Positions 1 through 64,000 of a stretch of 64,000 nt of DNA are shown here, piece after piece. Where the stretch lies: the NCBI RefSeq assembly GCF_006345805.1, contig NC_043006.1, positions 68,944,001 to 69,008,000 on the forward strand. Direction: 5' to 3'. The notes beneath the pieces were generated by a model. That model worked only from the letters and a program-made list of their open reading frames with translations. It was not told where the DNA came from and made no database searches. The position numbers were made by a program, and so were the translations under genes. This DNA is from Octopus sinensis. Lineage: Eukaryota. How positions within the stretch are numbered: the first letter of the stretch is position 1; each line of letters opens with the position of its first letter.

Positions 1-5
1 CGGTA

Positions 6-100
6 GACCATCGGTTTCGCACTAGGGACTCAACGGAGTGTCGAGTAACAATCCGATTATGTAACCCTACGCTCATCAGTGGTGCGAAACCGATTGGTAA
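6..100 (-). ncRNA. hammerhead-like core with inverted duplication of its 3' half
   Basis: Minus strand: CTGATGA gcgtaggg...ccctagtgc GAAA cc-gat-gg TC. Stem I is not supported. The + strand at 83-100 carries an inverted gcgaaaccgattggta. Confidence 0.5.
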
Positions 101-193
101 GGTCAGCCACCGGATAATATACCCATTCTCTTGACAGATATATGAGTGCACTTTTCTTGACTTATGGATACTTAGATGTCTTATGCACACACA

Positions 194-276
<83 letters not shown>

Positions 277-280
277 GTAC

Positions 281-650
281 TCTCTTTTACTTGTTTCAGC
301 CATGCTGGATCACTGCCTTTAGTCGAGCAAATCGATCCCAGAGCTTATTCTTTGTAAGCCTAGTACTTATTCTCTCGGTCTCTTAGCCGAACCGCTAAGT
401 TACGAGGACGTAAACACACCAGCATCGGTTGTCAAGCGATGTTGGGGGACAAACACGGACACACAAACATATACACACACATATATACATATACGACGAG
501 CTTCTTCCAGTTTCCGTTTACCAAATCCACTCACAAGATTCTGGTCAGCCCGAGGCTATAGCAGAAGACACTTGCCCAAGGTGCCACGCAGTGGGACTGA
601 ACCCGGTACCATGTGGCTGGTGAGCAAGCTACTTACCACACAGCCTACGC
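281..650 (-). mobile_element. SINE family A (tRNA-like head, internal microsatellite)
   Basis: Near-identical to the copies at 6250, 14612, 16140, 40308 and 41780 (gtggctgtgtggtaag...gcagtcaaatgactgaaacaagtaaaaga). Partial copies lie at ~680-880, 1221-1355, 16700-16950, 17405-17545, 17850-18077, 37888-38100, 42785-42945 and 52205-52265. Confidence 0.85.
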
Positions 651-1019
651 TTATATATATATATATATCTTATTCATCTTTCATTTGTTTCAGTCATTAG
701 ACTGCGGCTATGCGGGGGCATCGCTTCGAAATATTTCAGTCGAACGAATCAACCCTCGTACTTACTTTCTCAAAGCCCGGTATTTATTCTGTCGGGTACT
801 TTGGGGACGTAAATACACCAACACAGGTTGTCAAGTGATGATTGGGTGGGTAGGTGGGGTTTGGAGCAAACATACACACACACTCACATGTGTATTTGTA
901 TATGTATATATATATTAATATATATAATATATATATATATATATGGTAGGTCCCGGGTTGAGTCGGGGTTAACCACAGTAAATAAGGTACTCCATACATA
1001 CAGAGTAAAGTAATTTTAT

Positions 1020-1085
1020 TTTATAGAAGGAGCTTCTACAGGACTAGAACTGTTTCATTCAGATGAAATCTTCAGGAGCTCCTTC

Positions 1086-1091
<6 letters not shown>
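1020..1091 (-). ncRNA. type I hammerhead-like motif in a short (TA)n-embedded element
   Basis: Minus strand: tatagaaggagctc CTGAAGA tttcatctgaat GAAA cag-ttctagtc-ctg TA gaagctccttctata. Long stem I with one bulge, short stem II. Confidence 0.65.
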
Positions 1092-1156
<65 letters not shown>

Positions 1157-2291
1157 TATATATAATTACAAATTGAGATAGGGGTTGTAAATATATATAT
1201 ATATAATATATATATATATACGATGAGCTTCTTTCAGTTTCCGTCTTGAAGATTAACGGACAAGGCTTTAGTCGGTCCGATGCTACAGTAAAAGACACTT
1301 ACGCAGTTGGATTGAACCCGGAACCATGTGGTTAGAAACAAACTTCTTACCATACGTCACATGAAGCTCGTATGTGCATGAGTTAGTAACAATACACTTG
1401 TATGTATGGAAGCAGGTAAAGTTTTATACAACTGCTTGATGCTTGAATGTGGGCGTGAGTGTATATATATATATTATTATATATATATATATATATATAG
1501 ATATATATATATAATATATATGTATGTATAATCATTAGTATGTTAGCGTGTGTATGCATGCATGTGTATGTGTGTTATGTAAGTCATTGTATGTATATGT
1601 AGATATCTATGTGTGTGCGTATGAGTATGAATGCCGTTTGAATGTTTGTATATAATTGTATGTATATGCGCACTCGCTCTGTGTGTATGTGTGTGTGTGT
1701 GTGTATGCGCATTTATGTCTGTAAATGTGTTGCTTACGTCTGTATGCGTATCACCGTATGAGCCTCCGTGGGTATATTCATGCGTATTACGTGTGTATAT
1801 GTTTCTTTTGTGTGTGTTTGTGTGTGCGTGTGCGTGCGCGCGCGCGCGCGTGTGTGTAATGTTGGTAGTTTACTTGTAGCTCATTTAATGTCTGCTGTTC
1901 CGTTAATCTGTCTCCCTCCCTACACGAATAACTGCCGTACAAAGTTTCAACTCTTCAAAGCTATTGTTTACAGCTTGTTTAAATTTCTGTAAATCCTACA
2001 CTGAAACGTCACCATCCTGTTGATATATATGTTTATACATACGTACAAATGGATGTATGACTGTATGTATGTATGTATGTATGTATGTATGTATGTATGT
2101 ATGTATGTATGTATGTATGTATGTATGTATGTATGCATGCATGTATGTTTGTATGTGCTCACACACACATATATATAGAGAAAGGGAGTGAGAGAAAGAT
2201 ACCAACATATATATATATATATATACACATTATATACATGCATGTATGTACACACACATGTGTATATAGATGGATAACTTGATTACTGCAT

Positions 2292-2375
<84 letters not shown>

Positions 2376-2523
2376 TAAACACATTATATACACATGTCAA
2401 TATATATAAAATTGTGTGCGTGTGATTGTAAGCAATAGTCATTAGAGAGCTAAAACTATATAATTAGGGATACACACACACACGCACGCACACATACATT
2501 CACACACACACACATATATATAT

Positions 2524-2569
<46 letters not shown>

Positions 2570-2799
2570 AGAGAGCGAGAGAGTGTGTGAAAGAGTATAG
2601 TTGTATATCATGTCAGCATCCGTGATTTGTTTAAGAATTGGACGTACACCACTTTAACATGCCTTACATCGTTCTTCTGTAGACTTTTGAGTGGTCTGTA
2701 ACACCCCCCTCCCACACACACATATATCGGTCAATTGTCTATAAGTCAGAGAAAAGCACATTCTAAAAGAGAATCTGCGGCATTATGTTTCTGTATTAA

Positions 2800-3500
2800 C
2801 GAGTAGCATATTCCTGGATATGGCGTATAACCTGTTAAAAAGTTACCGTTGGTTTCATACCTACTATTGTACTTGGTAATACAGAATACAGAATACATAT
2901 AGCCTCTTTAATGCTGGGGGTAAATATGCGGATTTAGTTAGCAAGCGGTAAAAAAAAAAAACGAATTAAAAAAATATAAACTTTCTTGGTTGGGGTAAAA
3001 GAGGAGTTGTCTCCTATTGTACGATTCCATCCGCGGCTGCTAGGGTCGGCTGGGCCTTAGTACATATTTTCTGTTCTCTAGTGCGAATAGAGGGAAAAAA
3101 CCACGTTCCAAAACTTTTGAGTCCAGGAAAATACACAGATTGTGTGAATTTTTTTAGGATTATCTTCTCGGCTACGTATAGCTTGTATTATCTGCTTCTG
3201 GTCAGGTATGGTTCCTGGTTGTTCCAGCAGTTTCCAATTGATTTTTTATATGGTTCCTTCCTCTTTTAATCGCTGTATATACCCAAACCAATGTTGTTAC
3301 GTTACATCTCTCTTGGAGCCTAAAAGAGGATCTGTGATTGTTTACCCTGTCTCTAAAGGTGCCCTCTATTATCCCGACATATTTCTTTGTGTGTAGCATA
3401 CCATTACTACTGTTCTTACTATTACTGGAAAAAAAAACACACCTCTGCTTCGTAGACAACGGCCTCAATGTTGTATCCACCATTTACTGGGCTGTCACCG
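2800..3500 (-). pseudogene. Penelope-like element GIY-YIG endonuclease remnants
   Basis: ORF 3202-3483: KKYVGIIEGTFRDRVNNHRSSFR...TTLVW matches the YIG..F..R...H.SF motif. A SIKEAICIL-like segment lies near 2900. Confidence 0.6.
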
Positions 3501-3579
3501 CTAATCCTACTCGATATTATTTGAGGACACTTAATTATTAGTATATTACCCTTTCAAACCAGTTAAAATGTTCAGAAGT

Positions 3580-4020
3580 GCCATGGCAAATAAAATGCTG
3601 ACAGAAGAAATGAAAAGACATGCAACCACGGTCGCTATAAATGTAAACCACAACGATTTAGAAATTACAACCTTCGTAAATGTTGCAAGATATTTTGTAC
3701 ACAAAGTTCGGATTGAACTGGAAGCTTGTGCCGATAATCTCTCCTCTCTATCAAAGACAAAAAGATATTCAAAACATTTTAACATTATAAGGACATTGCA
3801 GTTTATCTATCGGGTTCAAAGTATTATCGATAATGATCGAAAAAAAAAAAGCTTCAGTTATCAGAGTGACTATCAAAAGTATGGTGCAAGTGGACATTCG
3901 AAAGCAGTCGTACGTACTGTGGAGAGACCAGTTCCTGTCTACAAGGTCACGGGAAAATCGTTTTAATCGTGCAAAGCAGTTACATAACAAAGTTAAAATT
4001 CTTCACGAAAGAAGAATGCT
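3580..4020 (+). pseudogene. Tc1/mariner-type transposase N-terminal fragment
   Basis: LTEEMKRHATTVAINVNHNDLEITTFVNVARYFVHKVRIELE is an HTH-like N-terminus, followed by frameshifted sequence. Confidence 0.5.
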
Positions 4021-4603
4021 TTAATTTTTCTCTCGGTTCCGATTTCTGGATTAAGTCAAAAGAAACGCACCCAAGTGGTTACCAGCCCCGAAGTGATTGA
4101 AAATTAATTCAGTTCTAGGCGTTTCCTGAACAACTACATATGTGTCGAGGCTTGCTACGGAATTTCTACTTGGATATACTTGGGGTACTTAAATGTATTC
4201 AAAACTTTGCGTCTGCTTTTCTGTGGGAATGTTTAAGTATTTCATTTATTTTCATTTTGTGTTCCTCTCCGATGAAGAAAAAATTCTTTTTGGATGAATC
4301 CAGAAATCGGAACCAATTCGGGAATAACTTTCCTCGTTTCGACACATGGTGTAATAATAAAAGTGAAAATATTTGATGTCGTTAAACGATGTTTGTGTCT
4401 ATTGTTCAGCATATTGGTTAAGAAAATTTTTTCTTTTGCCCTTATTTATAATGATAGTTGTGTATATATGTATATATATATATTAACAATTAAGGAACGG
4501 CCATAATAGGCCATTCACCCACTAGAAATAACAGCCAAAGCTTCTACCGCAAATAAAGATTAATTCCGTTAACAGGAGAAAATTAAAAAAACATTTACCT
4601 GTA

Positions 4604-4709
4604 ATTTCTTGTACGGTATACCGTTTCATTCGCTGTTTAATGGTAAACTAACCTGATTAAATTAAATCAAGCCAATCTTCCATAAGCCCTCGAATTCTCA
4701 GCAAGAAAT
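4604..4709 (-). ncRNA. type I hammerhead ribozyme, inverted copy
   Basis: Reverse complement of 5450-5555. The core reads CTGAGA, one nt short, which is either a real deletion or a consensus error. Confidence 0.7.
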
Positions 4710-5449
4710 AGCTCAAGTCGGAACAGATATTTACACGAGGCATCTCGAACCTGCCAAGGCAATATCTGACCTAAAATTTTCAAATCGTCGCATCGCGCCA
4801 AATTTATCGGCAGCAAATAAAATCAGCCGTCGATTCCATTACGGAATTAACCAAAAAATCATAATTAATCAATATAGGGTAGCAAGGAAAATTTTGTAGA
4901 AATTTATTGCCACCAGCGGCCCAGTGGGAAAAAAATTAAATAGTCATAGACCATTTTTAAGTTCAACATTAACAATAAGGAACGGCCATAATAGGCCATT
5001 CACCCACTAGAAATAACAGCCAAAGCTTCTACCGAAATAAAGATTAATTCCGTTAACAGGAGAAAATTAAAAAAACAGGGTAATGTTTTTTTAATTTTCT
5101 CCTGTTAACGGAATTAATCTTTATTTGCGGTAGAAGCTTTGGCTGTTATTTCTAGTGGGTGAATGGCCTATTATGGCCGTTCCTTAATGTTAATGTTGAA
5201 CTTAAAATGGTCTATGACTATTTAATTTTTTTCCCACTGGGCCGCTGGTGGCAATAAAATTTCTACAAAAATTTCCTTGCTACCTATATTGATTATTATG
5301 AATTTTTGGTTAATTCCGTAATGGAATCGACGGCTGATATTTATTGCTGCCGATAATTTGGCGCGAGTGCGACGATTTGAAAATTTAGGTCAGATATTGC
5401 CTGGCAAGGTTCGAGATGCCTCGTGTAAATATCTGTTCCGACTTGAGCT

Positions 5450-5555
5450 ATTTCTTGCTGAAGAATTCGAGGGCTTATGGAAGATTGGCTTGATTTAATT
5501 TAATCAGGTTAGTTTACATTAAACAGCGAATGAAACGGTATACCGTACAAGAAAT
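5450..5555 (+). ncRNA. type I hammerhead ribozyme (Penelope/retrozyme type)
   Basis: Stem I atttcttg/caagaaat (8 bp); core CTGAAGA 5458-5464; stem II attcg...cgaat with a long loop; GAAA 5532-5535; palindromic stem III cggtataccg; GUA triplet, predicted cleavage after 5547. Confidence 0.85.
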
Positions 5556-5782
5556 TACAGGGTAAATGTTTTTTTAATTTTCTCCTGTTAACGGAATTAA
5601 TCTTTATTTGCGGGAGCTAGGCTTTGGCTGTTATTTCTAGTGGGTGAATGGCCTATTATGGCCGTTCCTTAATTGTTAATGTTGAACTTAAAAATGGTCT
5701 ATGACTATTTAATTTTTTTCCCACTGGGCCGCTGGTGGCAATAATTTCTACAAAATTTCCTTGCTACCCTATATTGATTAAT

Positions 5783-5870
<88 letters not shown>

Positions 5871-5873
<3 letters not shown>

Positions 5874-6017
5874 GAATAAATGAAAGAATGGAGTCGAACG
5901 ACGATTTTCAAAATTCCTTTACTCTCGACACATGTTTCGAAGGTTTCGAAACATGTGTCGAGAGTAAAGGAATTTTGTTAAAATAGTCGTTCGACTCCAT
6001 TCTTTCATTTATTCATA
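5871..6017. repeat. ~147-bp near-perfect palindrome centred on a hammerhead 3' half
   Basis: tatgaataaatgaaagaatggagtcgaacgac...ctctcgacacatgtttcga / tcgaaacatgtgtcgagag...gtcgttcgactccattctttcatttattcata; abuts (TA)n. Confidence 0.85.
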
Positions 6018-6249
6018 GTTATAAAAAATACAGACAAATTTACACACGAGAACACGGGATCCCTGCCCTTGGCATATAGCTTCAACCGTGTTTTCTGACG
6101 TGAATTTGCTACCCAGGTATCGGTTAACCGAATTATCCATACTAGAATAATTCATTCACCTTCTTATATATGTGTGTGTGTGTGTATGTGTGTGTGTATG
6201 CACGAGTGTGTATGTATATGTATATATATTCTTTTTTTAATCTTTTTAT

Positions 6250-6463
6250 TCTTTTTACTTGTTTCAGTCATTTGACTGTGGCCATGCTGGAGCACAGCTT
6301 TTAGTCGGGCAAATCGGCCCTAGGACTTATTCTTCGTAAGCCTAGTACTTATTCTATCGGTCTCTTTTGCCGAACCGCTAAGTTACAGGGACGTAAACAC
6401 ACCAGCATTGGTTGTCAAGTGATGGTGGGGGGTGGACAAGCGCAGACACACACACACACACAC

Positions 6464-6515
<52 letters not shown>

Positions 6516-6671
6516 CGTATGATGGGCTCCTTCCAGTTTCCGTCTACCAAATTCACTCACAAGGCTTTGGTCGGCCCGAGGCTATATTAGAAGACACCTG
6601 CCGAAGGTGCCCCGCTGTGGGATTGAATGTGGTTGGTAATTAAGCTACACGACACAGCCACGCCTGCACCT
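6250..6671 (-). mobile_element. SINE family A
   Basis: Same consensus as 281-650. Confidence 0.85.
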
Positions 6672-6748
6672 ATGTATATATATATACATACATACATATA
6701 TACATACATGCATGCATGAATACATACATACATACATACATACATACA

Positions 6749-6783
<35 letters not shown>

Positions 6784-6848
6784 TTATATATATATATGTA
6801 TGTGAGTGTGTATGTGTGTGTGTATCTATAAGGATTTTCACACACACA

Positions 6849-7408
6849 CGATGGGAAATCAAAAATTATCCGTACTTTCGCAATAACATATATTTTTTAT
6901 GGTCACACTACCTTCTGCGCATACGTACTTATAGTTGGTACTATTGTGGTCACGTGATCGAAGTTTGAGCCTGATCGCGCCATTTTTCTTTCTGGCTTTA
7001 CAGTGTAAGCATGGCCGCTCTACTAGCAATGTGAGCCGAAGAAGAACAAAAAGCAGTGATACGATTTCTCTAGTCGGAAGATGTGTCAGTCAGATGCAGA
7101 AATTCATCGGCGACTTTTAGTACCCATACCGCGTGGAAGTGTGAATGAGTGAATTGAGAAGTTTAAAAGTGGATGGACGAGCATGACGCACGAAGAGGGA
7201 GCAGGCCGCCCGCCAACCTCCACCTCTGACGAGAAGATTCAGCGGGTTCGAGTGATGGTAATGGTGAACCAGTTCACTATTATCATTTCTCGGACCGCTG
7301 CTCTTATTGACCACAATAGTACCGACTATAAACGCGCAGGCACAGAACGCAGCGTGACAATAATAAAGATATGTTATGGCAAAAGTGCGGATAATTTCTG
7401 ACTTACAT
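6849..7408 (+). mobile_element. internally deleted mariner element with ~110-bp imperfect TIRs
   Basis: aaattatccgtactttcgcaataacata...tactattgtggtc versus gaccacaatagta...tatgttatggcaaaagtgcggataattt. Internal EEQKAVIRFL and KFKSGWTSMTHEEGAGRPPTS. Confidence 0.75.
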
Positions 7409-7881
7409 AAATACATACATGCACATATATACTTTTACAAACAGATCTCTCCCTCACCCCACTATATTTTTCTACTATATGTATGCACTTATGTGTGTAT
7501 ATATGTATGTATGTATGCATTTTATGCCTGTGTATGCATGCGTGTATGTACGTGCGTGTGTATTTATGTATGTCTAGCATATCTTTGTATATTTGCGTAA
7601 GTATATTTTTAAGGTTATACGTAGCTTTACAGTTGATCTAACTGGATTTATGCCTAAATCCATTTTGTTGCTGAACTTCTTTAATTTTTTATAGTACATT
7701 GTGAAATACACTGACGATTACAACACCAACAGGAAGTTGTTCAACTTCGACCTAATGATCTTCAGCGGTTGCATGGTACCAATGTGGTTTCTATACACAA
7801 TTTAATATATATATATACACACACACGCGCGCGCACGTACACACGCACACACACTTTTAATATATATATATATATATATTA

Positions 7882-7938
<57 letters not shown>

Positions 7939-8330
7939 AATATAGAGAGAGAGAGAGAGGAAAAGAGAAAGGGAGAGATGGAGTATTGTGTGTATCGACA
8001 AAAGACACACTCAATGCACATGTGCGTCTGTTTATATACGTGCATTATTAGACATACAAATACATGGACACTAGCACGCACACATACACGCACACACATA
8101 CACGCACATGCACATCACGTACACAAACAATATATATATATATATACATAGTGATAGTGACATACACATATATATATACGTGTGTGTATACATACGCATT
8201 TTCATCACACACGCATACGCTTACGCGCAAACACATACACAAATGCTGCGATAACTTATACACACACACTTTCATATACTCATACACACATACACACATT
8301 CATGCACACACACGTATACACACACACACA

Positions 8331-8369
<39 letters not shown>

Positions 8370-8631
8370 GTAAATGCAAGTCTATAGAAAGCGATATTTT
8401 GTTATTGTAACCAAACACACTGTCGCTATGGGAAGACCAGAGGAAACACTTTAAAAAATAAGCTCCTAGCGATTAAATAAACACAGGAACGGGAGCTGAT
8501 TCATTTAGAGGAGACCCTATTACTAAAACGCCATTTCACACCTTGTGAAAGTAGCAGCTATACTCCTAAATCGCTGAAGGCTGCGTCAAACATACGGTCG
8601 TAAGTAGCAATGCCGCGATTTAAGCTCAGTG

Positions 8632-8646
8632 GAGCCATCTAGCGGC
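8632..8646 (-). promoter_or_regulatory. CTCF-like motif
   Basis: Minus strand gccgctagatggctc versus consensus CCASYAGRKGGCRS; lies in a unique, non-repeat island (8400-8790). Confidence 0.35.
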
Positions 8647-8713
8647 AAGATGTTTCGCTGAATGCCGACGGCCAGGAAATACTTAGCAACTCAACTTTAA
8701 TTTCTTTTGACAG

Positions 8714-8789
8714 TTCTTGCTGTCGGTTCCTTTCATCTTGGAATTAGGAATTGTTGGGCTTTGGTGCTGTCTGCTGCTTGCTTATTCAC
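8714..8789 (+). CDS. candidate signal-peptide exon of the BAMBI-like gene
   Basis: Acceptor tttaatttcttttgacAG, donor GTACGT at 8790. Encodes hydrophobic FLLSVPFILELGIVGLWCCLLLAYS and ends in phase 1, compatible with exon 23122. No in-frame ATG found, so a further upstream exon would be needed. Confidence 0.3.
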
Positions 8790-9159
8790 GTACGTACACA
8801 TACACACACATTCACACAGCATACGTACGTACGCACGTACGTACGTACATACATACATACATACATACATACATACATACATACATACATACATACATAC
8901 ATACACACACATACACATTCACACATCGTATGTATATGCATATATATATATATATACATTCATACATAAATATGTATACATATGTACATACAAACACACG
9001 CACATATATATATGTGTGTGTGTGTAAGTCTATACATAAATATACACACGTGCACACACACGCATACATATGCATATATATGTTTATATATACATGCATG
9101 CGTTATATATATATATATAAGCATCTATGTATATGTATCTCTCCCTCTTTCTCTCTCTC

Positions 9160-9222
<63 letters not shown>

Positions 9223-9907
9223 TATATAAATATACCTACATGCATACACGCACACATATCTACATAAACACATACATAAGCATGCATATATTCAACCATT
9301 ACATTCTCTAAAATTATGTATATACACATAACTATGTGTGTGTGTGATTGTGTGTAGAAGCATGTGAGTACATGTGTGTGTCTGTGTGAGTGTTTTGCAT
9401 GTATGTTTGTGTGTGCAAGTATGTGAGCACGTATGTATATGTGTATGAGTATGCATGTGTGTATGTATGAGTGTATGTATGAGTGTGTGTGTGCGCGTGT
9501 GTATGTGCATATATGTTTGTGGGTGTTCGAACGTGTATGCGTATATCTCTTCATATGTGTGTGTGTATGTGTGTGTGTGTTTGTGCATACATCTTTTCCC
9601 GTGTGTGTATGCGTGTATGTGCATATATATGTTTGTTTCTTTCTGTATGTATGTTTGCTTGCGTGTTTTTGTGCGTGAGTCTGTATGAATCTCGAGGAGG
9701 TGACGGGAGGTGACATTTCAACTCTCAAAGCACGAAATCTTTTGATAGCCTTTTCAAAAACTTGAATTTCATTCTGGTAATTACAAAGAATTTATGTAAA
9801 AACAACTTGAAATTCTGGGTGTAACCATCACAGATAGCAAACTGACATTGCCAGAATATATTTCCACTATCACAGGCCTCAGAATGCTATGCAACATGGT
9901 AAATAAG

Positions 9908-11080
9908 AATGATACTGAAAGGAGAACGACGACCTAGAGAGTACAAAATGAATATATGGTACTGAAAGGAGAGCGACTACTTAGAGAGTACAAAATCAGT
10001 GTTTGATACTGAAAGGAGAGCGACGACCTAGAGAGTACAAAATGAATATATGGTACTGAAAGGAGAGCGACTACCTAGAGAGTACAAAATCAGTGTTTGA
10101 TACTGAAAGGAGAGCGACGACCTAGAGAGTATAGAATCAATGTATGATACTGAAAGGAGAGCGACTACCTAGAAAGTACAAAATCAGTGTTTGATACTGA
10201 AAGGAGAACGACGACCTAGAGAGTACAAAATGAATATATGGTACTGAAAGGAGAGCGACTACCTAGAGAGTACAAAATCAGTGTTTGATACTGAAAAGAG
10301 AGCGACGACCTAGAGAGTACAAATGATATATGGTACTGAAGGAGAGCGACTACCTAGAGAGTACAAAATCAGTGTTTGATACTGAAAGGAGAGCGACGAC
10401 CTAGAGAGTACAAAATGAATATATGGTACTGAAAGGAGAGCGACTACCTAGAGAGTACAAAATCAGTGTTTGATACTGAAAGGAGAGCGACGACCTAGAG
10501 AGTACAAAATGAATATATGGTACTGAAAGGAGAGCGACTACCTAGAGAGTACAAAATCAGTGTTTGATACTGAAAGGAGAGCGACGACCTAGAGAGTACA
10601 AAATGAATATATGGTACTGAAAGGAGAGCGACTACCTAGAGAGTACAAAATCAGTGTTTGATACTGAAAGGAGAGCGACGACCTAGAGAGTATAGAATCA
10701 ATGTATGATACTGAAAGGAGAGCGATGACCTAGAGAGTATAAACTCAATGTATGATACAGAAAGGAGAGCGAAGACCTAGAGAGTATAAAATCAATGTAT
10801 GATACAGAAAGGAGAGCGAAGACCTAGAGAGTACAATATCAATGTTTGATACTGAAAGGAGAGCGACGACCTAGAGAGTATAAAATCAATGTATGATACT
10901 GAAAGGAGAGCGAAGACCGAGAGAGTACAAAATGAATGTGTGCTACTGAAAAGAGAGCGACTACGTAGAGAGTACAAAATGAATGAATGATACTGAAAAG
11001 AGAGCGAAGACCGAGAGAGTACAAAATCAATATATGATACTGAAAGGAGAATGACGACCTAGAGAGTACAGAATCAGAGT
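9908..11080. repeat. 47-bp minisatellite, ~25 copies, with alternating A/B variants (94-bp higher-order unit)
   Basis: actgaaagga recurs at 9914, 9961 and 10008. Variants cgacgacc...aaatgaatatatgg and cgactacc...aaatcagtgtttga alternate. Confidence 0.95.
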
Positions 11081-11984
11081 ATTTGCCATATATGATTATT
11101 ATTCCTATATGGGTCCTTCACGTGGTGGCAGTACTGGACTCTTCTGGTAAACGACAGATTATTTTTCTGCAATTTCTTGCTGGACAACCTGCCCAGATAA
11201 TTTGTTTATAGTGACCAAATGTTTGTACATTAATTTTATCACTCCGTCTACTCAATGGACTTTGCCTGTAGCAGGTGGACGGTGTTCCTCACGTTAGATA
11301 TTGAAGTGACCACCGAGAAACGCGAAATGAAGTATTTTTCTTAAAAAGCACAAGGTACCGCTCGGCTCGAGAATCGAAACCACGATATTCCGATCGTGAG
11401 TGCAATACCATGAACACTAGGTTATGCGCCTTCACTACTTCACATGTTATACTTAGCTAAATGAATGTAATCCAGAAGTTCTTGTGATCATTCCATTTAG
11501 AGTTATAGAGACATCAATAACTTACATAACGGGAGACTGGATTCCCCAAATCCACAGAGGAGTAGAAAATGTAATCAGCATTCCATCAAAAAATGCCGCT
11601 CAGAACTTTGTCCAGCGTGTTAACGGTTCTGCCAGCTCAATTACTTGCAACCAGCTAAGTAGTGAATACATTGTTGGACAACGAGTGCGATTTTAGGCAT
11701 AAGTGCTCCACATAGAAGCTATCTCTACAATGTTATTACTACATGGGATAGAATATTCAGAGACGTTATCTGCCATAATTAACAATAGTTAAGTTTTTCT
11801 TAATTTCTACTTGGGTCGATACGTTCGACTAAACCTTTCAAGGCGGTGGCCTACAAAAAACATTGTATTCGACCCATTGCCTCGTCGCTGTAAGCTTGCC
11901 GAAGCATGCTCGATGTCTCTGACTTCCTAACTTTAACGCAAAATCTCACGTTGGGTCCTTGCTCCAACTTCCTGTCCATTAACT

Positions 11985-11991
11985 ACTACTA

Positions 11992-12028
<37 letters not shown>

Positions 12029-12083
12029 GTTGCTGCTGCTGCCACTAGTACTGCTGCTGCAACTGCTGCTAGTGCTGCTGTTG

Positions 12084-12133
<50 letters not shown>

Positions 12134-12330
12134 GCTACTACTACCGCTGCTGCTACTACTACTAGTGCTGTTGCTGCTGCTACTATTACTACTACTACTA
12201 CCGCTGCTGCGCTACTACTAGTGCTGTTGCTGCTGCTGCTACTACTACTACTACCGCTGCTGCGCTACTACTACTAGTGCTGCTGCTGCTGCTACTACTA
12301 CTACCACCACCACCACTACTACTACTACTG
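11985..12330. repeat. (CTA)n/(CTG)n trinucleotide low-complexity tract
   Basis: Directly visible. Confidence 0.9.
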
Positions 12331-13189
12331 TCATAAACTTAATTTTTTTCCTCGTTCCATTCCGTCACAAAGCTGAAGTTAAGAGTGTATAAGAAACTGT
12401 ACTCCGCAAGTGCATAGAAAGCTGTTTATTGAGGGCAGAGAAAGTTTCACCCTCCAAAGTACATATAAAGAGAAGACATGTCATATTATTGATAAATGGT
12501 TTGTTTCAAAACTGTTGTATTGTGGGTAAATATTTGATACAGTTGATGTCCTGTGGGTATTACAAACTTGTATCACATCTCTTATATAATAAATAGGAAA
12601 AAAAATTGCTGATATTAACGGCAACAGGAAAATTTGGTTCAATGCAGGAAAAGAATGTCAATGTTTATATTAATATATATATAGAAGTCTGCATATGTAT
12701 GTACATACACAACTACACTCACACACAGACAGACACACACACACATGCATGCATACATACATACACGCATATATACATGTATACGTATATATACATACAT
12801 GCACACACATATACATTTGAATTACATGAGCATGTGTGTGCGGGTGTGTGTCAAGCATGCCGTGTGCGGGCGTACACACGCTCACGCACACACACACACA
12901 TACTCACACACACACACACACACACGCACGCACCGCATCAACATAAATGTTGCACGAGTTAAACACTGTTTAAACATGTTTTCTATTTGAAAAACTGACA
13001 TCATTTTGGGACACATGCCATGCGCAATTACACACACACACACACACACACAAGCACGCAAACATACAGACATACATACATACATACATAGATACATACA
13101 TACATACATACAGTGACTATATGTAATGCATATAATTAAGTTTTGTCCATCTATTTTTATAAAAAAACTGATACAATCTTTCAGTTAGC

Positions 13190-14040
13190 CGGATGGTAAT
13201 GGTGGTGGTGTTGGTATTAATGATGGCGATGGTGGTGGTAGTGAAGGTGGCCGTCAGGTTGGTGTTGATGGTGTTAGCAATAGTCGTAGTGGTGAAGTAG
13301 TGGTAATGATGGTGGAAATGGTGATGGTGATAGTGATGGTGATGGTGATAATGGCATTGATGATGATGGTATTGGTAGTGGTGGTGGTGGGGATGGTGAT
13401 TGCGGTGTTGATAGTAGTGATGGTGATGATAATGGGAATGGCGGTGATGGTGGTGGTGATGATGGATGTTGTGGTGATGGTGATGGTGCTTGTGGTGACG
13501 GTGGTTGTGGTGGTAGGAGTAGTGAGTGTGATGGTAGTGATGGTGGTAATGGTGGTTGTGGGGATTGTAGTTGAGGTGATGGTGATTGTGGTGATGGTGG
13601 TAGTGATGGTGGAGGTAGTGGTGATGGTGACGGTGGTTGTGGGAATTGTAGTTGTGGTGATGGTGGTTGTGGTGATGGTGGGAGTGATGGTGGGAGTAAT
13701 GGTGATGGTGACGGTGGTTGTGGGAATTGTAGTTGTGGTGATGGTGGTTATGGTGATGGTGGTAGTGATTGTGGGAGTAGTGGTGATGGTGATGGTGATT
13801 GTGAGGATTGTAGTTGTGGTAATGGTGGTAGTGATGGTGGGAGTAATGGTGATGATGACGGTGGTTGTGGGAATTGTAGTTGTGGTGATGGTGGTTGTGG
13901 TGATGGTGGTAGTGATTGTGGGAGTAGTGGTGATGGTGATGATGGTTGTGGTGATGGTTGGTATAGATGAATAATGATGGTGATGATAATGGTTGTAGTG
14001 GTGCTATTGATGGTGATGGTGATAATGGTAGTGGTAAGGA
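13190..14040. repeat. (GGT/GAT)-rich low-complexity tract with internal ~60-nt re-duplications
   Basis: gacggtggttgtgggaattgtagttgtggtgatggtg recurs several times. Confidence 0.85.
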
Positions 14041-14194
14041 AGGTGTGTGTGCGTGCAGGGGGGATCTGATGATGTATCTTCTGACAGCGGTTTTATTTTG
14101 TAGTCTATTTCTACAGATTTTTCTTATTTCCGACCACCAATTGTTATAGCATTCCACTGGAATTACATCACTGCTATGCATGAATATATGCATA

Positions 14195-15527
14195 CGAGGT
14201 GGTATTAAAAAGTTCTCATACTAGTTCTGTTGCGCGCCAACAGATGGCAGCCCACGGTTGCGTGCGCAGTGAGAGCTAGAGGTGAACTTCATGAGACAGC
14301 GTGCCGAGTGGCATCGCTGTGTTTATTTCGTAGGTTGCGAAATTTGTGTTTTTGCGATCACGTATATGCTGTAGTCTACGATTTTGTCACGGACAGGAAG
14401 TTGGAACTAAGAGCCAACGTGAGATTTTGCGCTAAACTTAGGAAGTCTGCCGCAGAGACATTAAGCATGCTTCGGCAAGTTTACAGCGACGAGGCTATGG
14501 GTCGTATGTAATGTTTTGAGTGGCACGGGCGCTTTAAAAGCGGAAGAACGGGCCTGAAAGACGATGAGCGGTCTGGAAGACCTTCCACGAGAGTCACAAC
14601 CTAAAATGTGCTATTCTCTTTTACTCTTTTACTTGTTTCAGTCATTTGACTGCGGCCATGCTGGAGCACCACCTTTAATCGAGCAAATCGACCCCAGGAC
14701 TTATTATATGGAAGCCTAGTACTTATTCTACCGGCCACTTTTGCCGAACCGCTAAGTTACGGACACATAAACACACCACCATCGGTTGTCAAGCGATGTT
14801 GGGGGAGACAAACACAGACACACAAACATATACACACACATACATATATATATACATATACATATATACGACGGGCTTCTTTCAGTTTCCGTCTACGAAA
14901 TCCACTTACAAGGCCTTGGTCGGCCCGAGGCTATAGTAGAAGACACATGCCCAAAGTGCCGCGCAGTGGGAATGAACCCGGGACCATATGGTTGGTAAGC
15001 AAGCTACTTACCACACAGCCGCTCCTGTGCATAAGAAATTCATCCCCCAGGTCCAGATTGCCAATCGAGAGTTCCACTGCGACGTTTTGAAGCGTTTGAG
15101 GGAGGAGAAAGCGACTGCATCTGTTGAGCGTAAAGAACTGAATTCTTCACGATGACAATGCACCCTATCAATGAGATCTCTTCGCTTGTGAGTTTCTCGC
15201 CAAAAACAACATGCTATCGCTTCTGCACCTGCCCTATTCACCAGATTTAGCACCTGTGGACTTCCATCTCTTCCCACCAAGATGAAAATGCAGCTCAAAG
15301 GTCGCTGTTTTAACACCGTTGGCGATATCCAGAGCGAATTGCAAAAGGTCCTAGACAAGCTTACGGAAAACAACTTCCTGGCCGGATTCCAAAAGTGGCA
15401 GAAATGCTGGGACTGGTGCATTGGTGCACAAGGGAACTATTTCGAAGGAGATCATATTAAAACTGAGTTTAAATTTTTTTTTTTTTTATTAAACATAACT
15501 AGTCCTGGAACTTTTGATACCACATCG
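14195..15527 (+). mobile_element. mariner transposon, decayed and interrupted by a SINE
   Basis: TA TSDs at 14193 and 15528. TIRs cgaggtggtattaaaaagttc..actag / ctagt..gaacttttgataccacatcg. Peptides RANVRFCAKLRKSAAET, FEWHGRFKSGR..DDERSGRPST, HDNAP, PYSPDLAPVDFHLF and MKMQLKG. Confidence 0.92.
14612..15030 (-). mobile_element. SINE family A nested in the mariner element
   Basis: Same consensus; splits the transposase. Confidence 0.88.
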
Positions 15528-15840
15528 TATAGACACATACAAATAAATCCAGTATCCACTATACGCTTTCAGCTTCATATTTATAATTATTGGAGCAACA
15601 GGTACCTACCAAAACGTTTGGAGCAAAGTATGGCGGAACTTGGGATCTTGGAGAAAGAATACAAATCTTTAATTCGTATGCTACAAATAATCACGATAGT
15701 TGGGACTATAAAAATCTGCAAGACCTTCGTAAGATTTAAAGGATGACAGTTGAAGGAAGATACTTTTCTTCAAACCTTGCTACCAAGAAAGTGGGAGTCA
15801 GTCGAAGTTTACTCTGTAAGAAAAAAGAGAAAGAGAAAAG

Positions 15841-15874
<34 letters not shown>

Positions 15875-15931
15875 CATATATACATGCATACATACATATG
15901 TATATATATAAACATTCATACATATACACAT

Positions 15932-16007
<76 letters not shown>

Positions 16008-16068
16008 GTATATATATGTGTATATATATATGTATATATATATATATGTATATATAACTATATATGTG

Positions 16069-16135
<67 letters not shown>

Positions 16136-16139
16136 TGGT

Positions 16140-16530
16140 GCAAGAGTGTCTTGCTTACCAGCCACATGGTTCCGGGTTCAGTCTCACAGCGTGACACCTT
16201 GGGCAAGTGTCTTCTACTGTAGCCTCGGGCTGACCAAAGCCTTCTGAGTGGACTTGGTAGATGGAAACTGAAAGAAGCCCGTTGTACATATATATGTGAG
16301 AGTGTGTGTGTGTGTGTGTGTGTGTGCGTGTGAGTGCATGTGTGTTTGCGCCCCCACCATCGCTTGACAACAGATGCTGGTGTGTCTATATCTCCGTAAC
16401 TTAGCGGTTCGTCAAAAGGTGTGTCCAGTAGAATAAGTACTAGGCTTAGAATAAGTCCTGGTGCCGATTTGTTCGACTAAAGGCGGTGCTCCAACATGAC
16501 CGTAGTCAAATGATTGAAACAAATAAAAGA
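16140..16530 (+). mobile_element. SINE family A
   Basis: Same consensus in + orientation. Confidence 0.8.
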
Positions 16531-16623
16531 ATAACCGAATAAAAGAATGTATACATATATATACACACATATATACATATATGTATATACATATACATAT
16601 ACATAGTATATATATACATATAT

Positions 16624-16664
<41 letters not shown>

Positions 16665-17721
16665 TGCATACATACACATACATGCATACACATTTTTTAA
16701 TTGTTTCTGTCATTGGATAGCGACCTTGCTGGGGCACCACCTTGAACGGTTTAGTCGAACAATTTAACCCAGTAGTTATTTTCAAAGCCTGCTACTTATT
16801 CTATCGGTTAGTTTTGCCGAACCGCTACGTTTCAATGATATAAACAAGCCAACACCAATTGTCAAAAATTGTTGTGGGGAGGGGCAAGCATAAACACTGA
16901 CACACACATACGATGGACTTCTTTCAGTTTCCGTCTACCATACCCACTCACCGTGTGTGTGTGTGTATTTGCTCCAGTGCTAAAAAGGGCTGTCGCCAAA
17001 ACAGGCTTCAATAACTAACCACAAACTTATACTTAGGAAAGATAACAATAACGGCAGAATGAAAAATCTTGTTATTAACACGAGACATTAAACTAGAAAA
17101 CAACAGAAAGTAATTCATACAATGAAAGTAATAATACAAATTTCAAGGTAAACATAGAAGTAGTAAACTTAACGACTTAGACTGTTATAGGGGATACACA
17201 TGTTTAATATTTCCTCGTCAGTCCCCCAGTCGAGAACAAACCATTGCAATTTATTCTGATGCATATAATTAGATATAAAATATGATGAGATATAAAAAAA
17301 GATTATTTAGCATCACAATTTTATATGAAATTCTTCAAAGCTAGTGATGGTGTTGGTGGTGGTGGTGTGTGTGTGTGAGAGATATGTGTGTGTGTGTGTG
17401 TGTGTTCGGCAATAGACCAATAGAATAAGTACCAGGCTTATCAAAGAATAAGTACTGGGGTTGATTCATTCGGCTAAAGATATTCTTCAAAGCAATGCCC
17501 CAGCATGGCCGCAGTCTAATGACAGAAACAAGTCAAAGACAAAAGGATGTATATATATAGCGAGAGAGAGAGAGAGAGAGACAGACAGACCTAAAGGTGT
17601 CAGGTAATGCTGAGTAAGTGCTATGGACAGACTATAATTAAGCTCCAGGTTCGGTGATTATGCGAATGAGGAGTCCAACGTAGGTCATATGTCAGCATGT
17701 GTATATAAAAAAATTTTTCAA

Positions 17722-17849
17722 AATGAGATAAAAATCCAAGGCTGTGAAAGATTTCAGAACATATATAAACAGAACGTCTTACAGCTGTTTCCGGGATATT
17801 TTATACATATCCCGGAAACAGCTGTAAGACCATGGATTTTTATCTCATT
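17722..17849. repeat. nested fold-back containing GAAAcagctgTA (hammerhead 3' half)
   Basis: Inner hairpin gtcttacagctgtttccgggatat / atatcccggaaacagctgtaagac (17776-17830). Outer pair aatgagataaaaatcca / tggatttttatctcatt. Confidence 0.75.
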
Positions 17850-18199
17850 CGGTTGTCAAGCGATGGTGGGGGAACAAACACAGACACACAAACATACATT
17901 CACACATACATATATACATATATACGTTGGGCTTCTTTTAGTTTCCGTCTAACAAATCCACTCACAAGGCTTTCGTCGACCCGAGGCTATAGTAGAAGAC
18001 ACTTGCCCTAGGTACCACACAGTGGGACTGAACACAGAAGCATGTGGTTGATAAACAAGCTATTTACCACACAGCCAATAAATATATAATTAATAAATAG
18101 TTAATAATATTAGTGGCGTGAACCGAACAGGGAAGTTTTAAAATCGTGATGGTACTGGAAAAGTACCAGCTTTGCTAGAGATAGGAGTCAATAGATTAG

Positions 18200-18274
<75 letters not shown>

Positions 18275-18421
18275 CATACATACATACATACATCAATTTA
18301 AAGACTCCACTAGAATGGACGAAAACGCTATATATATGATATATGATGTATAAAAACATATAACATACTAATAAATATCTGTAAATATAAACCATCCGTT
18401 ATTTCTGAGTACCTCATTTCT

Positions 18422-18504
<83 letters not shown>

Positions 18505-18738
18505 ATATACACACACAGAAAGTGGGAGACTTATGAAACCACTTTTCAATTGTAAGAACCCTACTGCTTACAGTTTCATAGGAACTTCTATAGCATCATG
18601 AACTACCACCACCAAGCAGCAGCAGCAGCAGCACCACCACCACCACCACCACTAGCATCATCATCGCCACCACATCAGTGATTCTGTTACTGTTTATTTT
18701 GTTGACTTAATCCTATGTAATCCAAACCTATGATTCGG

Positions 18739-18770
<32 letters not shown>

Positions 18771-18834
18771 ATACACACACACACAAACTGTGGATGAGAG
18801 ACAGAGAATGAGACTATAAGGTAGAAAATCTATG

Positions 18835-18906
<72 letters not shown>

Positions 18907-19061
18907 GTCTGTCTGTCTGTCTGTCTAATGCTTGTGTGCGTGTGGGGGTGTGTGCGCGGGTGTATTTTTCTTAATATCACTGATCATGTCTGTCTGTCTC
19001 TCTTTCTCTCTCTCCCTCTGTCTCTATCTGCATGTCTTTTGCTCTCTCTCTCTCTCTCTTA

Positions 19062-19101
<40 letters not shown>

Positions 19102-20568
19102 TACACACATCACTCTCGCGCGCGCAGTCCCCAGTGCCAACACCTACAAACTATGACTCACACACCTTCCCTTCTGTGCCCCTCACCCCACCCCCGCCCT
19201 TTATCACTCTCCCTCCCATAATCACTCCCAGGCCTTGTCATCCCGTTCTCCTCTATTTTAACCAACCTTCTTCACCACCACCACCACCTCCATCGCCACC
19301 ACAACTTGCACTGCGCCCGTCATCACCACCACCGCCGTCACCACCACCACCACCACCACCCTCTGCCATCTCACATCAACCGATTGTATCTCAGACAACT
19401 GAAGAATTTTAATTCTTTTCCTTCTCTCTTTGTAAAAATCATCTGACGCCATCTTGCCTTTCTCCCCTCTTCTCCCTTTCCCTTTTCCTCCTCTTATTTC
19501 CCTTCCCGTGTCGTCTCAGACGAATTTCTTGTCATTTATTAGACATTTCTAGACATTTATTAGTTTTGTCAATTGTTATTTTACAATTTACATACCTGTC
19601 TACTTCACTGGATAAAATCTGCTGCGGCATCTAAGTTACTTTCCTTTGCGTTCAGCGTTCAAGTCCCACCAGAGTCAACTCCGTTACTCATTCAGTTGTC
19701 CAAAATTGATACAATAGGGACCAACCAAAAACTACACTCTTTCTCCCATCACTTTCAGTTGCCTTGAGCTACTGAATTATTTTGTTTGTATGGCGGCGTG
19801 CTGGCGGAAACTTTCTGAGTTCAAATTCCACCGAGGTCGACTTTACCTTTCATCCTTTCGGAGTCGATAAATTAAGTACCAGTTGCGTACTGGGGCCGAT
19901 CTAATCGACTGGCCCCCTCCTCCAAATTTTCAGGCCTTGAACCTAGAGTAGAAACGAAACGAATTATTTTGTTTGGACAAAATGTTTAGCGGTATATCTT
20001 ATACTCTGCTTTACGTTCTGGGTTCAAATTCCACCGCGGGCTCCTTTGCATTTCATCCTTTCGAATTCAAACAAATAAGTATCAGTTGGACACAGGGACC
20101 AATGTAATTTACTATTACCCTGCCCTAAAATATTTCTGGCGGTGTGACTATAGTAAAAAGTTTATTATTTTTATTGTTCTTTTTAATTCAGATTTTGTTG
20201 GAACTCCTGGAGCCTTGCATGCGTGGCGGGCTTGCTGCCTGCAGCTTACGGTGCCATGCTATCTGTTCTTTCCGACTATGTAATACTTTTCTGATTACTC
20301 TAGCCTTGCCAAGGAAGCAAACCATTTGTAGAACTATTCTACTGGGCACACTAATTTTCTTTTATATTCCTCTTGATGCCTTCTGATACTGTCCCCAAGA
20401 ACCCAACAATAACTGACACTATATTCATCTTCATTTTCCACATTCTTCTTCTTCTTCTTCTTCTTCTTCTTCTTCTTTTCTTATTATTATTATTATTATA
20501 TATTATTGATCTTCTTCAGGTTGAGTAGCACATTCCGCTCAAATACACACATATATATTATATATATA

Positions 20569-20637
<69 letters not shown>

Positions 20638-20988
20638 ATTGATCACCTTGACTGACCAGTCCGTCGGGCGTCCATTTGACACCGCTGGTCACAGCACGCT
20701 GTACACTCTTCTCTGGATCGCGCCTTTCTCATCCACGTGATCCCAATCGTCCTCCTGAAATCGTAACTTCTTGTATATATATATATATAATATATATATA
20801 AGAAATGAATAAAAATGATCATTGTAATTCCTTAATGCTACTCTGTACACGATTGACGCTTCGTTCTGAATCATATATATATTGAGTTCTAACACCATGA
20901 TATTAGTATTGCTATGCTTAAGCGAAATAATAGCAACAACAACAGCAACATACAATGCAACTACTACTAATACTAATACTACTACTAT

Positions 20989-21079
<91 letters not shown>

Positions 21080-21096
21080 TAATAATAATAATAATA

Positions 21097-21129
<33 letters not shown>

Positions 21130-21134
<5 letters not shown>

Positions 21135-21619
21135 GGATACAGCAAACACTCTGCTCATTACCACAGATTTGCTTGTCAGTTGTTTGACCTTAGCCATTTG
21201 AGCATGTCCCTTGATGGCTGATGATATGTGCATCTCTGATCACGAACAGACGTAGTGGGGGAGCATCATAGCCGTGTGTTCAGAGTAATTCTTTGGGGTT
21301 TGGATAATTCACCTTTGGAAACATGGATGTTTTGTTTAACATCCTTAAACAATCCTTATTCAGGGACCTTTTGAGTGGGATGGGTTACTCAACCTGAAGA
21401 AAATTCTAACTGGGTCCCACCTGCAAGGTCATGCACTGTTTATCTTGATTTCAGATCACAATGTCGCGCACATATGGTTGTGATGCATGTGCCTAGTGTA
21501 CCCTTACCAGGTGGGTATTCACGATGGGTATATTGGGCTTCGTATATTTTACCCCAGTATCACTTCGATGGCATGCGCCGCTCTCTCACGCAATAATAAT
21601 GAAAATAATAATGATAATA

Positions 21620-21704
<85 letters not shown>

Positions 21705-22255
21705 CGACGACGACGACGATGATATGCACTGATGCAGTACTAGGCAGTGTCTCTCATATCTTCTGATCTTAACTGGTTGGAAGTGTTATCTTGCACATGC
21801 TTTGTTATGACATAAAAGATGGGCTACAGGAAATATTCTGTTCAACTGACCTTAACCATTTGAGCATGTCTCTTGGTGGCTGACGATATGTGCATCTCTG
21901 ATCACGAGCAGATATAGTTGGGGAACATCATAACCATGTATTGAGAGGAATTCTTTGGGGTGTGAATAATTAATCTCTGGAAACATGGATATTTCATATA
22001 TCATCCTTAAACAACCCTTATTCAAGGATCGTTTGAGTGGGATGGGCTACTCGACATGAAGAAGACTTTAACTGGGCCCCACCTGCAGGATCATGAGTTG
22101 TTTGTATTGATATAAGATCACCATGTCGTGCATATATGGCTTCTGTTACATGTTCCTGGTGTACCCTTATCAGACGGTTAATCATGATGGGTATATTGGG
22201 CTTCGTATATTTTACCCCACTGTCACTTTGATGGCATGCATGGCACTCTCACTTA
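21130..22255 (+). mobile_element. two tandem copies of a ~470-bp non-coding retroelement end with (AAT)n tails
   Basis: Copies at 21130-21595 and 21730-22255 share gatatgtgcatctctgatcacg...gggcttcgtatattttacccca...ctctc(a)c+(aat)n. A third copy lies at 58970-59450(-). Confidence 0.8.
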
Positions 22256-22337
22256 ATAATAATAATAATAATAATAATGATGATGATGATGATTATGACG
22301 ACGATGGTGATGATGATGATGGTGATGATGATGAAGT

Positions 22338-22445
<108 letters not shown>

Positions 22446-22449
22446 TGAT

Positions 22450-22970
22450 AGCCAGACATTATATTGAAAGACTTCAGACAAAAATCATGCTTCCTCATTG
22501 ATATGACTGTCCCAATCGATATAAACGTATCTGTCAAGACCTACCAAAAACTGAGCAAATATAAAGATCTTGAAATAGAAATTAGCAAAATGTGGAATCT
22601 GAAGACTAAAACAATACCTGTTGTCACAGGTGCCCTGGGAATGATAGCAAAAGGTGCTGAGTGCTACCTAGCTCAGATACCAGGAAACCCAAAATGGCAG
22701 AAATTCAAAAGATAGTGCTCATGGGAACTGCTCATATCTTACGCAAAATACTTTCTATGTAATCTCAAGTTTTAAAATAAACATAATTTTCTTATGGTTT
22801 CTTAAACATTCTCTTGAACAACACTATGTACAAAACCAAATATATGGCACCCTAGGCATAACACCAGCATGAACTTCCAGCTTGTTGTCTCTTGAGGTCT
22901 CTAGGTGAGACTTGGAGCCAAGTTGTACAAATGTAAAGCAAAAGTCAAACATAAAATAATAATAATAGAT
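22450..22970 (+). pseudogene. R4/Dong-like non-LTR retrotransposon 3' end (restriction-like endonuclease)
   Basis: PDIILKDFRQKSCFLIDMTVP...KLSKYKDL...IPVVTGALG is a PD-(D/E)xK RLE motif. Begins in (AAT)n and ends in an aataataat tail. Confidence 0.85.
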
Positions 22971-23010
22971 ATTAAAAAACCCTGATAAATTAACAACACA
23001 TACACACACA

Positions 23011-23061
<51 letters not shown>

Positions 23062-23121
23062 ATACACACGAATGAAAATTCTAATATGATATCGTTCTAT
23101 CGTTCTCTCTGTCTTTCGCAG

Positions 23122-23397
23122 CTATTGAATGCAAGTGTAGCACAAAAGAATGTCGCCAAGAACGAACAGAGAGCTGTACAGCAAAATATGCTTGTTACGT
23201 GGAAATACATGTTGACGATAACGGCAAACAGACAGGCTCCGTTCTAAGGGGTTGCATAGACACAAAAGCATCGCTACTCTGTGAGAACAGACGACCAGAA
23301 AATATTCGGATTAATAAGCCTTGGCCCTATTTATATTGCTGTGAACAGGATTTCTGTAACCAGCAAGTCTTACCCACGCTGCCCACCAACAACAAGA
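23122..23397 (+). CDS. BAMBI: BAMBI-like pseudoreceptor, ectodomain exon (TGF-beta type I receptor-like, 10 Cys)
   Basis: Acceptor ctctctgtctttcgcAG (AG 23120-23121) and donor GTAAGT at 23398, phase 1 on both sides. Translation: IECKCSTKECRQERTESCTAKYACYVEIH...LRGCIDTKASLLCENRRPE...PYLYCCEQDFCNQQVLPTLPTNNK. The CxC...GC.D...CC..D.CN spacing matches the BAMBI/activin-receptor ectodomain. Confidence 0.88.
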
Positions 23398-23788
23398 GTA
23401 AGTACATAGTTGTTTTTATTTGTTTGTTATTATAGAGGAGAGGGCTGTACCAGAGAAAGAGGGACCTACATGTTAAGAACTCACCATAACTTTCTTAAAT
23501 ATTTGTCGTTTTAGAAACAATTCACATAAATTACTACAAACTTTAATTGTAAATTTATTATGCTAGAAGTAGCAACCAAATCGTACTCCCTTGTTTTTTT
23601 CTTAAATCATACTCTCTATGTCGGGTCTAGTAACGTATCATTCTTTTTTTTCCCAATGATGACAAGCTACCAGCTTCTCGCTCAACTCCTCTGTTTCTGG
23701 GGAAATGGATCTAGTGAGTGGCCTCCTTTGACATTTAACACGGTGAAACGTTGCCAAATTCCATACACACACGCACTCACACATATGT

Positions 23789-24092
23789 GTGGAGGCACAT
23801 GGCCAAGTGGTAGAGCAGCGGACTCGCGGTCGAGAGATCGTGGGTTCGAATCTAAGACCGGACGATGTGTGTGTTTATGAGCGAAACACCTAAGCTCCAC
23901 GTGGCTCCGGCAGAAGGTAATAGCGATCTTCTGCTGACTCTTTCGCCACAACTTTCTCTCACTCTTTCCTCCTGCATCTGACAGCTCATCTGTGACGGAC
24001 CGGCGTCCCGTCCAGGTGGGGAACCTATACGCCAAGGAAACCGGGAAACCGGCCCTTATGAGCCAGGCGTGGCTCGAGAAGGAACAAACAAC
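23789..24092 (+). mobile_element. tRNA-derived SINE family C in the BAMBI intron
   Basis: A box tggccaagtgg, B box ggttcgaatct. Closely matches 56360-56657; a related copy lies at 54235-54352(-). Confidence 0.85.
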
Positions 24093-24475
24093 TGTTCCTC
24101 ATAAAGGATAAAGGATAAAACAACACACATATGTAGAGAGAGAGAGAGAGAGTTAAATAAGATTCGGGTAGAAACCTTGTAGAATGCTATGCAAAGCCCG
24201 TCCACAGATAATGGCTACCTGATGTCATCATACAGTGGAAATGCTCCTGCTACTGGATATATACCAAGAAATCCATAGTATCCGTAGAGTTTATGTTAAC
24301 GAATAGATGATAGAAAATGGAATGAACAGCATTCTTTATTTTTAAATCTCTACAATTGTTTCGACACATTTTTTCACCTGTAGTACACAACCTCTCACCA
24401 ATGTACCACTGCTGTAAGCATGTGTCGAAACAATTGTGGTTTAAAAATAAAGAACGTCGTTTATTCCATTTTCTG

Positions 24476-24561
<86 letters not shown>

Positions 24562-25590
24562 AATCTATCTATCTATATAACTATCTATCTATCTGTCTGT
24601 CTATCTCTACATGTGTGTGAGTGTGTGTGCGTGCGAGCGCGAGTGTGTGTACGTGTATAAAGTGTGAGAAGGAAATAAGGAAAAGCGAGAAAGCGGATGA
24701 GTGCGTGTGTGCGTGAGTGTGTGTGTATGAGAGAAGGAGAGAGAGATAGAGGGAGAGAGAGATAGTGGGAGAGAGTTAGAGAGAGAGCACTTGATTGGTT
24801 ATTTTTCATCGATTCTGAAAGGCAAAGCTAACGACAGTAGGACTTGAATCCAGCGTGCAGAAAGCCGGAAGAAAGAGCTCAATCCATTCTACTCGACGTA
24901 ATTTATGACACTGCCTAAAATGGCCAAGTCACATTCTCTACCCCTCTAAATATAAAACCAAGATATATTACCAGATGACAAATGTGGGGCTTTTCCTGAG
25001 ACAATAAACTACATTGTATCAACGATGTCTCACACTTATTTTAAAGCCACAATAATTATCAGATTTTTTTTCGACATACACCAAATTTTAGCTGCTGCAA
25101 CAAAATGCTCTCTTAAACTCATCTAAACCGGCGCTTGTTTTTTAAAAATGTCATTGTGAAAATATTATCGAACTTTAACGTAAAGATTTTGTATAATATG
25201 ACTTGTAATATGGATGACAGTGTTTGTTGCAAAATTGACAAAAACGTTTTGATTATCGGATTAGCAGCTCCAAATGACCATAGAGTTGTGTAAAGACGAG
25301 CTGAAAAACGATGAACTATCAACTTAACTGTTGAACTAAAAAGATTATAGCAGTTAACGACTTATTTTTTATAATCGGATTTGTTTTTGGTACCACTGGA
25401 ATGACACAACAGCCATTTCTGTAAGGACATCGACAAATTACCTGTAAGGATAGTCATGGATACCTTCCATAAAATAACAAGACTTTAATTAGATTTAAGA
25501 TAGTAATCTCACCTGGTATTTGTTAATCTTGAACATTTATGCTACATTTTTATGTATGATTTTCAAGACGTCTTTATATGTATTTTACAG

Positions 25591-26120
25591 TTACGGTTTC
25601 AAGTCCAGCGAGTGGTAGACCCTCAACCGTCTACCCTATGTCCCACCTACAAGCCGTTAGTCGTCCGAACACAAGGAGTGTGAACCCGATGTACATCGCT
25701 ATACCTTTAGTCGGAGTGTGCATTTTGTTAGCCCTGATAGTGTTCGCCCTTTATTTGCTTCGACAACGGACAGAATATAACAGTTTCCAGTCTCCTGCCT
25801 CCGGAGTCAGCAACCCCAGCTCAACCAATGACCATTTTGATGTCAATGGCATTCACAGAGGCAAACATTCAGTTATGGATTTACCTTCGCGAAATTCCAA
25901 GTCACAACCTGCAGTTAATACGACGGAAAGCAGCTCAGGCTGCGCTACTAGTGCCGCTGCGACGGCAGCTTCCGCCGTGGCAGCGGTGGCAGCAGAAGCT
26001 GCAACTTCCGGTTCATCATTGTCGAAATCAGTTTGTAATAACAGAGACTTGATCAGCCATTGTTCAGAAAGCGACAGATCATCGTCTGGCAGTGAAACAA
26101 AACTGTTTCTCCAGGTTTAG
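25591..26120 (+). CDS. BAMBI: BAMBI-like pseudoreceptor, terminal exon (TM helix plus short Ser/Ala-rich cytoplasmic tail, no kinase)
   Basis: Acceptor tattttacAG (25589-25590), phase 1, joins the previous exon in frame (A+TT = Ile). TM YIAIPLVGVCILLALIVFALYLLRQR resembles the vertebrate BAMBI TM (recalled as IAVPIAGGLILVLLIMLALRMLR). Ends KLFLQV-stop with no GS or kinase domain. Confidence 0.87.
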
Positions 26121-27307
26121 ACGTTATCAACTGCCGCAGCAGGAGACTCACTTCAAAAATGTAAATTTAAACAACAACAACAACAAACAACAAGAACTAC
26201 TACATCAGCAACAGCAGCAGCGGCAGCAGCAGCAAAACAACTATTACCACGATAACAGCTGTAACAACAACATTAACATATAATCTTAAGTGAAAAACAA
26301 CAGCAATATTAACAAAAAAAAAAACAATTGACAATATGAACAAAAAGAAAAAGGAAACAACATAATGTAAAATTTAAAACAACATTTAATTAATCAGTGA
26401 AAACAAAAAAACAACCACAGCAACACAAACAACAACACTTTGAACAAAGAATGGAAATAGCAGAAAAGCAAACAAAATTTAAAAAAATAAGCGTAATGGA
26501 AACTATATCCGTATCAACAACTACAATAGCTTCAACAACAACAACACAACAACAACGCAATAATAACAACCACAACAACCGCAGCAACAATATCAACCAC
26601 AACAACCGCAGCGACAATAACAACCCCCACACCAACAACATAAACAAAACAATGAACAACTATGATAAAATTTATAACAAAGGAGGAAAAAGAGGAAACT
26701 GAATGATTTCATTTCATCTCTCTCCCTCCCTCTCTCACACAGATTCTCTCTCTCTCTCTCTCTCTTTCTTCTTCATTCACCTCTCCCTCGCATAATTTCT
26801 CTCCCTCTCCCCCCGCTCTCTTTCCTCTTTCATCCATATTCTTATTCTGGTCATCATTTCAGCTCCGTCTCCTTTTATAAATACGATATTCGGACGTTTG
26901 CCGACATGAACACGCACTTCAAGGAAGAAGAGGCGGGGAGAAGAGGGGACACAAGGCAAAGAACTTCCTGGATGAGAGGGGAGTAGAAGGGTGAGGGGAG
27001 AAAGAGGAGGAGGAGGAGGAGGAGGAGGAGGAGGAGAAAAAGAAGGAATGGCTTTGACAATGTCTGAGAGGATGGCTTGTGTATCAGCCGAGTCGTTGTT
27101 AAAGTGATAATGATGAGAGCAACAACGGCAGCAACTGCAGCAGCAAAGATAATGAGGTTACGAGCTGGGAATAATAATCATGAAATTAACTCGACCCACA
27201 TTATAAATGAAATTTGTCCATTGTATATATATATATTATATATATAGATATATAATGTATGTATGTATGTATGCATATATATATTGTATGTATGATATAT
27301 ATATATA

Positions 27308-27353
<46 letters not shown>

Positions 27354-27525
27354 GTATATTATATATGTGGTTTCAATGTTGTGTCATATGTCAAAATATA
27401 CACATAACACACACATATACAAGCATGTCCACCTGTTTGTTGTTTATCTGTCTCTTTATCTGTCAATCAATCAGTCAATCACTCAATCAGTCAAAGTATG
27501 TATGTATGTATGTATGTATGTATAC

Positions 27526-27558
<33 letters not shown>

Positions 27559-27608
27559 TGTATGTATGTATGTATGCATGTATGTATGTATGTATGTATG
27601 TATGTATG

Positions 27609-27669
<61 letters not shown>

Positions 27670-29084
27670 CGGTGCTGTTGTGTAGGAGACGTGTTGAATA
27701 AACAATTTATTCCGAAGGAGTGATTGTAGAACAAGCAAGCAAACAAATTCTTGATGACTTAAGAGACCTTATTTAAGAATTTGCTTTGAATTTTATTGTC
27801 AGCAATTTCAAACCTATTCACTTATATTCGTTCTTATCAATAATTCGGAGGCAACATCCCCTTCTGGTTTTCGGTGCGACTGAATATATATCTCTACGTT
27901 TCCAACTCACTTCTGCGGTTTGGAGAAGGCGTCTGCCTTAAAGATTCTCAGATTCTCTGCGTTCTAGTGCTTTGCCAAAAAAAAAAAAAAAAATTACTAT
28001 CACCATCTTTGTCATTGCTGAAACGCTGTATAAGGGTGTGGTTGGAATCTATTATTGTGGTGTCTAGTTACCATTTGGATGATACACTGTAAGTCACATG
28101 ATATTGACCCAGTGTTTGATAAGCAAATATGGTTTCAAAACATATTCTTTTACTCCTACCAGGTCTATTGTTTTGATTGGACAGCATCTACGGTGGTAGG
28201 CTTGATGAACGTCTGTACAAGAGTATACAACAGGCATCATCTCATTCTGTAGTCACTTTTTGAAATTCCAAGGAGGAAGTTCAGTCCGCTTCAGGTAGTT
28301 CCTTAATCGCTAGCAATAACAAGGAAGGCTCAAGTAAACCCACTCCATGCAGTTCCCTTGCATATTAGCGCCAGTATCAACGCCACCACCCAGTGGTCGT
28401 TTGGCTGACATCCCTTCTTAGAAGTAGGATCGTCTTACAAACAACTGCTTGTATTTCTCCAGCGGACATCAGTCCAAGTTTTTGCGCTCAAATTTCGCTT
28501 GCTCGACCTGGTAGCAACAAAGTTCCCTACAGCGGCAGTTATTATTATACACTTTTATTTCTCCGGTTTTCACTCATTCAAGTGTTTGTATGATAAAAGA
28601 TGTTTTGTCCCACTTATCTGCATATATATATATAAAGTTTAAAAAATGATGCTATTACTATTATATACATTCCTTCATTCCGATCGTTTCAACAATATAT
28701 GGTTCAGATACATCACGAATATAAATAATGATTATAACACATTGCAATAAATTACATGATCATCATTTACATTCATGATGTATTAGAAACATTAATTGTT
28801 GAAGCGATTGTAATGAAGGAATGAATACCGCCATTTATGGACTTGCTCTAATAGCACTCTGCAACTAACAAATACTTCCTGTAATTTCAGTTTGTGTGCA
28901 ACAGTTTCCTTTAAGAAAAACAGTCCATTTCTATGTACTCTGTTGCTAGCCAAAATCCGCAGGAGCGTTGATTGAGGTGCCCGCTGGATTTTTAAATCCC
29001 AATAAATCTAATATATAAATTCACTTCAAGACTGTACCCCAGCATCGGCATGGTTGCATTCCAATGACTGAAACAAGTATAATA

Positions 29085-29130
<46 letters not shown>

Positions 29131-29134
29131 TATA

Positions 29135-29169
<35 letters not shown>

Positions 29170-29177
<8 letters not shown>

Positions 29178-29480
29178 GGGTTTAGCAACAAGTTGCTTCA
29201 CCACATACCGAAAATTTAGAAATAGCAGCCAAAGACAGCTAATTCCTTTTCACTACAGATATGACTCCGCAAATAAGAATATTTGTAACTCACATAGGCA
29301 AAAAGAAGAAAAAATGAAAAGTAGCAATAATATAGATTAACTATAAGCATGTTTCACTATTAACAGTTACGTAATTTTACCTACGCAATTTGTCCGTAGA
29401 TCTTCAGTATGGTCGTCATTACAAGTATAATTTGCAGAACTATACACGAAACGTCCGCATTAGGTCGGACATGTATATAG
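29170..29480 (-). mobile_element. Penelope pLTR-like fragment with degenerate hammerhead (29339-29414)
   Basis: Minus strand: gaccata CTGAAGA ... GAAAcatgct tatagtt. Adjacent to (TA)n. Shares tagaaata(g/a)cagccaaag with the 485-bp unit. Confidence 0.45.
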
Positions 29481-29708
29481 TTCTACCTATTACACTTGTG
29501 GTTATTTTTCAAAAGTCCTCGTTTCGGATAGATAGATAGATAGATAGCAAACATGCCAACAAATACAGTCATAACAACGTACATGCATATACATACACAA
29601 GATGTATGTTTGTGTATGTGTGTGCCTGAATGTAAGTGTGTATGTTTATATAAACCATGAACATACAAAAATACATATATACAGTATATATATATATATA
29701 TGTGTGTG

Positions 29709-29766
<58 letters not shown>

Positions 29767-30365
29767 CATTATGTTATGTATATGTGAAATTGTGTTAATA
29801 AAAACAAAAGGATGTATATATTTATATACGCTTGTTAATATAATATAATAGAAATCGGTGCAATTTTTTAAGTCTTTATGTTGTTTATTAATGGATTAAT
29901 TAGAGAAGAACGAGTAGCAACATTGATCCTTCACAGATTCTTCGTAAATAATTGGAGGAGGGGACGAAGATCCCCTCAGGACGGAGACCTAAATTAAATG
30001 CGTATAGCAGGGTGGAGCAGGCCTCAGGACCGTGAAGGGTGTTATACTGGTCAACGGATTAAGTCTATGCTTCATGTATGTTAACTATGAAATATATGTG
30101 TGAGTGTGTATGAGTGATGTATGCGTGTGCGGATGTGTATATAATTATTTATCTCTCTCATTCTCTTTGCTCCTCTCTCTATATATATGTGTGTGCGTAC
30201 ATGTGTGAGTGCGTGCGCGCGCATGTGTGTGCATATGTATGTATGTATGTATGTTGGTATGTATGTAAGTACACATTCGCTCTTTTTTACCTACTACATG
30301 GCCACAAACATGAATCTATATCATTATATTTATATGTACGTATATATATATATATATATATATAG

Positions 30366-30421
<56 letters not shown>

Positions 30422-30750
30422 TACATATATAGTATATTCATATATATCTGTGTGGGTGTGTACTCATGCATATATACACATGCACACACACACACACACA
30501 AAGAAAATGTATGTATGTATGTATGTATGTATATATGTATAGCCATGATTGTTTCTGTTTCTCTGTATATATTTTATTTGTGTATAACAGTGTCATACTT
30601 TTTATTGACACTAGATGCTATATTGCTAAGTTTTTGTTGAAAATAAACCGTTTACCGCCATTTTGATTTAAACTTTATTGTATATTCTTCATTCTCTCTA
30701 AGTCTTTGTATTTGTTGCGCTCTCTCTCTCTCACTCTCTCTCACTCTCTC

Positions 30751-30804
<54 letters not shown>

Positions 30805-30969
30805 CACCTTTTTTAGCCTGATTCTAATACGTTTAGCCAAAATTTTGAACTCTAATGGATGCGGCGACAAATGCCAAGCCAAAACAATCAACCATCTTAT
30901 GTTCTTGGATTACCTCAAGTTTTATACCTCAAGCGATAGTCAACTAGCAATATTGATTTCTCATTTTTG

Positions 30970-32162
30970 GCACAAAGCCAGTCGATTAGATCGACACCAG
31001 TACGCAACTGGTACTTAATTTATCGACACCAAAAGGATGAAAGGCTAAATCGACCTCGGCAGAATTTGAACTCAGAACGAAATATCGTTAAGCATTTCGC
31101 CCGGCGTGCTAACGTTTCTTATTTCTTTATTGCCCACAAGGGGCTAAACATCGAGGGGACAAACAAAGACAGACAAAGGGATTAAATCGATTACATCGAC
31201 CCCAGTGTGTAACTGGTACTTAATTTGTAGACCACGAAAGGATGAAAGGCAAAGTCGACCTCGGCGGAATTTAAGCTAAGAACATAAAGACGGACGAAAT
31301 GCCGCTTAATATTTTCTCCGATGCTCAAACGATTCTGCCAGCTCACCGCCTTAGTCAACTAGAAATATTCTTTTCTTCTCTAGGCACAAGGCCCGAAATT
31401 TTGGGGGAGGAGGTCAGTCGATTAGATCGACTCTAGTACGCAAGTGGTTCTTAATTTATCGACTCCGAAAGGATGAAAAGGCAAAATCGAACTCAGCGGA
31501 ATTTGAACTCAGAACGTAACGGCAGACGAAATACCTATTTCTTTATTATCCACAAGGGGCTAAACATAGAGGGGACAAACAAGGACAGACATAGGTATTA
31601 AGTCGATTACATCGACCCCAGTGCGTAACTGGTACTTAATTTATCGACCCCAAAAGGATGAAAGGCAAAGTCGACCTCGGCGGAATTTGAACTCACAACG
31701 TAACGACAGACGAAATACGGCTACGCATTTCGCCCGGCGTGCTAACGTTTCTGCCTGCTCGCCGCCTAACTCAACTAGAAATATTTCAACAAACCTGTCC
31801 CTAAAAGAATTCCTATGAGAATCCTGTCAGGAACAATGAACCAATGCAGCCATGAAGATAAGAAATTAATAAAAAACGAAATACACTCTAATATCATCTT
31901 TTATTTCTTTTCTTTTCTTTTTTTATTTTCGTTTTATTTGTTTCAGTCATTAGACTGCGGCTATGCTGAGACACCGCCTTCAAGAACTTTTAGTGGAAAG
32001 AATCAACCTCAGTGATAATTAAGTGGTACTTAATTTATCTACCCCGAAAGGATGAAAGGCAAAGTCGACCTCGGCGGAATTTGAACTCAGAACGCAACGG
32101 CAGACGAAATACTGCTAAGCATTTCGCCCGGCGTGCTAACGTTTCTACCAGCTCGTCGCCTT
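30970..32162 (-). mobile_element. cluster of SINE family B copies (tandem/nested)
   Basis: Repeated aactggtacttaatttatcgaccccgaaaggatgaaaggcaaagtcgacctcggcggaatttgaactcagaacg; head ggcggcgagctggcagaa on the minus strand. Confidence 0.88.
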
Positions 32163-34079
32163 CATGCTAAATATAGAAACAGAAAACAAGACAATTACAC
32201 CAAGTATAAATGTACAACTATTTAAGAATTAAGAAGGAAACAGAATATTACGCACACATATGAAAAGAACTTAAGGAAGAATATTAGAGACGCTGTAAAT
32301 ATTATAGACGCTATACATTGATAGTTAAAACGGTATTAAATGCATAAAGTAACCTAGCTAGTCCTACAATAATCTATCGATATAATCTTCTCAATTGAGT
32401 GAATTAGCAAGACTAGACAGGAAAACGGGAAAAATAATGACTGCATTAAGAATATACTACGAATATTTATTACGAATACAGAGTGGTAGTGGTATTATGC
32501 AATTAGAAAATTATTACAAAATATCTGCTGTTAATCGACGAAAAATATCCAGTAAAGAAAATTGAAAGACTAATGCTAGTAAATCACTTAACGATATGAA
32601 CAAAGCAAGAAGTTATATAACTTCGACGAGACAAGAAAAATAAATCAAAAGCTGGAATATGAAACTGTTGTCTGAAAGATCGGAGAAACAATAACAGGCG
32701 ATCAATTTAATATTACTAGACATGAAATGAGATTAGAAAATGTCATACTAACTCATCGGCAAAAGAAGCCTTAGTGTAATCTGTATTTGTCTAGAGTAGT
32801 ATTTCTCAAAGGAGACCATTTGACCCGTTGGGGGTTCATATAAGAATTTTGGGGCCCACGCAACACGGTAGTATTTTAAGCAGAATGGTTAAGCAGATCC
32901 ACCAGGATAAAATAGTAATCAAAGGGTCTACAGATGAAAAAATAGTTGAATGGTTAAGAACTTCTGGACTAGACTAAAGAAAGTCGAAGTGTTTAATGAA
33001 TATATTGTTTTGAGAAGTACAGGACAAAGATGAAGCCAAAAAGTTTTTGATCTCAATATAGGACCAATGTTTACCTGCTAGAAAATAAAGAAAAATTAAT
33101 GAATCAGAATTAGTACTGCAGATTCTATAGAGGTTGTAAAGAACCAATTACAATTAAAGAACCAAATACAAACCGACGCGGTAAACATGCGTAAACATGT
33201 AGTGTAAACGTGTAGACGTTCAAACATTGTCACTATTTTTCCAAACCCTGTTGTGTTTTACATAAAATTTTCGGTCCTCCAAAATGGTCCTGGTGTATAA
33301 GTCGGCTTGTCTTGTTTAGCTGTAAACTGTCGTCTGAAAAATTTGACTTGCATGCCTGAAAATATAACTATATAACTTCTGGCTGTCCAATGTTAGTGAA
33401 TGCAGAGTAAATAAACAGACATGGTTGAGGTGAGAAATTATGCCGGCGTTATAGTGCCCACTGGATAGAGGTGGAACACTAACTAGAAAAAGTTTCAAAT
33501 AATGATACAAGAATTATTCTGGTAAATACCAACTCAGGTTAATCAGGATATTGTCTAAGACCATCAGGAGGTGTCTTCTTATGTGTCTATCAGTCCCAAT
33601 AAATGATAATAGAGTATAGCTGTATAGAAATGGAGAAATTATCTGTAAATAAAGATCTAGAGATTATAGCAAACCAGAGCAAGAGACCAGAAAATAAAAA
33701 CCACCCGTTATAATAGAAGTAGATGTCTTAGGAGTGATTAAGGCGCAGAAGCACACATTAGCAAAGGCCCATAACATGCAGGAATTGAACTAAATGACCT
33801 TTCAATATATATTATGTTGAGTAGACTCAATACAATAGTACTACTGGTTATTGTAGGCATATTACCAGAGCAGTGTCTCATGATTGACATATATACGCCT
33901 ATCTTCGTTCCTCACGGGTGTCTGGTTTCGAAGAGACTCTGTGTTAAATGATAGTGATAGATAAATAATAGAATACATGGGGAAAATAGGTTTCATTCCG
34001 TGACCCCAATTTGTCATGCGCATTGTGGGTGGTCGCTGCGGTGTGTTTTTGCGGACCAAACAGAATCTTTGACTGATCG

Positions 34080-34563
34080 CCGATTCAGGTTATTACAGAT
34101 CAATTCGTGGTAAGCGTAACATGGTTCACAGTTGAGCATACCGCGTTATCTGGATAAGAGATAAATGAATCAGTGATAAACGAGGACAGATATACAACAT
34201 ACTGAAAATAACACTGTTAGGCATTGTACATACATTCTGTGGAGTACTTTAAATACAAGAATAAAACATGATGTAAGACCTGATACACAGGTAAAGGAGT
34301 GCTAGAAGGAAGTAGACGGAGTTGAAATAATTAAATAGATACAAGTGTATTTAATGTAGAAATTGTGTTATAGTATTTGTGTTCTTAAATAGATGAGAGA
34401 ATATTAAGTTCAGGACCAGATCTCATCAGGGGTTATTTACAATTCCCTCTCTAGACAGAATGCTTCACACGCACAATTCACACAAACAAAACAAACGTAC
34501 ACACGAACGCGCGCGCGCGCACACATGCACACGCACGCACGCACACATGCACACGCACGCACG

Positions 34564-34594
<31 letters not shown>

Positions 34595-35160
34595 ACACAC
34601 AACACCCTTTTTATCCATGTGGTACCCCATTTGGAAAATTGCAGGTTCAACGAGTGCCAGTCTTGTAAAGTACATAGACTTGGCGACGTGATAGCTAGTT
34701 TGTTTGCCATCAAACGGTATGTGTTGATGATTTTTAATGAACGGAGGGCAGGGAATGGTATCGGCAGCTTGTCCTCTTAATGATATGTATTAGAATCAGA
34801 ATAGTACATAAAAGAGATTTCTTGCTTTTGACGTTATCATGGATTCTCTGTGTTAGATTTGTGAGTAGCATAGCAGTTGAGTATAGTGGCCTGAATTTAT
34901 ACTGTGGTTTAAAAAGGAGTAATATATGGATTAGTGATGTCAAGTATTAGAATTTCTAGATTTATCGATGCTGTACATAGGATAGTGAAGGTTAAGTTTG
35001 ATGTCATTTCACTTGGGGTTTTATTGGGCTTTAGAATCGTTGCGGTTTTGTCCAGCTTTCAAATTGTAAGAATTTTGGAAGAATTTTGGTAGATGTAGTG
35101 GCAAATGTTGGTGAGTGAAGTGATTCCTCCAAGCCCTTGTGATTTCTGTGTGACCCAGGT
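34080..35160 (-). pseudogene. highly decayed LINE reverse transcriptase fragment
   Basis: Minus-strand peptide fragments near 35000-35140 resemble the LTNI...WK...ILKP.K RT N-terminal region; many stops. Confidence 0.35.
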
Positions 35161-35769
35161 GATTTGGAATTCTTAGATTTTTCCTATTGATTTTTGGATA
35201 TCGGAAATAAAAAAAAAATGAGGATCAAGTCGACATGGTTTATGTTGGTCTATGGACAAATTTCACTAAAAGCTGTACTGCAGCTGTTGCAGGTATATAA
35301 CTCCCGGAGACCTTACAAACCTCATACTCAACAACGCAACTTCTGCAGCGCCATGACACGAAGGAAAAAGAATGCTTCTGTGCATCACATATTCCGTAAG
35401 CTTTCTTCACATCTCAAACAGCAGCAGAATCTTCTTGTTCGTTTCCAGAAAGTTCTCTACTAATTTTGCAGAATCCTTTTTTTTTTCACTTCTCAACTAT
35501 GACGTTTCCGTGAGTAGCAGCACTCTTGCAGAGAAACCCTCTGCATTTGCTACCTGCTTTACATCCTGCCTTACATATTACACATTTGATAAATCTTCTT
35601 AAAATTTTGTCCTTTCTACTCCACTGGACACATCTCATGTACTCATATGCCAAATGCAGAAAAATACCTCTGGTTACTTCAAGCCGTCAAGGCCACAGGC
35701 ATTGGACAATGTCTCTTACATTACCTTCAAATAATACACACAGAAGCTAACAAGCTCTGAGAAGTATAG

Positions 35770-35808
<39 letters not shown>

Positions 35809-37337
35809 TTCTTTGTGGCTCTTTCTTTGTCTGGTTGTTTCCTTGTCTATCTATCTCTTTATCAGTCTGTCTATCAGTCACTTTCTCTGTCTGTCTGTCT
35901 GTCTGTCTGTCCCTCTGTCTCCCCCTTTCTCTCTCTCTCTCTCTCTCTCTCTCCCTCTCTCTCTCTCTTCCTATCTCTCTCTCTCTGAATCTAGCTCGAT
36001 CTTTGTAAATTCACTACATTGTATTTAGTTTTCTGAATGGACACACCTATAACTGTGCCAATTAGCGTCCCATTGCGCTCACTTTCAGCTTTCGAAATGC
36101 TTGTCATTAAAAATCATTAAAAATCAATTCCTGCAACATCTTGAATCTCCTTCTCTCCTCTTTGAATACGAAAACGGCTTCCAAAACTAAAACCCATTGA
36201 AAACCAACAACTATCACTTCTCTTCAAAGTTCAGGTAAGACATTCAACAGGGTACTTCGTCCACATACCTAGGATGGTGCTGCTTCCGGATGCATTCACA
36301 AGAGGGACCACATCTCCACAAGGTCACCCGACTGATTGATATGAAATCACTAGCAAATACCCTCCAATCCCCGGTTCACAAATATGCTGTGTCTCCTCTT
36401 CTTATCGTTTCTACAATGGTTTCTGCTCCTGGTTAGTCTCCTGGTGCCTCTATCCAAGAATCCGAATTCATTTTCCTTCTCCCTCTCAACATCCACATTG
36501 TTTCCACCCAAACATCCACACTTCAGGTTCCCGGTTAAACGACTACGGCCAAGCCTTTCTCCCCCAGTGACTCCCCTTGGAATTCTCACTTATGTTATAC
36601 CTATAGCTATTAGAGCGCAAATGTTTAAGAAAAATATCGATTTCAAGGCCAAGAGCATGATGGGGAGATGGAATTTGCCCAAAATAAGGAAATCCAGTAA
36701 ACATACGAATCATATTAGTAAATAAAGTTGATAACAATTATAAGACATGCTGTTGTTATTGTTGTTGGTGGTGGTGACGTTGTTGTTTTGATAGTTGTGG
36801 CTGGTTCAATCAGGTCAATCAAACGGATCAGCTATCGATGAAAGTTATACCAAGCGTGACGAAACCGTGTTTTCTATGGTAACAGTAAGACGTGACTCGT
36901 GAGAGATGTAGCTGTTGTTTCCAGCTTCAAACAAAACCATGGCGTCGTTCACACACACAAAATATCTCTCTCTCTCTCTCTCTCTCGGCTCTCTCTCTGC
37001 CTCTCTCCTCTCTCTCTCCTCCCTCCTCTCTCTCTCTCCTCTCTCTCTCTCCTCTCTCTCTCTCTCTCAATGGTGTGTGTTTTGAATGTTTATTTTGATG
37101 AGTTCTGAATTTTATTTTGATATTACACAAGTTCTCTCCCTTGCAAGGTGCAAGGGACACAACTCGTATAAGTCGCTTGAAAGTTGACAGTTATTATTGT
37201 CTTGTGTAAAAAGGTTGATTTATATTACGTCCTTTAATTTGGAGGATTCCAAAAAGATTTCTAAAATAGTTTCTTCATATTTTGTTGGTAGTTTACTGGT
37301 GTAAGTATACGAATATGAAAATAATACTTGTATATGG

Positions 37338-37844
37338 TGTGTTATGTGAATTTATGGAAAGGAATCCCATAATACTCAACAAACTTGTTAAAATGTAAGA
37401 ACATTTTCATTCATGCAGACGATCGTTTCGAACAGCGATATAAACATCATGCAAATTCATGGCTGAATAGAAATAAATTAATTAAATTAAATTACTTATA
37501 TATCACTGTTCTCATTAGTGCAAGAAGTATAAACAATTTTTGTTTTTACAAAGGACTTGATAAAGGAAATAGCAGAGTAGAATGAGAGTCTAGTTAGGTA
37601 TAAAAAATGTTTTGTTTATACTTCTTGCACTGATGAGAACAGTGATATATAATTAATTTAATTTAATTTAATTTAATTAATGTAATTATTTCTATTCAAC
37701 TATGGATTTGCATGTTTTTATATCGCTGTTCTAAACGATCGTCAGCATGAATTTAAATTCTCTTACATTTCAACAACTTTTCTCCATTTTTAAATAATTT
37801 GTTGTGTTTTATAGGATTCCTTTCCATAAAATTCACATAACACA
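37338..37844. repeat. long imperfect inverted repeat (arms ~37338-37536 and 37612-37844)
   Basis: tgtgttatgtgaatttatggaaaggaatcc / ggattcctttccataaaattcacataacaca and tatatcactgttctcattagtgcaagaagtataaacaa / ttgtttatacttcttgcactgatgagaacagtgatata. Confidence 0.88.
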
Positions 37845-38969
37845 CACAAATACACACACACTTTATTTATGTGTGTGTATATATACAGGTGTGACTGTGT
37901 GGTAAGAAGCTTGCTTCTCAGCAACAGGCTTCTGAGTTCAGTTCCACTGCGAGGTACCTTCAGAGAAAAAGCCTTCTACAATAGCCTCAGGTCGACCAAG
38001 GCTTTGTGAGTGGATTTGATAGGCGGAAACTGAAAGAAGCTTGTCGTATAAAAAATCCCTTCAAAGCAGTGCTCCAGCATGCCTGCGGTCGAACAAATAA
38101 AAGAAAGAAAAGATAAAAGAATGTGTGCCTGTATGTGTGTATTTATATGTATATTCGTATATATGTATGTAAATATATACATACATGTAAGTATGTGTGA
38201 ATACATGTCTGTATATACGTATTCACAAAAGTGCGAGTATGCGCAGTAATACTAATCTGTGATAATACTTGGTTTTACTGTATTAGGGATCTAGGGATCT
38301 TGAAAATGTCTACCTGTCTCTGTTAAACTATTCCTATCGGCAGGTATGCATACCTGTTTGTATGCATGTGTGTATATGCGCGCGCTCGTGTGCATGTATG
38401 CATGTGTATATATATATATCTATGTCTATCTGTCTGTGTCTCTATCTATGTATTTATATATGCATGTATGTAAGCATGTATGTATGAATTTGTAGTATAA
38501 AGATTCAGAGAATCATGTGGTTATCACAGAAAGCTTCTCTACCGGACTCGGCTAACAGTCCACGTTGTAATTCAATGCAGAAAAGTGTAATGTTGTGTTC
38601 AATGCACCTGAAATTTAGAAGATCCAGTCGATGAAATTATTTCACGAGGCGTATGAAACTATGAAATCTGGAAGCATAAGAGGTGAATATATATTGATCT
38701 AACCTCTTGGTCAGCCTTAGAATTATGGCCGTTTTGCAATCTTCTTCACCTAACATTAGTTTCAATGTGGGAGGAATTATGGTTACACGTTTGCATTAAT
38801 ATGCATGTCCAGCATTATACAGTTGCATTGTATATTCAAAAATCAATGCGAAAGTTAGCTCATCAGATCACGAAATCATCATCTCGCCAGCCTCGGCCTT
38901 ATGGAACACACTTCCATCAGCTCTTCTATAATGAAGGAAAACTTTTTAAATATTATTTGCTGGTGGTAA

Positions 38970-39585
38970 GGCAGTGGGGTGGCCCAAACGTTAGATCGCC
39001 GGGCGAAATGCTTAGCAGTATTTTATCTGTCTTTACATTCTGAGTTCAAATTCCGCTGAGGTCGACTATGCCTTTTATCCTTTCGAGGTCGATAAATGAA
39101 GTGCCAGTTGCGTACTAGGCTCGATCTAATCGACTGGCCCCCTTCCCCCAAAATTTCAGGCTTTTGCCTAGAGTAGAAACGATTCTTTTGAAGGCGGTGA
39201 GCTGGCAGAAGCGTTAGCACGCCGGGCGAAATGCTTACCGGTATTTCGTCTGCCGCTACGTTCTGAGTTCAAATTCCGCCGAGGTCGGCTTTGCCTTTCA
39301 TCGTTTCGGGGACGATTTAATAAGTACCAGTTATGCACTGGGGTCTGTATAATCGACTTAATCCGTTTGTCTGTTCTTGTTTGTCCTCTCTGTGTTTAGC
39401 CCCTTGTGGGTAGTAAAGAAATAGGTATTTTATCTGTCTTTATGTTCTGAGTTCAAATTCCGCCGAGGTCGACTTTGCCTTTCATCCTTTCGGGGTCGAT
39501 AAATTAAGTACCAATTGCATACTAGGGTAGATCTAATCAACTGATCCCCTCCCCAAAAATTTCGGGGTTGTGCCTAGAGTAGGAA
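38970..39585 (+). mobile_element. SINE family B cluster
   Basis: aggcggtgagctggcagaagcgttagcacgccgggcgaaatgc...gagttcaaattccgccgaggtcgac. Other copies lie at ~19790-20150(+), 44080-44280(+), 45620-45832(-), 52850-53150(-), 53515-53710(-), 54555-54770(+) and 58800-58915(+). Confidence 0.88.
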
Positions 39586-40307
39586 ATATAATTTGCAGTA
39601 GAAAAGATTATTGAACGCAGTCAAGTGACTGAAACAAGTAAAAGATAAAACAGATTACTGTTACACCGGTTTTTAAGAGTGAAACGTTCAGACACATCAT
39701 ATGCTCCGTGTATATACAATGTCATTGAATACCGAATCCCAATTTTGGGTTAATAAAAAGCAAAGAAGTCGCGGGAAAATCGTAACTAAAAATCAAAAAT
39801 CCTTAAAATCATTTAACATTTTTATTGTATTTCGTTTTTGGATTTGGTTTGTAAGATTCTTTATGTGAGTTCATGTGTTGAAGCATATTCTGTTGTGTCT
39901 GCGGAGAGTCATTTTCTTTTTGTACCTACTAATTTAACACACTCACCGATAAAACATCCACTTATTTTAATTTTTATTTATTGTGGAAATCAGAAATATC
40001 CTCTCCAATTTTCATTACCTTGAACTGTGGAGAGCAGTTTTATCCACCAGTCTATATTTTGTTGAGGAATGTCATGTTTGAAATTATTGTTTGTTGAAAT
40101 ATGTCAAGTTTATTGAGACAACATGACTTGCAGAAAATACCTATTCTATTTTTTGGTAGATATTTAACATCATTACCAGAATAACCATGAAATTTGATTT
40201 TACAGTTAAAGGGATTAAAGTGATGTAATTATCGTTTCTATCATTTAGAATAAATTTAAATACTGAATTAATTGTTACAGTTATTGTTGACTAGATATAG
40301 GCGCAGG

Positions 40308-40444
40308 AATAGCTGTGTGGTAAGTAGCTTGCTTACGAACCACATGGTTCCGGGCTCAGTCCCACAGCGTGACACCTTGGGCCGACCAAAGCCTTGTGGG
40401 TGGATTTGGTAGACGGAAACTGAAAGAATCCCGTCGTATATATG

Positions 40445-40479
<35 letters not shown>

Positions 40480-40688
40480 ATATATGTTTGTGTATCTGTG
40501 TTTGTCCCCCCAACATCGCTTGACAACCGATGCTGGTGTCGTTACTTCCCCGTAACTTAGCGGTTCGGCAAAAGAAACCGATAGAATAAGCACTAGGCTT
40601 CCAAAGAATAAGTCCTGGGGTCGATTTGCTCGACTAAAGGCGGTGCTCCAGTATGGTCACAGTCAAATCACTGAAACAAGTAAAAGAG
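40308..40688 (+). mobile_element. SINE family A
   Basis: aggcgcaggaatagctgtgtggtaag...ctgaaacaagtaaaaga. Confidence 0.85.
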
Positions 40689-41307
40689 ATAATACAAGGA
40701 ATATTTAGCTTTTACTAAATTAAGTAGCCAACATAGGTTTGAATCAACTATAGAAACTAAATTGTATAAATGTCACGATAAATAATTTAAGCACGGCAAA
40801 AACAGACTTAAATTACTCTCAAGTGTCACTCCAGTCGATTATTTAGAATTGTACTGTGGATGTAGTTTAAGACTCTCAGAATCTTGTTAAAAGCTAAGGA
40901 CGATCAGGGATATCATCAAAACAAACTATACATGACCATATTGAAAAAAATTTAATTTTGAAGGGAAGCTACTCTATAAAATATTTTACAGTAGTGTCCC
41001 TTGAAAATTAACACTTCTATTTTTATATATATACGCAAGTGAAGAGAAAAAATGAGATTACTCAAATGAAATTACTCAAGCAATTAGACGAAGAAAATTC
41101 CCTCTAGAAGTGATTCAAAGCTAAAAGCAGAAATTTCATTCGAAGATGGTGGATGTGAATTTTATTTTGAGTCACAACGCATCATTAGAAAATGTGTTGT
41201 CCAGAGGAAAGGAAGGCAGCTATATGGAGAACTAATGAGAGATATTCTTCAGATATTACGAGGATGTTATATAGCTTTAGATTTACACCAGTAAATACTG
41301 AAGTACG

Positions 41308-41605
41308 TGAAGGCGCGTGGCTTAGGGATTGGGGCATTCGGCTCACGATAGCAAGGTCGTGAGTTCAACTCCCGGTAACACGTTGTGTCCTTGAGCAAGA
41401 TACTTTATTTCATGAGTGGTACCTGTAATTCAAAGAAGGGCCAGCCTTATCACATTCTGTGTCACGCGAAGTTCCCAGTGGACTACCTTAAAGGTACGAG
41501 TGTCTGTGGGGTACTCAGCCACTTGCACGTTAATTTCACGAGCAAGCTGTTCCGTTGATCGGATTAGCTGGAACCCTCGTCGTTGTAACCGACGGAGTGC
41601 CAGTA
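41308..41605 (+). mobile_element. tRNA-derived SINE family D
   Basis: gcgcgtggcttag...gagttcaactccc...gtgtccttgagcaaga; inverted homolog at 42362-42682. Diverged relatives lie at ~11280-11435 and 52490-52845. Confidence 0.78.
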
Positions 41606-41779
41606 CTTCCGTAACCATCAGCAGCAGTACCAAAATCGACAATCTGGGTTCACAAAAAATTTAAAGCACACTTCCTGTGACCTCTTCAACGAGAAGACGG
41701 CGTGGGATGGAGAGTCGCTGAAAGGACACTGTTCATTAGAAAATTACCATTACAAGTTCTAAATGGAAGTGCGATAGTT

Positions 41780-41987
41780 ACTCTTTTACTTGGTCAGTCA
41801 TTTGACTGCGGCTATGCTGGAGCACCGCCTTTAGTGGAGCAGATCGACCCCAGGACTTATTCTTTGTAAACCTAGTACATATTCTATCGGTCTCTTTTGC
41901 CGAACCGCTAAGTTACGGGGACGCAAACACCCCAGCATCGGTTATCAAGCGATGCTGGGGTGACAAACACAGACACAGACACACCCC

Positions 41988-42019
<32 letters not shown>

Positions 42020-42025
42020 TATATA

Positions 42026-42060
<35 letters not shown>

Positions 42061-42220
42061 CGACGGGCTTCTTTTAGTTTCCGTCTACCAAATCCACTCA
42101 CAAGGCTTTGGTCGGCCTGAGGCTATAGTAGAAGACACTTGCCCAAGGTGCCACGCAGTGGGATTGAACCCGGAACCATGTGGTTGATAAGCAAGCTACT
42201 TACTACACAGCCACTCCTTG
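41780..42220 (-). mobile_element. SINE family A
   Basis: Full-length reverse copy. Confidence 0.88.
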
Positions 42221-42361
42221 CCGTTTGCACATATACACATAGGCATAAAAGTATATGGATATCTACACATGTATAAAGCAGAAACATGTAGCTATGTATA
42301 CATATCCACACGTAGGCATGTATATCGATGAATATATTGTTTATACACTTTAAAAAAAAAA

Positions 42362-42682
42362 GACTCCGCCGGTTACGACGACGAGGGTCCCAGCTGATAC
42401 GATCAACGGAACAGCTTGCTCGTGAAATTAACGTGCAAATGGCTGAGCATTCCACAGACACGTGTACCCTTAACGTAGTTCTCGGGGATAATCAGCGTGA
42501 CACAGAGAGTGACAAGGCTGACCCTTTGAAATACAAGTACAACTCATTTTTGCCAGCTGAGTGGACTGGAGCAACGTGAAATAAAGTGTCTTGCACAAGG
42601 ACACAACGCGTCGCTGGAATCGAACTCACAACCTTACGATCATGAGTCGAATGCCCTAACCACTAAGCCACGCGCCCTCACG
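42362..42682 (-). mobile_element. tRNA-derived SINE family D
   Basis: Reverse complement of 41308-41605. Confidence 0.8.
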
Positions 42683-43001
42683 TTTATACACTTACACGCA
42701 CGTAGATAACGTACGTTGATATACGAACATGTGGATGAGTACATTTACACACTTGTTGGCATACAAATGTGTGGATATGTACGAGCGTGGCTGTGTGGTA
42801 AGACGCTTGGGTCCCAGCTACATGGTTCTGGGTTCAGCCCCACTGCACAACACCCTGGGCAAGTGTCTTCTACTCTAGCCCCTGACCGACCAAAGCCTTG
42901 AGAGTGGCTTTGGTTGACGGAAACTGAAAGGAGCTCGTTGTATACATACACAGATACCCACGCGCTCACACGCACGCACACACGCACACACACACACACA
43001 C

Positions 43002-43039
<38 letters not shown>

Positions 43040-43274
43040 CACACACACACACACACAAGTACTTACGGAGATGACTATTCATCTCTTTATATAAACACTT
43101 TGGATACGATGGAATTTTAGATGCATATCTAATGACAGGAGTATTTATACTGTACGATGACATTTGCTAGCTAATAACGGCGGACGGGCTTTGTATAACA
43201 TACGAAAACGTTTATACTCAAATTTTATTGAACTGTGTGTGTGTGTGAGTGTGTGTGTGTGTTCACGCGCCCGC

Positions 43275-43309
<35 letters not shown>

Positions 43310-43399
43310 TGTGTGGTGTGTGTGTGTGTGTGTGTGTTTGTGTGTACGTGCTTGTGTGTATGTGTGTTTTTGTTTGTCCCCACCACTGCTTGACAACCG

Positions 43400-45100
43400 G
43401 TGTTGCATTCGAGCCACGTCCGGAAGGTTCTCTGGCAGAGTGGGTAGGGAGCGGTAGTTGTAGTTAAGCATGTGATGGCGATGGTCTTTCTGGCCTGCCT
43501 GCGTTGCTCAGTTACTGCAATTCTATTGACATCAAAGGTTTGCATGCCCTGGTGGACAGCTGATCACCACTTGCTTCTGTTCTCAGCTATCTACTCCTAT
43601 GTGACGCACATTATACAGAATGCCTTCAGAAAAGCTTTCAACGTGTCTTTGAAGAACTTTTTTCTGTCTTTCCTGGATGCATTTGCCTTGTTGCCGTTCT
43701 CCATACAATAGTTTATTTGCAGATTTACAAATATGCAAATATACTTACACATCCAACTACTGTCCATCGCTAGCGATCTCGAATGACTGCTTGGAAAGTC
43801 TCTTGAATAACTACTGGAATAATCTCAGTTTATCGAAAGACAATTCTTTAAGGAATTATGGACGTGCATTAATTTATATTTTTCTCTATCTTTGTGCTGT
43901 CCATTTTGTGCAGGTGAGGCGACTAAATTTGAGAGTGCCGAGTCCACTTAGACAATCTTGCAGATGACTCCCAGCTAACAAACATCACTCAACATATGTA
44001 TCTATTTTTTTTTGTCATGCCTGCTGAAGCGGTCTTCCGCATTTGCTAATCCTGTTCACCAGAATAGGTCTCTCTTGAAGGGTAGTGATCTGGCAGAATC
44101 GTTAGCACGCCGGGCGAAATGCTTAACTCACGATTTGAGTTCAAATTCCGCTGAGGTCGATTTTGTCTTTTATCCATTTTGTGTCGATGAAAATGAGTAC
44201 CAGCTGTGTACTAGAGTCGGTGTAATCGAACTTACCCACTTCCCCGAAATTGCTGGTCTTGGGCCAAAGTATGAAACCGATATCTCATTGTTGGGCACCA
44301 TGTCTCTCTAGAGGATTTTCGTTACAGGAAACATGCTTATCCAGTCTTTCCATTCTACCGTTACCTCTTTCGATTCGTACATTTTATTCCTAGGTGTTTA
44401 AGATCGTGTTTTTAGGCCGTCCATGATTCTCTTTTAAGCTTACTTTGTCAACGTTTTCCAATAACCAGTTTGCTATACAAAAGCTCTTTTGAATGCTGGG
44501 CATTGTTTACCCACACAACACGCACAACCCAGTACATTTAACTGATAAGAATCTCTGATTCAACGAGAAGACACTCAGCTCTTTAGAGGACGTAGGTGTC
44601 TGATGTTAGGGTCAACCAGTTGAATTTAAATAAACATTTCAGATTAGTTTTAGTGAAATTTCTCAGTCACCTTCAGGTGTCGACTGTATGTTGTCCACAT
44701 CTTGGACGAATGCAGGAAGACCGTCAGAAAGGTAGTTTTAATTCGAATAGCGATACCCCGATCTGACCATACTAATTTATATTTAATTATATTTAATTTT
44801 CAAAGGCCTTTTGGATTTGTGAGCAAATTTCTGCATCCAGGATTCCATTTCTTACCAAGGTCTCAAGATACAGCAATGTACCCTCAATTTCTAATCTAAA
44901 CCTCAGTTACATAGTTGTTTGGTTCACTGTAGGACTTGCCCTGGGCAGGTGTGAACATTACCTTTGTCTTATTCAAAGGTTTTTGTGAAATCCAATGCAA
45001 CCATTGTAGTCAAGAATAACCACTTTTTGAGGTATAGGAAGTTTCCGGTTTGAGCGAAAAACCATCAACATCTGCACAAAATACAGGTATATCTTAGCTT
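43400..45100 (-). pseudogene. RTE-clade LINE 3' region, decayed and interrupted by SINE B
   Basis: Minus-strand peptides LNKTKVMFTPAQGKSYSEP, ILDAEICSQIQKAF, GRQKKFFKDTLKAFLKAF and EQRRQARK...PLCQRTFR. Confidence 0.75.
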
Positions 45101-46477
45101 ACGTTGTTAATTGATTCCAAAATTAGTAACTACAATCGTAAAACGAAGTAACACGAAAAGACATTTTAAAAACTTGATTGGTTTACATATATTTTAATAA
45201 ATGTTTTCTACATATTTTCCACATGTACTTTATTTGATTTTCCACAAAAGGATGGATTTTTAGGTACATTTTAAAGCTTATGGCTTTGAATATGTTTGCT
45301 GAGACCGACGTTAAATTGAATAAATCTACTGAATTTGAAGATCACCTTTATTTTCCATTAATTTCTTTAAAAAACTAAACGATGTAATGTCGAAAATGAC
45401 GTAAGTCGAAGCGACATATGTTGAGGTATTCCTATAGTTGTCGAATAAGTTTCAAATGCTTAGGACTTATTAAAGTTGTTTTCTTTTCTGAAACAAAGAT
45501 CTCTCCCATAATTTAAAACCTGAGCTGGATACCAATGTCACATCCCTGAAAAGCAGTAAGCCATAGTGAGAATGGATTGGCAGCTGGGACACGACATCAC
45601 TCTTTAACTCAATTGATTACACCTATTTCTTTACTAACCACAAGGGGCTAAACACAGAGGGAACAAAAAAGGACAGACAAACCGATTTAGTCGATTACAT
45701 CGACCCCAGTGCGTAACTGGTACTTAATTTATCGACCCCGAAAGGATGAACAACAAAGTCGATCTCGGCGGAATTTGAACTCAGAACGTAACGGCAGACG
45801 AAATGCTAACGTTTCTGCCAGCTCGCCGCCTTTCAATTGATTATACCAATATCATCAAAGAGTTACCCGTGGAAAGTCTCTTCATTCCTTATGACGACTA
45901 AAATTCAGAATACAATTCATTGGAATTGTATGTAAGTGGTTGAGTATTCCTCAGTCAAGTATTCTCTTAGTATAATCCTTTGGTAAAATCAACGGAGCAC
46001 GAAGTGATGAGGCTGTAACTTTAAATCACAGCTACAAGCCATCCAGGGGCTTCATCATAGTTTCCAGCAGCACAATATCAGGTTTTAAATTTTTGTATGA
46101 ACCCGAGGCTGTGCTAAAAGACAGAGTGACATCGAACCTGAGACTTGTTGATTGCGAAGCGAGCGTTTTTAACTATAGGGCCATACTGACTCCAAAACAT
46201 GCATAGATACGTTTACATATATCCACGCTTAAAGACATACATACATACATACATACATACATACATACATACATACATACATACATACATACATGCTTGC
46301 ATGCATGCATACGTGTATGCATACATACATACTTACATGAAACTACCCGTTGATATTGTCTAAATTCCAATGAAAGATCCTTGTTTCTGGGTTATAAATC
46401 GGCCCCTTTCTTCGTTGGTGATAAATGCGAAATAAAGCAAGAACAACAATACATACATGCATATAGGTATACACACA

Positions 46478-46558
<81 letters not shown>

Positions 46559-46642
46559 TATGCATATATACCACACACGCATATGTACATACATATATAT
46601 ATATATATACATACACACATAGATACATAGATACATACATAC

Positions 46643-46694
<52 letters not shown>

Positions 46695-47153
46695 ATATAT
46701 ATGTATATATGTACGTATGCATAGGTATATATAGGTGTGTGTATGAGGCGATGCATGTATTAGTTGTGTCGAAATGTCTAAATGGATGTGTGGCGGTGGT
46801 GGTAGTGGTGGGTTTGTGCAATGAGGTCGGGTTGGGTTGGGGTCTTGTGTAATGAGTTGATGTGTGTGTGCGTGCATGTGTGTGTGTGTGCGTTGCATGT
46901 GTGTGTGTGTGCGTTTGTGGTTAATCCCTGGCAGTGACTCGGTTAGTATAGAGGTCGCCACTAGTTGTTGACATAATGAGATAAGTATAGGAATATATAG
47001 TTGTTTTATCTTATCTTTGTTATCTTTATCTCTATATTTATTTATCATTTCTATGTCTGTGTGTCGCCATCTCTCTTCAGGGTTGTACTATATACATACA
47101 TACATATATATATATACATTTACATTTGTATATATATATATATTTATATATAT

Positions 47154-47194
<41 letters not shown>

Positions 47195-47451
47195 TGCGTA
47201 TGTATCTACGCATGTGTGCGTGCGCACACGCACAGAGAGAGAAAGAAAGAGAGAGAGAAAGAGAAAGAGAGAGAAAGAAAAAGAGAAAGAGAGAAAGGGA
47301 AAGTGAGAGAAGAAGAAGAAGAAGAAGAAGACGACGATGATGATGATAATGATGATGTCAGCGAGAGACGCAAGGTGGGGTTAGAGATGTGTCAAACATT
47401 TGTTTGACAACAGGTGGGAAGTGAATGATGTATAATGACCACCAATGTGAG

Positions 47452-47492
<41 letters not shown>

Positions 47493-47669
47493 ACACACAC
47501 ACACACACACCACACTCTCTCTCTCTCTCTCACACACAAACTATCATAAGACTAAATATTTCGAATTTACAACGAGAATATTTGTTTTTGCGTAAAGCGT
47601 TCAGCAGAGATCTCAATAAATCTATGGTATAAAAAAAAAAGTTAAGTTTAGATCAAAAACACAATGACA

Positions 47670-48345
47670 TATAATTACAGAAAATGGTTCTGTATCTTCA
47701 GAGCCCAGAATGGTAAATGAAATACTTAAAGAGAAATTCAGAACTATTTTCACATCCTCTCTGGGATGCATGCAAGTGAGCAAAGCAGATGAGCTTTTAA
47801 CCGAACACAGGACGGTGGGAACTCTCGAGTATATCAACATAGAATAAGGTGTGATACTGGCCAAAGATGAAATAATATTAACTGGCCTTAATGGATTCCC
47901 AGCAAACCTTCTAAAAACGTACAAATGTGCCCAAGCAAAACCAGTACCGTATCTCTTCCAGGGTCTCCTTGCATGTGGCAAACTTCCAGGCAAGTTAAAG
48001 GCAGGTATAATACGTCCCAAGAGCAGATGTTAAAAACGATAGTACTATCTCTCTGATCTCACAGAAAAGTCATGGAACGAATTGTTAGACGGAAACTAAC
48101 CACGTTCTTTGAAGAAAACGATTTGCTGTCTCACACCCAACATGGTTTTCAACCAGAAACAAGCAGCCTGACACAGATCCTATAACACTACAACTGAGCT
48201 GTCCATTTTCTGCAACCATTCAAATATGGATGTGATATATCTCAGTTTTGCGAGTCTTCGGTAGAGTCGATCATGGAATGATATGTCACGAATCGCGCAA
48301 TATCAGTATAGTCGGAAAACAGGAAAAATGGTTACAACGTTTTAA
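47670..48345 (+). pseudogene. CR1-like LINE reverse transcriptase fragment
   Basis: TGLNGFPANLLK...LFQGLLACGKLPGKLKAGIIRP, KVMERIVRRKLT..EENDLL..QHGF, and a decayed YLDF.K.FD.VDH motif. Confidence 0.8.
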
Positions 48346-48347
48346 AT

Positions 48348-48678
48348 GAGAGGTTCTCAACCATTTTAAAAAAATTATCTATGGACCCCTTTGATTATTA
48401 TTTCATTCTGGCGAACCCACCATAGCCATTCGATGTATAAAACTAGTTTTATAGAAAATCCCTTCACACATTCACTTGTATAGGTTGAACTATGTAAAAT
48501 GTTAGGATAAAAACCTGTTTCTTGCAATACATACCAATATAACCATCTAAAGTAAATTTTTCCAGGGGCCCTTAAAAATACTATTGTGGATCCCCAATTT
48601 ACTATTTTGTTATGTGGGCCCCAACAAAATCTTATATGGACCCTCAGTGGGTATATGAACTCTGGGTAAGAACCCTTG
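48348..48678. mobile_element. hAT-type MITE
   Basis: Imperfect TIRs gagaggttctcaacc / ggtaagaacccttg; 8-bp TSD ttttaaat at 48340-48347 and 48679-48686. A shorter relative lies at ~32797-32967 in the opposite orientation. Confidence 0.75.
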
Positions 48679-48689
48679 TTTTAAATGAT

Positions 48690-49130
48690 ACAGGATGTTT
48701 GGGCTATATTTGATTATTTTATAAGTCTCCTTTTTTTTCAGGAATAGCTGGATGCATTGGTAAACAGTAAACGGTGTTGGAAAGCATAAAGATTAGAGTT
48801 GTAGTTGAGAATAAGTTAGCTGACATGGAGGAGTGGAAGCCATCCGAATATCGGGAAAGAGTTACTTGTATCATAATGATTCGAGGCGCTTATCAAAATG
48901 CCGACATCATGACTGTTGCTCAATGCTCTGTGAACACTGTAAAGGCTACACGACGTGATATGGACAGCTGCAATGGAGATTACGAAGCCGTGGCCAGCAC
49001 AAAGGGATACAGCAAGCGTTCTGACTGCGTCTACATGTCGGGAGTCTTCCTCAATTCTTTGAACTGGACCTTAGGCTCAATTAGACAGTTATATGAAGCT
49101 GTGTGAGATTACGGTCAAAACGTAGCTGTA
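48690..49130 (+). pseudogene. Tc1/mariner-type transposase N-terminal fragment
   Basis: MEEWKPSEYRERVTCIIMIRGAYQNADIMTVAQCSVNTVKATRR is an HTH-like N-terminus. Confidence 0.45.
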
Positions 49131-49199
49131 GAGGGTTGTTGCTGGAAGACCAGATATGTAGTAGCCGGATTCGGTTCCTTACCATATAATTTGTTCTTC

Positions 49200-50500
49200 C
49201 TTAGGAGCTTCGTCTATTGTTAATTCTTCAAAACCTTCTCTGCCAATCTGATGTGACAAAGTGATGGCATCAGAAAGTAATTCGTTCGTATTTATACTAG
49301 GTACGAGAGATTTTTAGGCTTTACACATTCTGGCCAAAATTATCTCCAGCATACATTTAGAGTGGATAGCTCTAATTTGGATAAAACCAGGGCACCATGC
49401 TTGAATGATTGAAAGTGTATCATCTTTTTCTACTTCTTCTATAATATATTCCAATGTTCGCTGGATATAATATGATTTGAATTTTGAAATTATACCCTGA
49501 TCAAGCGGTTGAATCATCGATGTTGTATTTAGGTGGCAAGAATACGACTTTTACATTCGGGTGTTCCAAATCTGGATGACCGGGTGCATTGTCTATAAGT
49601 AAAAGGACTTTAAACTCAAGACCTTTATCTTCCATATATCTTCTTACTTCAGGAACGAAGCAGTTGTTAAACCATTCAGTAAATACTTCTGCTGTCATCC
49701 ATGATTTTTTATTGGCTCTTCAATGAACTGGTAATCTACTTAAGTCTACGCCTTTCATTGCATGCGGACGAACTGATCGATTAATTAATAACGGTTTTAA
49801 CAAACAACCATCTGAAGCGTTGCTACATAACAAAAAAGTTATATGGTCTTTAGCTGCCTTAAAACCACTGGCACTTTTCTCTGATTTCGCTATATATGTT
49901 CTGTTTGGCATTTTTTTCCCCAAGAGACCAGTTTCATCTGTGTTGAAAACTTGGTCTGAAATGTAACCGCCTTCTTCAGTTATTTTGACTAGCTTTGGAA
50001 GAAATTTCCAGCGGCAGTCTTATCTACCGATGAAATTTCGCCTCTCATTTTTATATTATGTAGTGCGTGTCTTTCGAGCAATTTTGTAAGCCACCCTCTA
50101 CTTTTAGCAAATTCATTCTTCTTTTTATCATGAGACAGATGTAACGCACTTGATGACTCCAGATCATTAATCTTCTCATAAAATCGTAATGCCATCTGTT
50201 TTATGGTTCTACCATCTAATGGTAACCTTTTTATTGTTTTCTTCTATCCATATTATTAAAGTTTTCTCTATTTTCTCTTGAATCATGTCTCTTGTATATG
50301 ACGACGACTTGGTAGATAATTTTGTTCCAGAAGCTACAGATCTTCTAATGGCAGCATTATTCCTTTTGATTGTTCTTATTGTAGCTTTGTTCGAGCAGAA
50401 AGCGCTACCCAAGGGTGCTGCACTTTCGCCCTCACGAAGACGATTTAAAATATATATCTTGGTCTCCAAAGAAATTGATGCTCTTTTATTTTCTTAGATG
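49200..50500 (-). pseudogene. Tigger/pogo (CENP-B-like HTH plus DDE_1) transposase pseudogene
   Basis: Frameshifted ORFs: ETKIYILNRLREGE..ATIRTIK, FAKSRGWL, KMPNRTYI..GFKAAKD, FTEWFNNCFVPEV..LLLIDNAPGHP and IQPLDQGIISKFKSYY. Confidence 0.93.
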
Positions 50501-51034
50501 TATCAATCGACATTTTGGGTGTAGGTCATCACTATAATGATAGCAAATAAAAAATATTGCAGAGGATGAAACATGCGACACGTCTTTCGTATTAGACCCG
50601 ATGCTAATGACTGCCACCGCGAGCCGTCTGATGGAACGGTAAAACGCAGCCAGAGGTATGTACAGTGCATAGGTCCCGCCCAGACCGGAAAGTGGGGGGT
50701 CACTATATGGGAAAAACAGATTGGATTGTATTTTACTTGGCTAAATTGTTGCTTAATCATGTTATGTAGAGTGTCGGCGTTTTTGTAAATTATAATTGAT
50801 TGATGTTACTAAAATTGTTTATTTGCTACTTGCAATAAATTCGGTGGTCACACAGGGACAGATGTTTAAACTGTGTAAAAATAAAAAAATAAAAAAGTGC
50901 AAAAAATAATCGGTTCTTTTTGTTGGACAGTGTTATTTCAAAACCGTGCAAAAAGAGAATTGAGTGTAATTCAAAATGTCGCTCAAATTTAATTCAAACT
51001 TGTATTTATAAGTGCGTGTATATAATCGTAAATA

Positions 51035-51435
51035 CATTCTTTTCTACTCTAGGAACAAGGCTCTAAATTTTTGGGGAGGGGGTCAGTCGATTAGATCGAT
51101 CCCAGTACACAACTGGTACTTAATTTATCGGCAACGAAAGGATGAAAGGCAAAGTCGACCTCGGCGGAATTTGAACTCAGAACGTAAAGACAGACGAAAT
51201 AGCTATTTCTTTACTGCCCACAAAGGGCTAAACACAGAGAGGACAAACAAGGACATACAAACGGATTAAGTCGATTATATCGACCGCAGTGCGTAACTGG
51301 TACTTAATTTATCGGCCCCGAAAGGATGAAAGGCAAAGTCGACCTCGGCGGAATTTGAACTCAGAACGTAACGGCAGACGAAATACGGCTACGCATTTCG
51401 CCCGGCGTGCTAACGATTCTGCCAGCTCGTCGCCT
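51035..51435 (-). mobile_element. SINE family B (dimeric)
   Basis: Two internal copies of the core, same consensus. Confidence 0.85.
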
Positions 51436-51640
51436 TATAATCGTAAATATATTACTATAGATATCATTATGCGTAGAAATAATGAAACCCCCAACACCGA
51501 CTCACACACAGACATATAGATAGATAGACAGACAGGCGACAGAGATAGAGAGATAGAGTGTGAATGTGCGTGTGTGTATTGTATGTGTGATAGACACAAA
51601 CACTGAGTTACACAGCGACATACATACATAACACACACAT

Positions 51641-51691
<51 letters not shown>

Positions 51692-53169
51692 TAAATATTT
51701 GGGTATATATATATATATATGTAGATGTATACATCCACACACACAGACATACAATCAGACAGAGGGACAAACAGACAGACAGAGAGACACAATGATAGAT
51801 TTCTAGTCTTAATCCTTTAATACAGTGCCTAATCCCATTCTGATATATCGCTAGCCACATTATTCAATATCTGCGTCGGCCCATGATCAACTCTACATTG
51901 TTTCCAAGATGTCTTCCATGTCAACATGTGTCTTGGCACTGAAAGGTCAAGGTTTACCAAATGTTTAGGGGTGGGATGGGGGACGTGGAGTGGAAAGTTA
52001 GGAGAGCGGTGGCGGTTGGATACTGAGGTTGGCACAATAAATTGTAAAGTAGGATTTTATCACACGTTAAGTAGTTGACCGAGAAATTTTGATAAATTAG
52101 ATTACAACCTACGCGATGAAAACAATCCATCCATCCAACCACCCGTCCGTCCGTCTGTCCATCCACGACAATACCACAATGATAATGACGACGACGACGC
52201 TGATGCTCGACTAAAGGCGGTGCTCCAGCATGCCCGCAGTCAAATGACTGAAACAAGTAAAAGAGTATATGTTCACAGTACTGGGGCTGTGACCTCTCAA
52301 TGCGGAGAAAAAGCGGTTTGACTTGGAGAGACTCCCTGTGATTCGAGCTACAGCTACAACAGCCACAACTACAATCACCACCATCGTACTTTCCCATCAC
52401 TGCAAACACCACTATCACTACTGACGCCACAACACTCCCTACCATTATCATTTTGCCGTTACTCTGTTGCTACTTCTGCCAAACAACTTTAGTAATTTCA
52501 GCACAGGGTAAAGACCCTCCCACTTCGGTCATGAATGACCATGGGATTGCACCTAGAAAGTTCCTCTCCGAGGCACAAATCTGGGCAAGGTTGTTTGTGG
52601 AAGACAAACAGTCACCCATGCATACCAGCCTCTCCTCTTTACGCCGCCGATGTTATCCAACGGAGAGGCAAAGGCCGATACAGCTTAGAACCAGTGACGT
52701 CGCAACTCATTTCTACATCGGAGTGAACTCGAGCCAAAGTGAGATAAAATGCCTTGCTCAAAAAGACAACACACAGCCTGGTCTGGGAATCGAACTCACT
52801 ACCTCATGATTGTAAGCCAGACGCCCTAGCTACTGAGCCATGCATCATCAACCCCAGTACTTGACTGATATTTATTTCATCAATCCCTCGGTGGAATTTG
52901 GATTCAGAACGTAAAGAACCAAAAATGTCGCTAGGCATTTTGTTCGACTCGCTAATGACTCTACCAGATTGATGTCTTTAATAATCTTCTCTACTATAAG
53001 TACAAGGCCTGGTACTTATTTTATCGCGCCTGAAATACTGAAAGGCAAAGTCAACCTCGGTGGTATTAGAATACAAACTATAAAGCCGGAAGAAATGTCG
53101 CTAAGCATTTTATCCGGGGTGCTAACGATTTTACTAGTTCGCTGCCATTTATAATAATAATCCTTTATA

Positions 53170-53500
53170 TTTCGTTTCTGGATTTGGTTTGCAAGATTCT
53201 TTATGTGAGTTCGTGTGTTGAAGCATTTTCTGTTGTGTCTGGGGAGAGTCATTTTCTTTTTGTGCCTCATAGTTTAACACACTCACCGGTAAAATTTTCA
53301 GATATTTCTTATTTTTATTTTCCTAAACTTTCGTTGCAACCTTTTCAATGGTCTTGACTCTCAAGACTATTGAAAAGGTTGCAAGACGCAATGAAAATTT
53401 TAGGAAAATAAAAATAAGAAATAAGTGGAAATTTTTTACAGGTGAGTGTTTTATATTATAAGGCACAAAAAGAAAATGACTCTCCCCAGACACAACAGAA
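53170..53500. mobile_element. palindromic MITE-like element (arms 53228-53357 and 53361-53500)
   Basis: ttctgttgtgtctggggagagtcattttctttttgtgcct ... aggcacaaaaagaaaatgactctccccagacacaacagaa, centre gtcttga-ctc-tcaagac. A one-armed homolog lies at ~39830-39980. Confidence 0.82.
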
Positions 53501-55066
53501 TCCTTTATAATTTTGGCATAAAGCCGGCACTTTTGAAGGGAGATGGAAGTCGATGACGTCGATCCCAGACCTTCAATGGTAATTATTTTATCGACCCTTA
53601 AAGGATTAAAGACAAAGTCGACCTCGTTGGTATTTGAACTCAGAACGTAAAGACGGACGAAGCTAAGTACTTTGCCCAGCGTACTAATGATTCTGCCAGC
53701 TCGCCGCCTTTTGTGAGTTGAAAATATCGTGATATTTGTGTGAAAGACTTTAAGTGACCGACATACTGGAAGGAGAAAGGTGGAGAGGGAGGAGGAACGA
53801 TGGTAGAGGATGGGAAAAAGAAGGGGAGCTGAAGAGTGGGACGAGGAAGGAGAGTTGTGAATAACAGTCTTTTAGCGGAGCAGAAGTTTATAATTAAGAG
53901 GTAGATGAAACAAAGAGATGCAGTAAAACCATTATTCTTGTGTTGATAAGACATTAAGTGAATATCAGAAAGAGCAGAGACAATTGTAGCTGCGGTAGAC
54001 ATGAGATGACACAAATGATCACCGGGTCAAATATTGATAAAATGTCAGCACACTATAGCTATATGAATACCAACAGAATGCATCTTCGTTATGTCTCTTC
54101 TACAATAATTAAACAGATCGTACACTTCTTAACTTTATTGCTCTTGATAAAAATTGACCTTTTACTAACACATTCAAAAAGATAGAGAGGGTTCTTTTTT
54201 TCTCTCTCTCTCTCTTTCTTTCTTTTCCTAAGCATCGTGGAGCTTAGGTGTTTTTGCTCAATAAACACTCACAATGCCCAGTCTTGGAATCGAAACCGCG
54301 TTCTTACGACCGCGAGTCCGCTGCCCTAACCGCTGGGCCATTGCGCCTCCACTCCTGCTGTAGCAATCATTGGAACGGTGAATCTAGATGCAGATAAATG
54401 GCGTGTAAATATCAGATTAAAAAGAAAAAAACCTTAGGACAGAAAAAATTGCCGGTGGGAATCGAATCCACATCACCTGGTAATCATAACAGGCGTTCTA
54501 CCATTTCGAAGTTTCCTTCCAGCGGGTTTTTTAACCTTATGTCTATATGCTGCCAAAGGCAACGTGCTGGCAGAATCGTTAACACCTCGGCAGAAATGCC
54601 TAGCTGCATTTCATTCTTCTCTCCGTTCTGAGTTCAAATTCTGCCGAGGTCGAATTTGCTTTTCATTATTTTGGGATCGATAAAATACGTACCATTTGAG
54701 CATTGGGGTTCAATGTAATCGATTTAATCGCTACCGTAAAATTGCTGGCCTTGTGCTAAAATTTTAAGCCAATATTTACAGGCTATTAGTTAAAGCTTTA
54801 TCTGCTTCGGGATCCATCGTATCAGAAAAGAATTATTTCCCGTTCTCTTGAACTTTATAAATTCTTATGGTGTCAACAATATAATTATAGAAATGATTTT
54901 CTTTTCCAATCAGCTACGTAAAAATTCAATGTGAAATTATAGAATAAAAGTTCAACTTTATCTAAAGTTCAATTATCTATATTGCTTTTTGTATTATCAT
55001 CTGTAAATGCATGTTTCAACACTTTTTGGGATTCATTAGTGCAGCATTTGGGCAATTATATTTATA

Positions 55067-55097
55067 CTAGAACGTTACCCGGCACGATATGGGTAAC
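55067..55097 (-). mobile_element. Helitron-like 3' terminus
   Basis: Minus strand: hairpin gttaccc-atatcgtgcc-gggtaac followed by gttCTAG|T. Confidence 0.4.
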
Positions 55098-55382
55098 TGT
55101 AAATGTATATAGATTTGGAAAAATATTTAAATTATAGTTATTGTATGAATGCCTTATATGTTGGTATTACATAGGTAATATTAAGAAATTTGTGTGTATA
55201 CACACACATATAATATTTATTCAGCAGATTCTCAACATCAAATGGCAGAATCGACACAACAACAACAAAGTCCGCAATCGCTCAGAAATGCCAAGCATTG
55301 AAGCTACCATTCACAAGCATGTCAGATTTAAGCATTATGGAGGCACCAGATGAACCAAACTCGGGCACGAGTAGGTGCCGAT

Positions 55383-55427
<45 letters not shown>

Positions 55428-56147
55428 TGGCGACTCCGGCACTCGGGCTGTTCGGGCTTAGCCCGAGTATAAATTTAGTAAAGTGAACGTGTATTTGCAA
55501 ACTGATTTGATTTCTGCTAACACTGACTTCAAATATATAATTGCAACCAATAACTCGGGTTCCTTTTATTGAGCCTGGTCGCAGTTTATTATTTTCGTTC
55601 AGCGTCTGGCAGTTGTCTTAGAGGCGCCATATATCAAATAATATCATTGCTAGCAGACGTCCTCTCGACATCATTCACATGCGCCTGAATAGGGCTCAGA
55701 AGTTACAGCCCGAGATGTTATGTATAATCGTAAAAAATTAAAAAGTAATTCAAATTCAACTTTTTCTTGAAATGATAAATTTCTATAGAGATTAGAATTT
55801 AAATTCCAATTTATGAAAAGTTTCCATTGTACAATATTCTTAAAGGAACGAAAAATTATCCAGCAATTCGGGCTAATACGAAAGAACCTAGTACAGGCGA
55901 CAGTCAGATCGCTGATGTTTACTGTGCACTACGCTGTAGTTATTTGATTTGCTGTTATTCTGTGCGTTTGCGTGTAAAAGTTAGGGTTCTTTTATTTTTA
56001 GCTCTAACATAGAAATGGAGAAAGACATAGTGCTAGATATTAAAAAAAAAAAAAGAAGCTATTTGAGGCTAGAAATATTGCGGAAAAACGTGAAATTCTT
56101 CGAGCAGAGGCACGTGTCTTATGCGAAATTTGTGATGAGCCCGAATG

Positions 56148-56182
<35 letters not shown>

Positions 56183-56210
56183 TGTATGTATGTATGTATG
56201 TATGTATGTA

Positions 56211-56241
<31 letters not shown>

Positions 56242-56280
56242 ATGCATGTATGTATGTATGTATGTATGTATGTATGTATG

Positions 56281-56321
<41 letters not shown>

Positions 56322-56359
56322 GTGTGTGTGTATGTGTGTGTGTGTGTGTGTGTGTGTAT

Positions 56360-56655
56360 GAAGGCACATGTCCTAGTGGTTAGAGCAGCGGACTCGCGGT
56401 CGAGGGATCGCGGGTCGGAATCTCAGTCCGGGCGATGTGTGTGTTTATGAGCGAAATACCTAAGCTCCCCGCAGCACCGGCAGAAGGCAATGGCGAACTT
56501 CTGCTGACTCTTTCGCCACAACTTTCTCTCACTCTTTCCTCCTGCATCTTGCAGTTCACCTGCGACGGACCGGCCTCCTGTCCAGGTGGGGAACGTATAT
56601 GCCAAGGAAATCGGGAAACCGGTCCTATGAGCCAGGCATGGCACGAGAAGGAACA

Positions 56656-56657
<2 letters not shown>
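56360..56657 (+). mobile_element. tRNA-derived SINE family C
   Basis: Colinear with 23789-24092. Confidence 0.85.
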
Positions 56658-56712
<55 letters not shown>

Positions 56713-56790
56713 AGAGTTTACGAAAAAAACAAAATACGAAGATAAGTGGTGTACAGATGTATTAGTATAACGCTCAGGAATAGAAAAAGT

Positions 56791-56826
56791 CTTTTACGTT
56801 TCGAGCCTACGCTCTTCTACAGAAAG
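56791..56826 (-). ncRNA. minimal hammerhead-like variant in a (TA)n-inserted element (~56710-56902)
   Basis: Minus strand: cttt CTGTAGA a gagc-gtag-gctc GAAA CG TA aaag. Minimal ACGT stem III; non-canonical A6>U in the core. Confidence 0.5.
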
Positions 56827-56901
56827 GGACACAGTAAAAAACAAAGAGAGAAACAAGGAGAGAAAAAAATGTGTGTAGTGGTTAACGATCTATCATGGGG
56901 A

Positions 56902-56984
<83 letters not shown>

Positions 56985-57313
56985 CTGATTTCGGTTTGGC
57001 ATAGCAATACTAATAAGTTGTTAGGACTCAATAGATATATTGAGTACCAACAACTAAAAAACAAAAACAAAGGAGGTGAGTGAGAGAGGGGGAGAGAGAG
57101 GGGAAGGGGAAAAGAAAGAATGAGAGTGACATGTAGATAGATGGAAAGATGTAAATAGATAGTTTTTCAGAATCAGATAAGATAAGCTGGAGACAGCCTG
57201 ATAGAGAGAAGATATGAGATCTAGTGATAAAATACTCGGGTTGTTAATGATTACAGCTTAGAGAGGATTAAATATTACTCTCTTCACGGTGTGTGTATAT
57301 ATATATATATGTG

Positions 57314-57345
<32 letters not shown>

Positions 57346-57904
57346 TTACCTAGGAATGTGATTATAGCCAGTCAGACAGGGAGACAGAGAGACAGAGACA
57401 CGGGAGGGCTTTGATAGTCATTCTATCAACAGCTGTCTGGCTGTGCGGATGGATTTACTGAGATTAGCGTTAATTATGTGTAACTAAGCACTGTATCATC
57501 TTGTTGAGACTCCATATACCTTTCCTACCCAATGTCTTCACGCAAACATACACACTTTCACACACACACACAGACACACACACACACACACACATCTGTG
57601 TATGTAGCTACGTACACGCATGTGCACCTATGTCTGTGTGTATGTGCATATATATACACACATACATATTGTGTATATATATTGTGTATATATATATATA
57701 TTTATGTATATATATATATACATATACAGGCATGTATATATATATATATGTTTGTGCGTTTATAACTGTGTGTCTATGTTTGTGTATATATACATATACA
57801 AATGTATATGTATACACACACACACAAACACACGCACATATATGTGTATAAATATATGTACGTACGTATGTATGTGTGAGTATACATACATACATATATA
57901 TATA

Positions 57905-57969
<65 letters not shown>

Positions 57970-58172
57970 GTATGTATGTATGTGTATGTGTGTGTGTATG
58001 TATATTCTCTAAATAATGTTTTTAAATGGTTAAAAACTTTAAAATAGTTAAAAACTAGAATCTTCTTTCTTCGCGTCAAGGATTCTTTACAAAATGTTTT
58101 AAATTTATGAATTATGCACTAAAGTCGATTCGTTCGACTTTAATTCTTCTAGGCAGTGTCCCAGCATGGCTG

Positions 58173-58213
<41 letters not shown>

Positions 58214-58249
58214 CACACACACACACACATACACACACATTCATGAATA

Positions 58250-58625
58250 TATTCTTTTCTTCTCTAGGCACAAGGCCTGAAATTTTGGGTGAGGGGGCCA
58301 GTCGATTAGATCGACTCCAGTACGCAACTGGTACTCAATTTATCGACCCCAAAAGGATGAAAGGCAAAGTCGTCCTGCGTGCTAACGATTCTTATTTCTT
58401 TATTGCCCACAAGGGGCTAAACATAGAGGGGACAAACAAGAACAGGCAAAGGGATTAAGTCGATTACATCGACCCAAGTAATCAACTGGTACTTAATTTA
58501 TCGACCCCGAAAGGATGAAAGGCAAAGACGACCTCGGCGGAATTTGAACTCAGAACGTTACGACAGACGGAATAGCGCTAAGCATTTCGGCCGGCGTGCT
58601 GACGATTCTGCCAGCTCGCCACCTA
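58250..58625 (-). mobile_element. SINE family B (dimeric)
   Basis: Same consensus. Confidence 0.82.
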
Positions 58626-58914
58626 ACATTTATGAATATAGGATTCCTGTTCATGATGACATGGCTTGAATGGGTTTGCTCACTAGACGGTCGGAGGGAC
58701 CTTAACGAGTTCGCGTTTCATTTTGTCTCGGTTTCTACAGACGGGTGCCCTTCCTAACACCACCCACCTTACAGAATGTACTGGATGCTGCTTTTATTTA
58801 TCCGAGGTCAAATTTGCCTTTCATTCTTTCGAGATCGATAGAATGAGTCCTGGGGTCGTTGTAATAGACTGTCCCACTCTATAAAATCCAGGCCTTGTGC
58901 CTATAATAGAAAGG

Positions 58915-58969
<55 letters not shown>

Positions 58970-58971
<2 letters not shown>

Positions 58972-59450
58972 GAGTGAAAGAGCAGTGCATACCATCAAAG
59001 TGACACTGGGGTAAAATATACGAAGCCCAGTATACCCATCATGACTACCCGTCTGATAAGGGTACACTAGGCACATGCATCACAACCATGTGTGCGCGAC
59101 ATGGTGATCTCATATCAAGATAAACAGCACATGACCTTGCTGGTGGGGCCCAGTTAGAATTTTCTTCAGGTCGAGTAACCCATCCCACCCGAAAGGTCCC
59201 TGAATAAGGGTTGTTTAAGGATGTTGAACGAAACACCCATGTTTCCAGAGGTGAATTATTCAAACCCCAAAGAATCCCTCTCAACACACGGCTATGATGC
59301 TCCCCCACTACTTCTGCTCGTGATCAGAGATGCACATATCGTCAGCCACTAAGGGACTTGCTCAACTGGTTAAGGTCAAACAACTGACAAGCAAATCTGT
59401 GGTATTGAGCAGAATATTTGCTGTAGCCCATCTTTTATACCAAGACATCA
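58970..59450 (-). mobile_element. same (AAT)n-associated element as 21130-22255
   Basis: Reverse-complement match, flanked by (ATT)n on both sides. Confidence 0.8.
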
Positions 59451-59456
59451 TCATCA

Positions 59457-59509
<53 letters not shown>

Positions 59510-60170
59510 TCCTTTGCACAGCTTCTAACGCTGGAGATGTACTACAGTGTCAGCTGTTTACTACCAGTGAAATAAGGTAACACCTCTTTTTTTTTCGAGC
59601 ACCTTCCCAAGTATTCGAGCGTTCCAAAGAGTGCTGTTTTCTGCAAGTGCTCCACCCTTATTGCAGCCCCTATTTGTTCCACGTACTTCTCGAGATTTTT
59701 GCTCACTGATCCCAGGGCTCCGACAATCATTAGTACTACTGCCACCTTTTTCATCAACCACAACTGCTTAACTTCCCAAGCTAACCTGTTATATCTCTCG
59801 GCTTTTCTTTCTTCCTGATCGTATACCTTGTTGTCAGCTGGGCATGCTTTATATCTAAGATCCAGCATAGCTTGTTTTCTTTCTCAATTAAGACTATGTC
59901 CGGCTTCCTATTCTCTATCTCATGGTGCAACTGAATCATAAAATCCCATAGGATCTTTGCATTTCTATTTTCGACAATGCCTTCAGGTTTGTGGTCGTAC
60001 CAATTTTTTGCTCTGTCAAGTCCATGCTTGTTGCAAAGTGTCCAATGGACAAACCTGGCCATATTATCGTGACGTCTCTTATATTCCTTCTGGGCTAGTG
60101 GCGTATATTGGCTCGTAATATGCCATACGGTTTCACTGTTTTGTCTACAGATTCTGCACTTATCACTTTC
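59510..60170 (-). pseudogene. R4/Dong-like non-LTR retrotransposon 3' portion (zinc knuckle plus RLE)
   Basis: DKCRICRQNSETVWHIT...YKRRHDN...ILWDF...RKPDIVLIEK, then frameshifted KAERYNRL...IVGALG. Bounded by (ATT)n. Confidence 0.88.
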
Positions 60171-60300
60171 TTCTTCTTCTTCTCTTCTTCTTCTTCTTAT
60201 TATTATTATTATTATTATTATCATCATTATTAGTATTATTATTATTGTCATTCCATGTGCTCCTACAGTGGCCCTTCTTCTGGCCATTCAAGTAATCTCG

Positions 60301-60420
60301 CCATCCTGAAGACGGAGGCTGGATTTACCGTAATGTTTATATTCATACGCTACTGGTTGCGAACTACATCTATCAACATTATGGCATAATTTTAGATCCC
60401 CTGAAACAGCTGTCGGACCT
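60301..60420 (+). ncRNA. degenerate hammerhead-like motif
   Basis: CTGAAGA at 60306-60312 ... GAAA cagctg TC at 60403-60414 (palindromic stem III). Stem I is weak. Confidence 0.45.
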
Positions 60421-60691
60421 GTAAAACCATAACTTTTCTCTTAGTTTTCTGTGACTTTGTACGCCGTGTAAATCTGTGCTGAAAATATATAAATATATAT
60501 AAATATTTATATGCTTATATATGAATATTCATTTTCTGAGTATTTTCAGTTTTGTTTCTATTTTACACACACGCGCACGCACACACACATATGTATGTGT
60601 ATTTTATATATCTAGCCCAAGCGGTTTTATCTGTTTATTTGCATTATTATCATTCTCCCTCCCTCTCTTTCTCTCTTTCTGTTTTTCTTTC

Positions 60692-60734
<43 letters not shown>

Positions 60735-60749
60735 GCCTGCCTGTCTGCC

Positions 60750-60784
<35 letters not shown>

Positions 60785-60829
60785 ATGTATGTATGTATGT
60801 ATGTATGCATTCAACATTTTTCACGTTGA

Positions 60830-62084
60830 ATGCACCCGAAAAAACTGTGGAAAAATTATTCCGCACCGAGGTAAGAAATATTTACCGAAAGAATAAAATT
60901 GAGAGCAAAAATCCACTCTAAACAAGTCCTTCGTGAAGGAGCCCAACACCCTGGACATGTTGACCTCCGATATGACCTTCGCAATTACTTGCGAAGGCCA
61001 GTTCAGGTTTTCGGTCCAGGCTAAGGGTTCTTCCCTCCAGCCTTCTCGCTTCCTTAGGAAGCTTTCTATCATCCCTCCCTTCAGAAAGAATATGACAAAC
61101 TCATCTTTCCTCTTTCTGGGAGTGGCCACTGCTCCCTCTGTCGGTGGCACACCTCCCACCAACAGAGTTTCGGGGCATGCTGGCAGTTGATCGTCAACTG
61201 CCAATGATGTCCCGTTCTTTTTTCTCTTCTTCTTTTTTTCCTCTTCTCGACGGGAGGGTGGAGTTCCTCCAACTTATCCGGGAGTCCCTCCCTTCCTCCT
61301 TCCACCTCAGAATCCATCGGTGGGCAACCATTGTTGCCCACCTTCTTTCTTCTTTTTCTTTTCGAGGGGGTTACCTCCTCCTCGACTTTTTCTTCCTATC
61401 CCTCCGTTAGAGTATCAGAAGGCTACGTTGTAGGAAAAACATCATCTATTAACTGCTCCAGTACCCTAGCTTGGTTCCTGCAGCAGTTCCTCTTTATGTG
61501 GCCTGCTTCCAGGCACAGGTAACACATGGGGGGGGCGTCCCTCAAAGATCACCGGGTGCCTGGAACCGGCGAACGTCAGAAAATCCGGTAATACTAGATC
61601 TTCGGCTGACTGGGTCCATAGGCTCAAAACAGCTTTTGACACCACCCAGTCAACCGCAGACATAATTTTTACATTCAACAGCCTGGTGTTACTGCCACCC
61701 AGACCCCGGCAGATAGTCCCCTCTATCCACTCGGGCTCAATTCCGGGTGGCAACCCACACACCCAAGGTCTCATTAATTTTCACCCACCGTGTGTGGGGA
61801 GAAACAAAATCTTCTCCCCTTCCACCGGTTGGCACGCAAACTTTGGTGCTTCCGTAGGCGTATCAAAAAGCACACACAGTTCCATACTTTGCTTCCCGAC
61901 GGATAAATTTAAAAGTTGGCAGGTATTCTGCCAACTCTTCCTCAATCTTAGGCTGAGAGAACACAGCGATGGTTTCAAGGATCTTAAAGTAGGTCCTTAA
62001 CACCACCGTTTTCTCAGAATAATTTTAAAGCCATTCTTTGGGGTCCACAATTCGCCACTCCAAAGCGGTATTCTTTGTTGCCAT
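60830..62084 (-). pseudogene. Tx1/L1-like LINE ORF1 (gag-like, CCHC zinc knuckle), frameshifted
   Basis: GLPPGIEPEWI...VIFEGRPP then CYLCLEAGHIKRNC (CX2CX4HX4C), plus a Lys/Arg-rich tail. Putative ATG at 62084. Confidence 0.72.
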
Positions 62085-63259
62085 TTTTTAAAAATCAAAT
62101 AAAAATAAAATGTTCCAAAAACCAGAAAGTCCAAAATGTTCAAATAAAAGTCAATAACAAAACACAAAGAAAGAACAGAAAGACAGACGAGAGGAAAAAG
62201 AGTGAAGGAAGACAGTTAAGCTGGCAATAAAATTACACAGGTAATCCACAATTCGCAGTTCTCCGTCGCATCACAAAAATTAAATTCTTACTGTCTTCGC
62301 ACTCCTTGCCTCAATGGTAAATACAAAGGTAATTCCCGGGCACGAACACAGCCAAAAAAAAAAAAAAGACAATTTTCACAAACAAAATGTTTCCGGAGGG
62401 AATACGCCTCCCAAAAACACAATTCTCACTGCAAAGTGAGTCTTTTCGCAGGACTACAAGCAGGCAAATGTCTGGAACAGAGTGGAGACTATTGCTCAAC
62501 AAAAAATATTAATTACAGAACAACAAACTCCAGTAAGCTCCCAAAGAAAACAAACGCCTTACCTGTAGTCGTGCCTCAATTTTTCTATATTTCACGTCGA
62601 AAGACGTGACTTCCAAGCAGCGTGAAAAAACGCGAACTCTTCTGTAGTGATGTAAGCAAACTACTTACCACACAGCCACTCCTGGACTCACACACACACA
62701 CACACATGCAGGCACACACACACATGCAGGCACACACAAATATATGTGTTTGAGTGTTCTAGTTTATAAGAAGCATTGTGAAATATCGTCAACGTATTTT
62801 AGAGAGCCAGTGCAGTACGAGATACAGTAGTGGAAACAAATGCAAAGGGAAAAAACAGTCTACGCCTTTACTTGTTATATCAATAATTCGGTTTAAAAGT
62901 TCCTTCATCAAAAAGCATGCGGTTATATTTGGTTTGCAAAATATGAGGAAGGATGTGAGATTGAGATATTACAACGTGCCGTGCATAGTGGAATAATACC
63001 ACATTAGGGAATTTTAATAGAGGTATTTCATACATTAATAAAAAAAATATCCTTGTTAGTCGTCAAATTTACAATTTTCTGCTCTGACGTTTGATAGTAA
63101 CTGTAATATCGTGGACATGTTATCTCTCAAGATGTCTGTAACAAATAATAACAAGAACATTTCTATCAATTTGCTATTTAATGTGGATGGGCAGTTTACG
63201 AATGCTGTTTCCTACATAAATAAAACCTCATTTGTAATACGTATGCAATATAATGGTAT

Positions 63260-63925
63260 AATGGTGATTTGCTGTTGGTGATGGTAGTAGTGGTTGTGTT
63301 GGTGGTGGTGAAACTCAGCTTTTTATCGTATGGTGGCGTTTGTGACTGTGACGGGGTTGTGGTTCATGTCGAAGGCGTTAGCGATTGTGTTGGTGGTGGT
63401 GTTAGTGGTTGTCTTGACTGAGGTAGTAGTAGCAGCGGTAGCCGCAGCTGCTTCAATAATATTAGTAGTGTAGTTGGTAGTGGTGTTGTTGTTGGTGGTG
63501 GTGAAGGTGCTGAGAATAGTAGTGGCAGTTTGGGTGGTAGTGCTGGTGGTAGTGACTGTGCTTATATTCGTGTTGTTATTGTTTTTTATGATAGAGCTTT
63601 AGTCGTAGTAGAGGTGGTGGTGGCAATTCTGGTAGTGTTGATGGAGGTAGTTGTGTCGGTAGTGTTGATGGTGGAGGTGTGGTAGTGGTGGTGGTGGTGA
63701 TGGTGGTGGAGATGATGATGGTGACGTTGACGGTGGGGGTGATGGTGGTATGGTGGTGTTATGGTAGTAGTGATGGTGGTAGTGGTGGTGTGGCGGTGGT
63801 GTGATGGTGGTGTGATTGTGGTGGCGTAGGGATGGTAATGGTGGTGTGGTGATGATGGTTTTAGTGGAGGTAGTGGTGGTGATGGTCTTAGTGGTGGTGA
63901 TGAGTGTGGTAGTGGTGGTGATAAT
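63260..63925. repeat. (GGT/GAT/AGT)-rich low-complexity tract
   Basis: Directly visible. Confidence 0.85.
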
Positions 63926-64000
63926 GTAACATCAATGAAAAATGATGTGACTACCGAAGTAATGAGAATGTTGACAGATTGTCCAGTGAAAGCGAGATCG

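Follow-up and report, generated by a model that had tools for sequence, protein, structure and literature searches.

Two head-to-head arms of a repeated, hammerhead-bearing unit, flanked on both sides by (TA)n tracts, are present in the 64,000-nt window of Octopus sinensis DNA analysed here (Table 1), an arrangement already recognised in the first-pass annotation of this sequence. Each arm carries one ribozyme, 3 nt at the centre (5075-5077) are common to both arms, and beyond the (TA)n tracts the left and right flanks are unrelated unique sequence. Aligned to each other, the arms yield 583 matches, 5 mismatches and 16 gaps, the differences being mostly one-base indels typical of long-read errors. 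Relative to the column majority, the units of the window carry 11-15 deletions each (homopolymer indels) that are likely assembly errors. On account of these indels the unit reads 482-486 nt in the window, as first annotated, whereas the family unit is ~491 nt. The A missing from the minus-arm ribozyme core (4696-4701) is likely the same kind of assembly error, since core positions are nearly invariant in ~270 units.

Table 1. Features of the window insertion and of related element families (plain coordinates are window positions; L numbers denote sampled loci)
Feature	Location	Strand	Description
Left arm	4482..5077	-	1.21 units; outer (3') end at short site S (unit position 119)
Left arm inner (5') end	5077	-	20 nt past predicted cut
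Right arm	5075..5786	+	1.44 units; outer end at tail site T (unit position 225-226)
Right arm inner end	~5075	+	~9 nt past predicted cut
Tail, 106 nt	5681..5786	+	between S (5680) and T; right outer end only; predicted hairpins inside
Left (TA)n target tract	4461..4481		adjoins left arm
Right (TA)n target tract	5787..5873		adjoins right arm
Hammerhead copy in right arm	5450..5555	+	type I, long loop II, palindromic stem III; predicted cut after 5547
Second hammerhead copy	4604..4709	-	core one A short at 4696-4701
Predicted RT-recognition domain	5109..5318	+	helix 5109-5119/5308-5318 enclosing S and T; putative function
Second retrozyme family	L089:7763-9070, L121-L150		unit ~535 nt; 776 candidates
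Third two-armed family, remnant	5872-6165		ends at ~6023 and 6165; tail ~142 nt; 2131 candidates
Hydra-motif Penelope-like families	L201-L220		long open frames, 3' hammerhead; 15,035 candidates (EN query)
Young Neptune-type family	L087-L099		intact 781-aa RT-GIY-YIG frame; ~92-nt repeats in 3' UTR

The plus-strand copy of the hammerhead has the stems, CTGAAGA and GAAA boxes and palindromic stem III with which it was first described. Stem I pairs 5450-5457 with 5548-5555, CTGAAGA occupies 5458-5464, stem II pairs 5465-5469 with 5527-5531, and GAAA (5532-5535) is followed by the palindromic stem III CGGTATACCG (5536-5545). The Rfam Hammerhead_1 model aligned in its entirety at 5452-5553, at 15.7 bits (E 0.29) against a gathering score of 34, and the match is absent from the listing of a wider Rfam scan; the low score follows from a loop II of ~60 nt. 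Folding of the hammerhead region supports the hammerhead layout (z -3.8), and the whole ~491-nt unit folds well (z -5.8). Matches to miRNA families in the Rfam scan of the window were simple repeats or palindromes and were set aside, and a search of viral contigs with a 24-mer of the hammerhead gave no match.

Unit positions are given below on a natural copy (L038:4733-5223, 491 nt) in which the predicted cut lies after position 479. The core and stems of the hammerhead are intact in ~270 units. Double changes that keep a stem I pair were found at 388-480 in 16 loci and at 384-484 in 3, and for stem II at 398-461 in 5 loci, 399-460 in 22 and 400-459 in 10; these counts are of loci, not of events. 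Stem II is broken in 16 cells of the 106-locus alignment, and one-sided changes mostly yield G-U on the hammerhead strand. This pattern of substitutions argues that the hammerhead is under structural selection, and that the selection acts on the hammerhead strand.

The unit belongs to a dispersed family that occurs on many chromosomes with up to 12 units per arm. A search of the 2.72-Gb assembly with the unit returned 1630 candidates, 36 of which were scored to give 265 matches; among the unit matches listed, identity was 93-97%, the query itself apart. Exact end motifs had 139 genome-wide matches in the case of the young form of the short end, against 734 in that of the long end, the latter being common to older subfamilies (about 85-98% identity to the reference copy). 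The family consists of several hundred insertions (one end motif has no fewer than 734 exact matches), and the multicopy, dispersed nature of the unit is in keeping with its first reading as a candidate retrozyme. We examined 130 loci: 35 from the unit query, 14 from a rotated query, the window locus, and 40 anchored on each of the two end motifs. The S-anchored set comprised, in list order, the first 49 short-end matches minus 9 already in the sample, and the T-anchored set the long-end matches in list order, four being skipped as paired with sampled loci. One locus (L253) is complex and overlaps L057 and was left out of the joint count, leaving 129 loci, and L066 contains no unit. At L046:4162-5847 the entire two-armed insertion lies in a direct tandem duplicate (a genuine duplication or an assembly error).

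The longest frame in the unit, of 66-68 codons, is unconstrained (16 synonymous, 31 non-synonymous and 3 stop variants), bearing out the annotation of the unit as non-coding; the 66-codon frame was rejected as a gene for lack of coding constraint. By this longest-frame analysis the unit has the retrozyme character of no protein coding and no LTR. A unit joined to an RT/GIY-YIG ORF was found at 0 of the 130 loci examined. The alternative named in the first-pass annotation, an ordinary pLTR always attached to a coding element, thus does not describe these copies.

The main feature of the family, missed in the first reading, is that the outer (3') ends of the arms fall at two fixed sites, S (~119) and T (~225), which run directly into (TA)n. 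Two-armed insertions were present at 106 of the 129 loci, and 105 of these pair one S end with one T end; the exception is an arm running off the fetched stretch, and no two-armed locus has the same end twice (0/106). In the first 50 loci, 42 were two-armed (41 S+T, the remaining one off the stretch) and 8 were single. Among the 40 T-anchored loci the opposite S arm was found in 36, with 4 single. The scripted analysis of the 40 S-anchored loci gave 29 S+T, 3 irregular and 8 single; a T arm is visible by inspection in three of the irregular or single loci, and S+S was found in none. S lies 131 nt and T 237 nt downstream of the cut, so that their separation of 106 nt appears as a tail at one end only, with two fixed bounds, in 105/106 two-armed loci. 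Arm length varies from 0.03 to 12.4 units; the longer arm is the S arm in 23/41 loci, and the lengths of the S and T arms are uncorrelated (rho -0.16, n = 41). Any target-site duplication would be hidden by the (TA)n on either side. By analogy with coding elements, S+T pairing with a 106-nt tail corresponds to the "inverted copy plus tail" signature of Penelope-like elements.

The same tail and inversion occur in coding elements, the assembly is rich in indel errors, and among the pieces of short-read contigs listed over 5000-5160, a minority of the total, none bridges 5077. The insertions might on these grounds be taken for pLTR remnants of a coding Penelope-like element or for a fold-back artefact of long reads. 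Such a reading is already largely refuted, and we regard it as extremely improbable: the 130 loci lack a joined ORF, the arms are multimers of the unit alone, and the S+T rule is followed at 105 loci and again in two other families. A fold-back chimera would mirror both sides, yet at the window locus the flanks and the outer ends differ left and right, which rules out the chimeric read that had been considered as a source of this junction.

We aligned 161 units and found that all units of both arms at a locus carry the locus's own variants. Across the 106 loci, in columns with four or more units, there were 384 locus-fixed, 26 partly shared and 372 single-unit variants; the first 50 loci gave 102, 19 and 186, and 30 haplotypes. 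Three older loci have fixed, partial and single variants in the proportions 41/0/10 (L282), 44/0/31 (L287) and 44/1/5 (L294). Among clean transitions, away from homopolymers, 45/50 were singletons as compared to 23.4 expected under gradual duplication, a star-like pattern that is inflated by the sequencing errors included among singletons. A 28-mer of the L119 haplotype has 12 matches in the genome, all within the 13 units of L119 and in both arms. Given the locus-uniform haplotypes and the scarcity of partly shared variants, the arrays appear to pass through a single-unit bottleneck and then to expand at once. These haplotypes support the proposal, made when the locus was first annotated, that the arms are cDNA of more than unit length from a monomer-derived template. 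With S at just 131 nt and T at 237 nt past the cut, any longer arm must traverse the cut junction. The junction is crossed 288 times with one small indel at 479-480, plus two 13-16 nt duplications spanning the cut in L107. A circle, closed or nicked, would be the simplest template. In L034 the T-run right after the cut is 7-10 nt longer in several units of both arms. Contigs from four putative RNA runs (four studies, two coded organisms) cover 29/29 bins of the unit and join unit end to start; such contigs cannot distinguish a circle from a tandem nor show transcription, and they were not used as evidence.

Growth after insertion has been proposed for vertebrate retrozymes (10.64898/2026.07.22.740005), and here it would mean that short insertions were lengthened by unequal crossover and homogenised by gene conversion. 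Seventeen variants common to 2-3 units of one arm, some of them adjacent, are consistent with such satellite birth. In older loci, however, singletons are plentiful and partly shared variants nearly absent. Fixation in one arm together with absence from the other was seen for no variant, and later growth leaves both the ends at the cut and the S+T rule unexplained. We consider it very unlikely.

The inner (5') ends of the arms are enriched just downstream of the predicted cut. In the first 50 loci 28/92 arms end 0-35 nt past the cut, as do 18/72 arms in the end-anchored sample, which is blind to length (p = 3e-6); three of the end-anchored inner ends fall exactly on the first base after the cut. 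Counted per pass, stops at the cut number 28/314 and 16/115 (9-14%), some 3.5 to 5.5 times the background. The excess is not a matter of AT content alone, since equally AT-rich windows near unit 106-118 hold only 1-2 inner ends. The first-pass annotation had both arms starting just past the cut, which holds for the window locus (+9 and +20) and is a trend, not a rule, in the family. The excess persists in arms with two or more turns, 22/56 of which have inner ends within -5..+35 of the cut. Inner ends also cluster, though weakly, near unit 195-260 (16/89, p = 0.14; 16/61, p = 0.012, with the cut cluster removed), and this second cluster was not retained.

The two arms end within 5 nt of each other at 16/106 loci as compared to a permutation mean of 3.6, although mapping artefacts account for about 3 of these (L222, L300 and perhaps L256). 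Several of these symmetric centres sit at hairpins or at the stem III palindrome, as would be expected if cDNA from a circle snapped back and primed the second arm, with an endonuclease then cutting at the other fixed site. Self-priming has been proposed for head-to-head palindromes of Penelope (PMC3846280), and the tail has been attributed to endonuclease resolution (PMC8557442). We judge fold-back to be unlikely. The majority of centres are asymmetric, and the longer arm may be at either site, yet the starting end is never repeated at any locus. In addition, of 9 variants common to both arms, none lies at mirrored distance from the centre (a weak test), and the structural selection appears to act on the hammerhead strand, not on the antisense strand that the 2013 model requires. 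Both strands were extended in vitro by a Penelope-like protein (PMC11167929).

We conclude with high confidence that the family is a non-LTR retrozyme mobilised by Penelope-like machinery. The insertions were probably made when a Penelope-like RT-endonuclease dimer copied one monomer by rolling-circle reverse transcription, target-primed on both strands (twin priming). An array would be transcribed and the hammerhead would excise 491-nt monomers, each of which would then be sealed or, with the nick left in place, kept circular by the ribozyme stems. The dimer would nick both target strands in (TA)n, one RT subunit priming at T (225) and the other at S (119). Each subunit would travel the circle for 0 to 12 turns, synthesis would halt randomly, at the cut (on 9-14% of passes) or at a shared break, and the two cDNA ends would be joined head-to-head via microhomology. 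The Penelope RT of the first-pass annotation is retained in this scheme and gains the Penelope-like insertion signature in its favour, with the change that copying would start at two internal sites, one per arm.

That arms of two or more turns still show a surplus of ends at the cut is difficult to obtain from a covalently closed circle in an RNA:DNA hybrid, and would need a nicked circle or linear multimers. Linear templates might be hammerhead-cut multimers, made by RNA rolling-circle replication of one variant circle or from an array, or one cut monomer used with repeated template jumps. They would be in keeping with ends at the cut after many turns, including in the longest arms (L119, L043, L053), with a double run-off on the same turn at the window locus and L058, and with the duplications across the cut in L107, which look like restarts; RNA-RNA replication has been floated for mussel retrozymes (PMC7229834). 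Genomic read-through, however, cannot yield a haplotype unique to a 13-unit locus unless its source is absent, and the source array of L119 could be missing from the haploid assembly. Jumps between free ends should leave scars, yet the 288 crossings are nearly clean, and L228, L252 and L300 would require S and T on different units. Linear templates seem to us unlikely, and twin priming on one circularised or nicked monomer remains the reading we favour.

We found related insertions in at least one other non-coding family (Table 1). The second family is ~60% identical to the unit over positions 40-325 (score 55; best of 40 shuffles 41). Its ends are homologous to S and T and lie ~127 nt apart, giving a tail of ~127 nt. 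A terminal T end was found in 16/30 loci, each with an opposite S end, and an analogous helix built from other sequence is predicted to enclose S and T. The third family, whose remnant shares the right (TA)n tract with the window insertion, was followed to 24 other loci with a query that favoured the long end. An opposite arm is present in 16 of them, in each case with its end at the short site; L094 holds a fuller copy with a type I hammerhead. Other diverged hammerhead elements, or relatives of the second family, occur at L099:8435-9110, L164, L170, L206:6700-8100 and L248, which suggests a wider set of such families.

The genome contains intact RT plus GIY-YIG frames that fall into a Neptune-type and a Hydra-type group. 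Upstream of the Neptune-type frame, and overlapping it, lies a 479-codon frame that belongs to no known family; Penelope-like elements do not usually have two ORFs. The Hydra-type group has the Hydra-defining CxCx5C linker and CxxC and CxH motifs. Its coding family inserts into (TA)n, shows inverted arms and has 3' ends at two places, 80-85 nt from each other; its hammerhead, 3' and in sense orientation, combines a long loop II with a palindromic stem III. The complementary end pair was seen in L205 and L214, the sole loci with both ends mapped among 16 compared. No coding element similar to the unit was found among the sampled RT/GIY-YIG loci (best E 0.066), a small sample of ~5,000 and ~15,000 candidates. 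An 18-nt antisense match between unit 105-122 and a Neptune-type ORF (E 0.81) was taken as chance, and scores of the second family against coding elements were discarded because the query included flanking (TA)n. Since no sampled element matches the unit in sequence, a helper can be proposed on architecture, by which a Hydra-clade element is the likeliest candidate. Naiads are disfavoured in this role, being described as without canonical hammerheads and as remnants in cephalopods (PMC8557442).

Retrozymes, their link to Penelope and the rolling-circle idea are already published, and the new part is the anatomy of two-armed insertion. Retrozyme circles were demonstrated in coral, mussel and axolotl, with tandem cDNA by a Penelope-like RT as a proposal (Cervera and de la Pena 2020, PMC7229834). 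Circular templates were proposed for Penelope-like elements by the same authors in 2014, when opposite-strand ribozyme pairs were also noted (PMC4209133). A 2020 review describes animal retrozymes as having no conserved motif indicating a helper (PMC7761336), and Li et al. (2026, 10.64898/2026.07.22.740005) tie retrozymes to pLTRs by phylogeny and favour local amplification. Neither the main text of PMC7229834 nor that of the Li et al. preprint contains the word "inverted", and the available text of the preprint mentions neither tails nor inversions. Both are described in coding elements (Craig et al. 2021, PMC8557442; Arkhipova et al. 2013, PMC3846280) and in a curation guide (PMC8969392). 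A purified Penelope-like protein cleaves and extends both strands, with two internal start sites that bound the tail and serve both strands equally (Frangieh et al. 2024, PMC11167929). In that study the hammerhead proved dispensable in vitro, and reads that end at its cut were not seen. Equal use of two sites on both strands does not alone yield strict S+T pairing.

The family is a retrozyme by every testable feature. It resembles metazoan non-LTR retrozymes (PMC7229834) in its non-coding tandem unit, canonical type I hammerhead, low GC, dispersed multimers beside Penelope-like elements and fit to a model leading from circRNA to tandem cDNA. Those retrozymes are described as head-to-tail tandems of ~170-400 nt (51-972 in the Li et al. 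preprint). Here the majority of loci have two multimer arms pointing away from each other, with start sites fixed at two positions, a microsatellite as target and a hammerhead whose loop II is long; the RNA circles demonstrated for those retrozymes are inferred in this family. With EN+ Penelope-like elements (PMC8557442, PMC3846280, PMC11167929) the family shares the head-to-head inversion, a tail at one end, an AT-rich or (TA)n target and a hammerhead upstream of two RT start sites. Their tail is 30-40 nt and is called optional, in contrast to 106 nt and S+T pairing in 105/106 loci here, where both arms are multimeric and no ORF is present. Hydra-clade elements (PMC8557442) likewise have a canonical hammerhead and (TA)n insertion, and the Hydra-motif family in this genome has the same two-end, inverted-arm layout, but with a tail of 80-85 nt and no sequence match to the unit, so that its helper role is putative. 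The Chlamys element MRC1 (PMC8557442) is also a non-autonomous Penelope-like derivative with multicopy head-to-tail insertions; it is algal, and Chlamys elements are mostly without canonical hammerheads, and similarity to a helper is detectable there but not here. We found no literature report of two-armed multimeric retrozymes, of obligatory S+T pairing or of locus-uniform haplotypes, although subscription journals, Repbase entries and supplements may hold one. In LINE-1 twin priming, cDNA is primed by both target strands on one RNA and a head-to-head inversion results; its arms do not overlap, the second site is variable and the template is linear. In the present family, in contrast, both sites are fixed and the arms overlap over many turns.

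The published open questions on these elements are the origin of tandem and inverted Penelope-like copies and of their tail, the role of the hammerhead, and the return of retrozymes to the genome. A non-coding template of 491 nt, with its two start sites mapped, a (TA)n target and more than 100 scored insertions, brings these questions within reach of a small in vitro and cell assay, and the family discriminates between published models (a circle, self-priming on antisense RNA, later satellite growth). We tentatively suggest that the arrays may be a fossil record of twin rolling-circle target-primed reverse transcription by an asymmetric RT dimer on one circle. If so, a single step would account for three features of all EN+ Penelope-like elements (the head-to-head inversion, the tail on one side and the partial tandems), the hammerhead would act as a monomer bottleneck and a stop signal, and the missing genomic proof for retrozyme mobilisation would be supplied. 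At least two non-coding families in this genome, perhaps a third, would then ride on the process. A compact RNA written as long multimers into a microsatellite is also of interest for retroelement-based genome engineering.

Two other repeats were seen in the window. A short inverted repeat pair at 4020-4340 contains hammerhead-like words by eye and has no similarity to the unit, and a 47-bp minisatellite of ~25 copies occupies 9909-11076.
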